Below are positions 1-64,000 of a stretch of 64,000 bases of DNA, piece by piece (within the stretch, counting starts at the first letter, position 1; each line of letters starts with the position of its first letter). The position numbers were made by a program, and so were the translations under genes. The DNA is from Octopus vulgaris. Taxonomy: Eukaryota. The DNA lies in contig OX597814.1 of assembly GCA_951406725.2 (NCBI GenBank), positions 43,648,001-43,712,000 on the forward strand, in the 5' to 3' direction. The notes under the pieces were generated by a model. It did no database searches, was not told the DNA's origin, and saw only the letters and a list, made by a program, of their open reading frames with translations.

Positions 1-575
1 TCTACCCTCCCTACTCCTCTCCCACCTCCTCATAATATCTTGACTACCAACTAACACTCCTTTTTTCACTTTCTCTCCTTCTTTTCATTTTCTCTTGCTC
101 TTTTTTTCATTCTTTTTTTCTCACCTTTTCCTTCGACCTCCCTCTTCATTTTAACATACACATCATTTCCCCCCTCTCTATCCACTCAGTACTACCAAAA
201 CATTCTCAAATTTTCATTCAAACCACAAGACCTATGTGAATGAACAGCATATGGAATCTACGTCTCCACACTTTCCATTTGTGATGACAAAATATGGATT
301 TCTTCTACACATCACATTCCTTGGATAATTGAACTGCAAATATAATATTTTTATACACTTTTATTTATTTTTATTTCTACATTCATTCTCCTATTTCCTT
401 ATATGCTCCTTATTTGCTTCCGTTTCCAAAATAATTTATTATATTGAACTCTAATATTTTCCTTTATTTAACCATCACGCATCGTCTCTGATGAAGGGAT
501 ATCCTTAATATCCCAGAAATATTCAGGGCTTTATAAAAGTCCTGAAAATTCCACACTGTCTTGTCTTTGTAGTCT
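1..575 (+). mobile_element. Penelope-like element (PLE) pLTR/3' remnant: CT-rich tract, hammerhead motif, tail abutting microsatellite
   Basis: Pyrimidine-rich tract followed by a CTGATGA-stem-GAAA motif at 488-519; similar layout in reverse at 34885-35640. Family assignment inferred from the hammerhead motif. Confidence 0.45.
484..529 (+). ncRNA. Minimal type I hammerhead ribozyme motif
   Basis: gtct-CTGATGA-a-gggatat(cctta)atatccc-a-GAAA-tat-TC-aggg: intact core, 7-bp stem II, tiny palindromic stem III (aatatt), weak stem I. Confidence 0.6.
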
Positions 576-586
576 CATTTTATTGA

Positions 587-612
587 ACACACACATACAC
601 ACACACACATGT

Positions 613-692
<80 letters not shown>
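587..692. repeat. Compound (CA)n/(TA)n/(TG)n microsatellite
   Basis: Directly visible. Confidence 0.95.
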
Positions 693-695
<3 letters not shown>

Positions 696-997
696 AGGCG
701 CAATGGCCTAGTGGTTAGGGCAGCGGACTCGCGGTCGTAGGATCGCGGTTTCGATTCCCAGACCGGGCGTTGTGAGTGTTTATTGAGCGAAAACACCTAA
801 AGCTCCACGAGGCTCCGGCAGGTGGGGGGGGGCGATCACTGCTGTACTCTTTCGCTACTTTCTCTCACTCTTTTTTCTGTTGGCCTGCTCGCTTAGCCAG
901 CGGGGTGGCGTCATTTGAAGGCTAAAACAATGCGAAGCACATTGTGACCAGCGATGTGTAACAACATCTGATAGCCTGGTCGGTCACGGTGATCACG

Positions 998-1001
<4 letters not shown>
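693..1001 (+). mobile_element. tRNA-derived SINE (tRNA-Arg-like head; resembles octopus OR-type families)
   Basis: Box A tggcctagtgg and box B ggtttcgattccc, TCG anticodon-like loop; tail ends in tcacggtga repeats then (TA)n. Confidence 0.85.
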
Positions 1002-1037
<36 letters not shown>

Positions 1038-1423
1038 CGTGATCACCGTGATCACACTTGAAGTGTACAGACGTATGTTGCTTCCCTCCCCCAAAGTCAG
1101 TAGCAAGCTACACAGCTACAAGGCCGAAGCCAAAACCAAACTGACCGTTTATATATATATTTGTAATCACGCATTTGCACACAAACTCGTAAGCACAATT
1201 TTTTACTTAACTACAAATTATATCCTAAACAAACCTGCAAATAAACAAAAATTTACACCCATAAAAGAGAATATATCTATATACACACTTCTTTTATACA
1301 CTTTAATATCTTCAGATAATCAAAGTCTCACGCGCATAATTAAGAATGTATACGTATATATGAAACAACCCTAAACAAATAACCAAATAATCCGAAACTA
1401 ACACCCATAAGAGAGAATATATC

Positions 1424-1555
1424 TTGCCTTTCATCCTTCTGGGGTCGATAAATTAAGTACCGGTTACGCACTGGGGTCGATGTAATTGACTTAATCCCTT
1501 TGTCTGTCCTTGTTTGTCTACTCTGTGTTTAGCCCCTTGTGGGTAGTAAAGAAAT
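1424..1555 (+). mobile_element. 5'-truncated SINE (gcctttcatcc...gtcgataaa..aagtacc central domain, Meta-SINE-like)
   Basis: Near-identical to 60190-60325; inserted in the second copy of a local duplication. Confidence 0.8.
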
Positions 1556-3444
1556 ATATATATATACATATATATATATATTCTTCTTTAATATCTTCAG
1601 ATAATCAAAGCGCCACACACATAAGAAAGAATATATATACATATATCTGAAAGAAAACAAAACCAAGAGATGAAAAAAAAAACATGGTGACTATCCAGCA
1701 GAGTTACAACAAACGATATTGGTCTGTTAATGAAATTGACCTCCCATTAAGCACATGAATTTTTCTCTCTCAAACAGAAAACATAAACAGCGTGTTTAAA
1801 TGTGATTGCTGAAAAAAAAAAGAAACAGCGAAAATACTCAACACGCGATTTGTTACGCAGGTTTGCAGCAAACTAAAAGACGTCACGGTTTCCTTCAAGC
1901 TAATTCGGGGTTATTTTGAAATATCTCGTTATGTTTTCTCTTTAAATATTGGTCAAGTAACAACAACAAAACAACAACAACAACATCCAGAAAACCAAGA
2001 ACAGCCAAAAAAAAAAAACGACAACTACAACAACAACTAGGAAATCAGGAACAACAACAAGCTAAACAACAACTGCCAGAAAATTATGAACAGCAACAAA
2101 AAGAAGCACAAGAGGAAGAGCCGTTCCTAAATTCCAGCATAATAGCTGATTTACTGAACGATAATATTTCTTCACCTCTCTCTCACTTACCATTCCCACA
2201 ACCATCACAATTATCATCGTCGTCATAACCACAGCTGCCACCATCGTCTTCTACCCCACAAATAATAAATATAAACTACTGCTTTCTTCCCCCACATCGC
2301 CACCTCATTCCTACTGTAGGATAAAAAAAAAACTATGGAGCGGAGTGTGTCTCCAACGACACTAACACGTAACCCGAAAAAAATATGCCGTTATTCCCTA
2401 CATTACAGGCTCTGCACAAGTAGAGACTGCATCGTTACACATCTACCTGGCACTAGACGCACAATCCAGAAAAACACTACTAGCCAAACCAAAGTACGAA
2501 TCCCACAACAACATCAATATCAACATCAACACCACCAAATAGTGAATTGAATGTTAAATATGCCGGTATTCCAAACGAAAGAAACTACGTCTGTTGCATG
2601 ACTTTCCCTTCACTCATCTTCCAGCGACCCGTCGCATTACGAGAAGTAGGGCTCCAGCCCAACACGTAAACCACAGTAAAAACACTTCCTGCTATAATGT
2701 TGATCTAGTCTTTTCACGAAGATTCACAAACAATATCATCATCAACAACAACAAAAGCCACAACGACAACCCTATCCAACAGAGAAATCACACCTAGTCG
2801 AAAATTACTCCCTAAGCAGGAAAATTCTTTTTTAGCCATGTTGAACCTGATAAAAGACATTTTAAAAAATCTTTTAGCCATCACTCAATACCGTCCTATG
2901 ATATTACCCCAGTGCACCAAGTCCCAACATTGCTATCACTAACACACAATCAGGGGTAAAGACCTCTGCAACAGTCAAAACCTGCTACTACACTAGCCTC
3001 CGCATATCTACTCAATGCACAAGGTGTCAGTCCCTCCATCAATGCACAAAAATGGAAGATCCAATTCATTGAGGATTGGGATGGTAAACATCCGCACATC
3101 TCTTTCTTCATTTTTACTGAAACACAGCTTGACAATTCCCACTTGAAAGCCGAATTGAAAGTGAGGAATTTCACAACAATCCACGCGGATCGAGTCGACA
3201 GAATGAAGGATGGAACTGCCAGTTTCTTTCATGATTCTTTTTCGGTAGATGGAAATATTATATTCTCCAATGGCTACTGTGACTAGATCACTGTTCACAA
3301 GAAAACCAATGACCTGATAGTAGTCGGACTGTATAGGCCACCTCGAACACTTGTACTGCTCTTTAATAAAAGCCTCAACTGCATTAAGTATTTTATTCAA
3401 AAGTGCCACTCAAATTATGATGGAAGATTTTAATCTACCTTGTA

Positions 3445-4717
3445 CGAGGGGCGTTCAATAAGTAATGCCCCTGACCCACTTTCCATAGCAGTAGAGCAAC
3501 GAAACTTGGCACAGTTATTAGTATTTTTATACAGAGGAACCACCCAGAGTTACGTATTTCTCCCATCGTTTGATGCGGCTCTGGAGACCGTTTTTGTAGA
3601 AGAACCCAGCTTGGTCCTCCAACCTCAACGTGACTTCAGAAATCAAGGCTGCATCATCTGGGAAACGCTTTCCTTTCAAAAACAACTTCATGATTGGGAA
3701 GAGGTGAAAATCAGAGGGTGCAAGGTCAGGAAAGTAGGGGGGATGGGGAGGAGTTCATAGCCATACGCCTGTGCTTCTGATCTGGCGACAAGCGAGTTGT
3801 GGACCGGAGCGTTGTTCTGCAGGAGGAGGATGCCTTTGCTGATCTTGCCCCGCCTCTTGATTTTGATAACTTCTCTTAATTTCCTCAAAAGTGAAGCATA
3901 ATAGGCTCCTGCCATTGTGGTACCCTTTGCCAGGAAATGTGTCATCACTACTCCGTCCTGGTCCCAGAAGACTGTGAGCATGACCTTGCCTTCTTTGGAG
4001 GGGATGAGTCATAGTACTTCCACTGAATTGACTGGGCTTTGGTCTCTGGATCATCGTGATGGACCCAGGTTTCATCCTGTGTAATCAGTCTTTTGAAAAA
4101 TGTTGACTCATCTTCTTGGCACATCTCCAAATTCACCCTCGAGCACTCGACGCGTTCTTGCTTCTGGAAAGGCGTGAGCAACCTGGGAATCCATCTGGCA
4201 GACACCTTTTGCATATGCAAATGGTGATGAATGATAGTTTCCACATACCCGGTACTAATCTTGACCTCATGGGCTATTTCGCGATGCGTTGATCTTCCAA
4301 AATGGCAGCCTCAACTTGACGGACAGATGCCTCATCAATGGCAGAAGGGGGCAACCAGATCTGGGAGCTATTTCCACAGAGTTCCGACCATGTTTGAATT
4401 CACGATGCCAGCGTTTTACAAGGTCATATGATGGGGCATCATCACCATAAGTTACTTTCATTTCATCAAAAGTCTCCCGTGGTGTGTGTCCTTTCAAATA
4501 CAAAAACCGGATCACTGCTCGACACTCAACAGGCTCCATTTCACACTTGACTCGGTTCAAACACCTGTAAATCAGAAACCACAATTAATTCAGAGCTGTA
4601 ATTTGCCACTTACTCTATAGAGATATAAATGTTTGCACATGCAATCAGCTAGATCAATTTCAGCTAGATCAAACAACTGCAAGTGGGTCAGAGGCATTAC
4701 TTATTGAACGTCCCTCG
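3445..4717 (-). mobile_element. Full-length mariner (irritans-like), 37-bp TIRs, TA TSD
   Basis: Left TIR cgaggggcgttcaataagtaatgcccctgacccactt (3445-3481) and right TIR 4681-4717 differ at 2 positions; TA at 3443-3444 and 4718-4719. Confidence 0.97.
3510..4539 (-). pseudogene. Frameshifted mariner transposase
   Basis: MEPVECRAVIRFLYLKG HTH, WIPRLL, ITQDETWVHHDDPETK, VFWDQDGVV, LLQNNAPVH spread over several frames. Confidence 0.93.
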
Positions 4718-5009
4718 TAGATTGGTCTACAAACAATTTGAAATCAGGCACTTCTACCTCAAATAGAGACAAAGGAGCAGTAGAGTCACTTTTAGGCTCT
4801 AGGAATGAGAATTTAGTTATCCCAACTTGTCCTTGCACCAACAAGATATCAGAACACTTTAGGCATTGTGTTTAGTAAACACACTAACATTATACACAAT
4901 ATTACAGTGGAAAAAAAAAAAAATTTCTTTCAGACCATGACATGAATCTGCACCCTGAGATTCCACCAGTTGAAAGCTAACCCCACTGATCTCTCTCCAG
5001 CCCACCTAT

Positions 5010-5317
5010 CTTTTTGTTTCTTCCTTCTCGAGCCATGCCTGGCTCATAAGGGCCGGTTTCCCGGTTTCCTTGGCGTATAGGTTCCCCACATTGACGGGAA
5101 GCCAGTCCGTCGCACACAAGCTGCAAGATGCAGGAGGAAAGAGTGAGAGAAAGTTGTGGCGAAAGAGTCAGCAGAAGTTCACCATTACCTTCTGCCCGAG
5201 CCACGTGGAGCTTAGGTGTTTTCGCTCATAATCACACACATCGCCCTGTCTGAGATTCGAACCCGCGATCCCTCGATCCCGAGTTCGCTGCTCTAACCAC
5301 TAGGCCATGTGCCTCCA
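5010..5317 (-). mobile_element. tRNA-Arg-like SINE with 12-bp TSD (cagcccacctat at 4998-5009 and 5318-5329)
   Basis: Same head as the 693-1001 SINE (tggcctagtggttag..ggttcgaatc..gagcgaaaacaccta) but a different 3' tail; perfect TSD. Confidence 0.9.
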
Positions 5318-7007
5318 CAGCCCACCTATTTGATACTATGGATCTATATGATGCCGACTGGGACGAAATTATAAGTGAGTTATCACATGTTGACTGGTCA
5401 TTCACACATGCACACACCTCCTCCAGCATCAAAATATCTTGGCAGATGTTTGTAGATACTGTCACAATCACATGTGCTAAGCACACCCCATCAAGGCTTC
5501 TGAAGAAAACTAAGTGTAGAATTCCCAAAAACAGAAAAACGATTATCAGGAAAATAGAACGAACAAAAAAATTAAGAAACTAAAATCCTTTCAAAAGACA
5601 TATAAATTCGACGGCTATCACCCTGCTCCAATAAAAAATATATATAATCTCGAACAATACACGAATTCCATCATCAATAGCCAAAGAACAACTGAGGAGA
5701 AATGGGCCAAAGCGTTTTTCTCTGTGTTTTTGCGAAAAAAACACAAGATCACTGTCTCCACTGTTGGCCCTCTAATCGATGAAAATGGAACTATAATCGA
5801 TGAAAATGGAACTCTCAAAGATAAAGCCAAGATTGAGAAACTGCAGAAACTGCACTGCTTTGTTTTTAGCAACCCTGTTATGGCTGATCTAGACTGTATC
5901 GGTGATGTTACTCCACGACACACTAAATCGGACATAAGGTTCGGCGCCCCTGATGTCTTAGCGGCAATAAACGAAATTAAATACAATTCAGCACTAGACC
6001 CTGATAGGTTTCCCGCTTGTGTCATGAAGGTGCGCCGACACGAACTTGCATCTCCTCTTGCTAAACTGGAGAAGAACTCATTGGATGCTGGTTATATTCC
6101 TGAAAACTTTCTGTCTCAGTCTGCTTTCCCAGTTTTCAAAAAGGGTAACAAGCCCATTGCAGTGAGCTACCGACTGATCTCGCTCACTTCTCATAGCATC
6201 AAGGTATTTGAGAGGATGGTAAGATCACAGATAACCTACTTTTTTGAAAGCAACAGACTGCTGAAACCCAAACAACATGGATTGCGTAACAGACACACAG
6301 ATACTTCGAAGTGAACATTGTGTGCTATACAAAACGAGCAGTAAATTAGTGAGGATTCCTTTTATGTTCTGAATTCGTGTATTGGCTATTATCATAACAT
6401 TTATATCAATATAATCATATCCGAAAATATACTGCCAGACGCAAAAGCTTTTAAAGGAAAGTATTTTTGAAACAGATAAAACTACAGAGTTTCCAAATGA
6501 GACAACTTGCAATTAAAATTGCTTAATAAATGGCGAGAAGTAATAGCATAAAATTAATCTGGCGTCGTGTATAATTTGGAATTAATTGAATCTTACATAA
6601 CATTTCTAATTTTGTACGGTTTACTATTTGTAGGGTTCATCACCCTACACTTAGATTTAAATAAGATGTTGTCCTTGTCTGCTTTCAAGACAATGTAGTG
6701 TTGAGACGTAGGTAGAATTGAAGTGATCTATCTTAAATTTGGGAGAAAGGAATGCGTGTTTCTCTGTAGTTGATGCAATATATTTAAGAATTTGTTGTTT
6801 TGTTTTTTGCCTGTTATTTGTATATATTTCACTTGTTGTGCATGCTGATTTTTTTATATGCAATGCATATTCTTCTTTGTTTGGTAGGGTAATTCATTAT
6901 ATAGCATTAAACATTTTTTAGGTCTCTTAGCTCTATGCATGCGTAGATGTACGTGAGTAAATATGTATGTAAATTTACGTGTGCGTGTGTGTAAATACTT
7001 ATTGATA

Positions 7008-7017
7008 CATACACGGA

Positions 7018-7090
<73 letters not shown>

Positions 7091-7094
7091 GTAT

Positions 7095-7150
<56 letters not shown>
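7008..7150. repeat. Compound (TA)n/(CA)n/(TG)n microsatellite
   Basis: Directly visible. Confidence 0.95.
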
Positions 7151-7377
7151 AATTTACGAAGGTGTAATTAATTCTATTATTATCCAATGTTACTATTTTA
7201 AAAATGATAATAACAGAATCAATGACGCAGGTGATTGCAGGCCAAAAATAGCATTAAATAATCGAGGGATTTTGGCGATTCAATAAGAGTTTTGACTGTT
7301 ATTTCAAGCAGGTAGACATACTTACTATGTGCTTTGATTAATTTATATATATATATATATATATTTATAATCTTTAT

Positions 7378-7789
7378 ACTCTTTACTCTTTTACTTGTTT
7401 CGGTCATTTGACTGCGGTGATGCTGGAGTATCACCTTTAGTCGAGCAAATCTACCTCAGGACTTATTCCTTGGAAGCCTAGTATATTATTCTATTGGTCT
7501 CTTTTGCCGAACCGCTAAGTTACGGCGACGTAAACACACCACCATCGGTTGTCAAACGATGTTGGGGGGGACAAACACTGACACAAACATATACACACAC
7601 ATACATATGTATGTGCATATATACGACGGGCTTCTTTCAGTTTCAGTCTACCAAATCCACTCACAAAGCTTTGATCGGCCCGAGGCTATAGTAGAAGAAA
7701 CTTGCCCAAGCGACCACGCATTGGGAATGAACCCGGAACCATGTGGTTGACAACCGATGCTAGTGTGTTTACGTCCCTGTAACTTAGCG
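7378..7789 (-). mobile_element. CORE-like tRNA SINE, 5'-truncated, with an inverted internal fragment at 7747-7789
   Basis: Reverse complement of the 13873-14273 family; 7747-7789 is an inverted copy of 7513-7555. Confidence 0.9.
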
Positions 7790-8290
7790 TATTGTCTTTT
7801 ACATTATATTGCAGGGAAGTGTTAGGTAGGTTCTTGTCATCTCTCTGTGGCAGTCATTTGAATTATTTTTTAAAGTTCTCCATGTCCAGGTTTATAGTCT
7901 CCTGGTTCATTGTGGCTGCAGCCTCAAAACCGCGGTTTCATTTCTTATAGGTTTCGGCTGGACGTCATTGTTTTGGCTGGTGGCAGAATTCGAACTACTT
8001 GTAGTCTGTATAGTATCAACTGGGTGTTCCTCCTCTCTCTTTTTTCATGAGTGTGAGGCAGGAAAGCTTCGTCGTATACATCTGGTAAGTGGGCATTTTC
8101 AATTAGTTTGAAATCAATGTTAACGTCGGTGGTTTGCTTATTCAAGTAAGTTGTTCTGTCCAACCGCTAAGCGTGGTTGAATTAAAAGGAACATAAATAA
8201 AACACATAAATAACATGCGGTTCACGCAGGTAACATAGTGGCACAGTGAGTAAAAAAACACGTACTTACGGTCGAAATTGTCGAACCAAT
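7790..8290 (-). mobile_element. Possible highly decayed Tc1/mariner-superfamily transposase C-terminus
   Basis: Minus-strand remnants such as ETINLDMENFKK*FK*LPQRDD and DEAFLPHT weakly resemble DDxD transposase C-termini. Confidence 0.3.
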
Positions 8291-8291
8291 A

Positions 8292-8327
<36 letters not shown>

Positions 8328-8649
8328 ATCTATATATACACAAAGATAGTGCTGTTGTGACTAATGAATCGCTTTCACTCTTATTTGTATCAATGGTGGT
8401 ACAACCTCGTACCCTCAGTCACTTTAGTGACCCACATTATATATAGTTTTCACTTCTAAGGTTTTTCAAAACAGCACATGTTTTCAACGGTTTTTTTCTT
8501 GTAAGTTGACGACGTGAATTGAGCTTTACCCTAGGTGCAGTAAGAACCAATGACGATAATTAAGATGCTCTACCTCAAAATTTGAAATCCCATGATATGG
8601 CTATATTTGCGGCAGCAGGAAGCATTGTCTCCCTTGACAGCTTTACAAA

Positions 8650-8825
8650 AAAACAAAAGACAAAGACTGGTGTGTAAACAACAAATATATGTATTAGTTT
8701 ATCGCTCGGAAAGTGAGAAAGTCGTTTATGTTTCAAGCCTTCGCTCTTCCACAAAAAGGGACACAGAAATAAACAGGGAGAGAATTTTTTTTTTAAACGT
8801 TAAGTGGCTAGCGACTGTGACTCTG
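8650..8825 (-). mobile_element. PLE pLTR fragment (same family as 11420-11608) with degenerate hammerhead
   Basis: Reverse complement reads TTGTGGA-a-gagc(gaag)gctt-GAAA-ca-TA...ccgagcgataaactaataca, matching 11486-11590. Confidence 0.7.
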
Positions 8826-8899
8826 AGGTATGTGGTACACGAATGGTTATAATGGGTGTGAAGAATAGTAGCGAGTGGTGGAATAACTAAGGAAGGGAA

Positions 8900-10265
8900 G
8901 CTGTAGCAGAGAAGAAAAAAGCCTTGAATAGTGATTGCAGAAACGAGATGTTGAGGCTTATAATCGGTACAGAGAAGTGCTGTGAAGTGAAAAGAGAGTG
9001 GTGAGGGTGGCGAAATGGGAGACGAAGGAAGGGAGAGATATGTATTGGGCCTTTATAACCTAGAAAAGGCATATGACAGTGTGGATAGGGATGCAATGTG
9101 GCAGGTGTTGCGGTTTTATGGAGTAGATAGTAGATTGTTGAGAGCTGTTCAGAGTTTTTTTTTATATAGAAAAAGAGTAAGGCGGTGTTAGGGTGGGTGG
9201 TGAAGTGAGTGGTATGATATGAAGATAGGGTTAAGACAGGGTTGTGTGATATCTCCATGGCTGTTTAAGTTATATATGGATGGTATGGTGAGAGAGATAC
9301 ATGCTAGAAACCTTCGTAGGAGAACCCAGATGGTGGGAGAAAATGGAGAGAAATGGCAGGGGAGTCAGTTATTGTTTGCTGATGATACAGCACTGGAGGC
9401 AGATTCGGAAGAGCAACGGAGGAGTCTGGCGGGGGAGTTTGGAAGAGCGTGTGAGAGGAGGAAACTGAAAGTGAATGTGGCTAAGAGTAAGGCGATGAGA
9501 TGTTCGAGAGATGGAATGGCGGGTAAGAACGATGTGAGTATAAATGGTGAGATGTTAGAAGAAGCGGGTGTTGTAAGTATCTGGGAGAGATAAAAGGTTG
9601 ATTATGAAAGCGAAAAGAGATTTGTATGAGGGCGTGATTGTGCCGAAAATATCATATGGTGCAGAGAGCTAGAAGCTGAGAGAGGCCGAAAGGAGGTGAC
9701 TAAATGTGTTTGAGATGAGACGTCTGAGAGCTGCTACAGCTGGTGTGACACGGATGGACAGGATGAGGAATGAGGAGGTGCGAAGGCGAGCAGGAATGAG
9801 AGAAACTAACAACCAAAATGGATAGACGAATGTTCAGGTGGTTTGGTCACATGGAGAGGATGGACGAGGAGCAGATGGTAAAGAGGCTGGTGAAGGCAAA
9901 AGTGATAGCCAGTGGAACCAGAGACAGACCTCGGTTAGTGTGGATGGATGGTGTGAGGAAATTTTTGATGGTTAGAGGTGTTGGAGTGAGAGAGGCAAAA
10001 GTGTTTATAAATGATAGGAAAACTTAGAGAGTGTTTGTGGACGGATGAATGAATGTGATGTTGCCGCAAGGTGTACGGAACTAGCGTGGTGTAGCGGGGA
10101 TAAACCAGCAAATGCTGTTGGGACCCGCTGCTGATATTGGGGAATGCGTCCTATGCCTTGACCCGAGCATAAAATGGATCACGCCTCTTTGAGTTGGGAA
10201 ATGAATGGAATGCCTGGTGTGTGTCTTCTAGTGGATACCCCTCCCCAAAAATGGGGAATAGGCAT
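8900..10265 (+). mobile_element. 5'-truncated RTE-clade LINE (RT, C-terminus, 3' UTR)
   Basis: LEKAYDSVDRDAMWQVLRFYGV, GLRQGCVISPWLF, LLFADDTAL, RKLKVNVAKSK, YGAES*, RWFGHMERMDEE, RPRLVWMDGV; ends before (TA)n. Confidence 0.92.
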
Positions 10266-10281
10266 AGGTATGTATATATAC

Positions 10282-10803
<522 letters not shown>

Positions 10804-10804
10804 G

Positions 10805-11608
10805 AGGTGAACAGAGATTAATCTTCTCTCTTCGCTCATATGCGCCACATAGGCTAAACTCTCCTCCCCTCTCCTTTTTCCCTCTCACACCTACTTCCTC
10901 CCACCCACCTCTCCTCTCTTGCTCCGGCTCCCACTTCTCTTCATTCCTACTCCCCTTCTCTCTTCCCTTCACTCCTACCCACTTTCTCCCCTCCCGCTCT
11001 CCCTTCATCGTCACCCCTCCCTCGTAACCCTACCCAGCACAGTCTAACCCCACTTTCCTTATCCACCACAACCAACCACCCCACCCCTTATACCCATTCC
11101 CACGTACACCTCGACTACCCCACCCTTGCCTTTCCCCCTCTCGCTTCCCCAACATCCTAACACCATCCCACCACACCACACACTATACACCACCATACCA
11201 CAACTACACCACATCACATCACAGCACAACGCACACACTAACACTGACCACTTCTCATACACACACACACACTTCCCATACACCTACACATATACACACG
11301 CACAAGTCAAGGTCACCAGCTCTCTTCCACACGGACATACATACTCTCTTATGCACACACACGCGCAACTTCGTTCTCCCCTTCATCCTGTGCTCTCCTG
11401 TGTGACCCCACTGTCCGGCATTCTCTATGATAGATCGCTAGCCATTACATATTCTTTATTTTCTCTTCTTGTTTCTTTCTGTTTTCTTTTCTGTGGTAGA
11501 GCGTAGGCTCGAAACGTTAAAGGCGTTTTCACTCTCCGAGCGTAAAACTAATACACCTGTTTGTTGTCTACACCACCTGTCTTCGTCCTTTTATTTGTGA
11601 ATTCTCAC
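10805..11608 (+). mobile_element. PLE 3' end: GIY-YIG C-terminal peptide, low-complexity UTR, degenerate hammerhead (11486-11524)
   Basis: 10809-10862 translates EQRLIFSLRSYAPHRLNS (PLE E..WI..L....P.GLN motif); ctttt-CTGTGGTA-gagc(gtag)gctc-GAAA-cg-TT-aaag; ends at (TA)n. Confidence 0.75.
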
Positions 11609-13735
11609 TATATATATATATATATATAATATATGCGCGCACTGATACGCCTACACCTACAAATATACTTGTATATGCTGTTTGATATGTAGGTAACCCT
11701 GCATTAAAAAGAAACATGCTAAATTTGGCGATTAGAGGCTATTAGTCTAAGGGTTTTACAGCAATAGTGCAATGTTTTCTATTATGAAGTAACCTCGGCT
11801 AGTAATATTTGAAAATATTAAGTAGCATATTCCAAATATATATTTACATCATATGACATATCTCTCGTTAGATATAAGCAGATTCCAATGTCTAAAATAA
11901 TAAAACATTTAGCTATATTGTGTTGCTATAACCAAACAAGGCGATAGTGACGTATCGAAGCTAATTTTGGACAGATTTTCGTAACACATCATTGTGTGAC
12001 GTGTCGAAGTTGTGACCGCTGGAAGAGCTTTGACTATAACTTAAATTATTTAACAATATTTACTACCAAACGATATATAAATTGAATTAATAAGCCTGTT
12101 TTTTTACTTTACTTTACACAAATTATAACTATGTGAAACAGTGAAACATCCGAAAATAATGAACATTATGTTCGTATATTATACCTTACAAAACCGTTTA
12201 TAGGAATAAGTTTCGCTAAAATGTCAAAATGAGAAAGAAGAGTCTACAATAATAAAATATGACATACTGATATTATCATTGTTATTATTAAAAGTCTAAT
12301 GTAGCATGGAGGTAAATTTGTAATTTACCCTTTCCACAAGATAAATAATATGTGGTTCTCTTTATACTTAGGATAGTTTATCTGGACGCGTGTGGATAAA
12401 TGACTCACTTATGTACTTCTAAATAATTATGAGTCCCTTGAGAATACTAGGCTTGCTCTCGTTACAAGATATCCGATCTAAGAGCACGCATGTTAGTCAC
12501 AACGTGAGTTAAATTCACTTAATACAACAGTTATGATGCAAAGAATGTAAGGCAAAAGTTAGCGTAAATTTTGTTGCTTATCCCTTACGTACCATTAAAA
12601 ATAATCCAATATTCACATAGAAAAGACACGTATAAACACGCACGCAGACTCCGACACGCGCACGCACACGCATCGCACAAAGACACCCATTATACTGCTT
12701 AGAGACAGACACACACAGATACTTATATGTGCGTATCCGTTTGTGCATTTACATATATGTATGATTGCACGTATGTAAAGTACAAAGAACATATGTTTAA
12801 ATAAATGGAATTGCATACGTATGCTTCTAGCATTTATCGAATACAGACACATAAGGACATTACTACTTGTCGAATTGTGTATGCATATGTACATATAATG
12901 ATAAATTGAATGTTTAAGCTAATTACGGTAGCTTTGTTAATATTACCAGGAATAATAAACCTTTGATTACAGTCCTATATCTATATATCCCTTGCGTCAG
13001 CATCAAAGATTATGAGAATCTAGATTGAGCTATTACGCCGCAGCTGATTAGATGCTTCTAGCTTCCATCTAGAACATGAAGGGAAGAATCAAAATAAACC
13101 GATTTTCCGGCTAAGCTTCTAAAACAATAGTCTTTCATCTGCTGACAAAATAAATGCGTGGTTTGCAACTACGGTCTAAGTCATTATTTAAATGGTTGAC
13201 AGTAAGAATTTGTTATGATATATAGTTATTGTAATTGATGCATTCTGTTATACGTTTATCGTATTTTATATCAGTACCACTAGAGAAAAATACTAAAACC
13301 TTCTTCATTCACCTGAATGACAGATTATAGGTTATGTCTCGCTTTCAATGTCTCTGATAAATGAATATCTCAATGCGTTAAGCAAGCTACTGAAACTACT
13401 TACGGTCACACGTTTCATTTTCTGGTATGGATATCTACAGAATAACTTTTCATCGTTTAATATGCATCAGTGACATAGGAAATAAATGTAAGGTATGATT
13501 GAATGGTGTGCGTTCTTTATCGTTTTGGATAGGTAATATCAACTGATGCTGTCATATTTCTGAGTAAATAAAACAGGTTAGTTTTGGACTCTGTACCTGT
13601 ATTAACGTGCATAGGCAAGTTAGGATTTAATTTCGCACAAGTGGGTGATAAAGGCTTGTTATTTGTATACAAAATATTTCGTGCGCATTTATGATCTTTC
13701 TTTCTTTCTCTCTCGCTCTCTGTCTATTTGTCTAC

Positions 13736-13794
<59 letters not shown>

Positions 13795-13832
13795 CACAGA
13801 TACACATACACACACATATATATGGATGGATG

Positions 13833-13872
<40 letters not shown>

Positions 13873-13876
<4 letters not shown>

Positions 13877-14273
13877 CGCAGGAGTGGCTGTGTGGTAAGT
13901 AGCTTGCTAACCAACTACATGGTTCCGGGTTCAGTCACACTGCGTGGCATCTTGGGAAAGTGTCTTCTGCTATAGCCCCGGGCCGACCAATGCCTTGTGA
14001 GTGGATTTGGTAGACGGAAACTGAAAGAAGCCTGTCGTATATATGTATATATATGTATGTGTGTGTATGTGTTTGTGTGTCTGTGTCCCCCTAACATTGC
14101 TTGACAACCGATGCTGGCTGGTATATTTACGTCCCCGTCACTTAGCGGTTCGGCAAAAAAGACCGATAGAATAAGTACTGGGCTTACAAAGAATAAGTCC
14201 CGGGGTCGATTTGCTCGACTAAAGGCGGTGCTCCAGCATGGCCGCAGTCAAATTACTGAAACAAGTAAAAGAG
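13873..14273 (+). mobile_element. Full-length CORE-like tRNA SINE
   Basis: Box A tggctgtgtgg, box B ggttcagtc, gtggcatcttgggaaagtgtc core, internal (TG) tract, tail aaacaagtaaaagag; four copies in the window. Confidence 0.92.
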
Positions 14274-14459
14274 TATATATATGTGTGTGCGTGTGTGTGT
14301 GTGTGTGTGCGTGTATCTGTGTCTGTGTCTGTGTATGTATGTATGTGTGTATACATTCACACAACACATACAATCGTATCTTTTTTGTGCTAATATTTTA
14401 ACATTATACGTGCAATTATGCAAGTATATGAAACCGTGCTTTAGCGTGTTGGATAATGC

Positions 14460-15284
14460 TCCAACACTACTATACAGAAGCATCTTCACCCGATGGGAAA
14501 GGATCAGAAGTATGGAGCATGGGTTCCGCATGCTTTAAGTGATAACAACACAAACCAACGAGCCACAATCTCAGCTGTTTTGGTTGCTCGTCACCGCTCA
14601 ACTCACAGACACAAGCAACGATTTCTTTACCGAATAGTTACTGGCGACGAAAAATGATTTATGTACATCAATATGAAGCAACATAAGGAATGGCTTAGCC
14701 CCGGTAAACAAGCGATACCGTGCGGGAAACATGAATTTCATCCGCCTAAAACGATGTTATGCGTATGGTGGGACTGGGAAGGGATTATCCATTACGAATT
14801 GCTTGAACGGAAACAAACGGTCAACGCGGGACTCTATGTTTAACAGATGTAACGACTCAACACAGCTATTCAAGAGAAAACACCTAATCGGCAGCACGGA
14901 GTTCTGCTGCACGACAACACCCACCCTCATCGCCAATATGACCAAGGAATTCATTCAAACGCATGGCTGAGCAGTGCTCCACACCCGGTGTACTCTTCTG
15001 ATTTGGCACCAACGGATTTCCACCTCTTTCGATTTCTTTCAAATGCTATGCGCGGAGTTTCGTTCAATACTGATGCAAAATTGAGAGCTTGGTTGGATCA
15101 ATTTTTCGAGTCGAAATCGGGTGATTTCTACGAACGAGGTATTGAAAATCTTGTTGAATGTTGGAAAGAAGTGGTAAGCAACAAGGTTGAATACATTATT
15201 GATTAATTAGTTGTTATTATTTATGAAACCTTTCAAAAGATTTTAATTTTAAAAAATCGTCGGGAACTTAGCTGCCAACCTACT
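14460..15284 (+). mobile_element. 5'-truncated mariner with right TIR
   Basis: WVPHAL, IVTGDEK*, MLCVWWDWEGIIHYELL, YSSDLAPTDFHLF; ends gggaacttagctgccaacctac-ta. Confidence 0.93.
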
Positions 15285-15800
15285 ATATCATGTTGACTCC
15301 ATTCTTCACATGTAAAAAGTACTTGCTATTTCCGATTGATGCTGATAGCTCACAATAAATTTGTTTTATCTGTACTTACCTACATTTAACGCATTCGTTC
15401 TGAAAGGACTTCAGTTTTAATTGCATCTTAAAACGCTGTTCAAAATGTAAATAACACCGACGGCGTGGTTTAAATGTAAATGGAATTATACTCCCAATAT
15501 AAATTATATATTAAAGAAATCTGTCGTTTAAATTATTTGGAATGTAGCAACAGTGAATCGGATTTTTTTTTATGATTTTATTTCCAATATAATGAAAGCC
15601 ATCAACCATGATATCCAGTCACAATTATTCTGTGTAGTGGCTCCCTACAGTACCTAATATAAATGTTGATGTCTGAAGAAACATGCAAAAATTCGAGAGA
15701 AGAAAGAATTGTTCGCAGAAGCATATCAAATGTGTAAGCTTGTTAAAACTGATAACAAGTGAAAGAGGTAAATGGCCGTTATTATCCTGAGCCAATATCA

Positions 15801-15995
15801 AGGCGGTGAGCTAGCAGAACTGTTAGCACGCCGGGCAAATTACTTAGCGTCTTTTGTCCGTCTTTATGTTATGAGTTAAAATTCCGCCGGGATTAACTTT
15901 GTCTTTCATATATTCGAGGTCGATAAAATAAGTACCATTTGAGCAATGGGGGTCGATGAAACCTACCCCTTGAACTTACTGGCTTTGTGCTAAAC
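15801..15995 (+). mobile_element. Meta-SINE-like SINE, diverged
   Basis: aggcggtgagctagcagaa..aattccgccg..gaggtcgataaaataagtacc, same family as 58556-58767. Confidence 0.8.
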
Positions 15996-17889
15996 AAGCC
16001 CAGCATACAGTTCGGCTTGCATCTATTGACGGATAATATACTGAAAATATTTTCAAATTTACAGTAAACTATTTATGTTTCTACAGATAAAAAATCGGTA
16101 AGTATTCAGAAATGTTTTGTAATAAATAAAAAGCTTACATATTATTAGAAGTAAATAGTGCCCACAATTTCTTTCTTTTCAAACATTTTGATCACACTTA
16201 TAATGTTATTAACAATATAATCATTATAGGGATATTCCTTCTATCCAAAACGTATCCATAATTTGCCAAATATGTATCCCGTTCTTTTTAACTGTAATAT
16301 AGTTTCAGCATCATGAAAGTAAATATCCACAACAAATTAATATGTTTCGTTAGTATCAGATCGAGACACATTAAAATTGATAGCTGAATGAAAATTTGAT
16401 GTACTGAAATAGTACGCTGAATAACTGAAGCTCAAATTGAAGTGTATATAAGGTTCAATATATCTCTGTGAAATTAGCAGTCAGGTAAATGTCAGCAGAT
16501 TTTATCTGAAAAGCTTTCCAAATTGTTCATCTCATGATGTAAGGTCTTGAGAACAATAATTGTTCCAGAAAATTCTAATAAAAATGGACTCTGTATTGAA
16601 TAACTTCAGGTTGAGTGCCCTGTAAAGCATTTTAATGCAATCATGAACAATATTTCAGATAAATTTAAGGTAGCTTTTGTTCTTAAAATTGATTTCTTCA
16701 TTACTTTCATAAATTCTGGAATCTCAAATTCCAGGTGAGTGACTTATTAATATAATATTGTTACATAATATAGAATTGCATATCAACGCATTGTCGGGGA
16801 TCTTTAGCTTAAAAATGAATTAGTTGTAAATATGATTTAGTGGACAGCAGATGATAGAATCATTGTTTAGGTGTTTCCTGCAAAGATAGATTGTATGGCC
16901 AGATAGCTGCAATTAATAGGATTCTGTAAGTAAAGGTTACCGAGAAGAATTTATATCATATTCGTTGCTAATAGAAAGCTATTGACTAAATACTGCTGCA
17001 TGAAATCTAGAAATACATTCCATAAAAGGCAGATTTTGCTCAGGGGAACAAAAGCCAAACTGGCTATGACGTTAATTACTATGACATGAGTATAAGTCTG
17101 TATCGCCAGTGGAGTTCACTTAACAAGAAATCTTATTTAACCTTGCTATTTTGAAGTATGAACAAATTTACTATTTTCAATCCAGATCGATCATCTTCAA
17201 ACTTCATCTATTCAGCGCTGCTTCCTAGAAAAACGTATATAAGCTATTGGAAGTATTTCTTCTCATTTATTACGTTTAATCTGTAAGTAAATAGCCACCA
17301 TCCATGCGGATGAAAAATAACAATATTTGCAATTTGTAAAATGACGTACTTAATAAGAAGATAGTAATGAATGTCATCAAATAAAATATTTATAGAATAA
17401 ACGCAAATTACTTTGATATCAACGCAGCTTGGCCCAGCAGAAAACAAGATAATTTCAAAATATATATATTCTATACGCCTACATAGAGATAGGAAAAAAT
17501 TTATTTCACAACAAAGTATTTGTTTAAGGATGACTAAATAACACGGAAGTATGAACTTACTCAGTAAGTCTAAATTTTATTTACACATTACATTGTAAAA
17601 ACAATTAGTTGAACGAAAAATATTTTAACGCTATATTATCATTCGTAGCATATTGATTTTATGCAACACTATTACAATAAACAAAACAATGATTTTACTA
17701 TTTTTTATGTTATTCATTTATTAGTAATAACAAAACAGAATTTTTGAAAAGAAAACGTACACTTCTGCCATAATTACTTTATAAATGTCATAGCAAAATG
17801 TATTTGCATATGTATATTATGTAGTTGTTTGGTGGAACATTAAATATACACTAAAGTAGAGGAGGGCATTGACTTTATACATAGTAAAC

Positions 17890-20480
<2,591 letters not shown>

Positions 20481-20974
20481 TATGTTTAAAAATACCAAGT
20501 GCGAATTGAAATAAGGCCATTATGCTAAGGGTCTGGTAAATAGATAGCACATTAGTTAAACAACAACAATTCGTATAACTAATCGAATCTTTTCAAGGCA
20601 TAACCTCAAGTATACAATCTACTGTCTATCCCATTGTCTATCCCATTGTCTATCCCTTAATATATCTAAGACCCATACCGACGTAAACAAGAGTAAATTG
20701 ATATGAAAACTAACTGCCTACAATATTCATTTCCAAATTTCGCTGTTGTTCACAAGATCAGAATGCATATTGAAACCATGACAGTGCAGATTTGTAGCCT
20801 TACAATTTGTCATCAAATCTCAGTTTAATTCCAAACGTCCACAACTATATTAACCATGATCAATATAAGTTCCACGAGAGCTAAAAACGTTAGATTACCT
20901 CTATTTCTTTACTTGCTTTTCTCTTTTTCTTCTTTTTCATTTCCCACCAAAGTTCACCAGTAAGAAATATATAC

Positions 20975-21041
<67 letters not shown>

Positions 21042-21614
21042 CAACATTACAGGGAATTCGTATCAGCGACATGCGAATGTGGTCAGGAATAAAAAATTTG
21101 CTTTTTCTTATTCATGCCATACCTTGGCCATTGCAAGGAGATATCATTGTATTTCTAAACTAAACAACCTGTTTTGCCCTCATGTTTCTGGCATACTGCC
21201 GACGCCCGGAGAAATACCACGATTGCGGTAATAAGTATACAGTTATCAACATGTTTCACAACGCTCGATAGGGAAATATTTTCTCCTATCACTTCCCTGT
21301 TCATTAAACTTTGATGTTAGTGGAGTTTCTGGCGGAGAGTATATACATTTTTTAGTCTTGGTGTTAGTACCTCGAGTACGCTCAAAGTATTTCAGCTTTT
21401 GTCGTCTCTGATGCCCAAATTGTACTGCTTGACATTCCAAAAGCGTTAACTTCGTAATTAAGTACTTCTACATATACATACTTTGCAGCAAATTGAAATA
21501 CACATATAGAAAGTGTGAATGAGAGGATTAGATGATGGGTAGATGCAGCGAGTTAGATAAATAAAAATGAGAGAGAGACAAAGGTGACAGTTAAAGAGAC
21601 AAGTAGATACACTG

Positions 21615-21709
21615 ACAGACCAACCAGACAGACAGACAGACAAACAAACATGCAGACGTGCATGCAGACAGACAGCCATACATACATACAGACAGACATA
21701 CAGACAGAC

Positions 21710-21800
<91 letters not shown>

Positions 21801-21818
21801 CAGATAAATAGATAGATA
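21615..21818. repeat. (GACA)n/(GATA)n tetranucleotide satellite
   Basis: Directly visible. Confidence 0.95.
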
Positions 21819-21862
21819 CTCAGACAAACATATATGTGTAAATGTTCCACAGTATAACTATA

Positions 21863-22283
21863 TAGGCGCAGGAATGGCTGTGTGGTAAGTAGTTTGCTTA
21901 CCAACCACATGGTCACGGGTTCAGTTCAACTGCGTGGCACCTTGAGCAAATGTCTTCTATAGCCTCGGGCCGACCAGAGCCTTGTGAGTGGATTTGGTAG
22001 GCGGAAACTGGAAGAAGCCCGTCGTATATGTATATATAAATATATATGTGTATGTGTGTATATGTTTGTGTGTCTGTGTTTGTCCCCCCAACATCGCTTG
22101 ACAACCGATGCTGATGTGTTTACGTCCCAGTAACTTAGCTTAGCGATTCGGCAAAAGAGACCGATAGAATAAGTACTACGCTTACACAAAATAAGCACTG
22201 GCGTCGTTTTACTCGACTAAAGGCGGTGCTCCAGCATGGCCACAGTCACAGTGACTGAAACAAGTAAAAGAGAGAAAAGAGAG
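21863..22283 (+). mobile_element. Full-length CORE-like tRNA SINE
   Basis: Colinear with 13873-14273. Confidence 0.92.
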
Positions 22284-23026
22284 ATATTAGTACACGTGAT
22301 CTATCCATGAAAATCCTATCCTCACATCTGGCTCCAACAAAGCACTAGTTTCTTTTCAGCCCTATTTTTAATATAAATTACCGTCGCAAAGCACCTTTAA
22401 TACTATAAATGTTCGAAGATTCTCTTGTACCGTTGTAGGACGCATATTATGATAGTTTTCGTTTGATATATTTTATACTGAATTGTCAAAGTCGAATACC
22501 CATTCACTGATGCTATAGTAATAATGCTGTATTTATGATTAGACAAAGATCATTGTTAGTTAACTCCAAACTACTTTATCACTTTTTAGTCTTCTGTGAA
22601 TGTCCTCAACTTTGACTTACATCAATCTGAAAAAATGACAAACGCTGTACATGGGTTATGACATCTATTCACAGTTGACATCATACATACATGTCTACAT
22701 ATTTTCTGTGTATTGCTTACTGTTTGATATTCAATCCCACCCTGACATTATTCACCTCAATCCTATCTATTATCTCTATTTTTCATCCACGCAATATTCT
22801 GAGTATGACGAATTGCAAACAATAGATTTTTCACTTCATCTTCATCATAGCCAGGAATGAGCATAATAGCCTAACATGTTTTGAAAACCTATATTACCTC
22901 ACAGAATCCTTACAATATAATGCGTGTGGGCGCGCGCGTTTGTTTGCGAGCGGGCGTGCATGTGTGTGTATGCATATCTGTATCTATTGACACATTTGTC
23001 TATCTCCAAATAACTATTTCTACCTT

Positions 23027-23172
<146 letters not shown>

Positions 23173-24590
23173 TAATCTACAAATTATGAATAGGAAATAA
23201 ATTAATACTGAAAGTAAATTTAAACGTATTGTTTTCTAGTATATATACGCATATATATGAGTTCTTGAGTGCGTAAATTTTTTTTTTCATTCAGATTATA
23301 TTAATCAACATCAGGTTATTACACTGGTGATGATGATGTACTTTGAAATGTTGCTACACAATGAATTGATGCTGTAGAATTGTTCCTTGTATAGACTTAT
23401 GTACTTAATATTAATTGTCTTATTACCAGCCCGCCAAATATTAGTACTGTAAACTTTTCAACAAAATGAAGAGATACATCATAAGATTATTAACTCGGCA
23501 CACGTATTGCAATTTGCAATCAATCTGATAGCCATGCAACAGTCAGCTAGTTGGCTCTTTAGCTCCCTACCATGTTCGGTGAAGTGCTTGAAAAATTTGA
23601 ATCATGCTCCTTGTTTAAAGATGAGTATTACGGATATGTAAAGTTAACAACACATTAAAAGCAATACAATCTGATAATAAAGAAATATATTGAGAAAAAA
23701 TCTAACTAGATGAAATAGAATATATAGGGAAAATTGTGAGATCAGGCATCGCCGAAAGAGGTCTACGTCAGTGTGATAGGAATAAAGATATACAATGAAG
23801 AGGATTATAAATCAGCATGAAGATTAGAAGAAAAACTTAATGTGAATGACTGATTGGTTCTGACGTTCCTCCAAGAAAACTGGTAAAAGACCCACCTAAT
23901 CAAGTATTTATTAAACGCGTCAGCAAAATATCAGGTGCACTTTAGGATTATAAACAAGATCAGATATACTCCCGGTATCTTATTAATACTGATATAAACG
24001 TAGCATTGAGAATTAAAATTTTAATCAGCAAAGTGTCAACCCGTTTATTTTATATATGTACTAAATACATGTATATTATAAATCAAGAATTTGGCCTGAA
24101 CATACTTTTCCGAGGTTTTTCAACGAATTAACATCAAAGAAATACATGAGTGCTGCTTTTGATAGCATAAGTGTTTGTACTATATTCATCTTAGTACTAA
24201 CCGTGGGTTTTCAGCTGACTGGAATCGATGGCATGATTAAAACACTGTGTGCTAAAAATAAAATTAGCAACGCATATGCATGTTCTTAGCATTTGGATAT
24301 TTTGTTCACTTAGCCAATACATCTATCATGCAACGATACTCTGAACCCTCGACTATTTCATACAAATTTACTTCAGTAAATTTTTCCTTTCCAGATGCTT
24401 ATATTTCCCCCAAATACACCAGTATTACCAATTCATTTTCCTCAATTTCAATATTCGATTCCATGATTCAATGAACATTCTCAGTTAAATAATTTTATAT
24501 TCTAGATGTTGTGAGATCTCATTTGCATTTTCTATTATATTGTTGTCACTAATTTGATTAAGACAATCGATTTGCAAATATTATCTGAGG

Positions 24591-24640
24591 CGTTCACCTA
24601 TAGTGGGTGAACAATCCAACGCTTTGCGAATTCTGCTTCG

Positions 24641-24672
<32 letters not shown>

Positions 24673-24714
24673 GAAAGCGACGTCGCTGCGAACGCTTGGC
24701 CGCCACAAACCAGT
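24591..24714 (-). pseudogene. 28S rRNA fragment (domain V, peptidyl-transferase region)
   Basis: Reverse complement contains gatccttcgatgtcggctcttcctatcattg..gcagaattc..aagcgttggattgttcacccacta, the conserved eukaryotic LSU sequence; isolated 124 bp. Confidence 0.95.
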
Positions 24715-25824
24715 GTATGCCTGCAATAACAAACAAAACTTGTCAAAGGCACGCAACTTATCCAGTGGTATGTTGGTTTCAAAAGTGATTTTCATTTGAA
24801 ATATGTAAGGTGCACCAGTCACAAAGAAGAGCATGATAAAAAGTTAGACGAATCAAGATGCGTAAATTCAATATGATAAAAATATATTCCGAAAACGCAG
24901 CTTTCAGAACAGATTGGCCTGCAGCTTTCAGTTTAGTAAATCCAATCAATTTCTCTAGAGGATATTCTGGCCATTCCATGCACGGCTGCCAAAATATAAT
25001 TACTCTGGACCTGCTTAATTGTTGTCATATTAAGAGCATGAGCGTGGTGTCAAGTGTAAAGAAGACACGTGGCTTGACCCTTTCTTTAACTTAATTGAAC
25101 CATTCTATTCACTTATTGAAATATAAGATCCACCAAACTACAAAGCTACAGTATTCTGCAATCTTTATTCGAAATATTCCGACATAGACATCAGCTGTTG
25201 GTATAGTCCATATCTAGTAACAGCTATAACTTTTTTCGGAGATGAGAAATAGTATTATTTTAATTAATACAACACAACATGTATCAAACTAATCGTTGTG
25301 TATTTAGTACTATCAATCTCTATATCGATTGAAAATTGTTTAACAAAATAATGATACAAAAAAGGTACAAATTTTAGAGTTGTCTTTGGATAACACGGAT
25401 ATTAATTTTCCATACCATTCTGATCATTCTATTTCTTATTTAAAAGCTTCTTTTTTCCTCTGCCCTTACAGACTTAAACAATTTTGTTTATGTAGATGTA
25501 GCTGTCCACAACGAAACCAATCGCGAACAGAAGTAATACGCTTGCTGAAATGTTAACATGGCCAATAACCTGTTCAGTTTTGTCTTTTATTTTTCCAATT
25601 CTAAGATCCCATTCACTACAATCTCTTTGTCTATCAAGGCAGGTTTATGACAGCAATAATTCATTGGCCGATTAGGTTCTTCATATCTTTTGTTAGTTAA
25701 ATTTAGACAGATGATAAGCTACATTATCGTTAAAAATATTATCTGAAATTAAAAATTTTGGCTGTTGAAATCTCTCCTCACTCACTCTTATAGTTTGATT
25801 GTTATCACTTTGTTTTACGATTAT

Positions 25825-26105
25825 ACTAGCTGATTTACCCGGCAACAATAACTAGAAAAGCGTGGTTATTTCCAGTTCCCGTTCCAATTACACTGTTTCA
25901 TGTCCTATCCCATTCCCTGTTCACTTTTCGTTTTAGTTCCACTCCCATTCCTATCCCTAATCCTATGTCAATATATAAATTTTAGAATCAGTTAGGTGTA
26001 ATTAAGCCACTAAATGTTTTATTAACTTTCATGGTAATAGTTTATTGATAAAAATAGGTATTACAAACTATTGACACGATTAGTGGGTGAATAGGGAATG
26101 TTCCT
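25825..26105 (-). mobile_element. Helitron-like non-autonomous element end
   Basis: actagctgatttacccggc terminus (minus strand ends CTAG-T) followed by degenerate ttcccg/ttccca repeats; similar terminus at 40447. Confidence 0.45.
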
Positions 26106-28039
26106 ATATTATTTTAACAAACGAATATGCATATGAATAAAATAAATGAACTGTAGTCAGCAAGATAAATTTAGAGACATTTTTTCCATGTCAATTTATC
26201 TACCAATATTTTTTCTAACAAATAAGGGTCATTCTTAAAGAGTTCCACCAGTAGTTTCCTTCTAGCTAATACCCTCTTTGAAAATATAAATCATGATGTA
26301 AATGAAATTTATAAAATTCACATCAAAGCGCTAGTGTGCTCGGTGCAATAATAGTCTCAATTCAGTTTGAAATTCAATGAAATTTAAAGCAGCTTTCATT
26401 TATCTCCGGGTATTAGATTACCAACTATAAATATTTCAAAGTGATTTAGGGAAAACTTACATACTGACGCAGCTGAGAGCTGCATTGAAAATTGGTGTCC
26501 AATTGACAACATTTAAGAAAAATTAAACCACGCGGTAAATTACGTTGCTACCACAATAACTATTATGAAGTGATGCTTATAATCGATAATATTCGGCTAT
26601 TTGAACATGTTTAGACAATTTGAACATGTTTGTCAATGATGTACGGAGGCTTTTAAGGAGGATTATTATGAATGAAATGTAGTAAGGCAAAGTCTGTAAT
26701 GGAAGGTAAATTAACAAAATATTTGACGAAATCTGTAGTTACGTCTCACTAGAAACATACTGCACTTTGATGATAAATTGAAATTAAAATAGTTAAAAAA
26801 TGAGAAATTAGAGTGGTGTTGGGCTACAATTGAATATGAAAAAAAAAACGGTTGCAGGTTTTTCTTTGTATTTTCGGATAACTACAGGTTAACCTAACGG
26901 CGCTCACGATGTGAGAGACGAAGGATATTGAATACAATTGGATGGGTATATAGGTAGTGGCTAATGTACACAATTGACGATATAAAATGTCTGAAATGTA
27001 AGGAGCATGATGATTGTTATAGTAAAATTTTTACTTATATTTGCAGATTTGAAAATGGGATAAGGATAACGATAGGTAATCCCTAATTATTTTATTTATA
27101 GAACATGATATATAAAAGTTTGAGCAATTATTGAGTGAATATAATCTAAAGAGGCTACTGTACTCGGAATGCATATTAATCCACTTAGTTACTGAACTTA
27201 TTTATGCTAAAATCTCAAAAGAAATGAAAATGATTCAGGGTAAATCCAAGCTCAGTTAATTACCGAAGGTAATGCAGTAGTATTGTGTTGTCAGGATTCG
27301 AAGAGTTATTTTGAAAATAAGTTGTTTCTAATGAGAGATGACAGTTTATAGGCATTATAAGGAAGTGTTAAAAAGAAGTTTGGAGTGTTCAGAACAGAAT
27401 GGTATTTCACTCCACAGGGTAAATAGAAAGAAACAGAGTGTGGGAAAGTTGAAAGATAATATATAGCACATCTGGGAATTACTAGATTTTGTGGTGAACA
27501 TGGAGGGACATTCGGGATATTGAGAATGTAAAAGTTGGTACCAGATAGTGTAACTCGCTTCTAAAAGCGTTGTGAACACCGACTAATAAAGGCCGAGTTT
27601 CCTACAACCGAATTGGTTATTGAGTTAACAGACTGAAACGTTTTCTATAGAGTACTTTGAAATGTATTTATGTAACCAGTCGCCCCGTTTGACCGATAAA
27701 TTAAATATCAGGTAAGGGATACAGCGGATTAAAATTTGTTGTTTCCGTCAATATTAAAAATCATTAATTTAAATAATATGGTCTATAGTAAATTTCACTG
27801 TGTGGCATATAAACAGTTTCTAGAAAAAAATATAAATTTCATTCACAATTATTGCGGAAAAAATTGAAAGTGTATCTGTACACTCTCAACAGTTATCTAT
27901 ATGCTATCATGAGTGACTGTTCATTATGTTGCAGGTGTTGAAATAGTACGTCCATCAAGAAAATTACAATTTAGAAATTATTCAATTCATAAGAGAACAT
28001 TGCGGCTATCTTTACGTGTATATTTCAATAGATATGTAA

Positions 28040-28070
<31 letters not shown>

Positions 28071-28101
28071 GGTTGTCTAGGTTGTATGTGTAATTTGCAT
28101 G

Positions 28102-28170
<69 letters not shown>

Positions 28171-28889
28171 GCAGGTCGACGCTATATTTCATTGCTTAAA
28201 AACATATAAGTTATCATTCAAGCACTGTGTCGATTTCATCGAGTATCGTCTGGAGATGATATTGGACGAAGGAGAAAACTAACTAATGACAGGAAACGGA
28301 AAAACTAGTAATTACATGCTATATTTAATAACGTTAAACTCTAATTACGAGAGCATGTACCACTCAGGACATTTGAATCAATTACCTTCCTTTGGTAGTT
28401 CAATACATTTTGCGTATCCTTTTTATCGAGACAAAAATGTCTCCAAAAATAAACTGTTCATATGTCAACTGTATATCAATTCATGATGATGAACATGTTG
28501 ATGATGGTGATGATGATGACGACGTCTACGACCCCAACAATGAGCGTGATTGTAAGATGATGATAATGATGATGTTGAAGAGGATAATGTTGCTGATTAG
28601 GATGAGATAATTAGAAGGACATACAATGCTGGTCATAATGATAATGAAGATAATTCGTATATATTTAAGCCACACAAACCCTTATACGGCTGCTATATAT
28701 GAATCAGAAACGTCGCAGTAAATATATTTTCAGAATATCATATAATCTTCAATTGCATATATTTATATTTATTGGTGTTTATATGATCCATGTAGTCTTG
28801 GACTGAGCAACACGTTCAGGTGAGTCTCAGAAGTCACACGCTACCCCTCGAAGCTTACTAATAAAATCTCCCTTCACTTTGATCTCATC

Positions 28890-29560
28890 CTAAGATGCAA
28901 GATGACCTCTGCAATTCAGATCAACATTGCCAAATATCATTCTTCTTAGAAGAATTATAGAAGAGCTTAGAATCTCCAAGTAAACGGCATTGGTGGTTTT
29001 CGTTGATTTTTACAAAGTATTTGATAGCTGGCTTCACCTGGAAGGTCAAGTTACATACATTGCAGGACTATTGTAACACAAATGTGATAGGCACAGCATA
29101 GACTATCATACAAAGAAATCCTTAAGTCTTTCTACGTACAATCCAACAAAACCTTCCGACAATTGTAGGAATAATTCAGAAAGAGGGAGAAAGGGAGAGA
29201 AACAGGATGGGAGAGAGACGGTTGGAGAAAAACAGAGAGAGATTGACAGGGAAGTGATCATATCTTCTTTTCTTTTTATGATCGTAGAAGATAGGATATT
29301 TAGCCAATATCTTAACTCAATCCCTGTCAAGTGCTTCACCATTACACAAAAACAAAAACTAAAACAAACCGGGTCATCAGATCGTAAATACTGATCGTAC
29401 ACATTTGTTGGATTTTCCCTTAGAATTTATGAACTTCAGGATACACATAATTTGTTAACATCTGTCAATAAGTCTGTAGTCAAAATCAGTCTGACCATCA
29501 ATACAACAACAAAATATTGAAACGTGCCAATCAGATGGTATGAAAAGCACCTGCCTATTT
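28890..29560 (+). mobile_element. Decayed RTE-type RT fragment
   Basis: 28945-29028 translates LRRIIEELRISK*TALVVFVDFYKVFDS; boundaries approximate. Confidence 0.6.
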
Positions 29561-29596
29561 GTTTCAGCGAAGGTACACAGATAAAAAAAACTCAAT

Positions 29597-29740
29597 GATT
29601 CCTCTTACATTTCTTCTGAAATAGCTATTTAATTGAAGTCCCTTTTGCAGGTAATATATAATTCATCTTTAAGAATGAAATATTACTTACCAAGGGGGCT
29701 CCAATTAATTAGCTATTTCAGAAGAAATGTAACAGGAATC
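29597..29740. repeat. 144-bp near-perfect hairpin (MITE-like)
   Basis: gattcctcttacatttcttctgaaatagctatttaattg pairs with caattaattagctatttcagaagaaatgtaacaggaatc; pairing continues almost to the centre. Confidence 0.9.
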
Positions 29741-31276
29741 TTTCACACTACAGCTTAAGTAATATTCAGTGCAATCTTCTTCCGACAGTTACATAGCTAA
29801 AGGAGGTTAAATAAGTGACTGTAAATAATGGTGCACTTGAGCTGTTCGGTATCTAGATATATCTTTGAATAATCTACATAGGATGTTCAATTGAATATTG
29901 ATGGGTGACCAATTTGCAAATATTGCGGTTACAAAGGTTATCGATAGACATTCATCTAGATTGCAGCACATTTTCAAGAATTGGAATGCCATTAAATACG
30001 TCTATCAATAAAGTGTCAATCAGCATATCTATGAATTTATTGTCTTCGTATGAAATGCATTTACTACTAGCATATGTATGTTTATATGTATTCGTGTGTG
30101 TGTGTATGTGTGAGTGTGTGTGCGTGTGCGTGCGTGTGCGTGTGTTTGTGCATTCATTTCTATATTTAGAGAGAAAGCTGTTTCTATCTATATGCTTTAT
30201 TGAGAATTACTTGAAGTCTCCTGCTAGAAACTTTTTATTAAATAGATACGGAGAGGGATGTTAATATCCGCATGTTAATTTCATTTGCTATTGGTCGTCA
30301 CTTTATGTGACTCCCGAAGATGACACAGAAAACATTTTTCTACTCGGAAAGAGGACGACACTAGTATAGAGAATGTGGTGTTATGACTCTGCTAGCTGCC
30401 AATCCAGCATTTTATATAATCGCCACGAAGTCTCTAGACACCAACTAACATCCATGCAATAAGGCAGCACAAAAACGTCTGAACGTTTTTTTCTGCAACA
30501 TTAAATAAGAGTAAAATACCTCCCATATCAGATCCTACTATGTAATAAAAGGAGATGCTTGGGGAAAAAAAATAGGTACACGTAATCATTTGGCTCTGAT
30601 TTCATATCTTACTGGTATCCATTAAGAAATTCGTGACAGTAAAGTGCTTAAAGATATCGGTGTTGGAATACATCTATACGTCATAGTACCATAAATTTGT
30701 AATCAATACGTTGAGATATAGCACATCTACTATTTCCAATGAGCATTAAAAATCTAATTGCATCATTAGAACACGAACAAAAGGAGAGAAGTTACTGCAA
30801 AAATAAGATGATCTGGTAAAACTAAACGCAATTAAGATTCTTTGGCGACGTAAATTTCATGGAATCTATTAAGTGAAACTACTTTCGATCACTTTGTATA
30901 ATGATACTGTTTTTCGCTATGTATAAAGATACTGTTTTTCGACTACAAAATTATTTCATATATAAATGTATAGATCACAAATATCAATAACAAACTATAT
31001 TAGAAATGAAAACAAATATATAAAAATTTTAAATGTTTTCAAACGCATCTGTATAACAATTAAATAAATGGTTATTATAATTGAAAACGTAAGAAAATTA
31101 GTCACATACGTATGCTTACGAAATTGCTAGTATTCATGCATAGAATATGTATCCATATGTATACATAAAAACGCACACACATACATACACACACACACAC
31201 GCACATACACACACATATATACATATATATATACGTATGTGCTTTCATATATGTATATGCGTATATATATATTTAT

Positions 31277-31510
<234 letters not shown>

Positions 31511-31628
31511 ACAACTTATTTAACCATTAAAGTTATTTTTTAATATTCTGACCATTGATAGAATTTTTTCAAACAAATTTATACTATATTAGATGTAAAT
31601 ATATACATACATATATATATATATATAT

Positions 31629-31738
31629 AGGCACAGGAATGGCTGTGTGGTAAGAATATTGTTTCCCAACCAAATGGTTCCGGGTTCAATCCCACTGCGT
31701 GACACCTTGGGCCAGTGTCTGCTATTATATTCTCCGTC

Positions 31739-31742
<4 letters not shown>
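31629..31742 (+). mobile_element. Truncated CORE-like SINE head
   Basis: Matches the 5' part of the 13873-14273 family. Confidence 0.85.
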
Positions 31743-31778
<36 letters not shown>

Positions 31779-31795
31779 ATATATCTATCTATCTG

Positions 31796-31828
<33 letters not shown>

Positions 31829-31842
31829 TATATATATATAAT

Positions 31843-32340
31843 TGGACTTCTCTCCAATCTGAACTTCCATAAATCTGATTGGAAATCTATACCCAAAAAC
31901 TGCTCCCCAGACAGGATTGCCCGAAATGTCTCTTTAGACCTGACACTGACGAGAAACTGGAATATTTCATGCCTCTTATGCAAACCATATGACTGAAAGA
32001 TGTCCCAGAGCCCAAGGCCAGCAGAAAAAGGAACAGGATTGCAAAGGAGAGGAAGATCCTCATTAGACGGCGAACGAAGGTTGCAAATCACTTCAACCAA
32101 CTACTCATATGTAGTGGAAAGTTCCGCCTAAAAACAGCACTTATGGAGATTGAAAATAATCTGCTACAATCCTATCTTAATTTGAGAGCAGAGAAAAAAG
32201 ACTGGGTTATAAAAGTCATCAGGTCAAATCCGAAAAACTTCTTTCCTTATGCCAAATAAACAGCTTCCGTACGATGTAAAACAGGACCTCTCTTCCAGAA
32301 GGATGGCTTGCTCATACATAACCAACTCAGGAACAAGTGA
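31843..32340 (+). mobile_element. CR1/L2-type LINE fragment (APE-RT linker)
   Basis: LNFHKSDWKSI, RIAKERKILIRR, RSNPKNFFPYAK, TGPL; same region as 5340-5780. Confidence 0.7.
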
Positions 32341-32467
32341 ACGAATCAGTAGCTATCTTTGCTGGCTTCCCTATAACAAACGAGGCAGTTTCGACTGGAT
32401 TTCATAAATTGGAAAAAAAAATCAACATAACAGACGAACACCAAATATATCCAAACATGTCTGTGTT

Positions 32468-32518
<51 letters not shown>

Positions 32519-33431
32519 GTGTGTGTTTGTGTGTGTGTGCGTTATCAATAAATACAGGTTCAATATTGCGATATATGCTCATTATTGGGTTCGTGAAATC
32601 ACCAATAACTCTTGCTTTTTATAATTGTTTATCTTATACCTATTTAGTTTCAATTATTATGAAATGTATATGACATGCAAACATTAAACCATAAATATAC
32701 TAATCCAGTCTTATTTATATCTCTTGTTGGTATATGACGTCAAAACCAGTTTAGCCGATAAGCGAAATTCAGTAACTTTTAGCAGAAAAAAAATGCCTAT
32801 TAATATGATATAAATATTCAAGAGCACAACATAACACCGAAGAAAATAGTACAAATAAATGTTAAACACAGTATAAAAGAAGCCAGTATTCATAATAAAA
32901 CAACGTCACACAGATTTTCGAACAAATAAGAAAGCCAAATTGCAAAATATTGAATTATATTTGGTAGGCAGAGAATTTCCCCTAATGTTTGGATGGCTAT
33001 GTTTGCCAAAATTTACCAATGATTTTCTTTCATGGATAATTTTGTCTTATATGGTATTCTGATATGAAATTCAATGGACGTACCCCAATTTCGTCCAATA
33101 TTTATTCTTCATTCCTCTGCATTTCTGTATTGCCTGGTGTTGAATGAAGCTAGCCAAATCAATAAATTCTAGCTGATTTATTCTCAAGAAGTAGTCATTT
33201 TGCCATCACTGAAGTAAGAGGAAAACTATTATCAGATATAATCTATTATTTGATAATTTTGTGCCAAATATTACTGTGACGCTTGGTGCACATCGTACAA
33301 CAAATTTCTAAAGGTAACTCTTATGGTTCAAGAAACAAATCGTTTCAATTACTGTGCTACAACAATGTTTACACTATCAGAACTTAATTTTTCTGTTCAT
33401 AGAATATTAATTCAATGCGCACATACGTTCA

Positions 33432-33465
<34 letters not shown>

Positions 33466-33496
33466 CATACATACATACATACATACATACATACAC

Positions 33497-33544
<48 letters not shown>

Positions 33545-33548
<4 letters not shown>

Positions 33549-33655
33549 ATATAAATTATTTCTATTATATATTTTATATAATATATAAAAAATCATATAT
33601 TAGATATAATTTATATATATATATATATATAATACATAAGTTCCTTTACACCCTT

Positions 33656-33694
<39 letters not shown>

Positions 33695-33867
33695 CATATA
33701 TATATATACATATATATATATATATTATATCTACTATATATTTTATATAATATATGTATGTGTGTGTATGTGCGTGCGTGCGTGTGTGTATGTACTATAT
33801 GTTTATGTATATAAATTATTTCTATTATATATTTCATACAATATATAAAAAATGTATAATAGATATA

Positions 33868-33913
<46 letters not shown>

Positions 33914-33965
33914 TATATCTATTATATAATATATGTATGTGTGTGTGTGCGTGTGTGTATGAGCG
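33545..33965. repeat. Local tandem duplication within a TA-rich tract
   Basis: 33545-33630 matches 33806-33880; 33724-33780 matches 33912-33960. Confidence 0.75.
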
Positions 33966-34482
33966 TGCGTGTGTTTGTGTGTGAGTGTGTCTGTGTGCTA
34001 TGTGCTTATGTATTTTTATATATAGCGTGATATGTGTAATAAATAATATATAACTAATCACGAATTCAAATTAGGCAACTGGAAATGGGAATTGAAACCA
34101 CGAGTTAAAACTTAGTTTCAGACTCTATGTTAAGACATATATGCTTCAAATCTCGCAAGGCGGGTCGTAAAACTAAGTAAATTGTCCAGAAAATTGTGAA
34201 TGATAAGACGTGTGTGCATAAAGAGGAATAAACCTGTGGATTATGAATTAAATTTGAGTAGAAAATGAAATGGCAATAAGTGAAAATAATCGTTTGGATT
34301 ATATGAATATTCATATATACTATGCATACATCATGTCATCACACACACACGCACGCACGTACATACACACAGACATATATACAATAACATAATATTGAAA
34401 TCAAATACGGGTGCATTTGTTTGCGTGGACATGTGCGTGTCCGCACATGCAAACGTTGCACTATGACTACAACTTTATAAAC

Positions 34483-34543
<61 letters not shown>

Positions 34544-34556
34544 GAGAGAGAGAGAG

Positions 34557-34787
34557 AGAGTGGTTGTATACTGTCAACTTAACGTGACAGTAGGGGATTA
34601 CCCACTGCTGTTTAGCCCTAGGAAGCATCGACGCTTCCTGTCGGCTTCGACACAATTCCTGTGTCCTTATAAATTTCCACCTTTATTATTATGTCGAAGT
34701 CGATAGGAAGTGCCGATGCTTTCTTGGGCTAAACAGCGGTGAGTAATACCCTACTGTCACGTTAAGTTGACAGTATACAACCACTCT
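34557..34787. mobile_element. Fold-back element with ~96-bp inverted arms
   Basis: 34557-34652 is the reverse complement of 34692-34787; the arm equals the terminus of the 10336 element. Confidence 0.9.
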
Positions 34788-34838
34788 ATCGCCCCACCAC
34801 CGTACATATCTCTATGAGATATTTAGAAATTTAATATT

Positions 34839-34884
<46 letters not shown>

Positions 34885-34886
<2 letters not shown>

Positions 34887-35640
34887 AAAGGTTTGGAGAT
34901 GATGTACAGGTATTATATATTATAAGAAATGAGGTAATCAGAAGATCGGATGGTTCATGTTTATAGATATTTATTTATATATTACATTTTTTACATATAT
35001 ATATATCATATCATTCAGATTATTAGCGCTTTCTCCCATTCCAGTGGGGTTTTCAAATCAAATCAATTCCTTTGTGGGGAATTTGGTCATTTTATAGAGT
35101 TTCGTAGTAGTGAGGAGGAACAAGATAGTATAAGAGGGTGAGGTAGATGAGGAGGAAGTGAGAGAGATAACATGTGTGTATGTGTATGTGTGTGTGTGTG
35201 CGCGCGTTTGTATCTGAGGCTAAAGAGAGAAAGGGGGAAAGGGGGAGGGGGAGAGGGAAGAAGAAGAAGAAGAAGAAGAAGAAGAAGGATTTCCTTTGGC
35301 CTGTTGGACCCCCTGGGGAGTTCTAAGAATTTTAACTCTCTGTCCATTCTGGTGTCACTGAGTGTGTGTTGGTAGGCTGGCCAGAAATTACACCTTTTGT
35401 GATTTGGGGGATGGACAAATGTCATTTGGGGGTCATACTTTGTATTATCGTTTTGTGGAGGTGTGTGTGTGTGTGTCTCTGTGTGTCCGTGTGTGTTTGT
35501 GTGCGTGTGTGTGTCTCTGTGTGTTTGGAGAAGGGGAGAGAGACAAAAAGAGAAAAGAGAAAATAAAAATTAAAATTAAAATTAAAAAAAAAAATTTAAA
35601 TAAATAAAAATAAGGGAGGAAATGGAGAAGAGAAAAATAT
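34885..35640 (-). mobile_element. PLE pLTR-type remnant with degenerate hammerhead (35018-35063)
   Basis: Reverse complement TTTGAAAA-cccc(actggaat)ggg-a-GAAA-gcgc-TA; starts at (TA)n; purine-rich tract follows. Confidence 0.4.
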
Positions 35641-36159
35641 ATTTTTGTGTGTTGATATTTATACCACTACATATATATACACACACAGACTTATACATAA
35701 AATATTTGAAAAAAACCTTTTATCGGTTCAAAATGAACAACCAAATTACACCATCTTGAAAATTGTATATCATAGGAAAGTTAAAATTAAAGTGACAATT
35801 AAAAAGTAAAGATGGAAGTAAATTATAAAGATAATAATATAATATATATATATATGCGTGTACGTGTTCGACTTGCAAGTTTCTTAACGTGAAATCGTAT
35901 ATTAAAGCAGATATTCTTATACTGGGAGATGGTTATATTTTTCCAATTAAACAAATGTGGTATATACTTGGTCTCGATTCCACCTTTATTGTTATTCTAG
36001 TTTCTTTGTGAAAGCTCTTTCGTCATTTATCTTGTGACCTTTTCAATGACTCTTTATCCTCCGTGTCTCCCCCTCTTATGCCATTTTGTCAGTATGTATA
36101 CATATATACATACATACACAAAATTATCAACAGGTTTATAGGTAGGAAAAAGATTTCTC

Positions 36160-36340
36160 GCCGTCTCAAGTCTGTTCCCGCACCGGGGGACATCTTTGAG
36201 CATCTTGATTGTGGCCACCAGATCGGCTTTGATGTTCCAGGCAGAGCGGTTGTTATCATTATGAAAACCACACAGAGGAAAACAAATGGAGGATTAGGAG
36301 CCAAAAACTTGGTAAAAACCTTTTTAGATTTCGTGTAGAT
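36160..36340 (+). mobile_element. Possible decayed non-LTR RT fragment
   Basis: EHLDCGHQIGFDVPGR...KTFLDF resembles RT motifs Q.GF.PGR and FLDF.KAFD. Confidence 0.35.
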
Positions 36341-39300
36341 ATCCAGTTCTGATGACACATATGTAGCCTCCTAACAGCAACCAAGACCTTCACATAGTCA
36401 CATAAATCGGCCCTCAGGCCCTGCAATTTTGTTATTATGGATATATTGTCATGCGGACGCAATTGACTTCCTGCTCGCAACTATTTTGTAGTCTTCTTTG
36501 CTGCTGTCTGTGTCGTTTCACTACTTTTGACTTATTCACAGAGTATTAATCAGTAGTCACAATGCCATTATTTTGAAACACAGCACGAGTCATCATTATA
36601 TAAGTATTTGTGTAATAATATTCGGTTTAATGGCATTAATGCCAGCCAACATTTTCTCAACAACAACTTTTATTCATTAATTCATAGCTGTCCATGAAAA
36701 TGAGTTATAAAGTCGTGAGATTTAGACTTAACATACTCTTCTTATATAGAGTGTGGTGAATGTTGCATAGAACTAACCAGTCTTTCTTTGAGGAACAGAA
36801 TGGCCATTCACCGCCAATAGTTATATGGTTTCAGGACTAGACATCGGCCTAAGAATAAATATCTAAATTTTTGCTCACCAAAAAAAGTAAATAAATAAAA
36901 TTTTAAAAAACACCAAATACAAAATTTTCCCTATGTATTAATGCATAGGTAACTACTCAGTTCAATCCCTATTAAATAATGAAATATATTTTGTGAAACA
37001 CAAACCAAAACTTAAGATTATATATCATCAAAATAGAATGAAAATGCAAAGTTTATTTATCTCTGCTAAATCATCTATAAACAACAACAGGAATATAATT
37101 AAAGGTTTGAGGCAACAGACTTTCACCGTAATTCGCAGACCTAACTTAAATCGCAATATAATTACTCATTACGTCACCCTAGGATTGACTAATGAAATTT
37201 TGTCTATTATTAAGCCCGGGCACGCAGGAAAGATAAAAGACAAACGATACTATTAAACATTCAGCTCAGTGTGAAAACAGAAGGATAACTGACATCTTAA
37301 GATGGTCAACCATCCTGAACATTGGACGACCGTCAGATAAAAAAAGTGAATGACAGACAGAACCGAAAATGTTCATCAATATATCTTAAGTCCAGCGATA
37401 TTCTCCAGAAAATAGCAAAAGTATATACAAATATAGTCGGCCATACTTCAGAACTTTAGCCAGTAATCTGTCAGCGCGAATTGGTTTTGATATTATTAAT
37501 TGTTGCAGTGATGTTCATAGTACAGAAAGGTATATCAAATAGTATATGAGGAGGATTTACTTCATCAATGTTGCGACAGACATAATGAAGGCAATAAACA
37601 TTGGCTACACAGAATCTCTTTCACATCTTTTGCATTGTTTGAAGGGTTTTCTGCCCATTGATCATTGAATCGAAGGATAAAATATAGTCCTTTGCGTTTT
37701 TGCAAAGGAATAGAAAACTTTTGAACTGCGACTCTAATATTTTCAATTATTTCTCCTCTCGTCAGTTCATATAGAATATTAGTTACCCATGAGATGGAGT
37801 GCTGGTTTATAGTTGTGATGGTTCTCTAATTTTCCGATGTGTATTTTCCCTCACTTTCTGGTCTATATCTCTTTTTTTTTTATTTTTTGGTAGGGCATAC
37901 TAGAGAGTGGCTACCACATATGGGACAGTGTCTTTAAAATGGATGTCAAGTGAATTTTCTTTCGGAAGGGTTGTGAGTGAAAAAAAGTCCATAAGCGAAA
38001 GGTTATGTGCGATTGCACTTAAGTTCGCTTTATGCAACGCCATGTTGTGACGTGAGTACGCTGGAATCAGCGGTTTGATCTAATCTTCAGATGTTTACAA
38101 ATGAGGTTATATGTCTCAATATATTAGCGAGATTAAAGAGGTCTGGACTGTAATATTATGAATAGTGCTAACATTGTAACGTGCCACTGGGCACAAGGCA
38201 TTTTTTGTTTCATTAGCAAAAGCAGGGCATTTCCTGCAGGTACGTACCATTCACACTATTAAATCTGTCCCTACTGCTGCTTTGTTCGAGGTTGAGATAC
38301 ATACGCTTGGTTTGAGAATAATCAATGCCCACTCTGCATGAGGAAGGCTGAATTTGCCCATTGCTATATTGCTAGAGTTGCATTCTTAGAGGGAAAACTG
38401 TGAATTTCTGTAATCACTCATGGAAATAGTACAAATATACTTGAGGAGTGTTGTAGAGACCAATTATTGAGCAGCTATTAGCTATGAATACGGACTATGA
38501 TTTGCAGTAGCTATTGGAAAACATGATGATATGGGAGCCGTGTATGGAAATAGTAGCACCTCTCTATGTTCCACATGCATGATCCAAAATCTCTAGCTTT
38601 CGCCTCAGCGAAAGGTCCGAGTTAGAATGATTGGTAGTCGACAATACAGATCTCAAAATATGGAAATACATGTTTTCTTGCATGAATGTTGTTTGGGTAT
38701 TTAGCAGGTGTTTCCTTGCTAAGGGGGCTGTTTCTTTGTGTCGCTTCACAACTGTGATGTACCCTAGTTACTGTTTAGCGATGCACATATGAGCGCGTCA
38801 TGCGCTGCAATAACAGTGTTTCAAGTGCAAAACCGAGAAAGCTTCTGCGTATCTCCCCTAATATTAATTATGCCTAAGAAGTTTTCTATGTTAGTAGACA
38901 GTTGGAATCTAGAGATGCTCTGGCTGCGGACACGCTATCGCGTATGGTGGTAATTGTTCCCGCAGTATATTTTATTTTGTTCCCTGAGTTTTGGAAATGA
39001 CGGAGAAGATGCGCAATAAGAACTAAATATCGTGGTGACTTTGGTTCAACTTACAACCACTTGTTCTTTTGCACAGGTTTCATACATGATATTTCCCTCA
39101 GAGAGTTGAAAAAATCGTGATTATATAGCAGAAATTATTTTCGTGTTTCACACTGTAGAATCGAACATAGAATCATTCTGTTACAATAAAACAATCTGAA
39201 CTAATTATGTATCATTTTCGTTGGTACCGTCATTCTGTAATAACGAACTCTGTTTTGCAGGAAGAATAGATAACATATCATATCGGTTCTGCTCCGTCAT

Positions 39301-40446
39301 ACGCTGTCACAAATTTAGATCCGACACGAATCGTGTCTTCTAAACAAAATCTCAAATTGTCCCCCTGAGAGTGATATCCGATCTCTCATTTCATTATTAA
39401 GCTACCTCCAAATCCTCTTATGACAAGAATTAGGTATTTATTGAATTACATCAACCGAATTATCAGTGTTTAACATCACAACTCAGTTTCAGTGTTCCTC
39501 CAAAGTTTGTGGGCCCTGTTATACATTTTAGTCGGAAAAATGTTGAGTATATACTTATATGGAGATTTTGGCAATTAAAGCAAATTTGTTGTAACCGAAA
39601 TATCTTAACAAAGTGCATGCATAAGTTAATAACGAATCTATATAAAATGTACATTCACGCACAGTTTTGACTATGACAGCCAATTTTTAAATGCTTCACC
39701 GACTTCAGAGTTAAAATGTTGAGTGTAGTACGAGAGAATCGTTATAATGACGTGAAAGAAATCGCTCCACAGATCCCTCCATAAAATAAAGTGCAACTCA
39801 GTCTAGATTTTACTATAAACCATATTTTATTTAGGATTTCAAATATACCCTTGAGAAAACAAGGTTATTTATTTAAAGCCAGAGGAGATTAATTGAACGT
39901 TTTCTCCAAATTTCAGATACACAGGAGCATTAATTTATTCACAGGTGAAGGGCGATGATCCTGCTACACGCCTAATTGTTGTTCACTGCATCAGGAAATG
40001 GCTTTTGTTTGCATCAAACGCTTACCATTGATTGACAGACGCCATGTTTCCGCGATTTCTCTATTATACGTATTATTAACTGCTGAAATGCTTTCTAGTG
40101 CTCGAAATTAAAAAAAGCTAGTGTATCAGTCACACGAAGCCATTTAGTGAAAATGTCTCACATCAACACTTCCTCCATATGTCAATATACCTTATTCTTT
40201 AAATGCAACAAGAAATATTTGGCTAATTATTTTCACATAGAGTTGCAGTACTTCATAATTCTATCTTTTGTCATTGTCTTTTTTGTCAAACATCCAAATC
40301 TACTTATCGGAGAAAACCCATTACATCCATTAAATAAAAAAATAAAGCTATTTAAAAGAAAATATTTAAACCTGTCTATTACTACTAGATAGACACACAC
40401 ACTACAATATGTACATAGATAGTAATACACACACACACACACACAC

Positions 40447-40480
40447 ACTAGAAATGCATCCCGGCGTTGCCCAGCTGTTA
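40447..40480 (-). mobile_element. Helitron-like 3' terminus
   Basis: Reverse complement ctgggcaacgccgggatgcatttCTAG-t: GC hairpin followed by CTAG. Confidence 0.55.
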
Positions 40481-40999
40481 TGACCTGCATGCACATGGTA
40501 TTATTTGCTCCTTTCTTATGGGCAGAATCGGCACAGAAATTTATTTAACGGCATAATAGAAGTTATTGTTTGTTTAAAAGTGGAGGAGTGTACAATTTGC
40601 ATAAGTTTGCATGAAAGTGCTTTCTCTTCTTAAGAATTATCACAAACTATGTATTGTTCCATCGTATAAATTGGGGCTAATACGATTTTGTCCAGAAATC
40701 ACGTTTTCAAAATTTTTATTCCACCGCAATTTCTTAATTTGTTTTTCTACGCAGAAAAATACAGAGATTATGAATCTGGAAAAATATCTTTTTTTTTATA
40801 GTTTAATTTTTCTTAAAGAAACACTCAATGCCCCTTCCCCCACCTCGCACACCCATCACCTACTCGCTTCCAAAAAGCTAAAATCTCCCAATATTACACT
40901 TTTGTTTGATGTCTCCCGCATGCGTAGAATTCTACTGAAATATCAAACTTAAAACATCCCAGACCACCTCCAGCAAACACGACAATCCAGAAACAACAG

Positions 41000-42274
41000 G
41001 TGGACGACGTTCATTCTGAAGAAACTTCCCCGCTTTCCAAAAAGCTAGAAGGGAAACGTTGGGAGTTTGTAGTTTTTGAAAGAGGTTCGTTGCAGCTACC
41101 AATAGCATCAATAGTCGAAATATATAAGCTGGGGAAGATACGGACGGTCATGATGCTCAGAGAATCGAAGGATATGGAAATCAGGCGTAACCCACCAGAG
41201 GTGAAAACAGCCAGGAAGTGGAAAGCAGAAGCAGAAACTGACGACATCTTGTCTTCTCTTATACACAGCGATATGGTGGGAGCAACGCAGAACCATCGGA
41301 AAGGACTTGGTTTTGGCGCGGATCAGTTCAGACCGTTTGCAAGCATGATGCGGAGTGAACGAAGATCTGTTGTTAGCAACAGCGTCAAAACAAGAGAAGC
41401 AGAGAGAAGAGAGCTTCATTTGATCCGATGTGTTCATCAAGGTCAGATGACGAGATGGGAAGAACATGTTGTTGAGAGGAAGATAAGTTGGGATGAGATG
41501 TGGAAGTGGACGACATCTCGGCTGAGTTTCCTGATTCGTTCATCTTATGATGTTTTGCCATCACCTATGAATCTAGGAAGATGGAACCTCTTAGAGAATT
41601 ACATCTGCAAATGTGGAAAGGTCGGTACACGAAAACATTTTCTTTCCAACTGTGCATTAGCATTGAGCAGGTATACATGGAGGCACAACTTGGTCCTTAA
41701 GGTTATCTTCAATGCTATAAAGAACCAAATTCATTTCAACAACACTGAGGAAAAACCGGTGAACGTACCATTAAGAGATTCCATTACCTTCGTGCGACCA
41801 GGTCAGCGGATCCGTTACAAGAAGAAGATCAAGAAACTTCCTGAGAAAAATGAAAAGTGGAACGGCTATTGGGAGGTAACTGCAGATTTACCTGGGTGCC
41901 AGGTTTTCTTTCCCATCCCAGTTACGAAAAAACCAGGTATTTTGATGTGGTGTGAAAGAAAGAAGGTTGTAAATATAGTCGAGCTAACGGTTCCTCATGA
42001 AGATAATATGGACGCCGCTCGGGCTCGAAAATTGAACTGTTATGAAAACCTCCTCGAGGAATGTGAAGACGCAGGCTGGAAAGTGGAACATTTTCCTATC
42101 GAAGTCGGATGTAGAGGGTTTGTTGGACACAGCGTGAGACGACTGTTGTTATCGCTAGGCCTAACTCATCGTAAAGTCAATACCACCATGACTGATATCT
42201 AATCTACAGTGGAGAAGGCTAGCCACTGGATTTGGTTAAAAAGAGACTATGAGCGATGGCTAGAAGTATATTGA
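41000..42274 (+). pseudogene. HERO ORF C-terminal part (CCHC + restriction-like endonuclease)
   Basis: 400-aa open frame; premature TAA at 42200-42202 is followed in frame by STVEKASHWIWLKR...* (TGA 42272-42274); catalytic PD reads PG; no RT domain. Confidence 0.88.
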
Positions 42275-42483
42275 GTTCTTCATAACCAGCTGATCTAGCA
42301 AGCGGGGCCTCATATCAGTGAGGGGGGCCGGTGCGCATTGTTGCCGTCGAGAGGTAGGCCCCGAAACGGCGCGCATTATCTCCTGATGACCCCATACACT
42401 TGCTAGCTTCCGGTATACGGAGGTTTTAACTGGTAGCACTTGCATGTGCAAGTTGTTTGCAAGACATGAGGTGATGAATAAAT
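41076..42483 (+). mobile_element. 5'-truncated HERO-clade (RLE) non-LTR retrotransposon with 3' UTR
   Basis: LQLPIASIVE, RKWKAE, QGQMTRWE, SFLIRSSYDVLPSP.NL..W, CCHC finger CKCG..TRKHFLSNC, YTWRHNLVL, RLE motifs ELTVPHE and PIEVGCRGF; UTR ends gatgaataaa. 5' boundary approximate. Confidence 0.9.
42285..42453 (+). ncRNA. Highly structured HERO 3' UTR containing hammerhead core strands in non-canonical order
   Basis: Pairings ctagcaag/cttgctag, gggg/cccc, cctca/tgagg, ggggcc/ggcccc, ggtgcgc/gcgcatt, gccgt/acggc, gaga/tctc, cttccg/cggagg, acttgca/tgcaagt; CTGATGA at 42383-42389 and GAAA at 42363-42366. Confidence 0.65.
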
Positions 42484-43189
42484 TCTTAAAGATTCTTACT
42501 GTCTTTTTTTGTTCTCCTTGGGTTACCAAGTAACAATAAATTTGAAAAAAAGTAAAAAAATAAATTTCGTGTGGAGAGGGAGAAAAGTAAAATATTGAGA
42601 ATGTATTTTGTGAGGGAAATCCTAATCTCCTGTATCGCAAACATAGGAATCGGAAGAAATTCAGGAAACAAATAAGGCTGTGGAGCAGAAATATCACCTC
42701 GGATATGTTAGAAAGAAGAAGTAAAGGACAGGATTTTTAGGAAAATTTTCTTTTAAGTTTATATCGAAGATCAGGTTTTTTAAAATACGCTCATCACAAA
42801 CAGAAATTACACAAATTAGGCGAAAATAATGAGGGTTGAAACACATTAAATTTTACAATAAACGTTACCGTATTCTCAATATTGAGTCCTACTTGTAGTA
42901 AGCTTTCCGTAGTTATTCTTAATCTATCTTTAACACAATCCTTACTATTATAGGTAGAAATTTTGGAAAAGGAGCTAGTTGATAATATCGACCTCAGGGC
43001 GTAAATGGTACTAATTTTATCAGCCTCCAACCAATTCAAAATGGTATTGGATCTCGGCGAAATTTGTATTCAGAATATAAGATGAAATGCCGCTAACATT
43101 TTGTCCGGTTTGCAAATTATTTTTTCAAAATAAACCGTCATTTCTTCACACAAGCTCAAAACGCATACATGCACAGCATACACGTAAAC

Positions 43190-43223
43190 ATGCGTGCACA
43201 CACACACAGACACACACACACAA

Positions 43224-43285
<62 letters not shown>

Positions 43286-43380
43286 GCATGCATACATACA
43301 TGCATACATACATGCATACATAAATATATACTTGCATACACACACACGTACGCACACATATACACACAAATACATACAGT
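43190..43380. repeat. Compound (CA)n/(TA)n/(CATA)n microsatellite
   Basis: Directly visible. Confidence 0.95.
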
Positions 43381-43777
43381 CAGAAACGCACATATATTAA
43401 CACTGCCGACAACACGCAATTTATCTACATTTTTCTGGTGTCTACTATGCGATGCACTTGTATGGATTTTGAGTAAACAGAGGTTTGTTATATATTCCCT
43501 GCCAAGAAAATGGAACTGAACATGTTTTGCTTCGTATAGTTTTCCATCACTCTTGCATGAAGTGTTGTCGAATAAACAGCTTTTAGATTCACTTTCCTAA
43601 ATATACACCACTATGCTGTCTAGGCAATGTTGATAGAAATAAAATTTATGTAATAGGATATACACACATACACCTTGTTTTACATCCTTTTCAATTATTT
43701 TTGTTCAATTGAAGATTCATTGCTAAATATCTCATTATATCAGCAAGTTTATTGTTTTATAACCATTTCTTACGTTA

Positions 43778-43859
43778 CATTCTATGGTGTTTATGCTGGT
43801 TAACAAAAGTTGTAGGATACATAAATTGATATATACATATACATATGTGTGTGAATATG

Positions 43860-43918
<59 letters not shown>

Positions 43919-43959
43919 ATGTGTGTGTATACATATTAATATATATATATATATATATG

Positions 43960-44008
<49 letters not shown>

Positions 44009-46125
44009 ATATGTCTCTGTTTGGAGGTGTGTATATATTCAAACGTACATACGTATTTGCATATATTCGTATATATTGTGTTTATTTGGACCTACAACAA
44101 AGACTGTGTCCATTCAGTAAATAATATTTCAACCATCCTAACTGCAACCATCACCAGTACCATATTAAATATTTTCAGCAACAGAATTTACACTGTGACC
44201 ACTATGAGCCTATATATATTATACTCTGATATAATTTGAACACGATGAAAGAGGAGAAAATTAAATAAATAGCTATATAAATAATGAAATAGAAACCTAG
44301 TAAATCATTATGGGCCATCAATTTGTAATATCAAACCTAATATCTAACATTTAATTCTAAATAAACATAATAATGGTTGGTTTCTTTCTCTGGTTTATTT
44401 ATTTTTCTCCTAAGCCTTTCAACAACATTGTTTGAAACTGTGGGATATTATTAAATAGAGACATTTTGCTTTCTAACATATATAAATCTTATACGCATAC
44501 ATACAAATACGTGTGTGTGTATAGATAAACGATGCTACGAAAGATGATGAAATACAGGAGGCTATGTACACACGCACACACTTACACACACACATACATA
44601 CACATAGTTGAAGAGAGATGCAGATAATGTACATATGTATGAATGTATGTTCCTGTAACAATAGACACAGGTGCGCCCTCATGCATACATATATGTGTGT
44701 GTGTATGTATGAAAGTTTGTGTGTGTGCGTGTGTGAGTATTTGTGTATGAAAGTGTGTGGATATGTGTATGTGTTCCAGAAGTGATATATATTTCAGGAC
44801 TAAATATATATTTGATTTCTGTAAAACTAGATATTATTAGCTGTTCCGAATATACACTACATAGATTAAATAAAATTAAACACTGTTTTAAAATACGGAT
44901 GCTAGAAATATATTTAATACAAATATGGATATACAGTAAGACGCATATTATTTTGTTCCATTGTAAAAACTTAGCTGAAATACATTCCATCCAACACAGT
45001 ATAGTATGTTAACGTATTCACCACTTCCTATAATTACTTATACATTTTTTTTTACGTATGATAATTATTTTCAGAACACCATTGAGTAAAGTCTTTTCAA
45101 ATACAACAGCGAGGGGTAAACGTTTAATAAATGTTACACTCATGTCTATACATTCGATTCTCGTTATTCAGATCTGAATTTACTAAAATACAATAGTCAG
45201 TAGGTAACTAGAGTGAATGTAAGTAAATATGAGATGTGTCACCTGAGATTTTAGGTTTTATCAGATTTCGAAAATGTTTCTGTGTGCCCAATCTACAATA
45301 ACACGTTATTTACTTAAAATATGCTTTGAATTTATTGATCTAAAGAGGTCCCAGCATGCTCATGTTTGACATTAGTAAGAATTTAACATGAATTAGATAT
45401 TTTCAGGAATTAGGTTTTCAGGAACTTAAATTAAGTTTTGACTTTAAAAGCGTTAGAGATTACTAGTGAAAAGTACTTACGATGCCTAAACACGCAGCAT
45501 CCTCCGTCCATTTTGAATAATAAACATTCTCATTCACGTGACTCTGATCTTGAAAAAAGTTAATATGCAGGGTTATCCGTCGAAGTTGCTAGGGAAGTTT
45601 TGGATTCAGAAAGAAATTAAACGTAACGGAATATCACATGACTGATTGATGGGAATTGACATATATTTCTATTGATAGTTGACAGGCAACTTCAATCATG
45701 CTTGCTTGAAATGAAAAAAAAATGAACACATTACAAAGTTCATAGATCATCGTGAGAGATTATAGATTGGTAATTATCGGTATGCTTTCCGTACGTATTT
45801 TCGAGGAATGTGTAGTCACTCTAAGACTGAGGTACTTACTCTTGTCCCTCTACGTTATCCCATCTGAGGTTTAATATGTTACAGCAAGTGAGAGAGTGGG
45901 CTGAGCTGCCGTACGGCTGGATTTGAACGCAAACCAGTTGACTAGTGTACGCTGAAAGACAGTGCATTACTGAAAGAAACAAGGCAGTGCACACCTAAAG
46001 ATTTTAAAAGTATGAGCTTACATTGCATTCTATGGTGTTAATGCTGGTTATCGAACTACAAAAGTTGTTGGCTACATAAATTAATATATACATATACATA
46101 TGTGTGTGAATATGTTTATTTATAT
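43778..46125. repeat. Dispersed direct repeat of ~95 bp (43778-43870 and 46027-46125), each followed by (TA)n
   Basis: cattctatggtgtt.atgctggtta..acaaaagttgt.gg.tacataaatt.atatatacatatacatatgtgtgtgaatatgttt in both copies. Confidence 0.85.
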
Positions 46126-46146
46126 ATATATATATATATTAGCAAT

Positions 46147-46189
<43 letters not shown>

Positions 46190-48788
46190 CAATAGGCCAT
46201 AAGCCATTACAGTAAAGACAATTGGTGCTATGATGCCTTTAGTCAAACTGACTGTACACAACTTTTAACAAAGTGGACAACGTGATGCAGAGTGTTTATT
46301 TATTTACAATGTTTGCAATGACTTTATAACATTTCCTTACTTGCTCGGAGACCATCATATGTTCTGACATTCTAGCTACTGGTCTGCACCTGTCCAACTT
46401 TCGACAGGGTAAATGAGGCTGGTAACGAACAGATTAGCATGCGTTTTGGTAAATGGATGCACGTTATAACTATTGAAGCTGGCCTTGTAATTTTGTGAAA
46501 GTTCTGAAATTTTAAATCCTTTAATTTATGATGTTTTACTGTTTTATTCTTCATACCTCATTTAAGGTGGACATATTTCTGTTCTGTTTTAAGTTCAAAT
46601 CATATTGCTACAGGGATGTAGCGTTTATTAAATGTCTCGATCCAGAGAAGTGCATATACCCGTATTGTCACTTTGTAATTAATGTTTGCGACGTATGAAT
46701 TTCTTCTACACCACCTGAATAAGTTAAGCTGATATTATATTTGAGTAGATTAATGAAGCATGCTTCTCCACTAAATAGGAAGTTTCTAGGACTTCAGAAA
46801 TCTTAGGTTGCATATTAGAATGGGAGAAATTGCGTGTGTGTGTGCGCGCGTGCGTATATTTAGTTGTCTCTTTAGAATTTTCAAACGATGTCCTGAAGGT
46901 AAGTGTTTGTCGATACGAAATAGATTTAAATGGATAAATTCCGTCGAAAGATGGCTAACAAAAAATCCCACTACCTTCGGTAATGTTACATATATATAGA
47001 CATAGAACGATAGAAATAATTTCAAAACAAGCTCAAATGATCCGCTGATGATTTACAACTCTATTTATTGATGTATTGCAGGTGACACAAACGATTTCTG
47101 CAGCTTACACACCTAGAAATATTCTATTAATCTGCAAGCAGCTGTGATATACGATAGACAGATTTTTAAAAAAAACTGCATTTCAACATGCTTTTATGAT
47201 ATGTTACAAACATGCAAGAAGACTGAATTCTGCACATTTAAGATATTTACACAATAGAAACAAGATACCCTGTCTTTCTCAGTTTCTCTATTTCTGCATA
47301 TATGTGTGTGTATCATCATATCACCATACGCATATATTTATGTTGGTGTGTGCTTGTGTATATGTGTGCATGTTCGTATGTGCGTGTGTGTGTGTGTGTT
47401 CGCACGATTTTGCATACAGTTATAGTCATTTATTCTATCTTTCTTATAAAGGTCCCAGTGGTAGGACTACGGCGACGAAGTTTGGGCACTGTTTTTACTT
47501 TCTTTCAGTTTTGTTGTTGCTTTATGTTGAGCTGTGATTTTCTACCAACTGATTTTCCTGCCTGTATCCTTCAATGGCTGGCTGGCCAGATATCGTAGTT
47601 AGTAATTTATTTCATGTTTCAGTAGAAGCCCCTTTCATAATTCTGATTTCTTTTGGTAGATATTTGACAAATTTAGGACCACTAAATAGCGAACTGGTGC
47701 AATAGAATATTCTGCTTCTTATTTCTAAGTTAATATATTCAGAAGCTGGCAGTGTCTACCAGTTCGTACATTTAAATATGAAAATTAAGGCTCCCTCTTA
47801 AAAGTACATTGTCCCTTGGGCTGGCATCACTTAGGGTTCGGTTTATGAATGACAAAGTGTACGTGAAATGATCCTAGTGGTTAAACGAACCAGGAGGACA
47901 GTAGGAAATGACAATTATAAATCTATGATTTATGGTTATAAATCTACGATTCAAGTTATCTAGAAAAAAGAAAAAAAAACAGGAAAAGTTTACAATGTAC
48001 TCACAGGTCTATGATGATAGTAATATGATAGTTCTCAATAACATTTCACCTACCATGACGTTTTAAAACTAAAGACAAGAATCGCGACATATAAACTTAT
48101 TTAAATTTTCATAGAATCAACTTTCACATTAAATTTTCACATAATCAACTTTATATTCTGATGATTACAAATTTGTGGATTTCAAAGTTTTTGAAATTTT
48201 TTTTTTTTTCTTCTTTTAAACAAAGAAAATTTCATCTGAATTGAGCTCAATTGAATACAGTTTCTTTGGCAACTGATTGACATCAAAGGCACTTTTCAGA
48301 AGTGTTTTGTATCACGTAAATTTTTCTTTTGAATGTGAAAATGTATACATGTTCGTAGTGGTTTGTTTGCAATTCGAGTTTTAAGTTGACTCTTTTTTCA
48401 ACGTTGTAGTTCGATTCATTTTGAATTTAATAAAGTATCTGTATGGATATGAGAGAGAGAGAGAGAGAGAGACAAAGTTTAAATGTGTATGTTTGTGTCT
48501 CTGTGTGTGCATGTGTGTTTGTATCTGTACGTGTGTGCATCTATATGCGTGTGCGTGTACATATAAATAATCTTCATAAATCTTACTGGGTGTAATTATT
48601 TTCTGGCCACATTATAAAAACAATAAATATTAGGTATGACTTAGTTATGTAAAAAATTATATATGCATATAATTTTAATAAGGCACCGAGCACATGTTCA
48701 CTGCTATTAAGCAACGTTGATATATTATTGGGTGATCTTTTGTGATACGTATGTATTTAATAATATACATACATACATACATACATCC

Positions 48789-48832
<44 letters not shown>

Positions 48833-48836
<4 letters not shown>

Positions 48837-49060
48837 TATAATTTAGGGCGTCTAAGAGATATCACCACGCAGAAAATAGCAGTCGAAACTTGACTCTAAA
48901 ACCATATTAAATGTTTATATAGCACTAGGAGAGAGGACAAAGAGACAAAAGAAACTAGCAAAGTATTACTGGATAATACCAGATCCTGGATTTCTGACTT
49001 AACATAAGAGATGCTCTGCCTTCATCAGTGGAATACACTCAGATAACAAATAAATACAAC

Positions 49061-49136
<76 letters not shown>

Positions 49137-49636
49137 ACATACGGTATACTTACATATACGAACGTATATACATATATATATGCACGTATGTATGCAACCA
49201 GCTTAAATTGCCCGCCTTAAACCTCCTCGTACGATATTGTCAGAATAAACACCGCAGTGAATATAATGACGAAATAAATATATAAATTTATATAAATAAG
49301 GAGAAGATCGATATTTAAATATCGATCTTATCGAGTGGCCAGCATGGGAATAAAAAAAAATTTTCAAATTTAATAATTTTTTAAAATTATAATTTAGGGT
49401 ATCTAAGAGACACCACCACTAGTTAATTTTGTCTCTTTGTCTTCTCTCCTCGTGCTATATGAACAAATAATATGGTTTTAGAGTCAAGTTTCGATTGCTA
49501 TTTTCGGCGTGGTGGTATCTCTTAGATACCCTAATTTATGATTTTAATAATAATTATTACCTTTGAAAGGTTTTTTTATTCCCATGCTGGCCACTTGATA
49601 AGATCGATATTTAAATATTGATCTTATCCTTATTTT

Positions 49637-49640
<4 letters not shown>
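48833..49640. mobile_element. PLE pLTR cluster: copy 48833-49060 with hammerhead, plus fold-back 49291-49640
   Basis: 49291-49418 is inverted relative to 49508-49640; 49419-49545 is inverted relative to 48833-48958; flanked by (TA)n. Confidence 0.8.
48976..49034 (-). ncRNA. Minimal hammerhead ribozyme, intact core
   Basis: Reverse complement attcca-CTGATGA-a-ggc...gtc-a-GAAA-tccagga-TC-tggtat; stem III atcc-a-ggat is self-complementary. Confidence 0.7.
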
Positions 49641-49671
<31 letters not shown>

Positions 49672-52600
49672 ATGTATGTGTGTGTGTTTGTATGTCGGGG
49701 TGTCTGTGCGTATGCATGTGTGCATGTGTGTGCGAGGATGTTGATGTGTGTGTGTGTGCGTGCATGTGTGATTATCTAATATTTTTTTTCAATTGGACTC
49801 TTTTGGATAGGCTTATTTCGACTGCCATTGAATATTTGTGTTAAATGTTTCGATGACATCATTCAGCTTTAGTTATACTTCGAGATTCAATTGCAAAATG
49901 GAATTATTTTTTCTTCTCTCAGAATTTTCTGACGTCAACAATATATAAATGTATGTATGAATGAATATATATATGCATGTATGTACGTATGCATTTATGT
50001 ATGTATGTATGTATGTATGTATGTATGTATGTATGTATGTATGTATGTATGCATGCATGTATGTATATACATATATATGTCCATTTATTGACTTCGCGCT
50101 TTTGTAATAATCACAAAATAAAATGTAATAATATATACCAATATAGAAAATCAGATTTTCAATGACTAACTGCAATCGAATAAAGTTGTATCGCTTCGTC
50201 TTTGGAGTTCAGACTACTTTCTTTGACGGAAATGTTCAGCGCCTCCCATTTGCTTATTAAATGCACATGCATCTTCATAAGAACTTTTCACACAACGAAC
50301 AAAAGCTTTTTTAAAAGGCATTGGCAATTAAGGGAAGTGCGCTTGTTATTTCAGTTACAGATTTTGGAAAGAATTCTTTCATAATTTTCAAAGCACTAAA
50401 GTTGAAATTAGAGGTAGATTTTAAATTGATGATGCAAAAATTGCTGGACTTAACAGTGTTTTTTATTAAAGAGGTAATGGTAATTACGATTTGTTGGCCA
50501 ATGAGAGAAAAACGTTTCAATTAAGAAAATAGTTAGTACTGCAGTAAACACATTTAAGCACGTTTACATAATGCTTCTGTATAACCACTGCATATCCCAA
50601 TCAAAAAGGGTCGATTCAAAGAATCGTCGGACATGTGTTTATTTAATTTATACAAAGTGTCCTAAAAGTTTACATCGCCTTAAATTCATGCTGATATCCT
50701 GCTTGTGCTTTGTCGAGAGACGAACATGAAAGTCTATGAAGGTAGTATTAGACGTGATCCTAAAAATAACACTTTCACTAGGTATATTTTACCTTCTCGA
50801 TTATTTTTATCATTACCGTTATTTATAATGATATATAACTCAAATATCGTACCACTATATATGATTTTGATATATAACGCTTATTGCGTTGACTTTCTTC
50901 AGTACAGTCGTGACAACCTATTTTGACACCAAGTAATTCATCACCCATGATTGGATTTCGACATTAGTAATCAAAGTATAGAAATTTCAATATGCTGATG
51001 ATAATCCTGGTATTATATTCCATTAGTGAAGTACATCAAGCAGCCGGTTCATAGCATTTAAGAAGAGGTTTCGTTACAAAGGGGCAGACTTCCATTATGT
51101 CCATTTGCATACATTTAAAATGTAAGCCATTGTTACAGTAGATATACCATTCCAGAGTGGAACACAAATAACATTGTTTACTTTCAAACTTAATGGAAAC
51201 TATAATAGATTTCGCAGATTATATTACATTTACTTTTACCTGGCATAATTCACCTAAAATTTAGATTACTAATAGTATTATCGCTTCGTTTTTGAGCTTA
51301 ATGTATATTTTATTTAAACCAAAATATTCAGCTCTAGGGTTATTCAGTGGTTACTGATTATTTCTTTGGTTTCGGGATTTATAAACTTTTATGTTCTACA
51401 GTCACATTTTTCCCTTTAGAAACATTTGATATGTAACTGCCAACTACAAAACATAAATCAGGGCAAACAGCTAGATAGACAATACTTAAGAACATAACAG
51501 AATAGGTTTTGAAACAATTTTATATGATGTAAAATGATTTACATTGTTAAATTGATAGAATATAGAGGAGTTTGTTTCAATTATTTGAAGTTACCCGTCA
51601 TTGTATTACAGTGGCTGAAATAAAAATAAAATTAGATCTCGAGTCTCAGCGTGATATGAAATCACATGAATTTAGAACTATAAAGATTACTTTTCTTCTG
51701 TATTTCTCATAGTTGCATATCTTGTACATCATTGTTAAGTATTCTTTAAAATGCCTATTGATTTGTTTATGATTATATAGAAATATTGAAATAACTCAAT
51801 GTAGAATTGATGGTGCCGAAACAGTATTGTAGATCTGTACATAATTATGCTGTGAGTGTTCAGTTATTTATTGTTAATAACATATTTAAATGCAGGCTAT
51901 TTGTTCTGCCTACCATTTACAAATTGTTTCAAGTCTGGCTATTACGGATTTCGTTTTTATCCACGTCGAATTAACTGCATGTCATAGTACATGATCTGTA
52001 AATCTTTGTAAACGATATTCACTTCTGTTCTGCTTAACTACAAAAATCGCTTTCATTTATTTTATAGCTGTGTTTGCGTATTCTGTTTGTAGAGGATTTC
52101 GCTTTCTTTTTCGTTTATGTTGTCTTGGTTCTTTATATTTTTGTATTTGTGGTTGTGGAATGCTATGAAAGAAAGAAACGAATGGTTTTTAGTAGTTTTA
52201 ACAATTGGCATTTTGGAGTTCAAAATTCTATTGGTTAGCAACACGCTGCTTTCGAAGGATGCCATTCAACATCGCTAAACTAATCAGCGCTCGATTAAGT
52301 TGAACAAATATTTTCCCCGAAATAGTGAAATTGCATGTCGTTCTAAAGTGAATGTCATTCATTCTTAAGCAATGAAAGTGTTCCAAAACAATGGTGAGGC
52401 TATTGAGTAATGTTTTTGAGATAAATGATCATAAAATGTATGGTGAAAGCCTACGTAAAACTTAAATATTTGCTGCTGTGAAAATGCCACCATTTCCAGA
52501 TCTCAGCCGTGCATGTCTAGCTATATGAACAAATATCAACATTAACTTTAGCTAATTTCCTTTGAGGGAGTGTATCAGAGATTTGTGATATCAAGTTAGT

Positions 52601-53431
52601 TCTAGACCACTACAATTGTGTTTCCGTTTATTTGAATGTACATGCTTCTTTGATGACACTGTATGGTTGGTGAGTCTTGAAAGCCGCCTCTCCCCTCTCG
52701 TCATTCAATATCAACACCCACTGATTCACCATTGTCATCGCATTGAGGTATATTCGTTTATTTTTGTATGCAACGTATTAGTTGATATTAGTTGGATATG
52801 TTTTTTTTTTCTTTTTAAAGTAGATATATCCTTTTATGCTAAATCTAGAACGTACCTGAGGCAAGTGGGAGAATTTTCATTGATGGGAATTGAAACCTGT
52901 ACCATTGCAAGTAATTAAAGGCGGGTAATAAATGATGCCTTTAAAATATTAACCGATACTGTATATACAGAACATTTTAGTACAGTTGATTGTATTGTAA
53001 TATAGTAGCAAAGTAATGTATCCTAAGCGGCCGTGTTTCCGGTTAGATTCATATTTTAATAAATACGCAACAAATCACTCTGAAATTATTCCACCCTCTA
53101 GACAATGTTAACTCATATAGCCCAATAGATATTTAACGATTCCACGCCATATAATACATCCGAATTCTACAGTTATATACTGTGCTTTCGTTGTAAACAA
53201 ACAAGTGTTTTCTAAAATCTACTTCAAAATCACTGCAACTCATTCGATGAGAGAGACGTTTTCAGTAGTTTCTCATAGAACTTAGCTTAGCCAGTTCTGG
53301 AACACACAGCAGCAGGAAAACGTAGATGCTCAACGTCGATACTGGATAGATATTCCATTTCTCGACCCTGCAGATGAATAGAAAATTCCATCTAAGCTTG
53401 TTTTGTACTCAGAATAAAAATTGCTGGAATA

Positions 53432-54300
53432 CGAGAGTGTACCTAAAAGTATCCGGAAACGTTCTCTGTGGAACAAGCCCGTTGTATTTCAGGCTTTTGC
53501 CGCTACAAACCTCTTGATGGAATCCTTAGACATCAGACTGCCGACCGGTGACGACCAATGGGTCGTACTTGCACGTGGTGCGTCTTTGTTTTGCAGTGCT
53601 TCTCGAATTTTCCGATAACTGAGACGTGCTTCCGTGAAATTCTGTTTTCTGTCGGAGTAAACGGTATCCAAGAGTGTTGTCATGCTTCAAGCAGCTTACA
53701 AGGACGCTGCCATGAGCAAAACACAAGTTTACAAGTGGTTTTCACGTTATAGGAATAGTTATTCTTCGCTTGAATACCAACTTCGTTCAAGACCACCATC
53801 AAGCCCACGAACGAATTAAAACATTATGAAAATTTATGAACTGATCTTGGGGGACTATTGCCGAACAATTAACGAACTTGTTGATATGACTAATGTTTCC
53901 CGGGGCTCATGCCAACGAACTTTGAGCGAGAAATTGCGAGTGAAAAGACTTGCAGGAAAATGTGTACCTCACTTGTTCAGGAAAGATCAAAAACATTCAC
54001 AACTGAATGCCTGTAGTGAAGTGAAGGAGCAGTTGGAAGTTGATCTGTAATACTTTGTAAACAGTTATCACTGATGACAGAAGCTGGTGCTACGACTACG
54101 ACCTGGAAACGAAGCAACAATCAAGTCAATGGAAGCATTCAATATCACCATGCCCCACAGAGTTTCAAGTGAAGACAAATGTCAATATGATGCTGATTTA
54201 TTGCATCTATGCGAAAGGAATTGTCCACAGTATTTATTTCTCCTGGTCAAACTATTAACCAGACATTTTACCTGGGAGTTCTGAAGTGTTTGTGAGACAC
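53432..54300 (+). mobile_element. 3'-truncated, decayed mariner
   Basis: TA-cgagagtgtacctaaaagtatccgg TIR start; MLQAAYKDAAMSKTQVYKWFSR, RTINEL, KCVPHLF, VITDDRSWCYDYDLETKQQSSQW. Confidence 0.88.
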
Positions 54301-54641
54301 GGCGAGACGAAAACGCTCGACCTACACGACTATGTTTGCGTGTTTTGCTTTGTTATATATACAAGTAGCTTTTCTTCAGCAAATTTGTTTTTTTTTTATT
54401 TGGAAAATATGCAGGTTCTGAAATTTGCAGTAGCGATGTACTGGGTGCGTGCTTTTTGTGGTGATACAAATTCATTGAATTCTTTTCCTTGCATGTTATT
54501 GTTCCTTGTTCTGGTTGGGTTGGGCATTCACACACACTACCATAATCCACAGTAGATATAAGTCTTTAACAAATCTTATTTATTTCAGTTGGCCAACGGT
54601 TTTATATATGAGTGGTGCATGAAAGCGTGTAATTTTAATTT

Positions 54642-54683
<42 letters not shown>

Positions 54684-57039
54684 ATTTAGAGGACTGACCA
54701 CTAAAAGTGGACAGCATATATGCTAAACATAGACGTCAAATTGCCTCAAGAAACATCTCAGCAAAAAAAGAACAAAATGTAAAAATAAGCAAGACAAATG
54801 AAAATATACGAAATAAAAAACGATTACCATTGGTTTCACTTCATAATATTTACGTATATGGACACACAAACATCTGCAAGATCAACAGCATAGTCTGTTG
54901 TTTACAAAACACAATTTCCAGAACTAGATACAGAACGCTTAACCGAAATCCAACATGTATAAAGTCCTACAAATTATATATATATATATATATTTGATGC
55001 GTGTTCAGCGGGTTTTATAGATGCTACTTGTAATTCAGAACATTATTTTGCTTGTGTGTGATATAAATATATCTATGTGTTATATAAATGCACCTAAACG
55101 TTGCTTCTTTTTTCTTTTGTTTTCCGTTATAATTGTTAATGAGATTGTGACATAGATATGGTAAAATGTAATTCGGGCGTATTACGTTTAGATTCACATT
55201 GAAATGGAATTCGGTATAGAAGTGTTGCCCAGTATAAATAATAATTCCGTTGAATTTGATATTACTGTATTACTGAAAGTTCCGATTTTCATCAATATCT
55301 CTACTAGAAGATATTTCATCGTGCATTATAATTGAAGCACTACCTGAAACTAGATTTACTACTCAGTAGAATTTTGTTGTAATAACTGAAGTTGTTATAA
55401 CATGTGAAGATGAGCATAACTAACAACGTGCATGTGCTATTGTACAAACTTGGCGAGAGACATTTGTTGTGTTATAGAACACAGGTTGGTTTGAGATATA
55501 TCGATTTTAAGGTGATGTTTCATTCAAAGAAGAATTCCATTCAATTTATTCCAAATCTGTGCATATTATTTGCTGGATGCTTAAGTGGATTTTCCCGAAA
55601 TATTTTGCATTAATTGTGCGCTAAATTTATTAGCTGTGCCTATATTATTGTAAAGAATCACCGTTTTCTGTAGTCTAAATCATATTCAAACCGCAATATG
55701 ATTATATTATAATAGCCATGTACATCATGAGCCCCATACCTTGTAAAGTATCAATTTACTGGAGATTTCCACTTAGAATGGATTGAGAACTTTCCTGATT
55801 TATCATTTTTTTAAATTCTGTAAGTATTCTGTAAGATATGTAAGCATGGTTCTTATGACGTTTATTTATCAAAATTTCCCCTTTTGTCATTTTTATACAA
55901 TTCTCTTCTCTATGAATTCATGAGCGCTCTAAGTGGGGCTGGTACACTGCAATACTATGTTGAATCTTCAAATTTTAAGAGACATCTTATATATTTTGTT
56001 TTCAACAAATGTGACACCTTGCTAGATACCAGTCGATTGGCTAAAGCAAAGTGATAAAATATTCAGTTAAATTGTTTTTTCCAATTAAAATGCTACCTTT
56101 CATGTCAAATTTATTCAGTTGAAAGTTTCTTTAAAAGTACTGGAAACTTTAAATGTACGTTTATTTTCATTTTCAGAAAAAGAAACAGATGTTATTTATA
56201 TTCAGTGCGCTATGACTGAATAAACCTTTAAACATTTTGTTTGGTTTTCTCAGAAACGAATAAATAAATAATCATGTCATAATTATACCTGCATAAATAT
56301 CATTCCTAAAGATTGTCCTGTTTTCATCATTATGATGTGCCCATCTGATTAGTGTAAATGAGATGTGGCGCTAATTTTTAATAAGTTGTGCACACACATA
56401 AGCACTCCACGTGTGTAAATGTATGCATTCTAGTAATATTTATGGCAGACATTGAATGTCAAAGAGACTTCATAATTTTGTCCACAATATCAATGTATGC
56501 TTTCATTGAAATTTATAAGCCAAATTTCCTCGTAGATGAACGAAATGGTTAATGATAAATTTCAGTTAATATTCACCAAAAAGGATGTCTCTATGAATTT
56601 AGTTTCCAAATTCAAAATTCTTGTACTTTTATATGAACAATTGTCTAAGAGGAAAACAATATGTTTATGTTACGAACAGCAGAATTCACCGTTTTACTGA
56701 CTCAATTTTTGTATAAAGTAGATTGCGCTGTTTAAAATAGGTAGTTTCAAGCGAGTGAAGAAACAGATTTCAATTGAAATGGAATTACGGCATAATTAGT
56801 TATATTAATGATAGACATTTTAGAAAAGTTATCGCTCTTTCTATTACCGTCCACTTACTCTAGTTTCCATGTCATTATTTTCTTTCATCGTATAATCTAT
56901 AGTTGTATTTGAGAGGGAAACATTAATGTTCATGTTATAGGGTTGTGTGAGGGAAACAACTTAAATGTGACGATAAATATGAATGAAAATTAAATTTCCC
57001 TTGTTCTGTATATATGAATTCAAAGAATAAATTGAATAA

Positions 57040-57162
57040 GTTAAGTGTTTTAAAATTTATTTTGTTCGTCGTATATTTTCTTCGAAAATCATCTTGATTT
57101 AAGCAGAGTGTTTGAGAGATAGGCAGTCATACAAACAAACACAGAAACAGCTTTTATTATAA
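57040..57162. mobile_element. Possible Helitron-like non-autonomous element end
   Basis: ...gagataggcagtcatacaaacaaacacagaaacagcttttattata resembles ends of small Helitron-derived repeats; recognition from pattern only. Confidence 0.3.
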
Positions 57163-58555
57163 AATACTTTGGTTGAGTGAATCATTAGATTTATTAACAA
57201 AAACACGAATAAATATTTAGACGCACATAAGTCGCTACTACTAGATTTATTGACTGCTCCATTATACTTTTCCATTGTCGATATTCTTATTTTACCACTC
57301 TTGATATACTGTGTTACTATAGATTGTTTGATTTCGAAAGGTATGCTGTCAAATTACTTTCGGGAAGTAGTTTATTGCATGCCTTCGATTAACCAAAATT
57401 GCTTCGGTTTCACTAACATCCCGCCTTTAACGGTTTCTTTGTTATTGTCTTCTATTCGCGTATAACATAATGTAATTCTACGGAAATGCAATCCGCTTAT
57501 TTGAGAGTATATAGGTTATAGCTTTCTACTTCATTGATCAACATATAATCGACCATTCTGAAGATTTAGGATCTAATATCGTTTCCTATTGAAAAGATCA
57601 GTTTTTGATACAACATATAGTTTACTGAATTTAATCCGAAATTTGGGCAATTACTGATTCCAGAAACATTTCTTTTCCTGATAAATTCTCGAACCTGTTA
57701 TGTCTATAATGTTATGTTTCTTATATTTTGTATCCTTTCTCATTCCTTGAATACATTTATAGACCTATATGTTTTGGTAGTGTATTCTTTCAGAAATAAG
57801 CAATTCTTTTGATGCTGCTGTATCTCCCACATTGCTGAATTTATTGGCTTTTGTTATTTTTACATATTTGTTGTTGGACGAATATATCAAGTGTTTCTTT
57901 TCATACATGCAAAAGATTTAGTTGCATCATGGAATATATCCATGATAATGTTGAATTTTACCAAATGATAATGTCCAAAAACTATCTTATAAAACCTCCA
58001 TGCCAAATATATTGCTGGGTTTAAAATCATGAATGCATTAAACAGAGAATGTCGAAATGTGCAGTTCTTCACCTGTGATGACGCGAACAATATCAGGACC
58101 TTTTGCATTATCGTAAAACAAAAATAAATAATACAACTACCAACGGTAATCAGAGTATCACCCTCAAGCGGCATAATCACACCACCATCAATAAAAATAC
58201 TGCTGCATCAGCAAATTTTCCATTGGTAACAATTCAGTTAATATCTAACCCAACCGGAGTGCCAAACTCTAGCTTCATTGATACTACTTCCTTTGAAAGA
58301 ACGAGATCATCAGATGCGAATGAGGATTCACATGTTTCCGTAGCTTTCTCAGCTACCATCAGGGATGATAATCATGCTGAGGTCAAGAATAATATTTAGA
58401 TGCATAACGTAAAATACTCTTACGATTTGAGATGTATTGCAGGATTTCTTTAATATATGTTAGGAAATTCAATCAAAAGACAATAGCTTTGAAAACAAAA
58501 GAAGTTTACGAAGCAGGAAGAAAATCAAGAGCAAGCACTAAATTAATAATATCCT

Positions 58556-58767
58556 TTTCTACTCTAGGCACAAGGCCCCAAATTTTGGCAGAGATGGCCA
58601 GTTGATTAGATCGATCCGAGTATGCAAATGGTACTTAATTTATCGACCCCGAAAAGATGAGAGGCAAAGTCGACCTCGGTGGAATTTGAGCCCAGAACCT
58701 AAAGACAGACGAAATATCGCTAAGCATTTCGCCCGGCGTGCTAACGATTCAGCCAGCGCGCCGCCCT
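58556..58767 (-). mobile_element. Full-length Meta-SINE-like SINE with 19-bp TSD
   Basis: actaaattaataatatcct (58537-58555) and actaaattaatgatatcct (58768-58786) flank the element. Confidence 0.9.
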
Positions 58768-59689
58768 ACTAAATTAATGATATCCTCATCAACATGACGG
58801 CAACAATATCAGTGACAAAACGCAAGGCAACGGAAAGAAAAGCAGACACATCAGTAAGGGTAGTTTCAATAATATCAACGAACAACATACCACAAAGAAC
58901 GGCAAATAAGAAAAAAAAAAGCATTTTTCTATATCGTTCTTTCTAAGTAGATCAAATTTTCGAATTAATGAAGCGAAACGTAGACGCTAAATGTGAACAA
59001 AATTCTTTCTAATATTTCTAATTGATGTAGAACCATTCAAATGTGCACTTCTCAAAAGGCAAAATGCATAGTAGAATGATACAAAATAGGTAATTCAGCC
59101 CAATGCAAGCTGTAAAGGAAGACATTTTATTTCATTTCAGATTGACAGACTGAAATGTTGATGTAACTAGGACGTTAGTAGAGAAACACATGCAGCTGTA
59201 GCTTGTTTGGTAGTTGTTGCAATGTCGATACTGAACAAACCAAGTTTGTGATGACTGCAAACATTTTCTTTTATCAAGCAGTCACTACGTTTTTCAATTA
59301 TCTATGAAAAGTAAGATGTACCTGGAAAAGTAATCGCAGCACCTTCGTAAATTTACTAACATACGGGTAATAATGAAACATTTCGCCTCGTGAACGGTCT
59401 CTTATTCAATGCCTTTCTATAATGTCACATCAGATTGATTACTTCACTTGTGTTATACGTTTCCTTTGATTATTTAGTATAATTTCAGTATATTCTGCAA
59501 ATTTACATTTGCTCCATATAATACATATTTATCATCATTGTATGTTTTCCTTGTGATTGAGAAAGAATAATTCCATCTCGCAATCAAAATACAAGTTTAC
59601 ACTTCAGATTTATGATTAGTCAAAAGAATTATCATTGAGGGTATGAGGACAGGAAAGAGAGCTGAGAAAACTTATTATTCATTACGTTC

Positions 59690-59910
59690 AAAAACTGCGC
59701 ACTTGTCGAATCATTAGAGCGTCGGAAAATTGCCTTGTGGCATTTTTTCTGAATTTATAAGTCCTCATTTCCAAATCTACTGACATCATCATCACTATTC
59801 ATCTCTCCCCAGTTAGCATAAATTTAGTAATAATCAAACGATGTGGTCAACAGTATCCACTAACACTCCCCATCAAAATTTATAGCCTTCATCCAAAATC
59901 CGAAACCAGT
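59690..59910 (+). mobile_element. Old, diverged copy of the Meta-SINE-like family
   Basis: gaatcattagagcgtcgg..caaatctactga..tcaaaatttatagcctt..gaaacca follows the family layout. Confidence 0.45.
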
Positions 59911-60118
59911 ATTCATAAATTTCTCAATACAAATCTCAAAACATCAGACTATGAATGTCAATATTCTTCGATAGGAAATTAGCATCAGTCAAATTTCCAA
60001 GTTGATAATATTGACGGCACTCTACCCTAAAATGCGTGGCAATGATCTTTAGCCTCAATAATTGTTGCTATCAGTGGTGGCATTATTGATCATCACGTTG
60101 TTAATATTAATGTTGCTT

Positions 60119-60718
60119 GAAGGCGGTGAGTTAGGACGTCGGGTAAAATGCTTAGAGGTATTCCTGAGTTCAAATTCCGCCAAGGTCGACTTTGCCTTTC
60201 ATCCTTTCGGGGTCGATTACATAAGTACCGGTTACGCACTGGGGTCAATATAATCTACTTATTCCATTTGTCTGTCCTTGTTTGTTCTCTCTGTCTTTAG
60301 CCCCTTGTCGGGAGTAAAGAAATTGGTATTTTGTTCGTCTGCACGTTCTGATCTCAAATTCCACTGAGGTTGACTTTGTTTTCATCCTTTCGTGTAAAAT
60401 GAGTACCGGTTGAGCATTGGGATCGATGTAATCAACTTGTCCCCTCCCACCGTACTTGCTGTTATTGTGCCAAATTTTGAAATCAATATTAATGTTGTTA
60501 TTTTATATTTCTTTTTAGGCGGCCAACTGGCAGAATAGTTAGCACACCCGGCAAAATGCTCAGAAGCATTTCGTCTGTCTTAACCTGCTGAGATCGATTT
60601 CCACTGTGGTCGACTTTGCCTTTCATCCTTTCGAAGTCGATAAAATAAGTACCTGTTGAACACTGCGGTCGATAAAATTAACATACCCACTACACTGGAA
60701 TTGCTGGCCTTTGAAACT
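60119..60718 (+). mobile_element. Head-to-tail cluster of Meta-SINE-like copies
   Basis: Three gactttg..tttcatcctttcg..agtacc domains (~60190, ~60372, ~60612); aatattaatgttg repeated at 60103, 60485 and 60719. Confidence 0.85.
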
Positions 60719-63596
60719 AATATTAATGTTGCTTTTATTAACGCTATTTTGTTATTGTTTATAGGAAGTCCCATCGAACGCGAACAATAATATATCACCA
60801 GTAACCACGAAATTTGAGAGATTTCCAAAAAAGAAAGAGAGTGGGAAGAAAACATTTTAAAGTAGTCGTCGCAAGAATCATAAAATAAGGTAATTGGTTT
60901 ACTACAATGTACAATTTCAAATGACGAGAAGAATACATAATTTGTATATTCTTTTCTTTGAGAATTACTTTCGTGTTGAAGGTGGAGTTTAAATACAGCA
61001 TCTGAAACTAATATGATAGTCCTCGATTTTCTATGTTCACATCAATATAGAAATATTATTGTGATCTTTCAGTTCCTATGAAGAATTATGTCATTACAAT
61101 AGGTTATATATGAGTTGCTAGGCAACTATGTATTTCCAGAAAAGGATACAAAATAAAATTGATGTAAGACAATTTAATTTTCAACTACCTCCATATTACT
61201 ATCTATTTATCTTTCTTACTGCTGCTATTTAGACTGAGTAGTCTTAGCAAGCAAATATATTGCCTTTGGTAATGTTCTAAAATTATATAGTCCATTAGAA
61301 CTATATCTCAGAGAGCATTTCATATTTTGTATTTTACCCTTTCCATTTAGAATGTCATTTTATAAAGTAAATTCTATATAAAATTATAATTCTATTGGTT
61401 TCAAAACGAATACTATTATTATGCACCACTGCCATTATTCTACCAGCCAACATATCCACTCACTAGAAAATTAGTTGCCATCATTTTTGTCGCATTTGTT
61501 TGCTTGATTAATTGTTTGTGTATTCGACCTGCTACAATAGAAAATAGTGGAGATACGAACTATTTGTTAACAATGAAAAGGAAATCAATAATTATTTTCT
61601 CCTGCATTTTGTTTCTTTAGCAACTAATTGGAATAATAATAACGTAGTTCAACTCTATTCAGCATGGCATATTCTGAGAGAGTTACGGTTCATAAAAAAG
61701 TTCTAAATAGGTTACCTGGAAAACAAAATGCTATTTTAATACATTTACACACATATTACATTTAATTATATGGCCCGGCCTTATTCAGCATATATCCTGG
61801 GCAAAATGCCGTTTATACACAACTTGAAATTAGTTACTCGAAGAAAGAGATGCTATGTTAATACATTTAAACACATGTTACATTAGTAGAAGATCTTTGC
61901 AAACTTTGTAAACTATTTAATAGTTAATATTTCAAAATACATGTCATCTGCACTTTTATTTCATAATGTTTTCAAATAATGTAAGATTAATAATGTCTTC
62001 CTTTACATAGATCTGAGAACCTGTGTTTACATTCAAATCAATCATATCGCGGAAAAGCAATTTACGAACATGTAAAACTGCTAAATTAAGTCTCGTTGAG
62101 CAGCCGTGAGCTGATCCATGATATAGCTCAACTGCTTCCTAGTTAGTGAAACTATTCCAATACAAACAGTAACTGATGAAGGAAGAAATGCAGTTAATTC
62201 CACATGTGGCTGTTATTTCAAGGAGAGCTTCTTGGGTGTTTTTTGGCCAACGCTAGCCACAATATCCTCGTTCTCGTTCACCTAGAAATGTTTGACCCAA
62301 CCACGTACTGAGAAATTTAAACGGTGAAACAACATACATTACAAGATCAAGAAATTTACGAAAGAGAAACCCAACACTGCCTCCTGAAACCGGTCTACTC
62401 GGAGATGCAAATATCTTGTAGGCATGGAAAATAAGAAGGCTGGAAATTCTGGTCGCGATGATACCCAAAACATTTATATGAAGTGTGCTGATATCATTGA
62501 GCATGCGTATTTATTTCGAAGGTGAGAGCCGGCTAAGATCACTTACATGGCGTTGTTTGACAAATAGGTGAATGTAGAAGGGCCATTAATCGGAAAGAAG
62601 GCGGTCTGTTATTCTGATGATTTTTTTTTAATGTTTTCCTCAAATACATTCTAATAATTTCTTTTGTTTCCCATTCTTCGGAAATTTCTCGTTCCTTCGT
62701 GATATATAGAATTTATGCCATTGTTTGCTTTATGTTTTATTTTGAGAATTTATGCATTTGTACGTTATCTAGCAATGTATTTAGACGCTGTGTGTAATGC
62801 TTGTATATAAGGGTCGTTATTTCTTTCTTCTTTACGTTTAAGGTCGTGTAATTCAAAATCCTCTCTGCGTGTGTTTGTGTTCAGATTAGGTATCGTTCTA
62901 GTGTCTGCGGTGTCGGCATATTCTTGTAGTGGTGATTGTAGTTTTGATGGTGTTGATAAAGTTGTTGGTGGTGTTGTACTGCGATATATTCTCCTTCTCT
63001 AAAATCTCCCAGCTTTCTGTGAGGGTAGTCTTGTTTTGACATATTTCTTGTTACCTTTCGTAAAGAAGATCTTCTCAATTTTTCATCTTTATCATTTCTC
63101 ATTACCGGATATGTCTGAATGACTCGAACATAGAAAAGCATTCTTCTTTTGCTACGTTCGGGTTGGTGGATTCTGTTGCTCACGCTGTTGATGTTGTTTC
63201 TGATTTTGTTGTTGTTATTTCGTCATGACTGCTTCTGTCACTCCTTAGGTGCCGCTTCTTCTGTTTTTATTCATGTTGTTTTTGCTGTTGTTGCTCATGT
63301 TCATTCAGCGAAGCCATTGTTGTTGTTACTCTCAAAATATGCACACTAAGTTTGATTTTTGTCTTTTAATGTGAATCAAAATACAAAGCCCAAAAAAATC
63401 GTTCCCAGAAAAGGGCGAAAGCAAAACGGAATTGACTACTTCCTCAGGAAGCAGATGAGTTTAACGAGAAACGCAAATCAAACATTTCAACCTTACTCTT
63501 TTTAAGACAGTTAAAACTGACAAAAATTAAGAATGATTTAAAGGGAAGTCATATCCATTCACAACTATAACGACCACAAGAACAAAGACAACAACA

Positions 63597-63708
63597 GTAA
63601 GTAGTAGTTGTAGTAGTAGTGGTGGTGGTGGCGGTGGTGGTGGTGGTTGTGTTAGTTGTAGTAGTAGTAGTAGTAGTGGTGGTGGTGGTGGTGGTGGTGG
63701 TGGTAGTG

Positions 63709-63740
<32 letters not shown>

Positions 63741-63741
63741 T

Positions 63742-63784
<43 letters not shown>

Positions 63785-63882
63785 TAGTAGTAGTAGTAGC
63801 AGCAGTAAGAGAAGGAAGAGGAGGAAGAGGAGGAGGTGGAGGAGGAGGAGGAGGAGGAAGAGGAAGAGAAGAAGAAGAAGAT
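63597..63882. repeat. Compound trinucleotide satellite (GTA)n/(GTG)n/(GGA)n/(GAA)n
   Basis: Directly visible; explains the poly-Val/Gly ORF. Confidence 0.95.
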
Positions 63883-64000
63883 ACGCTGTTTCTAATTTAG
63901 GTAAAAAACCGGCAATTTTAAAGAGGAGCGTTTAGTGAATGTGATCATCCATACTCCTCGTCAAGGCGGATGAATGAAAAGTTGATCTTGACAAAAAATG

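Follow-up and report, generated by a model that had tools for sequence, protein, structure and literature searches.

A candidate hammerhead ribozyme of rewired strand order from HERO-like retrotransposon 3′ UTRs, and its possible part in re-closing the RNA template

A structure that contains the catalytic core of the hammerhead ribozyme was identified in the 3′ UTR of a HERO-like non-LTR retrotransposon within a 64,000-nucleotide stretch of Octopus vulgaris DNA (assembly GCA_951406725.2, contig OX597814.1, positions 43,648,001–43,712,000 of the forward strand), the whole of which is referred to here as the window. As judged from sequence, the motif has the features of a hammerhead core, yet it lacks the backbone linkage that defines every described hammerhead type, including type SGC. 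Genomic copies whose 5′ ends fall on the predicted cleavage site make cleavage in vivo at 42348|42349 very probable, and the cut RNA is probably re-closed into a ligated or nicked circle that serves as an internally primed template. We lean slightly towards the more inclusive reading, in which HERO elements would possess a seventh hammerhead topology among those found in nature, one whose backbone enters and leaves between A9 and G10.1, and would propagate by reverse-transcribing a circle from an internal priming point for more than one unit length, needing neither a promoter-defined 5′ end nor a poly(A) 3′ end.

The motif lies in a 5′-truncated copy of an RLE element, which shows neither a poly(A) tail nor a clear target-site duplication and whose open reading frame contains a premature stop at 42200–42202, the family stop being 42272–42274. 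Window positions are converted to positions in the full-length unit by subtracting 38731. The family is abundant (2340 first-look candidates) and includes a full-length copy, L061, with a 3737-bp unit and a single 1091-aa ORF (P0001), in which a reverse transcriptase (RT) domain (Pfam RVT_1, E 5e-19) is followed by a CCHC knuckle and a PD-(D/E)xK endonuclease, both read from sequence; this layout fits the definition of Hero and the R2 group (PMC3636483). The Pfam scan of the protein found no GIY-YIG family, and R2 proteins gave its top PDB hits (E about 2e-17), so that the pairing of a GIY-YIG endonuclease with a telomerase-like RT, which characterizes Penelope-like elements, does not apply. 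P0001 is 38% identical over 972 aa to the Takifugu RT BAC82598.1, which we take to be HEROFr. As is typical of HERO elements, a fixed target site is lacking, with 104 distinct solo 3′ flanks sharing a TA-rich preference alone; solo copies have no poly(A) tail, and no convincing target-site duplication was found across 20 loci. The features of the window copy, all on the + strand, are as follows.

41079..42467, + strand: truncated element copy, 1389 bp, 96% identical to the full-length 3737-bp unit
41079..42274, + strand: C-terminal ORF remnant with CCHC knuckle and PD-(D/E)xK endonuclease, read from sequence
42285..42307, + strand: 5′ strands of the outer helix and closing helix (P0); 42295–302 pairs with 42399–406, and GGGG 42304–07 with CCCC 42390–93
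42308..42323, + strand: side hairpin adjoining G10.1; in most representatives a hairpin of ~13–30 nt lies between the P0 partner and G10.1
42324..42329, + strand: stem II 5′ strand GGGGCC, displaced to the 5′ side, with G10.1 at 42324
42330..42336, + strand: 5′ strand of P4, which bridges the distal ends of stems I and II; its partner is 42371–77, with pairing kept in 27–33/33 representatives per position and several pair types
42343..42353, + strand: block S, with stem III 3′ strand GCCGU 42343–47, U16.1 at 42347, C17 at 42348 and stem I 5′ strand GAGA 42349–52
42357..42370, + strand: block G, with stem II 3′ strand GGCCCC 42357–62, G12 A13 A14 A15.1 (GAAA 42363–66) and stem III 5′ strand ACGGC 42366–70
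42371..42389, + strand: P4 3′ strand, stem I 3′ strand UCUC 42379–82 and core C3-U4-G5-A6-U7-G8-A9 (CUGAUGA 42383–89)
42390..42434, + strand: 3′ strands of the closing and outer helices, including a small hairpin at 42407–22
42438..42467, + strand: terminal hairpin 42438–53 and insertion end at about 42464–70; in tandem copies the sequence runs directly into the 5′ UTR

All of the core strands that had been proposed in a preliminary description of this DNA were found in place. The predicted cut falls at 42348|42349, where 42349 is G1.1 and corresponds to unit 3618. That description gave stem I four base pairs and the I–II linker 4 nt, which holds for the window copy and not for the family: the window copy has two near-private changes, 42341 and 42378 being A and C, respectively, in 28/29 other copies each, so that the family form has a 5-bp stem I (GAGAG/CUCUC) and a 3-nt linker (GUA). 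The window motif obtained a parse score of 51, compared with a mean of 31.9 and a maximum of 39 for shuffled sequences (0/100 shuffles reached 51). Its nested folding is unremarkable (z −1.57); P0, the side hairpin, P4 and stem III are predicted and the pseudoknotted stems I and II are not, and an off-state in which the stem II 5′ strand pairs with the stem I/C3 strand is favoured. The alternative ATCAG/CTGAT rod fold suggested earlier is absent from the predicted minimum-energy fold. An Rfam scan with E up to 10 gave no match that covers the motif, and a description of the motif was not found in the literature searched, whose coverage excluded subscription journals and Repbase. Two observations were made in passing: the hairpin of the outer junction (window 42407–42422), of the form (A/U)UCC...GGAG, is conserved in a subgroup with L156–L159 and L187, and TA/CA microsatellites at window 43160–44810 produced spurious sub-threshold Rfam miRNA matches.

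Relatives were picked by protein and not by motif, which yielded 80 metagenome loci and one genome contig; 54 of these 81 loci held the C-terminus, and the 27 without a C-terminal match were left unparsed. Every one of the 46 metagenome loci with at least 180 nt past the ORF carried the motif, anchored within 400 nt in 45 and at about 420 nt in L160. Because the anchors were the core motifs CUGANGA and GAAA, with up to 1+2 mismatches permitted, weight is placed on exact matches, unconstrained bases and pairing rather than on anchoring. Exact CGAAAC together with CUGANGA occurs in 36 of 48 anchored sequences, and the statement in the preliminary description that other HERO 3′ UTRs carry CGAAAC...CUGAUGA was correct. 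Searches of the octopus genome with the protein returned at least 150 matches at 79–100% identity and 48 more, mostly overlapping, of which only the top candidates were scored, and no second, divergent HERO family was seen among the matches listed. No relatives were found among viral contigs, and prokaryote genomes gave a single one, an 809-bp contig lacking the 3′ end (L236, NZ_QYYA01000044.1), a HERO-like fragment in a bacterial assembly that is probably eukaryotic contamination.

The comparison was based on 33 representatives that are <80% identical and whose best protein segments are 31–53% identical to P0001. In the parser, a single position sets both stem I and stem III, while U16.1 and base 17 are left free. 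U16.1 is U in 33/33 representatives, and base 17 is C in 19, U in 7, A in 7 and G in none (H17 in 33/33); hence the U16.1–H17 site and the A15.1–U16.1 pair of the hammerhead are present at positions that were not constrained. U4 and A9 are found in 33/33 and G5, A6 and G8 in 32/33, with N7 variable, so that both C3-U4-G5-A6-N7-G8-A9 and G12-A13-A14-A15.1 agree with the hammerhead core, motifs that doubled as search anchors. As in a hammerhead, stems I, II and III all form, the first five pairs of each being retained in 28–33/33, and G10.1–C11.1 is G-C in 30/33. Stems I–III and P4 covary across the representatives with several pair types each, although these counts come from a pairing-seeking parser and the statistics ignore kinship among families; with that reservation, the retention of CUGANGA, GAAA and UH and the covariation of stems I–III, which the preliminary description had proposed as a check, extend across HERO-like families. 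The 3–8 pair is CG in 29, UG in 2, UA in 1 and AG in 1, and it moves from C-G through U-G to U-A inside one subgroup (U3–A8 is listed for L194 and L213; the per-representative table has one U3–A8 and two U3–G8). U3–A8 variants occur in the hammerheads of Penelope-like elements (PLEs; PMC4209133). All 100 shuffles were outscored by 32/33 representatives; the mis-anchored L184, which did not beat its shuffles (51/100), was kept in the counts of 33. The I–II linker ranges from 1 to 9 nt, P4 was found in the representatives, and the closing helix begins 0–1 nt past A9 in 30/33.

The strand order of the motif is II5′-P4-III′/UH/I′-II3′/GAAA/III-P4′-I/CUGANGA-P0′. It thus follows an S-G-C order with crossing helices and not the circular C-G-S order around a nested three-way junction that defines types I, II and III. 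The preliminary description was right that this order is not a circular permutation of those types, but non-circular hammerheads have already been published as type SGC (HRIMA-1 and variants), which cleave in vitro at 0.007–0.19 per min and depend on each of their four helices (Eckert et al., 2023; PMC10085705). The HERO-like form resembles type SGC in its S-G-C order, a short I-to-II linker (about 3 nt), a helix that connects the remaining strands of these two stems, and a full core; in addition, the bridging helix can be separated from stem III by 0 nt, as in some type-SGC RNAs. The two differ in that the stem II 5′ strand directly follows A9 in type SGC and lies 5′ of block S in the HERO-like form, in which A9 leads instead into the closing helix and hairpin. 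Block C (I strand-CUGAnGA-II strand), intact in type SGC, is consequently broken, and A9 is not covalently joined to G10.1 with at most 1–2 inserted nt, as it is in hammerheads; the closing helix and hairpin bridge the break. The ordinary type-SGC fold is not open to the HERO-like form, since the bases past A9 pair with 11.n by ≤1 bp in 27/33 representatives and reach 4 bp in a single one. The HERO-like form may be pictured as an SGC ribozyme closed end to end and then opened again between A9 and G10.1. Eckert et al. (2023; PMC10085705) assume, in the available text, that block C cannot be interrupted, and the type SGC described there comes from metatranscriptomes only, unlike the HERO-like form, which resides in animal retrotransposon DNA. 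Two earlier statements had to be corrected in this light. It was called established that an insertion between A9 and G10.1 can be tolerated, whereas for a large insertion this is not established: the available text of PMC10085705 knows none there over 1–2 nt; and the helix GGTGCGC/GCGCATT, regarded as sterically awkward, is the conserved I/II-bridging helix, which compensatory mutants show to be required in type SGC (PMC10085705).

The predicted cut is also marked in the genome. Two pattern searches for copies with a 5′ end in unit 3601–3628, an interval of 28 bases, gave 38 loci, 11 of which were removed as internal rearrangements. Thirteen of the 27 true 5′ ends begin exactly at unit 3618 (42349, G1.1), the next commonest position having 3 (binomial p 1.9e-12 for 13/27 at 1 of 28 positions), and in a control interval, unit 3633–3660, the top count was 3/23 (32 loci, 9 removed; Fisher p 0.014). 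Twelve of these 13 cut-start copies stop at the usual 3′ end and are about 120 bp long. Cut-start copies represent roughly 5% of events, as estimated from 494 anchored copies with about half of the truncations captured, and about 95% of copies pass the site unscarred (494 anchored copies versus about 25–30 estimated cut-start copies). Such crossings are accounted for equally well by uncut RNA; the earlier statement that a genomic copy spanning the site derives from uncut RNA need not hold, cut-and-rejoined RNA being also possible. Of the indels in the 23-nt gap, most (10/11) represent homopolymer slips rather than scars, and three non-run indels at the cut were observed (L237, L238 and L245), namely a 19-nt duplication ending at C17 (L237), a 1-nt insertion and loss of G1.1. 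Four contig sets presumed to be RNA provide coverage, a kind of data that cannot show ends. The reading of the motif as a rewired, pseudoknotted hammerhead is supported by the core, the NUH rule, G10.1–C11.1, the compensatory helices and the pile-up of 5′ ends at the cut. As a separate observation, T precedes the 5′ end in 11/13 cut-start copies, and insertions prefer TA-rich sites (L250–L287 and the 104 solo 3′ flanks).

The best 30 matches to the 5′ UTR were examined, and 25 of them reach 5′ UTR base 1. In each of the 25, a piece of the element's own 3′ end stands ahead of that base, joined to it at a near-invariant junction. The shortest of these upstream pieces measures 8 nt and the longest over 1499 nt (as much as 1975 nt in the set L061–L074), and the flanks 5′ of these pieces are distinct where reached, save for one duplicated pair (L124/L125). 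The two halves of an insertion share subfamily alleles in 238/248 site comparisons across 20 loci. Among metagenome loci with at least 250 nt downstream, 9/36 show the motif followed by the 5′ UTR array or the ORF start, and in L165, L167, L168 and L173 the motif lies near the contig start, ahead of the ORF. No arrays of more than two units were seen in the loci fetched. At the 3′ junctions of the 104 solo flanks, C3737 is enriched (51/104 versus 15%), and the further matches at T3738 and A3739 coincide with the TA-rich preference of the targets, so that extension into the 5′ UTR is weak once this is allowed for. In a biased sample of copies chosen for long ORFs or tandem spacing (L061–L074), 8/14 stop at unit 45–419, which suggests more termination near one full round. 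The upstream pieces of L114, L115 and L134 begin in the loop of the terminal hairpin (unit 3712–3713), a possible second stop point.

These observations are consistent with a cycle in which the HERO-like hammerhead cuts the RNA and the template is re-closed. A transcript through a source composed of a partial and a full copy would hold two ribozymes, and cutting at both would release a unit-length RNA with a 5′-OH and a 2′,3′-cyclic phosphate. As P0 and stem II, like P4 and stem III, join both sides of the cut, the cleavage products would remain attached to each other. A monomer could then re-form the ribozyme from its own two ends, and these would either be ligated, whether by the ribozyme itself or by a ligase of the host, or be held together as a nicked circle; of these forms, the covalent circle is somewhat the likelier. 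The element protein would prime about 120 nt downstream of the cut. On a nicked template, RT would sometimes run off, leaving the 120-bp copies that start at G1.1, and would otherwise pass on, a full round regenerating partial-plus-full sources.

The ribozyme might also be active without any circle, which we consider unlikely though not negligible. It would then trim or destabilise linear transcripts, or free the element from a host co-transcript in the manner of the 5′ HDV-like ribozyme of R2, and the tandems would come either from tandem sources that are read through or from an RT that, having reached the 5′ end of a linear RNA, jumps onto a 3′ end. The 120-bp copies would be products of the 3′ cleavage fragment and the unscarred crossings would represent uncut RNA, and read-through of a tandem source also yields a constant junction. 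However, if a linear RNA were processed at its 5′ end, full-length copies should begin at the upstream cut, and 0/25 do so, while 18/25 extend past it. Under read-through alone, the upstream pieces should become eroded, yet they are kept in copies 84–100% identical to the reference and in other families. End-to-end jumps by the R2 RT leave variable junctions, and such jumps should do the same here, where the junction is near-invariant.

A non-catalytic mimic of the hammerhead, serving as a platform for the element protein or for a k-turn/box-C-type protein, with the G1.1 ends stemming from stopped RT, from a protein nuclease or from a start site inside the element, appears improbable. RLE elements use 3′ UTR structures to bind protein, as is established for R2, and CUGAUGA looks like box C. 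Against this, the NUH rule (base 17 never G), the free N7, the U3–A8 covariation and G10.1–C11.1 track hammerhead catalysis and not box C, and the 5′ ends fall on the exact base that had been predicted beforehand. An RT barrier at G1.1 is not expected either, because RT, on arriving there, would find the strands upstream of G1.1 already without their partners. It is very improbable that the ribozyme acts as a dimer or in a trans complex, in which two RNAs or tandem copies would together build P4 or stem III as in minimal Penelope hammerheads: dimer cleavage is known for PLE hammerheads (PMC4209133), P4 links ends that are widely separated in the known fold, the window subfamily having 0 nt between P4 and stem III, and some P4 strands are self-complementary (L159, L167), but stem III has a full 4–6 bp, P4 is non-palindromic in most families, and a 0-nt link is likewise noted for type-SGC RNAs, whose constructs cleave during transcription (PMC10085705).

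A cut and re-closed template would have a counterpart in the circular, internally primed template proposed for Penelope elements (PMC4209133, PMC6765202), and the combination of a non-LTR element, a 3′ UTR hammerhead and partial-tandem copies parallels that model. Both groups show partial-tandem copies whose repeated part holds a hammerhead, as well as U3–A8 variants, and internal priming on a circular template is proposed for each (PMC4209133, PMC11167929, PMC6765202). PLEs encode a telomerase-like RT and a GIY-YIG nuclease and carry type I hammerheads, often minimal and dimeric, whereas the HERO-like element combines a non-LTR RT and a C-terminal RLE nuclease with a multiply pseudoknotted hammerhead. 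The PLE study, in its available text, found no RNA reads ending at the cut, while genomic 5′ ends mark the cut in the HERO-like family; mutation of the Penelope hammerhead left insertion in vitro unaffected (PMC11167929). With R2 and related elements bearing 5′ HDV-like ribozymes (PMC13708176, PMC3636483), the HERO-like element shares the R2-group protein architecture and a self-cleaving ribozyme, here a predicted one; it differs in that the ribozyme is of another class and sits in the 3′ UTR, roughly 120 nt short of where insertions end, that full-length copies do not start at the cut, and that there is no fixed target site. Retrozymes (PMC6765202; bioRxiv 10.64898/2026.07.22.740005) likewise have hammerhead-cut monomers and a proposed rolling-circle mobilisation, but are small and non-coding with ordinary type I/III hammerheads, unlike the autonomous 3.7-kb HERO-like element.

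If this interpretation is correct, the six-permutation scheme of hammerheads would be extended by breaking a linkage thought to be fixed, and a non-circular hammerhead would exist in animal genomes, where covariance models miss it. Non-LTR retrotransposons would also gain a circular-RNA life cycle, so far proposed solely for Penelope elements, and the genomic fossil record of the cut makes the circular-template model testable. A ribozyme whose products are paired through four helices would be a candidate RNA-circularising module; RLE elements are under development for gene insertion.

Several other arrangements of the element were observed. The copies L003, L009–L011, L014, L026, L027, L029 and L075 on contig C29 have an identical 3′ flank, and thus reflect segmental duplication and not independent insertions. 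Internally deleted copies (L138, L142, L146, L147, L150, L151 and L152), possibly non-autonomous short derivatives, retain about 270–850 nt of the 5′ end and about 260–620 nt of the 3′ end including the ribozyme region. In L066:872-8995, a near-full copy stands head to head with an inverted 1.76-kb 3′ piece, and another partial copy is close by. The start of the 5′ UTR (L061:1440-1535) contains five consecutive short hairpins, each with a GAAAGA loop closed by G-C, an array that possibly acts as a multivalent protein-binding or translation element; related hairpin arrays occur 3′ of the motif in distant families (L161, L171, L172, L181, L189, L194 and L233).
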